Assembly: GCA_001552015.1 (NCBI GenBank)
Contig: CP010514.1
Location: forward strand, 390,001-422,000
From: Candidatus Nanopusillus acidilobi
GTDB taxonomy: Archaea; Nanobdellota; Nanobdellia; Nanobdellales; Nanobdellaceae
Reading direction: 5' to 3'
DNA length: 32,000 nucleotides
Shown piece by piece: positions 1 to 32,000 of the stretch (positions are counted from its first letter, which is position 1; the number at the start of each line of letters is the position of its first letter). The notes below the pieces were generated by a model that did not search any database, was not told the origin of the DNA, and saw only the letters and a program-made list of their open reading frames with translations. A program made the translations under genes and the position numbers.

Positions 1-1
1 A

Positions 2-235
2 GAAAAAATATTAAATGGTGCAGATGTATTTAGACCTGGAATAATTGAATTTTCAGATTTCAAAAAAGATGAAATAATATTAGTAATATCTGAGGATAAT
101 AAATTATTAGCAATTGGAAGAGCATTATATGATAGCAATGATGCTATTAAAATGAAAAAAGGAAAAATAGTAGAAAATATACATTATTATGGAGATAAAA
201 TAACAAAATATTATTTAAATAAAATTAAAAATTGA
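2..235 (+). CDS. PUA-domain RNA-binding protein, C-terminal fragment (5' end lies outside the window)
   Basis: Frame 2 is open from the window edge to TGA at 233-235. The translation EKILNGADVFRPGIIEFSDFKKDEIILVISEDNKLLAIGRALYDSNDAIKMKKGKIVENIHYYGD has the typical PUA-domain pattern. It is absent from the ORF track because it has no in-window start. Its 3' end overlaps the convergent gene 215..1360 by 21 nt. Confidence 0.6.
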   Translation, partial: EKILNGADVFRPGIIEFSDFKKDEIILVISEDNKLLAIGRALYDSNDAIKMKKGKIVENIHYYGDKITKYYLNKIKN

Positions 236-1360
236 TTTTTGTTTTAATAAATTACTATATTTTCTTAATTTATATACTGAAACATTATATTTATTCATAA
301 ATTTATTATTTAGATATTGAATTAGTTCATTATAATCATCAAATTTTTCTATCAAATTATTTAACATATACTTTGTTCCTTCTCTAACAACCCAAACACC
401 TAGAGGAACTTTATATTCTTTTGTTACAAATCTAAATACAACTAAATTTCCAATCATTTTATAATTTCTCATAAATTCTGCAAAAGATAATTTTAAAGCA
501 CTATAACCTCCTGATTCATCATCTCTGCCAATTATACTATATTTGAAATTCAAATTATATGCAGAACCTGGTATTAATGTTTCAATCAATTCACAATTTC
601 CATTACCTGGGAAAAATACTCCATAAAAATCATTTCCATATAAAGAATAATAGAATAAGTAATATTTATCATTAATTTTAGAATAATCCTTTATTTCTTC
701 CTTTATTTTTTTCTCTAGAATTTCATGAACTGCAGTTATTGCCCATTTACTTGGAACTAATTTTTTATTTATCTTATATCCAAAGAATCCCATTGAAAAT
801 AATCTTGATAAATAATAATCAGACATCCCAGATTTATATAAATAATATATAGAATCTTCTGCCTTCATTTCTTCTATTTTATATATCTCATTTGGTATTT
901 TTGGATTTTCATTTATCTTTATTTTATCTATTATACCAGAATATCCATATAAACCTATTATCTTTGAAATTTTCATATTTTCACTTATTTTATTTAGATG
1001 TATTTCTAAATTTATTGATTTAACTGACAACATTGAATCTAAAATTTCATTATATAATCTATCATTTTTTCTTGGTAAATTCGCATCTACAATCTTCTTT
1101 GCATTTATTAAACTTATTCTACTCTTTATAATTTCTTCAACATCTATATTATTTTTTGCCCAATATATAGGATTATCATATAATTCTATATTTTCATTAT
1201 AAGATGTTAAAACACCTAAAGACAATTTGGGATAGTTAATTGAACTGATTAAATTTGATGGAGGAGTATATCCATTTATCTCCTTTTTTAATATTATAGA
1301 TTTTCCATATAATTTCTTATATTTTTCTGCAAGTTTTTTTGCATTTACGACATCTATCAT
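215..1360 (-). CDS. nreA: NreA-like DNA repair protein (archaeal Nre family) with a C-terminal PIP box
   Basis: 381-aa ORF with ATG at 1358-1360. Its size and internal motifs (LVPSKWAITAVHE, GGYSALKLS, PLGVWVVREG) match my memory of the Nre N/C-domain family. The C-terminus QKSIFNFI fits the PCNA-interacting consensus Qxx[ILM]xx[FY][FYLI]. Confidence 0.55.
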   Translation of the reverse strand: MIDVVNAKKLAEKYKKLYGKSIILKKEINGYTPPSNLISSINYPKLSLGVLTSYNENIELYDNPIYWAKNNIDVEEIIKSRISLINAKKIVDANLPRKNDRLYNEILDSMLSVKSINLEIHLNKISENMKISKIIGLYGYSGIIDKIKINENPKIPNEIYKIEEMKAEDSIYYLYKSGMSDYYLSRLFSMGFFGYKINKKLVPSKWAITAVHEILEKKIKEEIKDYSKINDKYYLFYYSLYGNDFYGVFFPGNGNCELIETLIPGSAYNLNFKYSIIGRDDESGGYSALKLSFAEFMRNYKMIGNLVVFRFVTKEYKVPLGVWVVREGTKYMLNNLIEKFDDYNELIQYLNNKFMNKYNVSVYKLRKYSNLLKQKSIFNFI

Positions 1361-1394
1361 TAGATTTTTATTTATTTTTTAAATTATAAGTTTG

Positions 1395-2072
1395 ATGGAT
1401 ATAATAAATATACCGACAAAGTATAAATTAAAAGAAATTAAAAATTTAGATGAATTAAAAAAATATTTACCAAAAAAATTTGCTTTGGTATCTTTAACAC
1501 AATATTCTGAATATACTAAAAAAATATATGAAATATTAAAAGAAAATTATGAAATAATATTAAAGGAAGGATTATATGGTATAAATGTTTTGGGATGCTA
1601 TTCAGAACCTGCAAATATAGAAGAAGTAGATACAGTACTATTAATTGGAAATGGAAAATTTCATGCAGAAAATATTATAAGAAAATTAAAGAAAAAGGTA
1701 ATTGTTTATGATCCAATATATGGAGAAATAAAAGTTTATGAACCAGATTATAATTTTGATAAAATTTTAGAATTTCTATTGAATAAATTAAAGAATTCAA
1801 AGAATATTGGAATAATATTATCAATAAAGCCTGGACAATATTATTATGAAGAAACATTAAAGATTAAAGATAAATTAGAAAAATCTGGAAAAAAAGTATA
1901 CTTATTTATTGGAGATACAATAGATATTTTACAATTATTAAATTTTCCATATATAGATTTCTGGATTTTCTCTGCATGTCCAAGATTGATTGATGATATA
2001 ATAGATAATAATATAAACGGACTAACAATTGACATTATAATAAAAAATTTAGACAAAGTAATTAATATTTAA
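1395..2072 (+). CDS. dph2: Diphthamide synthesis protein Dph2 (2-(3-amino-3-carboxypropyl)histidine synthase), unusually short
   Basis: Motifs VLGC, LIGNGKFH and FSACPRLIDD are typical of Dph2. The track start at 1392 is TTG, so I prefer the ATG at 1395. The protein is 225 aa. Its 3' end overlaps the convergent gene 2049..4058 by 24 nt. Confidence 0.7.
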   Translation: MDIINIPTKYKLKEIKNLDELKKYLPKKFALVSLTQYSEYTKKIYEILKENYEIILKEGLYGINVLGCYSEPANIEEVDTVLLIGNGKFHAENIIRKLKKKVIVYDPIYGEIKVYEPDYNFDKILEFLLNKLKNSKNIGIILSIKPGQYYYEETLKIKDKLEKSGKKVYLFIGDTIDILQLLNFPYIDFWIFSACPRLIDDIIDNNINGLTIDIIIKNLDKVINI

Positions 2073-4058
2073 TATTCCCTGAACAAACATATATAATGCT
2101 ATTGTAGATAAAGTAGAAAATATGAAGAATATTAATATATTAACTATATAATATTTATACAAATAATAATAAAAACTCAATTTATCTCCACTATTTTCTA
2201 TACTATTAATTGCATATACAATTACAAAGGCTATTGCTACATTAAATATTCCAATTATAAGTATCATTGAAGCAGGTGATACGAGAGAATTTAAATTAAA
2301 TATATTAAATATAATTCCAGGTAATGTGCTTATATATTGAGAAACACCAGAATTGGATAATTCTAAATTAGATATTTGGTTAAATTGAAAAGATAATTTG
2401 TATAAAATTTCTATAATCATCACACTAACTGCACTTATTATTCCTAAAATAATTGGAGCTAAAATTCTTAATAGAGATTTTAATTGAGATAAATCTTCTG
2501 CTACAAGGTCTTTAATCCTCTCTTTTACTTTTGATATTAATAAAAAATATCTTGCAACCATACCTGTTATAATAGAAGCTTCTGTAGGAGATTGACTACT
2601 AGCTTCATATAACAATTCCATCGTAGCTCTCAATTGAGATGATGGAATTCTAGATAAAGCTCCATACCTAATATCAAATATTGAATCATAAAATGATAAA
2701 CCTGCTCTCAAATTTTGATATATTTTTGATATAAAATCTCCTATTGGACTACCTTTATATTTAGGATAAACATGTATCATTGCCTTTTCAATTGGATAAC
2801 CTTCATTTAATGCTGAACTTAAAGATAATAAAAATGATGGTAAATCTGTTTCTATTCTTTCTAAATTCTTATATAAATCCTTATAATTAAAATAATATAC
2901 AAAAGAAATTAATGAAACAGATAAACCTATTAAAAATACTAAAAATTCTGATAATAATATTCCTGAAACATCAAATTTATATAAATATTGATATATTACA
3001 AAAAAGATTATGAAAAATAACAATATACTTACTGAAAGTCCACTAATTATTGATATTAATTTATTTGTTAAATCTTTTTTCTTTAAATAATAGAATAAAT
3101 ATATATCATCATTTGAAAAAACACCAATCATTTTTGAAGAAATTGCATAATTAACTATATAAAATGCCATAAATGGTACTAAAATATCAAATAATATAAA
3201 TAAAACAAATGGACTAAATATACTTCCTAAAAATATTGATGCAAGGGGAAATATTGTTAATAACATAACTGGTAAAGTTATACCTAACATAGATACTAGG
3301 TTTATTGTAGATCTTATTTCCCTAGAAAATTCATATAGTTCATTTACTAATTCATCTAAAGCCTCTTCTATAGCTTTATCTATTTGAAAATTCCTCCTAT
3401 CCTTATCAGGATCATATAGAGCACTTAAAATAAGCATAACACCAATATAAAATGATTTTGAACTTTTTTCCCAAGATCTTGAATATTCTACTAAAGCTTC
3501 TGATGCAGAAACATATTTTCTATTATATATATCTCTTAACAACCTTAATAAATCTATTTTTAATGGTAAGTTAATATTTTTTGCAGCAAATAACATTGCT
3601 TGTTCTACATTTGGATTTTGCCTTAATTTAATAGCTAATAATAGTAATAGATTTATTAATTGAGATTTTTTCTTTGCATTCAGATTACTATACAAAACAA
3701 TATAATAATAATCAATCACTATATAAGATAATAAACCAAGAGAAATAAACAATAGGAAGTATAAAGGAGATATTATTATTGAAGGTATTATTCCTATAAA
3801 GATAAATAATATTAGAAAAAATATTGACGATGATTCTATTTGATCAATATTTACATCTAAAAGAAGTTCTTCATTTATTTTTTCAAAATTTTTTCTTTTA
3901 TTTTCATTTACTTTAATCTTTATTATATTTCCAAATGCTTTAACAATTTTTTCATAATATTTTATTTTATTACCGAAATAGAAATATTTGTATAATTTTA
4001 ATTTGCTTTCTAAATTTTGAATATCTAATCCATTTAACTCAATTTCTGATATATCCAT
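2049..4058 (-). CDS. FlaJ/TadC-type polytopic membrane platform protein (T2SS-F-like) of a type IV pilus/archaellum-like system
   Basis: 669 aa with many TM segments. It has two cytoplasmic helical modules, including LPSFLLSLSSALNEGYPIEKAM, which resembles the T2SS-F signature. Its start overlaps the end of the upstream ATPase gene by 25 nt. Confidence 0.65.
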   Translation of the reverse strand: MDISEIELNGLDIQNLESKLKLYKYFYFGNKIKYYEKIVKAFGNIIKIKVNENKRKNFEKINEELLLDVNIDQIESSSIFFLILFIFIGIIPSIIISPLYFLLFISLGLLSYIVIDYYYIVLYSNLNAKKKSQLINLLLLLAIKLRQNPNVEQAMLFAAKNINLPLKIDLLRLLRDIYNRKYVSASEALVEYSRSWEKSSKSFYIGVMLILSALYDPDKDRRNFQIDKAIEEALDELVNELYEFSREIRSTINLVSMLGITLPVMLLTIFPLASIFLGSIFSPFVLFILFDILVPFMAFYIVNYAISSKMIGVFSNDDIYLFYYLKKKDLTNKLISIISGLSVSILLFFIIFFVIYQYLYKFDVSGILLSEFLVFLIGLSVSLISFVYYFNYKDLYKNLERIETDLPSFLLSLSSALNEGYPIEKAMIHVYPKYKGSPIGDFISKIYQNLRAGLSFYDSIFDIRYGALSRIPSSQLRATMELLYEASSQSPTEASIITGMVARYFLLISKVKERIKDLVAEDLSQLKSLLRILAPIILGIISAVSVMIIEILYKLSFQFNQISNLELSNSGVSQYISTLPGIIFNIFNLNSLVSPASMILIIGIFNVAIAFVIVYAINSIENSGDKLSFYYYLYKYYIVNILIFFIFSTLSTIALYMFVQGILNINYFV

Positions 4059-6277
4059 TTCTTCATATTATCTAGTATATAATCCTTTACAATTTCATTA
4101 TATTCTTTAATACTTTTATCTACATATTGATAAAACACTTCATTATATGTAGAAACAAAATCTGCTTCCAAAATATCTTTTCTATTTTTTTCTCTTGCTA
4201 TATCTACTAGCAATTTTTTTGATAAACCTATTGTCTCTATCATATTCCATACTCTTTCCCAAGATTTTGACAAATATCTTATCCTAGATGCAATAGCCTT
4301 TAGTACATCAGAATCTCCGTTTATTAACTCTAATGTTGGTTCTAAATTGTCTTTTTCTGCATCATAAATCATCAAATCAACAAATCCCTTTTCTTTCAAT
4401 GGATCCTGTTCCCATAATTTTCTTACTTCAGTTATCCTTAATACCCTTCTATATTTTTTTAATCCCGAAGGTTCTTTAATTGGATTAGTAATTACTATTA
4501 TATCTGTAGCTTTAAATGATGTTTTAGGAACTCCTAGATCATTTACAACTCTATCGTATACACCATAAGGACTTTCTGCATGTAAAGTACCCATTACAGC
4601 ATTTGCTACAGCACCAACCCTCATAGCTTCATATAATGTTAAAGCTTCCTTAGATCTAACTTCTCCAACAATTATAGCACTATCCCCCATTCTTAAAGAT
4701 GCTCTCAATCCCTCTTCAGCAGATAATTCAGCAGATTTTAATGAAAATGGACTCCTAACTTTCATAGGAACTATATTATATCCTACTGATCTAAAAAATT
4801 CTGCTGGTATTTCTAAAGTATCCTCTACAGTTATTATCCTAACTTTCTTAGGTATTTCTAACATTAAGGCTGTTAATAATGATGTCTTACCACTTCCTCT
4901 TGTACCAGCAATTAAAATTGTCCTTCCATTTGCAACTAAAAAAGATAATAAACCTGCAGCCTGATAATTTAGCATTTTATTATCTATAAATAAAGGTAAA
5001 GTCCATGGTTTACTTCTATGTCTTCTAATTATATATGATAATCCAAAAGGAGATAAAGGAGGTGATAATGCTGCAACTCTTAATAATATATTATTTCCAA
5101 TTACTAAATCTGTATCTAAAACAGGATTTGCTTCATCAAATGGTCTTCCAGATATTAATCTTAATTTTGTAGCCCAGGATTCTACTTCTCTCCTAGTTGG
5201 AGTTACATTTGTAACGCACATTTCATATTTAGAATGCTGTAAATATATTGGAGTTATGCCTGCTGGCGGATTTATATAGAGATCTTCTAAATTTTCATCT
5301 AATACTATTTTTTCTATTATTCCAAATCCAATTGTATATCTAATAATTATACTCTTAATTAATTCCAATCTATTTTTATCTATATTTATATTATATATAG
5401 ACATTAATTTTGCTATTATATTATTTAGTATATTATTATATATTTCTCTTAATCTTTCTACATCTAAATAATCTTCCTTCTTAGGTTCGTATTCTTGTAA
5501 AATTTCTATTGCTTTATGAGATAAAAATGTTTCTTCAGAGAATATTTTATATTCTTCAGGAAATATATAATATCTGAAAATTGTTTCTTCAGGATTTTTT
5601 AATACAAAAACTTCTGTATTTTTATCCAATCTATAAGAATCTATAATATTATAACTTTCTGAAATTTTATTTATATATTTTGTATCTATAAATTTTGGTT
5701 TTATATCCCCCAATAATAATCTTCTATATATTTCTCTATTTCCAATTTGATATCCAATTAAAAATGGTTTAATATATTTATATAAAGGTAATGATTCAAA
5801 TTTTATTAGAAAATTGTCTATTAATGATATTAAATTTGATATTTGGTTTTCTAAATCTTTATTATTTTTTAATAATGACATTAATTTTCTTTTCATTCTT
5901 CTTATAAATATATATGTACCAATTGGATCCTTCAAATATCTCTTATCCAAATAATCTATTATTGTCTTTATTTCTGAATATAGTGGATTTCCAGTTAATA
6001 AATATCTATAATATTCTGATATATTATTTTTAATAGAAAGATATGCATCAAGAAAACTATTCAATATTTTTATACTATCTTCATAATATTCTATATTTTC
6101 ATCCTGCTCAATTATTATTGTATTTACAAATGGATCTATAGACAATATATTTAATATATATTCCATTATATTTGGATCATCTTCAATTGTGGCAATATTA
6201 CTATAATTTTTAGCATTTACATATAATACTCTTTCTTTTCCATTCATTTTAATTTCATATTGCAAATTATTTAGCAT
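4034..6277 (-). CDS. FlaI/PilB/VirB11-family secretion ATPase with an extended N-terminal region
   Basis: 747 aa. Walker A AGTRGSGKTSLLTAL lies at about aa 456-470. It also has the Asp-box/Walker B region TVEDTLEIP...IIVGEVRSKEA and the His box MGTLHAESP. The conserved FlaI-like segment EDLYINPPAG precedes the ATPase core. Confidence 0.85.
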   Translation of the reverse strand: MLNNLQYEIKMNGKERVLYVNAKNYSNIATIEDDPNIMEYILNILSIDPFVNTIIIEQDENIEYYEDSIKILNSFLDAYLSIKNNISEYYRYLLTGNPLYSEIKTIIDYLDKRYLKDPIGTYIFIRRMKRKLMSLLKNNKDLENQISNLISLIDNFLIKFESLPLYKYIKPFLIGYQIGNREIYRRLLLGDIKPKFIDTKYINKISESYNIIDSYRLDKNTEVFVLKNPEETIFRYYIFPEEYKIFSEETFLSHKAIEILQEYEPKKEDYLDVERLREIYNNILNNIIAKLMSIYNINIDKNRLELIKSIIIRYTIGFGIIEKIVLDENLEDLYINPPAGITPIYLQHSKYEMCVTNVTPTRREVESWATKLRLISGRPFDEANPVLDTDLVIGNNILLRVAALSPPLSPFGLSYIIRRHRSKPWTLPLFIDNKMLNYQAAGLLSFLVANGRTILIAGTRGSGKTSLLTALMLEIPKKVRIITVEDTLEIPAEFFRSVGYNIVPMKVRSPFSLKSAELSAEEGLRASLRMGDSAIIVGEVRSKEALTLYEAMRVGAVANAVMGTLHAESPYGVYDRVVNDLGVPKTSFKATDIIVITNPIKEPSGLKKYRRVLRITEVRKLWEQDPLKEKGFVDLMIYDAEKDNLEPTLELINGDSDVLKAIASRIRYLSKSWERVWNMIETIGLSKKLLVDIAREKNRKDILEADFVSTYNEVFYQYVDKSIKEYNEIVKDYILDNMKKWIYQKLS

Positions 6278-6315
6278 ATAAAGATTAATATATATTAAAA
6301 TATAATAGTTTTACT

Positions 6316-6678
6316 ATGAATGATCCAGAGACACTTAGAAGATTAAAATATTTAGAAGAGAAAATTTCAATGTTCAACAATATATTACAAACTATGGATG
6401 TAACTACTAGGACTTCTTTAGATGATTTTAAATTAGAAATCGAAAATATTAAGAAGGAAATAAACGACATAAAACAAGAAATAAATGACATAGAAATAAA
6501 AATAAAAGCAATAATGGATGAATTATCAAATTTTGCTACTATAGACCAATTAAAAATTATAAATTCTATTTTAGATTACATAAATCCATTTGATTTTGTT
6601 ACCAAGAAAGAATTAGATAAATTAGTAAAAGAAAAAATTATGGAATATTTTGATAACTTATATAATCAGAAGAGTTAA
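6316..6678 (+). CDS. Hypothetical small coiled-coil protein
   Basis: 120-aa ORF with heptad-like, E/K/I-rich sequence (EIENIKKEINDIKQEINDIEIKIKAIMDEL). A TATA-like ttaatatatatt lies about 26 nt upstream of the ATG. I recognise no family. Confidence 0.55.
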   Translation: MNDPETLRRLKYLEEKISMFNNILQTMDVTTRTSLDDFKLEIENIKKEINDIKQEINDIEIKIKAIMDELSNFATIDQLKIINSILDYINPFDFVTKKELDKLVKEKIMEYFDNLYNQKS

Positions 6679-6710
6679 ATTTATAATATTCAATATTTTT
6701 ATTAAGAATT

Positions 6711-7406
6711 ATGAGAAGCTTACTTGGTATATTTAGTAAAAAAAGCAATAAAAATCAGAATCAACAACAGGATTTAGATAACTTATTTCAGGATTTTAAT
6801 AATCCAATACCACAAAATATTGGACCATTTGATCAATTTCAGCAAAGTAACAATATTAATCCTACAGCAAATAACTATCAGAATTATCCTTTTGGCCAAA
6901 TGAATCAACAGGTTCCATTACAGCAAAATCCTCCAAATCAATTTAGTCAATCCTGGAACTTACCTCCACAACCAAATCCAACCCCAAATCAATTTCCACA
7001 ACAACAAACTCAGAGCCAACCAGAACCTGGACAAGGAAGTTTTGTTATAGATGAAAAGATTGAACAATATATAAACAATACTGTAAATGATATATTAAAA
7101 GATAAAATAGGTGAAATAAATGACGAATTATCACAAATAAAAATATGGAAAGAAAAAGTAGAATATTTAATTAATAAAATGCAGGAACAAATTGATAAAT
7201 TGGATAATAAGATAACTGAAATAAATAATTTAGCAACTAAAAAATTGGAAGAATATGATAAAGGAATGCAGGAGGCAACAACAGAAATACAGGCATTACA
7301 TAGATTGATAAGAACAATGATACCTGCTATATCCGAATCTACAAAAGAATTAAGAGAAACAGTAGAAGAACTAAAGTCTTTAAGAGATTCTATTAGAAAA
7401 CCATAA
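6711..7406 (+). CDS. Hypothetical protein: N-terminal LLGIFSKK motif, ~90-aa Q/N/P-rich low-complexity region, C-terminal coiled coil
   Basis: 231-aa ORF. Residues ~15-108 are almost entirely Q, N, P and F. The C-terminal ~120 aa are heptad-like (KMQEQIDKLDNKITEINNLATKKLEEY). The TATA-like atttataatatt lies ~27 nt upstream of the ATG. Confidence 0.6.
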   Translation: MRSLLGIFSKKSNKNQNQQQDLDNLFQDFNNPIPQNIGPFDQFQQSNNINPTANNYQNYPFGQMNQQVPLQQNPPNQFSQSWNLPPQPNPTPNQFPQQQTQSQPEPGQGSFVIDEKIEQYINNTVNDILKDKIGEINDELSQIKIWKEKVEYLINKMQEQIDKLDNKITEINNLATKKLEEYDKGMQEATTEIQALHRLIRTMIPAISESTKELRETVEELKSLRDSIRKP

Positions 7407-7436
7407 ATTTTTTAATCTTTTTAATAAATTTTATTG

Positions 7437-7835
7437 ATGGATAAAAAACAAACTATAATAGTAGGATTTATACTATTAATACTATTAGCAGTTGGATTTA
7501 TAGTTGCCCCTCTATTATATCCAATAAATAATAATAACCAAAATTTAAATCAGAATGAATTATATCAGATATCTCAGATTGCTCAATATTGTCAGGCTCT
7601 ATGTATATATGCAAAATATAATTTATCTATAAGTAACTTAAGTAATACATGCCTAGTATCAGAAAATTCTATATTATATCAATCTTGGATATCCTATCCA
7701 GGTGCAGATAATTGGGGATGTGAAGTATCAAATAATAATTTGAATTTATGTAATAATAGTAATTATATAGTATTAGATGACAATTGCTCAATAATTAATA
7801 TATATTATCAAAATAAGCAGTTAAATATAACATGA
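7437..7835 (+). CDS. Small membrane-anchored or secreted Cys-rich protein with multiple N-glycosylation sequons
   Basis: N-terminus MDKKQTIIVGFILLILLAVGFIVAPLL has a charged n-region followed by a hydrophobic helix. There are six Cys and several NxS/T sequons (NLS, NLS, NNS, NCS). The track start at 7434 is TTG and the ATG is at 7437. The stop TGA overlaps the tatD ATG (ATGA). Confidence 0.6.
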   Translation: MDKKQTIIVGFILLILLAVGFIVAPLLYPINNNNQNLNQNELYQISQIAQYCQALCIYAKYNLSISNLSNTCLVSENSILYQSWISYPGADNWGCEVSNNNLNLCNNSNYIVLDDNCSIINIYYQNKQLNIT

Positions 7836-8557
7836 AGTATATTGATTCCCATTGCCATTTATATAAATTCAATGAAATAGAAAGAAAAAGAATAATAAGA
7901 AATAAAGATATTATAATATTATCAGTATCTGAAGATTTAGAATCATCATTAAAAAATTTGGTTTTATCTCAATTAAATGAAAATGTAATACCAGCTATAG
8001 GAATTCATCCTTGGAATATAGAAAAAGTAAATGAAAACACATTTAAAATAATAGAAGATATAATAAAGGATAATAAAATAAAAATACTTGGAGAAATTGG
8101 ATTAGATAAAAAATTTAAGCCAGAAACATTTGAAAAACAGAAAGAAGTTTTTGAAAAATTCTTAAATTTAGCAAAAGAATATGATTTAAATGTAAATCTT
8201 CATACTCCAAATGCTTCAAAAGATGTGTTTGATCTTTTAATAAAATATGATATTAAAAAGGCATATTTTCATTGGTATAGTGGAGATGAAAAATTATTAG
8301 AAGAAATAATTAATAAGGGATATTTTATAGGGATAAATGTTGCGACAATAGTAAATGAAAAATATAAAAAATATATAGAAATTGCAAATATAAAAAGTAT
8401 AATAACAGAATCTGATGGACCATACAATTATAAAGGTATTATACTTCATCCAGATATGCTAAAAGACCTATATAAACTCATTTCAGATATAAGAAAAATA
8501 AATATAGAAGAACTATCAAATATTATACAAGAAAATTTTGCTAGGTTTATATATTAA
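7832..8557 (+). CDS. TatD-family metal-dependent hydrolase/DNase (copy 1)
   Basis: N-terminal IDSHCHL motif, plus GEIGLD and ITESDGPY, are typical of the TatD/amidohydrolase fold. Confidence 0.85.
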   Translation: MKYIDSHCHLYKFNEIERKRIIRNKDIIILSVSEDLESSLKNLVLSQLNENVIPAIGIHPWNIEKVNENTFKIIEDIIKDNKIKILGEIGLDKKFKPETFEKQKEVFEKFLNLAKEYDLNVNLHTPNASKDVFDLLIKYDIKKAYFHWYSGDEKLLEEIINKGYFIGINVATIVNEKYKKYIEIANIKSIITESDGPYNYKGIILHPDMLKDLYKLISDIRKINIEELSNIIQENFARFIY

Positions 8558-8654
8558 CATACTGTTAATGCAACTTAACATTAAGTTAATATTTATAAAT
8601 TTTAAGAGAGATATACATTAACGTTATATTAAATATTATTAACATGATGTTAAT
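8553..8654. promoter_or_regulatory. Array of four phased palindromic operator-like sites (ATTAAC-N5-GTTAAT) upstream of tfe
   Basis: Perfect sites lie at 8553-8569 (ATTAACatactGTTAAT) and 8638-8654 (ATTAACatgatGTTAAT). A near-perfect site lies at 8574-8590 (cTTAACattaaGTTAAT). A half-degenerate site lies at 8617-8633 (ATTAACgttatATTAAA). Site starts are 8553, 8574, 8617 and 8638, multiples of ~21 bp apart. A TTTATAAAT box sits in the empty slot at 8592-8600. Confidence 0.6.
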
Positions 8655-8661
8655 CAATAAT

Positions 8662-8670
8662 GTTTATAAA
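8662..8670 (+). promoter_or_regulatory. TATA box (TTTATAAAT) of the tfe promoter
   Basis: TTTATAAAT at 8662-8670 lies ~25-30 nt upstream of the ATG at 8694, consistent with a leaderless transcript. An identical 9-mer occurs at 8592-8600. Confidence 0.5.
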
Positions 8671-8693
8671 TGTCAAAAAACCTTATAGGTATT

Positions 8694-9209
8694 ATGAGCT
8701 ACCTACTTAACGAAAACTATTTAAAAATATTAGAATATATAGCAGATAAAAAGGAATTTACAGAAAGAGAAATAAAGAGACAATTAAAGATAAAGGAAGA
8801 AGAAATTAGGAAATTATTATATATATTGGAAGAAAATAATATAGTATATCCAATAAGCATAATAAATAATAATGGAAAATTTGATTTCAAATGGGGAAAT
8901 AAAGTACCAGATAAAGAAAAATTATTTAGCCTATTAATTAATAAAGAAATTAATAGAATTAATGAAGAAATTAAAAATACTCCAAAAACATTATACTATT
9001 GTACTGAATGTGGAAGTGCATATACCTTCGACGATGCATATGAAAATGATTTCATATGTAAAGAATGCGGATCATTATTAGTTGAAAAGGAAAATTTCAG
9101 AATAATAGAATTAGAAAACATTGTACATAACTTACAATTATTACTAGATAAATATTCTTCAAAAGCTACAAAGAAAGAAAAAGCATCAAAAGCAAGGAGT
9201 AAAAAATAA
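8694..9209 (+). CDS. tfe: Transcription factor E alpha subunit (TFE; TFIIE-alpha homolog)
   Basis: Winged-helix-like N-terminus (LKILEYIADKKEFTEREIKRQLKIKEEEIRKLLYILEENNIVY) followed by the zinc ribbon YYCTECGSAYTFDDAYENDFICKECGS. The track start ATG at 8670 overlaps the TATA box, so I prefer ATG 8694 (MSYLLNEN...). Confidence 0.8.
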   Translation: MSYLLNENYLKILEYIADKKEFTEREIKRQLKIKEEEIRKLLYILEENNIVYPISIINNNGKFDFKWGNKVPDKEKLFSLLINKEINRINEEIKNTPKTLYYCTECGSAYTFDDAYENDFICKECGSLLVEKENFRIIELENIVHNLQLLLDKYSSKATKKEKASKARSKK

Positions 9210-9226
9210 TTTTTTATTTTTTATTT
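9210..9226 (+). terminator. Oligo-T archaeal terminator after tfe
   Basis: TTTTTTATTTTTTATTT lies immediately after the TAA stop. Archaeal RNAP terminates at T-runs. Confidence 0.4.
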
Positions 9227-9239
9227 AAATTTATATTTA

Positions 9240-10391
9240 ATGATATTTAGGGTTAAGATATATGATCTAACTGAAATATTTAAAGATACAAAATCAAAAC
9301 TAGTTAAATCAAATATAGATAATGGAGCTAAAGTATATGGAATAAAGCTTGATAAAATGAAAGGAATGATTGGATTTGAAATATTACCAAATAGAAGAAT
9401 AGGAACTGAATTTGCTGATATTGCAAAAAAATTTGGATTAAAAGGAATATTACATTCAGATGAATTACCAAATTATGGAATATCTGAAGAAGAAGTGAAC
9501 AATGTTAAAAGAATGTTAAACTGTTCAGATGAAGATGCATTTATATTATTAATATCAAAAGACTACGAAATAGCAAAAAAAGTTTTTAGCTTAATAATAA
9601 ATAGAATAAATGAATCAATTAAAAGGGTACCAAAGGATACTAGACAAGCAAATGATGATGGAACTACATCTTTTTTAAGGCCACAACCAGGCTCTGAAAG
9701 AATGTATCCAGAGACAGATCACCCTTACATATATATTAATAAAGATACTATTGAAAACAATGAATACAATATAATAAGATATAATATAAGTTATGGAGAT
9801 ATTAAAGAAATATTCGATATATACTATTTAAAAAAATTTGACAGAGATTTATATATTAAATTGCTAAATGAAGGTAAAACAATATTAAATTCCATTGATC
9901 CTGAATTTGTTAAACAGATGTTAAAATCTTTTGGATATAATGAAAAACAAATTGAAAATATAATATGGAGTGAATATATAAATGATATAATAAAAATATC
10001 TTTTGATATAGATCCAAATACCGTATATTATTTATTCTTCCAGATGATTGGAGATACAGAAAGTTTATTTAAAGAAAAAATAGAAAAATTTGATTTAGAT
10101 TTTATATATAAGATAAAAGATTATTTAAAAGATAAAAAAATTGTAAAAAATGCAATACCAATAATATATTATCATTATATTAAATATAATAAGAATATTG
10201 AAGATATAATAAAAGAAAATAATTTATACAAAAGAAATAAAGAAGAATTGAAGAAAGAAATTGAAGAATATATAAAATCCCTAAATACTAAAGATAAAAA
10301 AGTTATTTTTTCAAATGTATTTAGTAAATTTAAATATGTAGCAGATAGCGAAGATATTAAAGAAGTATTAGAAGAAGTATTAGGTATATAA
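9240..10391 (+). CDS. gatE: Glu-tRNA(Gln) amidotransferase subunit E, C-terminal portion only (AspRS-like insertion domain, rest of cradle, helical and tail domains)
   Basis: IGFEILPNRRIGTEFADIAKKFGLKGILHSDELPNYGISEEEV and FLRPQPGSERMYPETDHP match the GatE insertion and post-insertion regions. The ORF begins at the insertion domain. No N-terminal cradle domain is encoded upstream; only 30 nt separate it from tfe. Confidence 0.8.
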   Translation: MIFRVKIYDLTEIFKDTKSKLVKSNIDNGAKVYGIKLDKMKGMIGFEILPNRRIGTEFADIAKKFGLKGILHSDELPNYGISEEEVNNVKRMLNCSDEDAFILLISKDYEIAKKVFSLIINRINESIKRVPKDTRQANDDGTTSFLRPQPGSERMYPETDHPYIYINKDTIENNEYNIIRYNISYGDIKEIFDIYYLKKFDRDLYIKLLNEGKTILNSIDPEFVKQMLKSFGYNEKQIENIIWSEYINDIIKISFDIDPNTVYYLFFQMIGDTESLFKEKIEKFDLDFIYKIKDYLKDKKIVKNAIPIIYYHYIKYNKNIEDIIKENNLYKRNKEELKKEIEEYIKSLNTKDKKVIFSNVFSKFKYVADSEDIKEVLEEVLGI

Positions 10392-10413
10392 AATTTTTAT
10401 ATATTAAATTTTG

Positions 10414-10821
10414 ATGGAAGAATGCATATTTTGTAAGATAATAAATAAAGAAATACCTGCATATATTTTATATGAAGATGAATATTCTATAGCATTTCTA
10501 GATATAAATCCTGTAAATAAAGGACATACACTATTTGTACCAAAAAATCATTTTGATAGAATATCGGATATTGATGGAGAATATATAAAGAATTTTTATG
10601 AAAGTTTTACAAAGTTCTTAAAATTATTTGAAGAAAAAATATCAAAAGATTATAATATAATAATAAATAGCGGAAAAAAGGCTGGACAAGCAGTATTCCA
10701 TGCACATATACATATAATACCTCAATATAATGAAAATGGATATAAAAATATATTTATTTGGAATACTCATAAATTATCAAAGGAAGAAGCTGAAGAAATA
10801 ATAAAAAAATTTAATTCTTAG
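10414..10821 (+). CDS. HIT-family (histidine triad) nucleotide hydrolase/transferase
   Basis: CIFCKII, NKGHTLFVPK and the histidine triad HAHIHIIP. The track start at 10411 is TTG and the ATG is at 10414. Confidence 0.9.
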   Translation: MEECIFCKIINKEIPAYILYEDEYSIAFLDINPVNKGHTLFVPKNHFDRISDIDGEYIKNFYESFTKFLKLFEEKISKDYNIIINSGKKAGQAVFHAHIHIIPQYNENGYKNIFIWNTHKLSKEEAEEIIKKFNS

Positions 10822-11510
10822 GCTTCTTTATATTCAATAATTCCATCATTTACTATTTTAAATTTTACAGATATTCCTTCTGGTAAATATCTATGTTTCC
10901 TTAATATTGCTTCCCTAATACCATTATCTAAAATTCTCAATTCAACCAAACATTTTGACCAATATTTTATTAAATCTCCTCCAACAATTCCAATTGTATC
11001 CTTATTATCAAACAATGAATATACCTGATTTATAACTAGAACTGGTATATTATATTTTCTAGCTATTTCTGAAAATATTTGTAATTGTTTTGCAAGTTCT
11101 ATATTTACTTCATTTACATTGCTATCACCTCTTTCTAATCTATATAGCATTGATATAGAATCAACAACAATTAATCCTACATCATTAGAATTATTTTTTA
11201 TATAGTCATATGTTAAATATATTGCCTTTTTTTGTTCAGAAAAATTTACTGGTTTGTATAATAATATATTTTTCATTACATTCTCAAAATCCTCCTTTGC
11301 AATTTGTTTTAATCTTTCAAGAGAAAAACCACCCTCAGTATCAATATATATTACCTTTTTTCCTAATCTAGAAACATTATAAGAACTTATTATTGCAATA
11401 TTTGTTTTTCCAGATGCAGAAGGACCATAAAATGAGGTAATAATGTCTGTCTCAATACCTCCATCTAACAATTTATCTATTGGATATACCCCAGTAGAAA
11501 TTTTACTCAT
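10818..11510 (-). CDS. radB: DNA repair and recombination protein RadB
   Basis: 230-aa RecA-core-only protein with Walker A GPSASGKTN, plus YIDTEGGFSLERL and VVDSI. It has no N-terminal HhH domain, so it is RadB rather than RadA. Confidence 0.85.
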   Translation of the reverse strand: MSKISTGVYPIDKLLDGGIETDIITSFYGPSASGKTNIAIISSYNVSRLGKKVIYIDTEGGFSLERLKQIAKEDFENVMKNILLYKPVNFSEQKKAIYLTYDYIKNNSNDVGLIVVDSISMLYRLERGDSNVNEVNIELAKQLQIFSEIARKYNIPVLVINQVYSLFDNKDTIGIVGGDLIKYWSKCLVELRILDNGIREAILRKHRYLPEGISVKFKIVNDGIIEYKEA

Positions 11511-11544
11511 ATAAAAATCTTTCTATTATTTTTTAAAAATATAA

Positions 11545-12825
11545 CTAATACTTAACTTCAATTTCCTTTTCTCCTATCTTAATATATAAATACTTTACTT
11601 TCTTTCTAATACTATTTTTATAATTATTTATTATAAATTCTAATGCTTTATACATGTCATTTATTTTTCTCTTTGTAATTGCATATATTTTTCCATTTCT
11701 AATTATTAATTCTTCATTCTTATGTTTTTCATAGAATTTATTATAATTTTTTTCTTCCCATAACAACGGTCCCTCCCTTATTTCATATTCTGGTAATTTA
11801 TCTGGATAATATAATATATAGCCATATAAATAATTTTCATCGAAGAAATAATAGTAATTGAAGATCTTAAATCCAATATTATTTATCCATTTTTTAATAT
11901 TATTAAATAGGGATAACGCTTTACTATTTTTTATATCTTTATTATTTGAATCTCCCTCAATCTTTAAATATATCATATTTACATTATATTTTTCAGCCAA
12001 TTCTTTTATTTCATCATAATTCTTATATATTTTATTAAAAAAGAACTTTTCTTTATCTTCTGATAATAAAAATAGCCTAGAATAATATATAAATTCTGAG
12101 AATTTTTGTAAAGAAACAGAAGCTGCAACATTCCTATATTTATCAGTTGGATCAATTATTATTATTGGAGATCTTATCTTATCTTTTGATAGATTTCTCT
12201 TTATTTCATCATAATTCTTATAATATTTTTCCAAATCTATTATTACTTTTGGTCTCCAATTAGATACACTTTTTATTGTATTTTCAAAAGATCCATAATT
12301 TATTAATATTAATTCTATTGCATATCCAGAAAATCCTCTAACATAAGATTCTGCTCCATAAACATTTATATTCTTTGTAAATAATTTTAGTAACCTAACT
12401 TCATCCTTCATTTTTTCATTTAATTTACTTATTACATATTTAACATGGAATGGAGAAAGATCTGTAGTATTTTTTGCTTCCTTTATATCATTTATTTTTA
12501 ATATTGGAACTAATTCAAATATTAAACCCTTATAACTTACTTTAAAATAATCTCTAGAACCTCTTATCCTTATATAATCTAAATTCTCTTTTTTTAATAC
12601 ATTTTCAACAATATTTGATATATTTTTATCATCTTTAAATAATAAAAAAGTATCTACATCAAAATCATTTTTTATCCATGTATCTTTTGCAAATGATCCT
12701 CCCAAAAATGGTTCTAAATTATTTGATCTTAATATATCAAAAAATTCATTTATTATATTATATACTTTCCTTTTTTCCTCTTCAGATGGTTTTATTTTAG
12801 ATAATATTTTATTGTAATCTATCAT
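11545..12825 (-). CDS. cca: CCA-adding enzyme (archaeal class I tRNA nucleotidyltransferase)
   Basis: GGSFAKDTWIKNDFDVDTFLLF is the class I nucleotidyltransferase motif. The size is 426 aa. ATGA overlap with the upstream aRF1 stop. Confidence 0.85.
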   Translation of the reverse strand: MIDYNKILSKIKPSEEEKRKVYNIINEFFDILRSNNLEPFLGGSFAKDTWIKNDFDVDTFLLFKDDKNISNIVENVLKKENLDYIRIRGSRDYFKVSYKGLIFELVPILKINDIKEAKNTTDLSPFHVKYVISKLNEKMKDEVRLLKLFTKNINVYGAESYVRGFSGYAIELILINYGSFENTIKSVSNWRPKVIIDLEKYYKNYDEIKRNLSKDKIRSPIIIIDPTDKYRNVAASVSLQKFSEFIYYSRLFLLSEDKEKFFFNKIYKNYDEIKELAEKYNVNMIYLKIEGDSNNKDIKNSKALSLFNNIKKWINNIGFKIFNYYYFFDENYLYGYILYYPDKLPEYEIREGPLLWEEKNYNKFYEKHKNEELIIRNGKIYAITKRKINDMYKALEFIINNYKNSIRKKVKYLYIKIGEKEIEVKY

Positions 12826-13904
12826 ATTTTAAATCTTAATATTGCACCTATTTTAAAGTTTGAAAATTGTTCCCCTTCAGGATGATTTTTTGATATTATT
12901 TCAACTTTTGCATTTGTTTGTTCAATTAATTCAAATAATTCTTTAATTTTATCTTTATAATCTTCAGATATTAATACTGTATCTACTGCACCAATTTCTA
13001 ATGCTCTTTTTACATCATCAAATCCATAAACTACTAAACCAGTACCTTTTCCAAGATGTTCAAAAAATAATTTTACCAATTCTACTTCCCTTACATATTC
13101 TGTTTTTTCCAATATATCCTTTGCTCTTTCCAATAATTCTTTTAGTCCATATTCATTTGAATATGCTGTATCATATACAGCTAAAATTTTTTGTTTAAAT
13201 TGATACGGTAAATAATCACCATCAACAAATTGATTTTTAAGCAATCCTGGTCCTCCAACCAATATACCAACCAGTTTATCTAAATCCTTTTCAAAATAAT
13301 TTCTAATTTCATCTGCTAAATATTTTAACCATAGGTGAACATCTTGTTCTATTAATCTTTGAAATCTCACAGAAGATTGTCCTCCAGCTCTCATTTTACC
13401 AGGAACCCATGATTGCTTATTTTCCAATACTATTAGTTGATTACCCTTTAATACTCCTATAGAAGCTTCTCCTCTATCTAAAACTATTAATCCATATATT
13501 TGCTTTGGTGATATTAATTCCTTTAACGGATCTAATACAAACCTAGAATCACATCTATATAATCTAATATTTAATTTATCTGGAGGTTCTATTGCCCATA
13601 ACCTTATATCAACATCTCCAGGTCTGTTTGAAATATTTCCACAAAACACTATTAAACCATTCTCAGGAAGTTTTTTCAATCCCTTTAGATAATTTATAAT
13701 TTTTGCTAATGCATCCATTACATGCTGTCTAGTATTTTTATCCTTAATGTTTTGTGCAGTTGAGTATTCATAGCTTAGATGATCTAAAACCTTTGTTAAA
13801 TCATATCCTGCTGGTATATAGTATGAAATTAGTTCTGTAGCTCTACCATTATATTTATTTAATTCTTCCATTAACATTTGTAATTCAAGTTCTTTAACAT
13901 CCAT
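12822..13904 (-). CDS. prf1: Peptide chain release factor aRF1
   Basis: GGQ motif (RAGGQSSVRFQRL), YxCxxxF motif (YRCDSRF) and a NIKS-position motif that reads NIKD. 360 aa. Confidence 0.9.
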   Translation of the reverse strand: MDVKELELQMLMEELNKYNGRATELISYYIPAGYDLTKVLDHLSYEYSTAQNIKDKNTRQHVMDALAKIINYLKGLKKLPENGLIVFCGNISNRPGDVDIRLWAIEPPDKLNIRLYRCDSRFVLDPLKELISPKQIYGLIVLDRGEASIGVLKGNQLIVLENKQSWVPGKMRAGGQSSVRFQRLIEQDVHLWLKYLADEIRNYFEKDLDKLVGILVGGPGLLKNQFVDGDYLPYQFKQKILAVYDTAYSNEYGLKELLERAKDILEKTEYVREVELVKLFFEHLGKGTGLVVYGFDDVKRALEIGAVDTVLISEDYKDKIKELFELIEQTNAKVEIISKNHPEGEQFSNFKIGAILRFKI

Positions 13905-13928
13905 TATATAGAAAATTAAAAATAATTT

Positions 13929-14621
13929 TTAAATACCAATGTACTCAGTTATATATTTTAGATCATAATTTAAATTCATTTTTTTAGATATATTTAATAT
14001 ATTATTTAAATCTTTATTAAGGAAATCTTCAGAATATGGAGAATCAACTGGTATTGATTGAGATACATCTATTATATATGGAACATTATTAAATATAATT
14101 ATATTATATTCTGAAAAATCTCCATGAATTAATTTAGCCTTGTTATATATTTTTTTATATTGATCTAATATGTCAAAAAATAATTCTTCATTATTTTCAA
14201 TTGAATCATAAACGTCATGCAATAATAATGGCCCTTCTTCATAACCTATATATTCCATTACCAATATATTTCCTTTATATAAGTATGGAATTGGAACTCT
14301 TACTAAATTTTTATACATCTTTCTTAAGTTCATATATTCTTTTTTTACCCAAGCATATATTATTCCAATCTTTGTTCTTGGAAACTTATATATTCTAGGA
14401 TCAGCTTTTAAATAATTTACCTGTTCTTTATAGCTTATTGACATTATTTTATATATCTTTATTGCAAATTTTCCAGATCTAACAACAATTGCTTCTTTAC
14501 CTTCAGATATTAATGCCAAATCATCTTCTATATAATGATCCTTATACAATTTATCTAAATAGTATAATGTATTTTTATCAAATACTTTTCCATATACTTT
14601 CCATATTTCTCTATATTTCAT
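13929..14621 (-). CDS. RIO-type serine protein kinase (Rio1-like, no N-terminal wHTH)
   Basis: SEGKEAIVV (STGKEA-like nucleotide loop), the catalytic HGDFSEYNII and the metal-binding IDVSQS. Confidence 0.85.
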   Translation of the reverse strand: MKYREIWKVYGKVFDKNTLYYLDKLYKDHYIEDDLALISEGKEAIVVRSGKFAIKIYKIMSISYKEQVNYLKADPRIYKFPRTKIGIIYAWVKKEYMNLRKMYKNLVRVPIPYLYKGNILVMEYIGYEEGPLLLHDVYDSIENNEELFFDILDQYKKIYNKAKLIHGDFSEYNIIIFNNVPYIIDVSQSIPVDSPYSEDFLNKDLNNILNISKKMNLNYDLKYITEYIGI

Positions 14622-15370
14622 ATTAATATATCTATAAGACTAGCTCTTAAGCCTGGTAGGAATCCCAAGTAAAATAACATTATATATATTACATTTCCTA
14701 GATCATCCTTTAAATAATATTTTGTATAAAGTGCAATAAATAATGTTAAAGATAATTTTATCCCATAAAATAATAAAGGATTACTATATTGAAAGATAAG
14801 AATATTTAATAACTGATGTTCTGATTGCAAATTAAAATAATATATTGAAATAATTGAAAAAATAATCTCATATATTTCACCAAATATTGATAAATAAAAT
14901 AATTTTTCTCTATATGATAAATAAATTAAAAGAGAAAACAATAGAATAAATATTAAAAATGGTAATAAATTTATTGGTCTTCCAAAAATAAAAATTGGAA
15001 TCTCCAATATTAAAATTGCTAATAATATATACAAGTAATATTTTCTATATTTATATAAAAATAAAACTGGTAAAAAGGAAATTGAAATCCATAATTCTAA
15101 TAATGGAGTAAATAATAAATATGTTTTTATTGTATAACCAAGATCTATATTTACCCTTGGAATAATAAATATCAAAGTTAAAATAATTAGATCTAATAAA
15201 AAATATCTATCAATAATTACCTTTTTATTTTTTACAAAAAGATAATAAAAAAGAATAAAACCAATAACAAATATTAATCCATACAAAAAAGTATTATATA
15301 TATTGTATTTATATTGATATCCTATTACTGGATATATAAAATATTGATAAAAAAATTGATATAAATTCAT
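14618..15370 (-). CDS. Polytopic integral membrane protein, possibly DUF63 family
   Basis: 250 aa with about 7 hydrophobic segments. N-terminus FFYQYFIYPV...YNIYNTFLYG, internal QSEHQLL and C-terminal LGFLPGLRASL resemble my memory of archaeal DUF63 proteins. ATGA overlap with the RIO kinase gene. Confidence 0.45.
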   Translation of the reverse strand: MNLYQFFYQYFIYPVIGYQYKYNIYNTFLYGLIFVIGFILFYYLFVKNKKVIIDRYFLLDLIILTLIFIIPRVNIDLGYTIKTYLLFTPLLELWISISFLPVLFLYKYRKYYLYILLAILILEIPIFIFGRPINLLPFLIFILLFSLLIYLSYREKLFYLSIFGEIYEIIFSIISIYYFNLQSEHQLLNILIFQYSNPLLFYGIKLSLTLFIALYTKYYLKDDLGNVIYIMLFYLGFLPGLRASLIDILI

Positions 15371-15762
15371 TAACGCCTATAATATTGGAAATACTGAAGT
15401 AAATTGTTCAATAGAGCAATTATATTATCTAACTTTGTTGCAATTGTATCTAATTTAGTATTTAACATTTGTATTGCGTTATAATCAACTTGATTTGTAT
15501 TTTGATTACTATATCCATAATTCTGTGGAAAGTTTGGTAAATATGCTTGGGGATTTAATTGTCCTGGAAATTGATTTTGCTGAAAAGGATTTTGATTTTG
15601 AACTGGAGGTGGCAATGGAGGTGGTGGTAATGGCTCATTTGGATATTGAGCTGGAGGATAATTTCCTGGTCCCGCTGGTGGATAATTCATAAAATCTTCC
15701 TGCATGTTTATATCTTCATCATTCTTTTTTCCAAAAATATTCTTTATAAAATCCAATGCCAT
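15370..15762 (-). CDS. Hypothetical protein: N-terminal FIKNIFGKK motif, P/Q/N-rich region, short C-terminal helix
   Basis: 130-aa ORF. Residues ~25-95 are P/Q/N/Y-rich (LPPPPLPPPVQNQNPFQQNQFPGQLNPQ). The C-terminus IQMLNTKLDTIATKLDNIIALLNNLLQYF is helical. The architecture parallels 6711..7406. Confidence 0.55.
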   Translation of the reverse strand: MALDFIKNIFGKKNDEDINMQEDFMNYPPAGPGNYPPAQYPNEPLPPPPLPPPVQNQNPFQQNQFPGQLNPQAYLPNFPQNYGYSNQNTNQVDYNAIQMLNTKLDTIATKLDNIIALLNNLLQYFQYYRR

Positions 15763-15794
15763 ATAATATTATAAAATTCCTTAATATATAAAAA

Positions 15795-16418
15795 TTATTC
15801 TTCCTCCTCTTCTAAACCCTTTTCCATAAATTCTTCATAAGATACAGGTAGTTCTTCTCTTTTAGATAATAATCCCCTATTTCTTAAATATTCTCTAGCA
15901 ATAATGTAATATAATAAGGCTAAAGATTTTGCTCCCCTGTTATTTGCTGGTATAGCAATATCTATATAACCTAAAGAATTATTTGTATCAACAAAAGCAA
16001 TTGTTATTTTTCCAGTCCTATATGCATCCAACAATGCATTTCTATCAAGTATTGGATCTGTTATTATAACAACATCAACATCCTTAAATATATCCAAAGC
16101 TGGATTTGTTAGCAATCCTGGAGGATATCTCTTTGGATAAACATTTATTCCTGTATACTTATTTAACATTTGTAATGGTTTTCTTGCAGTTTCTCTTCTT
16201 CCAACTGCTAGTATTTGATATGGCTCATATTTTGATAATAATTTTGTTGATAATCTCAATCTTTCATCCAATTTCATTACATCTATAATTGCCAATCCAT
16301 CAGATCTTACTCTAGCAATAAACTTTTTTGTTTGTTTATTCTTTATTTTTGTACCTATATGAACACCTGCTTTTATATATTCTTCTAAACTAACCAACCA
16401 AATATTTTCTTGTGCCAT
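15795..16418 (-). CDS. rps2: 30S ribosomal protein uS2
   Basis: LEEYIKAGVHIGT..., VDVVIITDP and IPANNRGAKSLALL. I prefer the second ATG at 16416-16418, 1 nt after the uL2 stop, over the track start at 16457, which would overlap uL2 by 38 nt. Confidence 0.9.
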   Translation of the reverse strand: MAQENIWLVSLEEYIKAGVHIGTKIKNKQTKKFIARVRSDGLAIIDVMKLDERLRLSTKLLSKYEPYQILAVGRRETARKPLQMLNKYTGINVYPKRYPPGLLTNPALDIFKDVDVVIITDPILDRNALLDAYRTGKITIAFVDTNNSLGYIDIAIPANNRGAKSLALLYYIIAREYLRNRGLLSKREELPVSYEEFMEKGLEEEEE

Positions 16419-16419
16419 C

Positions 16420-17151
16420 TTACGTTGCTTTCCTTCTTCCAGTTCTCCTTGAGCCATATTTACCGTACTTTATTGGATATCCATATTTTGGTAATGGAGT
16501 CATTCCACCTTTATTCCTCTTATGTTTACCTCCCAATGGATGATCTGCAGCATTTCTTGCAGTTGGTTTGCTAATTGGCCAATTTCTATGATGAGCTTTT
16601 TTGAAATAATATTTATTTCCAGCTTTAACAAATGGCTTATCTGTTCTTCCACCTCCGGCAACTGTTCCCAATATTGCTCTAGAATATAAATTAACCATTT
16701 TTGTTTTTCCAGATGGTAATTTTAATATTGCATATTTATCCGTTTTTTGAACTAATATACATGATGTACCAGATGTTCTTGCAATTTTTCCTCCATCACC
16801 TGGAGAAATTTCTACCATACAAACATTTGATCCATCTGGAATAACTTTTAAAGGTAAAATATTTCCATTCTCTACTGGAGCATTTACACCAGCATAAATT
16901 TCTTTTCCAACATATAAACCTTCAACAGCAGGAACTAGAATAGTTTCTCCAGTTTCAAATTTTATCTTAGCAATTGGAGCATAATGAACCTTATCCTTTA
17001 TTATATCTACAACAACACCTTTTATCTTATCCTTCATTTCCTTTTCATCTAGAGGTCTAAAAGAAAATTCTCCTACTGAATAGAAATCTGGAATCCTATA
17101 TATATTTCCTCCTTTACCCAATCTCTGTTGTAATATTGTATTTCCACCCAT
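16420..17151 (-). CDS. rpl2: 50S ribosomal protein uL2
   Basis: GRTDKPFVKAGNKYY and ARNAADHPLGGKHKRNKGG are typical of uL2. Confidence 0.95.
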   Translation of the reverse strand: MGGNTILQQRLGKGGNIYRIPDFYSVGEFSFRPLDEKEMKDKIKGVVVDIIKDKVHYAPIAKIKFETGETILVPAVEGLYVGKEIYAGVNAPVENGNILPLKVIPDGSNVCMVEISPGDGGKIARTSGTSCILVQKTDKYAILKLPSGKTKMVNLYSRAILGTVAGGGRTDKPFVKAGNKYYFKKAHHRNWPISKPTARNAADHPLGGKHKRNKGGMTPLPKYGYPIKYGKYGSRRTGRRKAT

Positions 17152-17152
17152 T

Positions 17153-17413
17153 TTATATTAATCCTAATTTAGATAAAATATCTTGGGCCTTATATTCTTT
17201 CTCTAATGTTACATATGCTTTTTTTCTTCCTTTATAATCTATCAATGTATTTATCTTTTTTACTTTAACATTAAATAATTTTTCAACAGCTTCTTTTATA
17301 TCATTCTTTGTAGAATCTCTATTTACAATAAAAACAACCTTATTATATTTATCAAGTAAATACATATCTTTTTCCGTTAATTCAGCATAAAGTATAGCAT
17401 CTTTTATATCCAT
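17153..17413 (-). CDS. rpl23: 50S ribosomal protein uL23
   Basis: 86 aa. The pattern NKVVFIVNRDSTKNDIKEAVEKLFNVKVKKINTL...KKAYVTL is typical of uL23, and the gene sits between uL4 and uL2. Confidence 0.9.
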   Translation of the reverse strand: MDIKDAILYAELTEKDMYLLDKYNKVVFIVNRDSTKNDIKEAVEKLFNVKVKKINTLIDYKGRKKAYVTLEKEYKAQDILSKLGLI

Positions 17414-17422
17414 CTTATAATT

Positions 17423-18250
17423 TCATATATATAAGTTTCTTAAATCTTCTATTGCCTTTTCACTCCATATAATAAATCTACCCAATTTACCACCAGGAGC
17501 CAATTTTTCTATATTTAATTGATCTACTTTTGAAAACTCAACACCATCAATAGAAACCTTTGGTAACTCCGAATCTAAAGATAATACAAATAAAATGCCT
17601 CTATATTTTTTTATTCTCCTATTCCTCATTTTTCCCTTTCCAGCTCTTTGTTTTTTATTTTCTTTTATATATTCAATAAATTTTTCTATTTTTAATTTAT
17701 CAAATAATTCTCTATATTCTTTTGCTTTCTTTAATTCTTCTAAATTTGATATAACAATTGGTAAACCAAAAGTGCTAATTGCTTCATTTAAATAAATAAA
17801 AGATTTTGTATATCTATTTTTTATATAATCAACATTTGAAGATGCAGAAATTGCAGATAATATTGCCAATCTTTTTTCTTTCTTATTTATCTTTCTATAC
17901 CAATTTTTTTCAGGTTTTGGCGGATGTGCTCTTCTTCCTTTTACAGCACTTGGTATTACTCTTGCCATCCATCTGAAATCACCAGCAATTTTTGCAAATA
18001 TTGATCTGGGAACCCTTGATATACCCCTTTTATATGATGACCTATATGTATATCTTCTCTTTGATGTCCAAGCAGAAGCTTCCATACCTGCATATTTATA
18101 TGATCCATATGGTACCCTATGACTCAACATATATGCTCTAAATACCTTATATACTATATCCTCTCTTATTTCGAATTTAAAGTGTTCTGGTAATTCTATT
18201 TCTTTTATTTTATTACCTTCCTTATCATAAACAGATATCATATTTTCCAT
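17423..18250 (-). CDS. rpl4: 50S ribosomal protein uL4
   Basis: SWTSKRRYTYRSSYKRGISRVPR...GRRAHPPK is the archaeal uL4 pattern, and the gene lies upstream of uL23-uL2. Confidence 0.9.
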   Translation of the reverse strand: MENMISVYDKEGNKIKEIELPEHFKFEIREDIVYKVFRAYMLSHRVPYGSYKYAGMEASAWTSKRRYTYRSSYKRGISRVPRSIFAKIAGDFRWMARVIPSAVKGRRAHPPKPEKNWYRKINKKEKRLAILSAISASSNVDYIKNRYTKSFIYLNEAISTFGLPIVISNLEELKKAKEYRELFDKLKIEKFIEYIKENKKQRAGKGKMRNRRIKKYRGILFVLSLDSELPKVSIDGVEFSKVDQLNIEKLAPGGKLGRFIIWSEKAIEDLRNLYI

Positions 18251-18313
18251 GGCTATATTTTATATATAAAACATATTTAAATCTTTATAATAACTCACAT
18301 TAACTATTAAGAT

Positions 18314-19963
18314 ATGTATGAATTTATTAATGATATTATAAAAAAGAGCCTTAGAAAGATTACCATAATATTTAGTATAATAATTGCATTAATAATTATA
18401 ATAGGAAAATATTTACCAGTATTAAAAATATATTATCCTGTTTTATATTTAGCAGCAATTGTTTTTTCATTGGAAGTTATATTTCTAGAATATTACAAAA
18501 CAAAAAAATCATTAGATAAATATTTACTATATTATATAGCATATTTATATTCTCTTTCATTTTCTACAAATAATACTAGAAGACTATTGGAAATTGCAAT
18601 TGAAGAAAAAGCAGAATTTAAGGATATAAATTATTATATGTCAAAAATTCTCTTTTTAACTAATAAATATAATTATACAATTCCAGAAGCTATAAGATAT
18701 ATCCTGCCTTATATTCCAAATAGTAATTTTAAGAGTTTTCTAGAAAGATTCGCAACTTCAATTGATATAGGAGAAGAAGTTGCAGAATTTTTATATAAAG
18801 AATATGAAACACAATTAGCAATATATGAAGCAAATTATGAAAAAGGTTTAGAAAATATAAGATTATTAGATGAATTTATAATATCTTTATTATCTTCTTT
18901 AGGATTTGCATTTTCATTAATATTATTTATACCATTCTTAGTAAGTATAAATATAGTATTTTTGCTAGCAGATTTCTTTATAATATTCATTGTAGTTAAT
19001 TTACTTATATATTATGTATCAAAATATTATATTCCAGATGATGGATTATGGTCTCATTCAAAAGAAAAACCAAAAGAATATATAACAATAAGATATTTAT
19101 TTTATCTTTTATCATTCTTATCTTATATATTATTTTTAGCACTATTTTTTGTATTAAAGTTACAATTATTGGAAGCATTTGCAATAGCAGCAACACCTTT
19201 AGCATATGTAAGTTATAGGATGATATTATTAGAGAGAGCATTAAAAATAAAAGAAAATCATTTTCCAGCATTTTTTAGTAGTATAATAGAATATTCGGAA
19301 ATATTTGGAAGTAATCAAACAAAAATATTAGATAATGTTATTATACATGATTTTGGTTTATTAAATGATGATATTAATAGATTAAGGAAAAGAATAAATA
19401 TAACAAAAAACTATTCCGAATCTTGGAAATATTTTATAGTTGAATTAGGAAGTTCAATTGCAGAAAAAATAATAAAGGTATTTGAAAAAGTTTTATCATA
19501 TAATGGAGATACAAAGAAAGCGGGAGATATGTTATATAATATATTAATTAAGATAACTGAACTTAGATCTAGAAAATCTCAATTTATATCCAATTTAAGG
19601 GGTATTATATATGGAACATATATAGCATTTATAGCAATTCTATTTATAATTGCTCAAATATTATATTTATTAAATCAAATGTTTCAAGGTGTATCTACAG
19701 CACTTGGTTCTGCAGTAGCACAAATAGGTATAAATCTATATACATTTTCAATACCTCTTTATGTATTGCAGGATTACATATTTGTAATATCTATTATTGA
19801 AGCTTTTATATTGGCAGGAACATTAAAAAATATAGACGGAGGATCTAAACTTGGAATGTTCTTGGATGCAGTAGTTATGATATGGTTAAGCGCATTATTA
19901 AATATTGGAGTATATTATTTATTCACTCATGTATTTTCTGGCTTATCTTTAGTAAAAATATAG
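18314..19963 (+). CDS. Second FlaJ/TadC-type membrane platform protein paralog (no ATPase adjacent)
   Basis: 549 aa and polytopic. Two cytoplasmic helical modules (YTIPEAIRYILPYIP...FLERFATSIDIGEEVAEFL, and FPAFFSSIIEYSEIFG...GDTKKAGDMLYN) follow the T2SS-F/FlaJ layout. Confidence 0.55.
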   Translation: MYEFINDIIKKSLRKITIIFSIIIALIIIIGKYLPVLKIYYPVLYLAAIVFSLEVIFLEYYKTKKSLDKYLLYYIAYLYSLSFSTNNTRRLLEIAIEEKAEFKDINYYMSKILFLTNKYNYTIPEAIRYILPYIPNSNFKSFLERFATSIDIGEEVAEFLYKEYETQLAIYEANYEKGLENIRLLDEFIISLLSSLGFAFSLILFIPFLVSINIVFLLADFFIIFIVVNLLIYYVSKYYIPDDGLWSHSKEKPKEYITIRYLFYLLSFLSYILFLALFFVLKLQLLEAFAIAATPLAYVSYRMILLERALKIKENHFPAFFSSIIEYSEIFGSNQTKILDNVIIHDFGLLNDDINRLRKRINITKNYSESWKYFIVELGSSIAEKIIKVFEKVLSYNGDTKKAGDMLYNILIKITELRSRKSQFISNLRGIIYGTYIAFIAILFIIAQILYLLNQMFQGVSTALGSAVAQIGINLYTFSIPLYVLQDYIFVISIIEAFILAGTLKNIDGGSKLGMFLDAVVMIWLSALLNIGVYYLFTHVFSGLSLVKI

Positions 19964-20403
19964 TTTATTTTTCTTTCTTTTGGTATAAAATCTTTTAATA
20001 TATTATTTTTAATATAAACACTGCATAAAATATCATTATTATCTTTTGCTATATAAAAACCATTTTCAAAATTTTTTTCCAATTTTATATTTTCATTAGA
20101 TCCATAAAAAAGATTTTCTTTTTTTATTTCAATACTTTTATTAGAATTTATTCCAAAGATCTGCGCTCCTTCTATACTGAATCTATATCTATTATTTTTT
20201 TCTATTTTAATTACATATAAACCATATTTTTTAATATATTTTTCATCTAAAAAATCTGAAAAATTCTTATTAAACATATATATTTTATCTTTATTAATAA
20301 AAAATCTATATTTTTTTATTATTGATCTATCTATATTTATATTATAGTATTCTTCTATTTTCTTAAATATTTCCTCTATATTCTTTTTATTTAATTCTTT
20401 CAT
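19927..20403 (-). CDS. Putative PUA-like/pre-PUA RNA-binding protein (NIP7 or RsmF C-terminal-domain-like)
   Basis: 158 aa. GLYVIKIEKNNRYRFSIEGAQIFG and the C-terminal GFYIAKDNNDILCSVYIKNNILKDFIPKERK resemble the G.vlv...g..lG.g...g.lKN.lPK..R ending of NIP7/RsmF C-terminal domains. ATGA overlap with the rfcL stop. 37-nt convergent overlap with 18314..19963. Confidence 0.35.
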   Translation of the reverse strand: MKELNKKNIEEIFKKIEEYYNINIDRSIIKKYRFFINKDKIYMFNKNFSDFLDEKYIKKYGLYVIKIEKNNRYRFSIEGAQIFGINSNKSIEIKKENLFYGSNENIKLEKNFENGFYIAKDNNDILCSVYIKNNILKDFIPKERKINYIFTKDKPENT

Positions 20404-21626
20404 AATTTTTCCACAGCTTCCTTTATATATGATATTTCATTTTCATTAAATCCCAATATTTCTGCATATTTTCTTCCTATTTTTTCATTTTCTTTCATTA
20501 AAACTATTAATGTATTTATATATACCTCTCTAACTCTATGCTTTGATGTATGAACCTTCTTTTGTAAATTTTTTGATAATTCTTCAATTTTTTCTCTTAT
20601 TTCCTTATTTTGCGATAGTCTCCTTACATATTGAGGCATCCTGTATTTTGTAAATTTATTATATCTTTTTTCCTTTGCCAATGCAACACCAGCATACATT
20701 AATGTTGTAAAATATTTTAATAGATCCCAATATTGTCTTCTATAAATTCTTCCATAAAATACAATTGCTAATGATAACCAATTATAAGCTTCATATATTT
20801 CTTTTATATTTTCATATTCATTTGATATATTTTCTTCAACCCATGCTTTAATTTCTTCAGGATCCATATCTACATCTGCAAATGGTAATGTAGCACCATT
20901 TATTGTATTTGCCTTAAACATTTGACCTAATGCTCTAAATATTGTAATTTCTCTTTCTCTATAACCTAAAACTTCTAAATCCTTTAATGTAATATGATTA
21001 GTCATTGTTGCTAATGCCTGTAAATCATTTATTGCACTTCTTAAATCACCAGAAGATCTATCTGCAAGTGCAGATAATGCATTATCATCAATTGTTATTT
21101 TTTCATTTGCACAAATCCTCTTTAATTGTCTTATTATATCAGTATTTGATAATTTCTTAAATTCAATCATATCACATAAATCTCTTAATTTCTTAAATTT
21201 TGGATCCCATGGATCGTTTGCAGTTAATATTATTGGCCATCTTGATTCTTCTATTATTTTTACCAATGCTCCAACTCCTCCTCTATCTTGAAATCCTGCT
21301 AATCCATCAACTTCATCAATCAATATTATTCTTCCTTTTTTGAGAAATGGTTTTCCTTTTATTGCTTCTCCCAATTTTTCATGTATAATCCTTGCATTTC
21401 TATTATCTGAAGCATTTAATTCTACAACTTCATAATTTAAATCATTTGCAATTGCATATATTGATGATGTTTTTCCAACACCTGGAGGTCCATATATTAA
21501 TAATGCTTTTTTATTTACATTTGGATATTTTTCAATAAAGGACTTTATTTTTCCAATAGCTTCTGATTGATTAATTATTTCATTAATATGCTTTGGTGCA
21601 TATTTTTTTATCCATGGTTCAACCAT
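20400..21626 (-). CDS. rfcL: Replication factor C large subunit
   Basis: N-terminus PWIKKYAPKHINEIINQ, Walker A GPPGVGKTS, Walker B ILIDEVDG and sensor GDLRSAINDLQ. 408 aa. Confidence 0.88.
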   Translation of the reverse strand: MVEPWIKKYAPKHINEIINQSEAIGKIKSFIEKYPNVNKKALLIYGPPGVGKTSSIYAIANDLNYEVVELNASDNRNARIIHEKLGEAIKGKPFLKKGRIILIDEVDGLAGFQDRGGVGALVKIIEESRWPIILTANDPWDPKFKKLRDLCDMIEFKKLSNTDIIRQLKRICANEKITIDDNALSALADRSSGDLRSAINDLQALATMTNHITLKDLEVLGYREREITIFRALGQMFKANTINGATLPFADVDMDPEEIKAWVEENISNEYENIKEIYEAYNWLSLAIVFYGRIYRRQYWDLLKYFTTLMYAGVALAKEKRYNKFTKYRMPQYVRRLSQNKEIREKIEELSKNLQKKVHTSKHRVREVYINTLIVLMKENEKIGRKYAEILGFNENEISYIKEAVEKL

Positions 21627-21739
21627 TATTTAATATTTATAATTAGAATATTAAAACATATGGAATATATTTTATATCACCACTATCTTATAATAGATAG
21701 TATTGATAAGTTTAAGAAATTTTAATAATATATTTAGTT

Positions 21740-22417
21740 ATGAAAGAAACAAACTCGAATCAAAATCAAAAGCAACCTAAAACATTAGAAGAAGCATTAG
21801 AAGAAGCAAAGGTAAACAAAGTATTAATGGAAACCTCAAAAATATATGATTCTTATCTATACAAAGTAGGAGCGGCACTCACAAGAATAATAGAAAAAGC
21901 ACCACAGGCTGCAGAAGAATACAAAAGATTAGTAGAAAACTTACAGAAGTGGGGCGAATGTAAAAGTTTTTTAACCAGAGATAAAAATACTCTCCAAAAG
22001 TGTAGAGATGAATACAACTTTAAGAATGGGTTAATGGAAGGCATCAATGAATATTTATATTATATATTAGTACGTACACCAGAAGAAATTAAAGAATTTA
22101 CAGAAGCTTTGAAATTTTTAGCAGAAGAGCAAGTAATAGATCGCTTGTATAAACTCTATCAAGAAGTAAAAAAACTAAAATTAGAATATTTATTAGAAGT
22201 AAATAAATATAATCAAATGTCTCCAGAAGATCTAGATCAAAGGTTATATGAAACCTCATCTGAGTCTGTTGAGTCTCTTATATTTCAGTATTTGGAGAAC
22301 CCTAAAGGTCGTAAAGAACAATTTATGAAATATTTAGGATATACACCATTAGAAGATGCTGATATAGCAGCATGTAGATTATATGGTGGTTGTAAAACAG
22401 AAAAACAAAATACATAA
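21740..22417 (+). CDS. Hypothetical alpha-helical protein A1 (no family recognised), compositionally atypical
   Basis: 225-aa ORF richer in A/E/L/R/Q and poorer in I/N than its neighbours. It shows weak collinear similarity to 22584..23180, for example EEIKEFTEALKFLAEEQVIDRLYKLY versus TNIQKFKKGLEYLLNDGVYNQLHNMY. Confidence 0.6.
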   Translation: MKETNSNQNQKQPKTLEEALEEAKVNKVLMETSKIYDSYLYKVGAALTRIIEKAPQAAEEYKRLVENLQKWGECKSFLTRDKNTLQKCRDEYNFKNGLMEGINEYLYYILVRTPEEIKEFTEALKFLAEEQVIDRLYKLYQEVKKLKLEYLLEVNKYNQMSPEDLDQRLYETSSESVESLIFQYLENPKGRKEQFMKYLGYTPLEDADIAACRLYGGCKTEKQNT

Positions 22418-22433
22418 GACTTTTTGATAAAAT

Positions 22434-22511
22434 CTTTTTTACTTAATTTTTATTTAATGACCAAATAAAGGGAAAAATCCCCTAGTATATTACTTCCACT
22501 TTTAACTATTT
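22434..22511. repeat. Copy 1 of a ~75-nt element; degenerate duplicate of the intergenic region plus 3' end of gene 23207..23623
   Basis: Shares the exact 23-mer TTTTATTTAATGACCAAATAAAG (22448-22470 and 23201-23223) and roughly 70-80% identity by hand alignment over ~75 nt with 23191-23263. The minus-strand reading frame is broken here (...*YTRGFFPLFGH*). Confidence 0.75.
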
Positions 22512-22583
22512 TTAAGTATAGTTATTAGCTACTAAAATAATGGCATAAATTTGAAAAATTTCTTAATATATTAATTAATTATA

Positions 22584-23180
22584 ATGAAACAGTATTCAGT
22601 AATATTAGAGAAAGCCCGACCTATATTAGAGAGAAATTCAAATATTTTACCACTATTAGAAAAATTAATAGAAAAAGCTTATTCTCCCCATTCATCTAAA
22701 TTCGATATTAAAATAGTGGATATTATTGAAGACTATATTGATAAGTGTATAGATCCTACAAATATTCAGAAATTCAAAAAAGGCTTAGAATACCTATTGA
22801 ACGATGGAGTATATAATCAACTACATAACATGTATCTGTACATGCTTAATTATAAAAGCCCAGATATGCTTAGTGACGATACAGAGCTAGCACATAATCC
22901 ATTATTAGCAACAGCATTTAATATATCTCCTTCATTAGAAGAAGAACTCAAGAATATATTATATAGATATTTGCGCTCCCCAATCCCACCAATATCGGAT
23001 CATAGTTTCTCATATTGGGAGATTGAAAGAAAACGTAAACAGGAAATGGCAGCATATGATGCTATTTATCATGCTATCCAATATTTATTGAGCAATCCTG
23101 ATTTATATATACAGAATATTAAATTAGGCAATTATTCAATTATATTTAATGATAAACCTTGTGGGAATAAAACAAAATAA
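22584..23180 (+). CDS. Hypothetical alpha-helical protein A2, distant paralog of A1
   Basis: 198-aa ORF with collinear weak similarity to A1. The N-terminal KLIEKA matches RIIEKA, the central FKKGLEYL..V..L..MY block matches, and NILYRYLRSP matches SLIFQYLENP. An oligo-T run follows the stop. Confidence 0.6.
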   Translation: MKQYSVILEKARPILERNSNILPLLEKLIEKAYSPHSSKFDIKIVDIIEDYIDKCIDPTNIQKFKKGLEYLLNDGVYNQLHNMYLYMLNYKSPDMLSDDTELAHNPLLATAFNISPSLEEELKNILYRYLRSPIPPISDHSFSYWEIERKRKQEMAAYDAIYHAIQYLLSNPDLYIQNIKLGNYSIIFNDKPCGNKTK

Positions 23181-23190
23181 TAAAATTAGC

Positions 23191-23263
23191 CCTTTTTTAA
23201 TTTTATTTAATGACCAAATAAAGAAAAAAGTCCACTTAATATACCACCGCTTTCAACTATTTG
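23191..23263. repeat. Copy 2 of the ~75-nt element, spanning the A2/B intergenic region and the last ~19 codons of gene 23207..23623
   Basis: See copy 1. It contains an A/T-only imperfect hairpin CTTTTTT-aat-TTTATTT-[aatgacc]-AAATAAA-g-AAAAAAG (23192-23230). This places T-runs on both strands and may act as a bidirectional terminator. Confidence 0.7.
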
Positions 23264-23623
23264 ACATGGTAAAATAGCTTCAAATTGATTACCATTCACA
23301 ATATAATATACCCTTACATATGCATTTTCTATAGCTAAACTATTATTTACACTACATGCATTCATAGATCCATAATTTATATCTCCTAAATTACAGGATG
23401 AATTTTCATAAAAATTATATACTGTTACATTCTCCAAATTTTGTTTTGCAGTAATTATAATGAGAGATGTTCCATTTGCATATTGACAACTATATGTAAA
23501 ATATTCCATATATGGAGGTAAATATGATGTTACATAATATGTATAGATTGCGTATAGTATAACCAATATAAAAACTGCTACACCAACCCAAATCACAAAT
23601 TTGGGTATTTTTGAGATATCCAT
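23207..23623 (-). CDS. Small membrane-anchored or secreted protein B with Cys residues and N-glycosylation sequons
   Basis: 138 aa. The N-terminal signal-anchor is MDISKIPKFVIWVGVAVFILVILYAIY. Four Cys and the sequons NGT, NVT and NSS are present. The C-terminus is hydrophobic and Gly-rich (SGGILSGLFSLFGH). Confidence 0.6.
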   Translation of the reverse strand: MDISKIPKFVIWVGVAVFILVILYAIYTYYVTSYLPPYMEYFTYSCQYANGTSLIIITAKQNLENVTVYNFYENSSCNLGDINYGSMNACSVNNSLAIENAYVRVYYIVNGNQFEAILPCQIVESGGILSGLFSLFGH

Positions 23624-23633
23624 AAAATTAATT

Positions 23634-23885
23634 TTAATCTACATATATATAAACATATACATATTTATTCCCCTTGTCTTCGATCTTCATATTTTTTATA
23701 ATTTCTTCATATTTTTTATCATCTATATCAAATAGATCTGAATATTTATTTAATATATAATCTAATATTAGTCTTTTTATCATAATATCTTCATTCCCAT
23801 GCAAATTTTCAGCATTATATTCATCTAAAACACCCTCTATTATATATTTTGGAATCTTAAATTCATATTCAATATTATATGGCAT
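23634..23885 (-). CDS. Small hypothetical protein, possibly ribbon-helix-helix (CopG-like)
   Basis: The track start at 23942 is a TTG. The ATG at 23883-23885 has the TATA-like tttatatt ~25 nt upstream. The 83-aa product EYEFKIPKYIIEGVLDEYNAENLHGNEDIMIKRLILDYILNKY fits a strand-helix-turn-helix RHH pattern by eye. Confidence 0.4.
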   Translation of the reverse strand: MPYNIEYEFKIPKYIIEGVLDEYNAENLHGNEDIMIKRLILDYILNKYSDLFDIDDKKYEEIIKNMKIEDKGNKYVYVYIYVD

Positions 23886-23958
23886 GTAAAATTTTACTAT
23901 TTTCCAAAATATAAATGATTGCTTTATATTCTTGAATTTCAAAAATGATTATCAAAAA

Positions 23959-24927
23959 TTATTTTCTATTTTGTAAACCTCTAAGCCCTATATATGCTAG
24001 CAAAGCACCAAGTTGTATTATTGGATCTGAACCTTCTAATAATCTATATTCTATTTCTCCAGCATAATATATTATATCTAATTTTTCTTTTTCAGATATA
24101 TTCATAGAATAAACTTCCTTTGATAGATATTTAATTATATCTTCTCCTGCAAGACCATATTTTAGCATTAAATCAATTAATTTTTCCCTAGCTTCTACAA
24201 ATTTTCCTTCATATGCTAATTTTAATACTTCCTGTAATTCTTGTGGTTTTGCTACAGAAGCAACTTCATATATTAACTCTGGAGTTATATCTTTAGAATA
24301 TAAAGCTGCAGCTTGTAACATATTTATTGATTTTCTCATATCACCTTCTGAAATATAATATATTGCTTCTAATGCATCATCACTTATATTTAGATTTTCT
24401 TTTTCAGCTATTGATCTTAATAATTCAAACACATCCTTTTTATCTAATTGTTTAAATCTAAATATAACAGTTCTAGATTGTATCGGTTCTATAATTTTTG
24501 ATGAATAATTACATGCCAATATAAATCTTGTTATTGAAGAATATTCTTCCATTATTCTTCTTAAAGCTTGTTGTGCATCTCTTGTCATTGCATCTGCCTC
24601 ATCTAGAAATATAATTTTAAATGGAACATCACCAATTGGTTTTGTTCTTGCAAATTCTTTTACCTTTTCCCTTATTACATCAATCCCTCTATCATCCGAA
24701 GCATTTAATTGTAATATATTTTGTTCCCATTTATCTCCATATAATTCTCTTGCTAATGCCAATGCAGCAGTTGTTTTTCCAACACCAGCAGGTCCTGCAA
24801 ATAATAAATGAGGCATATTTTTATTTTCCACAAATGCTTTCAATCTTTTTACTATCTCATCCTGTCCTTTTATATCATCCAATCTTTTTGGTCTATATTT
24901 TTCAGTCCATATTTCATTCTCTGGCAT
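23959..24927 (-). CDS. rfcS: Replication factor C small subunit
   Basis: [16 protein letters not shown], Walker [10 protein letters not shown], Walker [21 protein letters not shown] and [11 protein letters not shown]. 322 aa with no intein. Confidence 0.95.
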
Positions 24928-24966
24928 AAATTAATAATTTAAATTAAAACTTAAATACATATTATT

Positions 24967-25626
24967 ATGGACTTCGAATATGTAAAACATAATGATTTAA
25001 TAATATATTATAAGATTTATGATCTTGAATGTTATCCTCCAAAAGAAGATTCTTTTTTATTAAATGATCATATAAGAGAATTTGCTAAAAATAAAAAAGT
25101 ATTAGATATTGGATGCGGATCTGGAATTCAAGGTTTGGAAGCATATAAATATACAAAAAATGTTTCTTTCTCTGATATATCTGAAGAGTGCTTAAAATTA
25201 TCTAAAATAAACTTTTATATAAATTATATAGATAATAATCCTGATCTAGATTATTTATATAAAAATATAGAAAAAATAAATTTGCCAGTAAAATTCTATC
25301 AGTCCGATTTATTTAGTAATATAAATGAAAAATTTGATCTAATACTATTTAATCCTCCATATTTACCAGAAGTAAGTTATGAAGGTATAAAAGTAAGAAG
25401 ATGGGTTTCTGGAGGAAAATTTGGATATGAAACAATTGATAAATTTTTATACCAAAGTATAACTAGATTATATAATTTTGGAGAAATATTGATAATAATG
25501 TCTTCAATAACTAATCCTCAATATATATTAAATAAATATTCAAAATTTTATGATTATAGAATAATAGATAGCATACATATTTTCTTTGAGGATATATTTT
25601 TAATATATTTAAAGAAAAAGTTCTAG
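24967..25626 (+). CDS. NPPY-motif SAM-dependent methyltransferase (PrmC/HemK-Mtq2-like, candidate release-factor glutamine methyltransferase)
   Basis: Motif I VLDIGCGSGIQG and the catalytic LILFNPPYLP. 219 aa. Confidence 0.6.
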   Translation: MDFEYVKHNDLIIYYKIYDLECYPPKEDSFLLNDHIREFAKNKKVLDIGCGSGIQGLEAYKYTKNVSFSDISEECLKLSKINFYINYIDNNPDLDYLYKNIEKINLPVKFYQSDLFSNINEKFDLILFNPPYLPEVSYEGIKVRRWVSGGKFGYETIDKFLYQSITRLYNFGEILIIMSSITNPQYILNKYSKFYDYRIIDSIHIFFEDIFLIYLKKKF

Positions 25627-25628
25627 TT

Positions 25629-26390
25629 ATGATAGTTGATGATCATGCACATCTATTTTTATATAATAATTTAGATGAAAAAATAAAGGAAAATATTGAA
25701 AGAAATGTAAAATATATAATTGAAAATTCTTTAGATATTGAAAGTATAAATAAAGTAATTGAAGAATCTAAAAAATATGATATAATATATTATGCTTTAG
25801 GATTATACCCTGAAGAAATTGAAAAAATGAATGATAAAGATATAGAAAAAATTTTAGAATTTATTGAAGAAAATAAGGATAAAAAATTTTTGGCAATTGG
25901 AGAAATTGGATTAGATTTCTCTAATGTAGATGAAGATAAAATTAGAAAACAAAAAATATATTTTGAAAAATTTCTAGAATTAGCTGATAGATTAAAGAAA
26001 CCTGCAATAATTCATGCTAGAAAAGCCGAAAAGGAAGTATTAGATATATTAACAAGTTATAATAATAAAAAAGTATTGCATACATTTTGGAAACCTTCTT
26101 TAGCAGATAAAGCAATTGAAATAAATTGCTATTTATCAATACCAACAATTGTCTATAGAGATCCTGGTTTTCAAAAAATTGTAAAAGAAATTCCTTTAGA
26201 ATTTATTTTAACTGAAACAGATTCTCCATATTTAGATCCAATAGAAAAGGGAAAAGCAGTAAATAATTCATGGAAGATAATATATTCATTGGAAAAAATA
26301 TCTGAAATAAAAGATATAGATAAGAAGGAAGTAGAAGAAATAATATTTAATAACTTTGTTAAGGTATATAATATAAATAATGATGAATAG
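25629..26390 (+). CDS. TatD-family metal-dependent hydrolase/DNase (copy 2)
   Basis: VDDHAHL, GEIGLDF, IIHARKA and LTETDSPYL. Confidence 0.85.
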   Translation: MIVDDHAHLFLYNNLDEKIKENIERNVKYIIENSLDIESINKVIEESKKYDIIYYALGLYPEEIEKMNDKDIEKILEFIEENKDKKFLAIGEIGLDFSNVDEDKIRKQKIYFEKFLELADRLKKPAIIHARKAEKEVLDILTSYNNKKVLHTFWKPSLADKAIEINCYLSIPTIVYRDPGFQKIVKEIPLEFILTETDSPYLDPIEKGKAVNNSWKIIYSLEKISEIKDIDKKEVEEIIFNNFVKVYNINNDE

Positions 26391-26427
26391 ATATAGGCTG
26401 AAAAATGATGTAGAACCCGGAAACTGA
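26380..26427 (+). ncRNA. C/D box sRNA (2'-O-methylation guide RNA)
   Basis: C box ATGATGA is at 26380-26386, followed by the 11-nt guide atagatatagg. D' box CTGA is at 26398-26401, followed by a 3-nt linker. C' box ATGATGT is at 26405-26411, followed by the 12-nt guide agaacccggaaa. D box CTGA is at 26424-26427. This is canonical archaeal C/D geometry, and guide 2 is the most GC-rich intergenic stretch in the window. Confidence 0.65.
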
Positions 26428-26431
26428 TAAA

Positions 26432-27181
26432 ATGAAAATTATATCATGGAATGTTAATGGATTAAAATCAATAATTCAGAAAGGTTTAATTGATTTTATT
26501 AAAAAATATAATGCAGATTTTTATCTATTTCAAGAAATAAAAACAAAAGAAATACCATTAACTTTTCAATTACTTGGATATAATGTATATTCATTCCCTG
26601 CAAAGAAAAGTGGATACAGTGGAGTATTAACATTAACAAAAATAAAACCAAATAATTTAAAATATGGAATTGGAATTGAAAAATTTGATATTGAAGGAAG
26701 GGTTATAACGATGGAATATGATAAATTTTATTTAATAAATGTATATTTTCCAAATGCTGGAGTTGGAACATTAAAAAGATTGGATTTTAAATTGGAATTT
26801 GATAAAGAATTTGAAAAATATGTTTTATCTTTAAATAAACCATGTATAGTTTGCGGAGATTTTAATGTAGCGCACAAGGATATTGATATATATGATCCAA
26901 TAAATTTGAAAGGTTATGCAGGATTTACAGATGAGGAAAGACAATGGTTTGATCATTTTTTATCTTTAGGATTTATTGATACATTTAGATATATAAAAGG
27001 AAATATAAGAAAATATAGCTGGTTTTCATATTCAATTATTGCAAGAAAGAAAAATGAAGGATGGAGACTTGACTATTGTGTAGTAAGTAAAGAATTAAAA
27101 GACAAAATAGTTAATGCAGATATACTAGTAGATATATTTGGATCTGATCATGTTCCAATATTATTGGAAATAAATATATAA
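26432..27181 (+). CDS. xth: Exodeoxyribonuclease III / AP endonuclease (Xth family)
   Basis: MKIISWNVNGL, LFQEIK, CGDFNVAH, WRLDY and the C-terminal GSDHVPI. Confidence 0.9.
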   Translation: MKIISWNVNGLKSIIQKGLIDFIKKYNADFYLFQEIKTKEIPLTFQLLGYNVYSFPAKKSGYSGVLTLTKIKPNNLKYGIGIEKFDIEGRVITMEYDKFYLINVYFPNAGVGTLKRLDFKLEFDKEFEKYVLSLNKPCIVCGDFNVAHKDIDIYDPINLKGYAGFTDEERQWFDHFLSLGFIDTFRYIKGNIRKYSWFSYSIIARKKNEGWRLDYCVVSKELKDKIVNADILVDIFGSDHVPILLEINI

Positions 27182-27204
27182 AAAACGAAAATCATTTTTT
27201 ATTT

Positions 27205-28755
27205 ATGGGTATAACTCTGTTATCCGAAAAACCAAAAGTTGAGATAAAGAGTGAAGAACTAAGAAAAATAATAAAATACGATAGCGATGGTCTACCAATA
27301 TTTCCAGCATTTATTAATGGAGAATGGTATTATGGAAATCAAGAATATATAACTATTAATACCCCAATAGATTTATCTCCTATTGCAAAAGTTCCAAAAG
27401 TTCAATATGAAATTATAGAGAAAGAAATTGATAGATTATATAATGAAAGATTTAATGCAAGAAATTATCCAGGATATTTAAGGGTTGAAAAATTATTAAA
27501 AACTGCAGAATTATTAGAAAAATATTCAGAAGACTTTGTAAATTTATTAATTATAAATGCTGGAAAAACAAAAAAGCAAGCTTTGGGAGAGATAGAATCT
27601 ACAATTAATAGAATAAAATATATTGAAACTGATTATAGAAAAATTGTTGGAGATTATTTACCAGGTGAATTTAGTAAAGATTACTTAGAATCCGAAGGAA
27701 TTATAAAAAGAGAACCTTTAGGATTAGTTTTAGCAATATCTCCATTTAATTATCCATTATTTGATTCTGTAAATAAAATAATATTTTCACTATTACCTGG
27801 AAATGCATTAATTATTAAACCTCCATCTTTAGATCCATTACCAGTAATATTATATATTAGATTATTAGAATTAACAGATTTTCCAATGAAATACATATCA
27901 TTAATAACAATACCTGGGAAAGATATGAATAAAATAACACCAAATAAAAAAATATCTTCAATAATATTTACTGGATCTACAGAAACTGGAGAAGAAATAA
28001 TAAAGAATTCTGGAATTAAACAATATTTAATGGAATTGGGCGGAGGGGCTCCTGCATTTGTATTAAATGATATAGATATAGATTATGCAGCAAAAAGAAT
28101 TTCATCCGGAATTACTACATATTCTGGACAAAGATGCGATTCTATAAAAATTATACTTGCAGAAAAAGAAATATATGATAAATTTAAAGAAAAATTAATA
28201 GAAGAAATTTCAAAGGTAAAAATAGGAGATCCTAGAGACGATAATACAACATTTGGACCAATTGCAGATCCTAAGACTGTAGATGAATTTGTATATTCTT
28301 TAGAAGATGCAAAACAAAAAGGAGGAAAAATATTATATGGAGGAAATAGATTAGATAAAACATATATTGAACCTACTTTGATAGAAGTTGATAAAGAAAA
28401 TGTGGATAAATTATATTTATTTAATAAGGAAGTATTCTTATCTGTAGCATTATTAGTAAAAATAGATAATATAGATGAAGGATTAAAAATTATAGAAAAA
28501 AGAAGATATGGATTAGATGCATCAATATTTGGAAATGATATAAATAAAATTAGAAAAATAGCTGAATATTTAGAAGTTGGGGCCGTATATATTAATGATA
28601 TGCCAAGGCATGGAATCGGATATTATCCTTATGGGGGTAGGAAAGATTCTGGAATTGGTAAAGAAGGATTGGGTTATGGGATTGAATATACTACAACATA
28701 TAAATCAATAGTATACAACTATAAGGATAAAGGTATTTGGAATTATAAGATATAA
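27205..28755 (+). CDS. Aldehyde dehydrogenase family protein, GapN-like (non-phosphorylating glyceraldehyde-3-phosphate dehydrogenase candidate)
   Basis: ALDH motifs FTGSTETG, the catalytic Glu in MELGGGAP and the catalytic Cys in SGQRCDS. 516 aa. The GapN subfamily assignment is by resemblance only. Confidence 0.75.
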   Translation: MGITLLSEKPKVEIKSEELRKIIKYDSDGLPIFPAFINGEWYYGNQEYITINTPIDLSPIAKVPKVQYEIIEKEIDRLYNERFNARNYPGYLRVEKLLKTAELLEKYSEDFVNLLIINAGKTKKQALGEIESTINRIKYIETDYRKIVGDYLPGEFSKDYLESEGIIKREPLGLVLAISPFNYPLFDSVNKIIFSLLPGNALIIKPPSLDPLPVILYIRLLELTDFPMKYISLITIPGKDMNKITPNKKISSIIFTGSTETGEEIIKNSGIKQYLMELGGGAPAFVLNDIDIDYAAKRISSGITTYSGQRCDSIKIILAEKEIYDKFKEKLIEEISKVKIGDPRDDNTTFGPIADPKTVDEFVYSLEDAKQKGGKILYGGNRLDKTYIEPTLIEVDKENVDKLYLFNKEVFLSVALLVKIDNIDEGLKIIEKRRYGLDASIFGNDINKIRKIAEYLEVGAVYINDMPRHGIGYYPYGGRKDSGIGKEGLGYGIEYTTTYKSIVYNYKDKGIWNYKI

Positions 28756-28804
28756 TTTTTTATAATAATTTAGATTAATAAGATTAATTTAAAATAAAAA
28801 TAAT

Positions 28805-29653
28805 ATGCCAGTATTAATGATTTCTAGCATAAGATTTTTAGAAAATTGTTCAGATAAATCTAAAGAAGAAAAATCACCTAAAGGATGTTACTGCATAGAT
28901 ATATCAGATCTGAAATATAGATTTCCCCAAATAAAAGAGGATAAAGAGATAAATATTTTCCTTATAGGATTTATAGATGAAAAAAATAAAATTATTAAAA
29001 AATTTGCACTATTTAAGGAACGATTAGATGGGAAAATATTAAAAGAATTCGATATATTAAATACAAAATATTATATATGCTTACCAACAGACATTTCTGA
29101 TGAACTTGGTATTGGCCAGGACTATAAAGCAGTATTTATTATTACAAAATATGATAACAAACCTCTTGTTCCTGGATATATTAAATATGTTGGAACTGGT
29201 TCTGAAAAATATCAAAAGTTATTCAAAAATATAGGAACTATGTTACTAACACTATTATATTCTATAGACAATGAGATTCTCCATGAAGCGATAATTTATG
29301 CTTTTAATGCATATATTAAACTAAAAAAGGGAGAGATAGAAGATTCGCGTACCTGGTTAAGAAAAGCACTTGAATCTTTAGAAAAAATTTTCAATTATGA
29401 AATAAAGGTATCAGAAATTGAATCAAAAGAATATCCAAAATATATATGTAAATTAATTAAGACATTAAAAAAATTTGTAAACTATGGTGGACCACACGAG
29501 GGACCAGCTCCAGAACATACAACCAAATTTATTCTATATGTAACTAAAAAATTAATAGAACATTTATCTTACTATATTTATAATGAAGTCATTTCTATAG
29601 ATCTTAATAAACCATTAAATTCCAATCCATGTAAAGAAAATGAAAAATATTAA
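28805..29653 (+). CDS. Hypothetical two-domain protein: SpoVT/AbrB-like segment plus C-terminal helical domain (DUF4145/HEPN-like pattern?)
   Basis: 282 aa. YYICLPTDISDELGIGQDYKAVFIITKYD resembles the AbrB swapped-hairpin motif (itIPkeirdeLgik.Gd.v.i). The C-terminal helices WLRKALESLEKIF ... LKKFVNYGGPHEG ... TTKFILYVTKKLIEHL resemble an R..alE / N..g.H helical pattern. The DNA is visibly more GC-rich than the flanks. Confidence 0.5.
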   Translation: MPVLMISSIRFLENCSDKSKEEKSPKGCYCIDISDLKYRFPQIKEDKEINIFLIGFIDEKNKIIKKFALFKERLDGKILKEFDILNTKYYICLPTDISDELGIGQDYKAVFIITKYDNKPLVPGYIKYVGTGSEKYQKLFKNIGTMLLTLLYSIDNEILHEAIIYAFNAYIKLKKGEIEDSRTWLRKALESLEKIFNYEIKVSEIESKEYPKYICKLIKTLKKFVNYGGPHEGPAPEHTTKFILYVTKKLIEHLSYYIYNEVISIDLNKPLNSNPCKENEKY

Positions 29654-29735
29654 AATTACTTGCATAAAAATGACTGAATTTGATCAGTTGTGTATATATT
29701 AAAAGGTTTATATTATTGATATTGAATACACTACA

Positions 29736-30266
29736 ATGATTGGTTTTCATCATTACATATATAATATGGACATACGTAGTGATATGGCTGAACTAGTGCT
29801 AAATTACTTACCACAAGGCGGAGTAGCTGCCGATCTTGGTTGTGGAGCAGGTAGGTTTTGTAAGGTGCTATTAAATAAAGCTAGCAAAGTTTACTGTGTA
29901 GATATAAATGACTATGCCATTAATATGGCAAAAGAAAATATTAAGGATGATAGAGCTGTGTTCCTGAATGAAGATGCATCATCAACATCAATACCTGCCA
30001 ACTCTGTAGATCTAGTCATAATGGTTAACGCATTCCATGATATGGAGAATAAAAATAAGGTAGCTTTAGAAGTAAGTAGAATTCTTAAGCAGGGTGGCCT
30101 AGCTTTAATTATAGAGTCTAAACCAGGTTTAACAATGCATGGCCCACCACCATGGTTAAGAATGAGCCCCAATGATGTAATTAAATACTTCAATAATCCT
30201 CAATTTAAAGTAGAAGGTATAAAGGATTTAGGAGATTTTAACGCTATAGTAATTAAAAAGCTTTAA
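29736..30266 (+). CDS. Class I SAM-dependent methyltransferase (Methyltransf_11/25-like), compositionally foreign
   Basis: Motif I AADLGCGAGRF, motif II/III region VDLVIMVNAFH and post-motif LKQGGLALII. Hand counts on four 60-nt lines give 35-47% G+C, against ~18-25% in most of the window. The start could also be an internal ATG (M11 or M17). Confidence 0.8.
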   Translation: MIGFHHYIYNMDIRSDMAELVLNYLPQGGVAADLGCGAGRFCKVLLNKASKVYCVDINDYAINMAKENIKDDRAVFLNEDASSTSIPANSVDLVIMVNAFHDMENKNKVALEVSRILKQGGLALIIESKPGLTMHGPPPWLRMSPNDVIKYFNNPQFKVEGIKDLGDFNAIVIKKL

Positions 30267-30267
30267 C

Positions 30268-30273
30268 TTTTTT
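30268..30273 (+). terminator. Oligo-T terminator after the methyltransferase
   Basis: TAA followed by cTTTTTTa. Confidence 0.35.
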
Positions 30274-30381
30274 AGCTATAGGAATACATTTAACCAATTT
30301 ATGAGATATTAATAAATTATCATAATCTATCCAAAAGAATAAAAAATAATTTTTAAGTACAATTTACATAAATAATTTATA

Positions 30382-31473
30382 ATGAAAAAGGTAGGTGATG
30401 TTGAATTAAGATTAGCAAAAGGACCTGTTCCACATTATAGAGAATTAAAAGAATTAGAAAGAAGTATAGTAAAAGTAATTATTGAAGAATTTGGAACAGA
30501 AGAATTAATAAAAAGATATTCAAATCCATTATGGTTTAATTCTTTAGCATGTTTACTTGGATTTGAATGGAACTATTCTGGAATGACTACTGTAACACTA
30601 AAAGCATTAAAAGAAATATCTATAGAAGACAATTTACCAATAATTGTTTTGGGAGGAAAGGGAAAAGATTCTAAAATAACTGAAGAGATAGAAAAAAGAG
30701 ATATAAAGGACAAATTAAAAGATAAGATAAAGGATATATCAATAACTTCTGCAAAAGTTGATAATTATTTAATTCAAGATGGATATAATTTATATTTTCA
30801 TTTTTTAATTTCTGACGAAAAAAGCAATATGACTATTATAAATCAAAAAATGTCAATAAAGGAACAAAAAGTCAGAAGATTTCATTGGATAAATATAAAT
30901 TATTTTGATGATTCCCAAATTGGTTTTGGATCAAATACAAAAACATTAAATTTAGCATCAAAAGAATCTGAAGAATTAAGGAAAAATATTTTAGAAATAC
31001 TTAATGATGAAAGAATAGAAAAAATAAAAGAATATATAATAAGATTAAAATCATATCAAAATAAAAATAATACTATATTAAAATATATTAATAAAGAAAA
31101 CAATGATTACATATTTTATCAAGAATTACCTTACTATTTGAAGATACCCGATAAAATATATTGGAAAGCATTAGAAATTAATAGGACTGTAGAAAATTTC
31201 AAGGATCTATTATTTATAAAAGGTCTTGGACCTGGATTATTAAGAGCATTAGCATATACTGCAAAAATAATATATGGAAGTGAACTATCATGGAAAGATC
31301 CAATAATATATACATTTGCACATGGAACAAAAGTTGGAAAACCATATTATGTTAAAAAAGCATTAATGTTAGAAGAAGCAGAATTATTAAAGAATGCAAT
31401 TGAAGAAGCAAAAGTTAATAATAATTTTAAGTTAAGATCTTTAAGAAAATTAAATGAATTAATTAATATATGA
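30382..31473 (+). CDS. DUF763-family protein (conserved archaeal protein of unknown function)
   Basis: The N-terminus LRLAKGPVPHYRELKELERSIVKVIIEEFGTEELIKRYSNPLWFNSLACLLGFEWNYSGMTT and the internal KVRRFHW match my memory of DUF763 (L.GGKAP.W...M..L...I......G..ELL.RLSDP.WFQ...C.LGFDWHSSG.TT; ARRYHW). Confidence 0.55.
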   Translation: MKKVGDVELRLAKGPVPHYRELKELERSIVKVIIEEFGTEELIKRYSNPLWFNSLACLLGFEWNYSGMTTVTLKALKEISIEDNLPIIVLGGKGKDSKITEEIEKRDIKDKLKDKIKDISITSAKVDNYLIQDGYNLYFHFLISDEKSNMTIINQKMSIKEQKVRRFHWININYFDDSQIGFGSNTKTLNLASKESEELRKNILEILNDERIEKIKEYIIRLKSYQNKNNTILKYINKENNDYIFYQELPYYLKIPDKIYWKALEINRTVENFKDLLFIKGLGPGLLRALAYTAKIIYGSELSWKDPIIYTFAHGTKVGKPYYVKKALMLEEAELLKNAIEEAKVNNNFKLRSLRKLNELINI

Positions 31474-31508
31474 AAAATTTATAAAATAATGGTGTTATAT
31501 ATTACTAA

Positions 31509-32000
31509 ATGGCTGAAGAAATTTTAAGTGAGGAAGATAAACAAACATTAAAAGAAATGTTCGACAAAAGCTTGAAGAACCCGGTAGAAATAACTGTATA
31601 CTTGGATGAAAAAAATAATAAGGAAACTAGTGATTTTGCAAGAAAAATTGGAGAACTATTAATGCAAATAAATGATAAGATAAAGTTTGAATTCCTAGAT
31701 GCATATGATCCAAAGGTAGAAGAAGAAATGAAAAGCAAGAATTTATTAATAGATAAATATGGAAATAGAAGAGGTCCAATATTTGTATTCAAGAAATATC
31801 CAGGAATTATATATTATGGATTACCATCTGGAGAAGAATTTCCAATATTTTTAGAAGATATAATACATGTATCAAATGAACATTTTGACATAGATGGAGC
31901 TACAGCAAAGAAATTGGCATTAATAAATGAACCTTTAGATATATATGTATTTGTAACTCCAACATGTCCATATTGTCCATATATGACACATCATTCCCAT
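31509..32000 (+). CDS. Protein disulfide oxidoreductase (PfPDO/glutaredoxin-like, two thioredoxin folds), 3' end outside the window
   Basis: ATG at 31509 with an open frame to the window edge. The translation ...GIIYYGLPSGEEFPIFLEDIIHVS...IYVFVTPTCPYCPYM carries the C-terminal CPYC active site. The N-terminal unit lacks a CxxC. This replaces the antisense track ORF 31505..31792. Confidence 0.75.
   Translation, partial: MAEEILSEEDKQTLKEMFDKSLKNPVEITVYLDEKNNKETSDFARKIGELLMQINDKIKFEFLDAYDPKVEEEMKSKNLLIDKYGNRRGPIFVFKKYPGIIYYGLPSGEEFPIFLEDIIHVSNEHFDIDGATAKKLALINEPLDIYVFVTPTCPYCPYMTHHSH

Follow-up and report, generated by a model that had tools for sequence, protein, structure and literature searches.

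A strain-variable array of helical-protein cassettes between rfcL and ORF138 in Candidatus Nanopusillus acidilobi

The stretch of DNA analysed here (32 kb, referred to as the window) belongs to Candidatus Nanopusillus acidilobi and carries, between the genes of the small (rfcS) and the large (rfcL) RFC subunit, four open reading frames (ORFs), real as earlier described, whose coordinates and surrounding features are compiled in Table 1. ORF83 and ORF138 form a string headed by rfcS, and A1 and A2 lie on the opposite strand. Both RFC subunits were confirmed by Pfam, and an AAA+ or RFC domain was found in these two proteins only, not in A1, A2, ORF83 or ORF138. For none of these four was a curated family reached in Pfam, NCBIfam, PHROGs or PADLOC, in agreement with an earlier note on this DNA that recognised no family for them.

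Table 1. Features of the rfcL-rfcS region (window coordinates).
Feature	Coordinates	Strand	Remarks
rfcL (Nps_02350)	20400..21626	-	RFC large subunit; Pfam AAA, RFC lid and RFC1 C-terminal domains
Divergent promoter region common to rfcL and A1	21627..21739	.	Conserved flank ends at 21723-21770 in other strains
Inverted repeat ACTATCT-TATAAT-AGATAGT, candidate operator	21682..21701	.	-58 to -39 from the A1 ATG; perfect match
A1 TATA-like box, TTTAAGAAA	21711..21719	+	-29 to -21 from the A1 ATG
A1 (Nps_02355, AMD29895.1)	21740..22417	+	225 aa, exact identity; subfamily 'C' cassette
Inter-cassette spacer	22418..22583	.	T-runs after A1, ORF138' pseudo-fragment, A2 promoter
Pseudo-copy of ORF138 3' end and downstream	22443..22512	.	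Duplicates 23196-23265
A2 TATA-like box, TTTGAAAAA	22550..22558	+	-34 to -26 from the A2 start
A2 (Nps_02360, AMD29896.1)	22584..23180	+	198 aa, exact identity; subfamily 'F' cassette (A2-type branch)
ORF138 (Nps_02365)	23207..23623	-	Core gene kept in place; sequence features; arCOG05419
ORF83 (Nps_02370)	23634..23885	-	83 aa from ATG; 100% identical to Nps_02370
rfcS (Nps_02375)	23959..24927	-	RFC small subunit; Pfam Rep_fac_C, AAA and lid domains

The order and strand of rfcS, ORF83 and ORF138 are kept, at 46-92% identity, in the ten Nanopusillaceae loci covering the rfcS side (L001, L003-L005, L007-L010, L013 and L019). Searches with tblastn placed ORF83 and ORF138 between rfcS and rfcL in ten close relatives with 77-92% identity, and in the more distant YN1 and KM4331-08 both genes occupy the same place at 46-56% identity, the A genes being absent there. 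Since both follow rfcS in every Nanopusillaceae genome examined, they are ancestral, and rfcS, ORF83 and ORF138 make up a string of co-oriented genes that is conserved in the family Nanopusillaceae, an ancestral core. The four ORFs had previously been taken for a single accessory module, an idea said to fail if the same genes held the same position across relatives; the synteny comparison upheld the strain-to-strain variability of A1 and A2, but ORF83 and ORF138 proved to be conserved in all relatives, and the variable unit consists of two genes. In one Woesearchaeota genome, rfcS and rfcL are parted by unrelated genes.

ORF83 encodes a small, acidic and conserved protein within the rfcS operon and has 104 close homologues, every one from a Nanopusillus-type source (mean column identity 92%). 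An alternative TTG start at 23942 would extend it to 102 residues; relatives and gene callers use the ATG. Its former description as RHH-like finds no support in the AlphaFold model (beta-alpha-alpha-alpha-beta-beta, pLDDT 77), the pI of 4.6, a Foldseek search against the PDB (best E 0.82, no RHH protein among the top 50) or the Pfam and NCBIfam searches, which gave no RHH match; with its shallow alignment, this does not amount to a strong exclusion. ORF138, present in place across all Nanopusillaceae loci at 52-89% identity, has the single N-terminal hydrophobic anchor (residues 9-27), the four Cys and the four N-x-S/T sequons expected from its earlier characterisation, and its product is N-terminally anchored, Cys- and sequon-rich, and probably extracellular. 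It has been assigned to arCOG05419 (PMC4935971), and PADLOC-DB returned nothing beyond a KwaA match at E 0.077. ORF138 is the fixed right border of the cassette array described below; rfcL, 92-96% identical to that of close relatives, is its fixed left border.

A1 and A2 are members of a family of soluble all-alpha proteins, about 200 residues long, that is restricted to this lineage and in which two domains are sometimes fused. Eight helices are predicted for A1 (AlphaFold pLDDT 85, pTM 0.81), and neither protein contains a hydrophobic segment, signal peptide, lipobox or membrane segment. A direct BLASTP comparison of the two is not significant (E 0.06); BLAST intermediates connect them, and both match the family HMM, as seen in alignments, reciprocal HMM tests and the model, so that on sequence grounds they are the distant paralogs previously proposed. 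The family is recognised by the motifs LP-x-L...LI, GLE-x-L, LY..Y and LL-x-[ND]-P in the all-alpha domain, and 124 intact ORFs were found across the loci. At the N-terminus there is a disordered peptide that is conserved, M-[VIT]-D-[TP]-S-S-Y-Q-N-Q-S-K-T.... Exhaustive searching of 1.84 billion representatives with HMMER gave 35 relatives, and a word-indexed search of 5.8 billion clusters found 46; those with names are all from Nanopusillus or Nanobsidianus, the majority being unnamed metagenome proteins. No match was obtained in Pfam, PHROG or PADLOC, none for the fold in the PDB or BFVD, and no relative in IMG/VR or GenBank phages. Matching no described family, it is defined here as the Nanopusillaceae helical cassette family.

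In the published proteome, where some one third of the proteins were seen, 0.44% of the spectra come from A1, which stands at rank 55, 67 or 56 depending on which of three measures is used, an abundance comparable to that of the RFC subunits (PMC4935971, Supplementary Data 1). A2 was not detected in it (PMC4935971); this protein is without the N-terminal part of about 45 residues found in other members of the A2-type branch, its operator copy is degenerate, and it may be decaying.

Family members occupy a slot of fixed position between rfcL and ORF138, with zero to at least five cassettes that all run antisense to rfcL; in about 16 complete arrays, the compositions number at least 13, with no conserved order, and one contig (L024) consists of nothing but cassettes, six of them. 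Among ten Nanopusillaceae loci searched by tblastn, A-type genes are missing in three (L001, L009 and L010), and those of the other loci are only 27-45% identical, beyond tblastn detection in L005, whereas the flanks are 92-97% identical. L001 represents an empty site with a deleted A2 remnant (ATG AAA TAG), and L008 retains a 74-residue fragment. In strains whose ORF83 is 100% identical, an unrelated first cassette replaces A1, and DNA identity stands at 96-97% rightwards from 22404 and at 93-94% leftwards from 21728. The A1 allele of L019, which occupies position 2 there, has a dS of 0.048 as compared with 0.2-0.39 for the flanking genes, the sequence signature of a transfer between lineages. 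The overall pattern is one of gain, loss, reordering, fusion and between-strain swapping of cassettes, with breakpoints at the cassette edges. Several arrays derive from metagenome assemblies, in which chimeras might form at repeats of about 200 bp; even so, differences already exist between the genome from culture, the Nst1 assembly and the single-cell genome L004. A second array of the family is found next to pyrG in other strains, away from replication genes, and the matching stretch of N. acidilobi holds toxin-antitoxin-type genes (MNT, PIN) instead.

The promoter region of about 113 bp common to rfcL and A1 recurs upstream of most family cassettes in all strains; in an alignment of 33 cassette upstreams it was conserved in most, with the A2-type and a few others diverging. 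The inverted repeat within it, a candidate operator, has its sole match of the window there, and in about 330 kb of related loci, with up to two mismatches, the matches fall in array regions with one exception, those in the arrays being located upstream of cassettes according to a gene-map check. Most cassettes carry the consensus ACTAT[CT]T-N6-AGATAGT. All cassettes possess a TATA-like box (family consensus GATTTAAAAATTTTT), a putative promoter element, and its position in front of A1 would imply an mRNA with little or no leader. Scanning metagenome contigs for the promoter segment that adjoins the inverted repeat yielded 38 loci, almost all of them further arrays, together with three unrelated loci of about 30% G+C. 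Each cassette would be an autonomous unit, with its own TATA-like box, mostly the inverted repeat, and T-rich terminators at its end.

The spacers tell how the array came about. The ORF138 pseudo-copy in the spacer between A1 and A2 shows 85% identity over a 41-nt core in a repeat search, and matches the ORF138 3' ends of other strains with BLASTN E values of 1e-8 to 1e-19; in those strains, the spacers repeat the first ~22 nt of rfcL and the rfcL promoter. The spacers, of 170-250 bp, align to a composite in which the 3' end of ORF138 is joined to the 5' end of rfcL and its promoter. Because the spacers copy the array's own borders, the array is concluded to have arisen in place by tandem duplication. 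A unit bounded by codon 8 or so of rfcL and roughly the last 12 codons of ORF138 was duplicated in tandem, and every duplication left behind a spacer in which a 3' piece of ORF138 meets a 5' piece of rfcL with its promoter; spacers and true borders together would then serve as homologous sequence for unequal crossing-over and allelic replacement. That recombination takes place at the spacers is suggested by the location of the breakpoints.

With regard to composition, A1 and A2 had been described as distinct from their surroundings. This holds for third-position G+C (A1 0.19, A2 0.22, as compared with about 0.09-0.14 for most genes), and the family mean of 0.183 (n=124) exceeds that of core genes at 0.118 (n=182; Mann-Whitney p=7e-40, the samples being non-independent). 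It does not hold for overall G+C (A1 29.6%, A2 28.8%, rfcS 28.2%, rfcL 26.7%, window 24.0%) or for amino-acid make-up, which is like that of the window's conserved genes and does not look foreign. As a guess, GC-biased gene conversion might have raised the third-position values. The median dN/dS of the family is 0.65 (121 pairs, 14% above 1), about five times that of ten neighbouring genes, which range from 0.08 to 0.19 with 0% above 1 (RFC genes 0.08-0.12); against close strains, A1 gives 0.43-0.53 and A2 0.41-0.80. Along A1, pN/pS is 0.08-0.23 in codons 1-25 and 1.2-2.8 in codons 36-60, 101-120 and 136-175, windowed values that come from seven alleles with few synonymous sites. The N-terminal peptide, the C-terminal LL-x-NP motif and a conserved core are kept, and in some helices pN/pS exceeds 1.

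Relaxed constraint would also account for a high dN/dS whose mean stays below 1, and the slot could be an unstable, duplication-prone site of neutral birth-and-death, where relaxed cassettes drift to pseudogenes without any specific role. Values mostly below 1, the remnant and fragment in L001 and L008, the strains without cassettes and the missing proteome signal of A2 agree with such a process; it is nevertheless considered unlikely, given that so many intact ORFs persist across strains with a streamlined genome of about 0.6 Mb, that arrays of five, or six on the cassette-only contig, are maintained, that the predicted fold is confident, with conserved core positions and the promoter kept in most cassettes, that strong purifying selection on the N-terminal peptide and the C-terminal motif occurs beside segments with pN/pS above 1, and that A1 is found within the ~60 most abundant detected proteins.

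It is useful to compare the array with known systems. In an integron, the tyrosine recombinase IntI adjoins an array of promoterless cassettes that have attC sites and a common Pc promoter. The array of Nanopusillus resembles it in its fixed chromosomal site, a variable number of single-gene cassettes in one orientation, conserved boundary elements and content shuffled between strains. It differs in that no integrase of any family was called in the ~10 kb to either side, that the boundaries are border copies of 170-250 bp instead of attC hairpins, and that most cassettes have their own promoter, with TATA-like box and inverted repeat, and all encode one protein family; an integron was rejected on these grounds, and homologous recombination is the simplest explanation for the exchange of cassettes. 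A diversity-generating retroelement would bring a reverse transcriptase and a template/variable repeat pair with adenine-specific differences; an RT family is absent among the called genes of the same ~10-kb flanks, and divergence is spread over the whole proteins. The array shares with orphan immunity arrays of polymorphic toxins and with acquired interbacterial defence islands the tandem, small, cytoplasmic, mostly helical and rapidly diverging paralogs in strain-specific repertoires, but its neighbours are rfcL and ORF138 and no toxin gene adjoins it. The only Imm match, to Imm30 (E 0.084, one of 19 members), is at chance level, and an immunity family was rejected, as was a PADLOC-DB defence system, A1 and A2 being without a match there. 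Among paralog arrays that evolve by birth and death in host-associated microbes, the helical paralog families of Borrelia and the variable protein loci of Mycoplasma are also close in kind: lineage-specific, fast-evolving tandem paralogs with strain-specific copy number and content, and recombination-promoting repeats, in an obligate symbiont or host-associated microbe with a tiny genome. Unlike these, the Nanopusillus array belongs to Archaea (DPANN), encodes soluble proteins without export signal, makes each cassette an independent transcription unit and has spacers that are recognisable copies of flanking core genes.

Taken together, the region of N. acidilobi is likely to be a core gene string next to a reshuffled array of autonomous cassettes that supplies a variable interaction repertoire. 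The weakest step is the function: the array would supply a variable set of binding proteins that work inside the cell in biotic conflict or a compatibility interaction, with the crenarchaeal host, viruses or competitors as candidate partners, and replication would not be its function. The defence or interaction role proposed earlier for A1 and A2 is possible. A bolder version, to be regarded as rather improbable, sees an effector-like repertoire, in which the conserved N-terminal peptide would act as a targeting signal that sends the proteins by an unconventional route out of the nanoarchaeon and to the crenarchaeal host, and cassette content would set host compatibility or range; as signal peptides and membrane segments are absent, a surface or host-contact role needs unconventional export.

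Surface antigenic or phase variation as in bacterial pathogens, in which one expressed gene is refreshed from cassettes so that the surface shown to the host varies, is less probable again. Loci of the vls or pilS type combine one expression site with silent, promoterless partial cassettes, and their surface product has a signal peptide or lipobox. Tandem diverged paralogs with conserved repeats in an obligate ectosymbiont recall such loci (vsp being a further example), and Foldseek gave a weak match to the helical Borrelia lipoprotein BBA64 (E 0.24, TM 0.21), which is at chance level. The proteins are without a hydrophobic N-terminus, no single expression site exists, and no cassette is a silent donor, as each is a full ORF that begins with a start codon and the conserved promoter precedes most of them; a vls/pilS-type locus was rejected accordingly.

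There is very little to recommend the acquisition of all four ORFs as one horizontally transferred module, of viral, host or defence-island origin, inserted into an rfcS-rfcL operon, as the earlier note had favoured. A1 and A2 are indeed strain-variable, opposite in strand and raised in third-position G+C, and toxin-antitoxin-type genes occupy the second-array stretch in N. acidilobi; but ORF83 and ORF138 are in place in every relative, even without A genes, family members outside Nanopusillus-type sources are absent from the 1.84 billion representatives, and the spacers are made of rfcL and ORF138 fragments, which shows local duplication. The viral, phage and defence databases searched (IMG/VR, GenBank phages, PHROGs, PADLOC and BFVD) gave no match, an integrase is missing from the called genes of the ~10-kb flanks, and the window holds no tRNA; a prophage or mobile element was rejected as well. 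Equally doubtful is that the cassettes are replication accessory factors, partners of RFC or PCNA whose regulation is tied to that of rfcL by the divergent promoter: the place between the RFC genes, the shared promoter region and the RFC-like abundance of A1 would suit this, yet the genes are missing from some strains and, at the rfcS-rfcL position, from YN1 and KM4331-08, they are hypervariable unlike the RFC genes, the second array adjoins pyrG, and the position itself is little informative because unrelated genes lie there in the one Woesearchaeota genome.

Nanoarchaeota are wholly dependent on contact with a host archaeon, and to our knowledge almost nothing is known of the genes that decide compatibility or of what makes so tiny a genome adaptable. 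The variable interaction repertoire proposed here would reside in a compact, precisely bounded hot spot, where several cassettes of an orphan family are held in a genome of about 0.6 Mb and differ even among strains with nearly identical neighbouring genes. A1 is abundant in the only available proteome of the cultured system, and with the existing co-culture of N. acidilobi and Acidilobus, the locus offers a testable handle on compatibility genes; the effector version, if true, would give DPANN archaea their first identified symbiosis-effector system. Furthermore, with spacers built from its borders, tandem duplication would make its own recombination substrates, and genes that interrupt a 'core operon' are not necessarily foreign.

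Between rfcL and rfcS, the genes of the large and small subunit of RFC, the same four ORFs as in the earlier note were found, both flanking genes being confirmed by Pfam. Their order agrees with that of N. acidilobi in Supplementary Data 1 of Wurch et al. 2016 (PMC4935971), where A1, A2, ORF138 and ORF83 are annotated merely as uncharacterised proteins. None of the four gave a curated family above chance in Pfam, NCBIfam, PHROGs or PADLOC, in keeping with their first description as ORFs of no recognisable family, and scans of the 32-kb window for tRNA genes and for Rfam families (gathering threshold) came back negative.

Genes of the region, from the FlaJ/TadC-like neighbour to rfcS
Feature	Position	Strand	Remarks
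FlaJ/TadC-like gene	18314-19963	+	549-aa membrane protein
NIP7-like pre-PUA gene	19927-20403		4-nt overlap with rfcL stop, 37-nt overlap with the convergent FlaJ-like gene
rfcL	20400-21626	-	Pfam-confirmed
A1	21740-22417	+	225 aa; AMD29895.1 (Nps_02355), exact match
A2	22584-23180	+	198 aa; AMD29896.1 (Nps_02360), exact match
ORF138	23207-23623	-	
ORF83	23634-23885	-	100% identical to Nps_02370
rfcS	23959-24927	-	Pfam-confirmed

A hypervariable slot between ORF138 and rfcL holds tandem cassettes of the A1/A2 family. In ten Nanopusillaceae loci, obtained by an rfcL scan of species-representative genomes, this interval measures between 43 bp and 4.9 kb and contains between 0 and 5 genes (6 domains), which all run antisense to rfcL, as had been noted for A1 and A2; where tblastn picks up relatives in it, these share 27-45% identity with A1 or A2, versus 92-97% in the flanks. 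The position of the slot is fixed. ORF83 and ORF138 follow rfcS in all loci covering that side, with 77-92% identity to close relatives and 46-56% in YN1 (L009) and KM4331-08 (L010), where about 45 bp and no other gene separate the end of ORF138 from rfcL. ORF83 and ORF138 are thus core and A1 and A2 variable, and the four-gene accessory module originally proposed dissolves. Gene packing around the slot is very tight, yet the slot tolerates kilobases of insertion. Since one Woesearchaeota genome carries three unrelated genes between rfcS and rfcL, interruption of this pair is not unusual in DPANN archaea.

The two core genes evolve at dN/dS 0.15-0.19, slightly above their housekeeping neighbours. 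ORF138, placed in arCOG05419 (PMC4935971), has a single N-terminal anchor, 4 Cys and 4 sequons, which bears out its reading as a signal-anchored protein with Cys and N-glycosylation sequons. ORF83 is acidic (pI 4.6) and highly conserved (92% column identity); its suggested RHH-like nature is unsupported, because the AlphaFold model has a beta-alpha-alpha-alpha-beta-beta topology (pLDDT 77) and the fold search gave no PDB match. In YN1, a 70-aa gene absent from the window (L009 8805-9017, minus strand) lies between rfcS and the ORF83 homologue and has a type IV pilin-like N-terminus (MKSISPIIATILLIVIVVALAG...). On the other side of the region, the FlaJ/TadC-like protein gives a weak T2SSF Pfam match (E 3e-4), and two metagenome strains carry its gene in truncated or split form (L016 2455-3225, 257 aa; L018 852-2501, 167 + 247 aa). 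For this lineage, Jarett et al. 2018 reported a FlaJ/TadC homologue with a high density of non-synonymous SNPs; it may or may not be the window gene (PMC6142677).

BLAST links and reciprocal HMM-to-sequence searches unite the slot genes, A1 and A2 included, in one family, so that these two are indeed distant paralogs. The family domain comprises about 200 aa, with paired fusions of about 400 aa in some members. A word-indexed search of 5.8 billion clusters with the family profile yielded 46 relatives, and an exhaustive HMMER search of 1.84 billion representatives 35; all matches bearing names are hypothetical proteins of Nanopusillus or Nanobsidianus, and the family is restricted to this lineage. 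An A1 pattern scan of GTDB genomes gave zero relatives, and the relatives among viruses that the earlier note had envisaged were found neither on viral contigs, with an A1-type alignment, nor in GenBank phages by tblastn. No Pfam family was matched by more than one of 19 members, and a PDB sequence profile search gave chance-level matches alone (best E 0.05). A1 is confidently modelled by AlphaFold (pLDDT 85, pTM 0.81), with eight helices; Foldseek of this model against PDB and BFVD found nothing significant (best E 0.036, TM <0.37), its matches being designed helical repeats and BAR domains, i.e. generic helices. A disordered peptide, M-[VIT]-D-[TP]-S-S-Y-Q-N-Q-S-K-T-[LS]-E-E, is common to the N-termini of several otherwise diverged subfamilies (cassettes in L002-L058); A2 lacks it, and in A1, where it lies in codons 1-25 (21740-21815), it is under strong purifying selection among alleles. 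Many members also have a Cys 4-8 residues before the C-terminus (LYGGCKTEKQNT, KPCGNKTK, RESCKPIPS; A1 residues 212-225, A2 193-198), and the N. acidilobi gene table includes a putative protein-S-isoprenylcysteine methyltransferase, Nps_00335.

Of 33 cassettes, most show strong conservation of the 80 nt on their 5' side; A2-type cassettes diverge, as do a few more. Most cassettes carry the inverted repeat ACTAT[CT]T-N6-AGATAGT between about -58 and -39. Apart from one match, this candidate operator is confined to these sites, both in the window and across about 330 kb of related loci. Most also have a TATA-like box at about -30, whose placement suits leaderless mRNA; A2 keeps this box, and its inverted repeat is degenerate. 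Inter-cassette spacers, about 170-250 bp long, derive from the array borders: they match a composite that comprises, in this order, the final ~40 nt of ORF138 with the downstream T-runs, the first ~22 nt of rfcL (TTTTTATCCATGGyTCAACCAT), and the complete 113-bp rfcL-cassette promoter region. In the window, the ORF138-derived fragment at 22443-22512 duplicates 23196-23265, and the rfcL piece is missing. The junction of ORF138 and rfcL pieces is the signature of a tandem duplication whose unit reached from inside rfcL into ORF138; therefore, the array grew in place. An 'empty' site (L001) retains an A2-like remnant with an internal deletion (ATG AAA TAG...), and L008 a decayed cassette fragment. 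Spacers in L004 (e.g. island 3002-3233), L013 and L019 keep the start codon and initial ~7 codons of rfcL along with the rfcL-proximal promoter, all of which point antisense into the preceding cassette, so that short antisense transcripts are conceivable.

Probing metagenome contigs with the conserved promoter DNA gave 38 additional loci, and cassettes were clustered at ≥45% identity into lettered subfamilies (C being the A1 type and F the A2 type). Among about 16 complete arrays there are at least 13 distinct compositions, and cassette order is not fixed: read from rfcL to ORF138, the window has C-F, L003 H-E-C, L004 G-D-B-E-A, L013 H-A-E-G-B, L026 B-A-M-B, L032 H-E-C-B-K and L052 E-B-D-K, while contig L024 consists of nothing but six cassettes. 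The array is thus reshuffled at strain level. Strains that match the window 100% in ORF83 have an unrelated cassette instead of A1; high DNA identity resumes at 22404 (96-97% rightwards) and 21728 (93-94% leftwards), which places the breakpoints at the edges of the cassette. L019 bears an A1-type allele in position 2 with a dS of 0.048 to window A1, versus 0.2-0.39 for flanking genes, which shows that this cassette moved between diverged backgrounds. Cassettes would be exchanged by homologous recombination at the spacers. Some genomes have a second, more stable array, orf476-I-L-J-pyrG (L045 8960-12657; L054 4622-8378; L060; L062 1448-5144), whose three cassettes share the promoter and candidate operator of the first array, keep a constant order and are flanked by a helical ORF of 476 aa and by pyrG. 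In N. acidilobi, the stretch 5' of CTP synthase (Nps_02560-02570) is instead taken up by genes for MNT, antitoxin and PIN proteins.

The family dN/dS is raised, with a median of 0.65 (IQR 0.52-0.83; >1 in 14%) for 121 orthologous cassette pairs of ≥70% amino-acid identity, versus medians of 0.08-0.19 and none >1 for ten neighbouring genes; paralog pairs at ~40% identity, whose dS is unreliable, were left out. Along A1 (7 unique alleles, small windows), pN/pS is 0.08-0.23 in codons 1-25 (pS 0.12-0.18), about 0.3-0.6 in the Cys-pair region (codons 76-100) and in the C-terminal third (1.09 in one window), and 1.2-2.8 in codons 36-60, 101-120 and 136-175, so that a mosaic of conserved scaffold and diversifying patches fits these small windows better than uniform decay. 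Of the compositional distinctness once ascribed to A1 and A2, a raised family-wide GC3 (0.183 vs 0.118) stands, but overall G+C and amino-acid composition resemble those of conserved genes. One might speculate that recombination-associated biased gene conversion raised GC3. Three other window ORFs with raised third-position G+C lie at 29736-30266 (+, 0.25), 31505-31792 (-, 0.24) and 6316-6678 (+, 0.19).

A1 is expressed at the protein level. In the N. acidilobi-Acidilobus proteome, which detected about one third of predicted proteins, Nps_02355 accounts for 0.44% of spectra; its rank is 55th by this measure, 67th by IDP-MS1 and 56th by MIT, on par with RNA polymerase subunit B or TFB; at this coverage A2, ORF138 and ORF83 went undetected (PMC4935971).

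The evolutionary pattern of the cassette proteins, which are hypervariable, dispensable, multi-copy and expressed, suggests a variable binding repertoire for biotic interaction, the weakest step of the argument. Neutral birth-and-death of cassettes is possible but fits poorly with motifs under purifying selection, maintained promoters and an abundant A1. Surface antigenic variation fails, as the cassette proteins have no export signal and there are no silent cassettes, and so does a role in replication, given that cassettes are dispensable and a second locus exists. Foreign acquisition from virus, host or defence, the origin first proposed, is essentially excluded for an array grown in place. 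The cassette locus is not described in the Nanopusillus literature retrieved, including Jarett et al. 2018 (PMC6142677). Arrays of fast-evolving paralogs are already known from host-dependent microbes; new here are the protein family and its presence in DPANN archaea, the spacers built from bordering core genes, and the combination of an integron-like combinatorial layout with the lack of an integrase.
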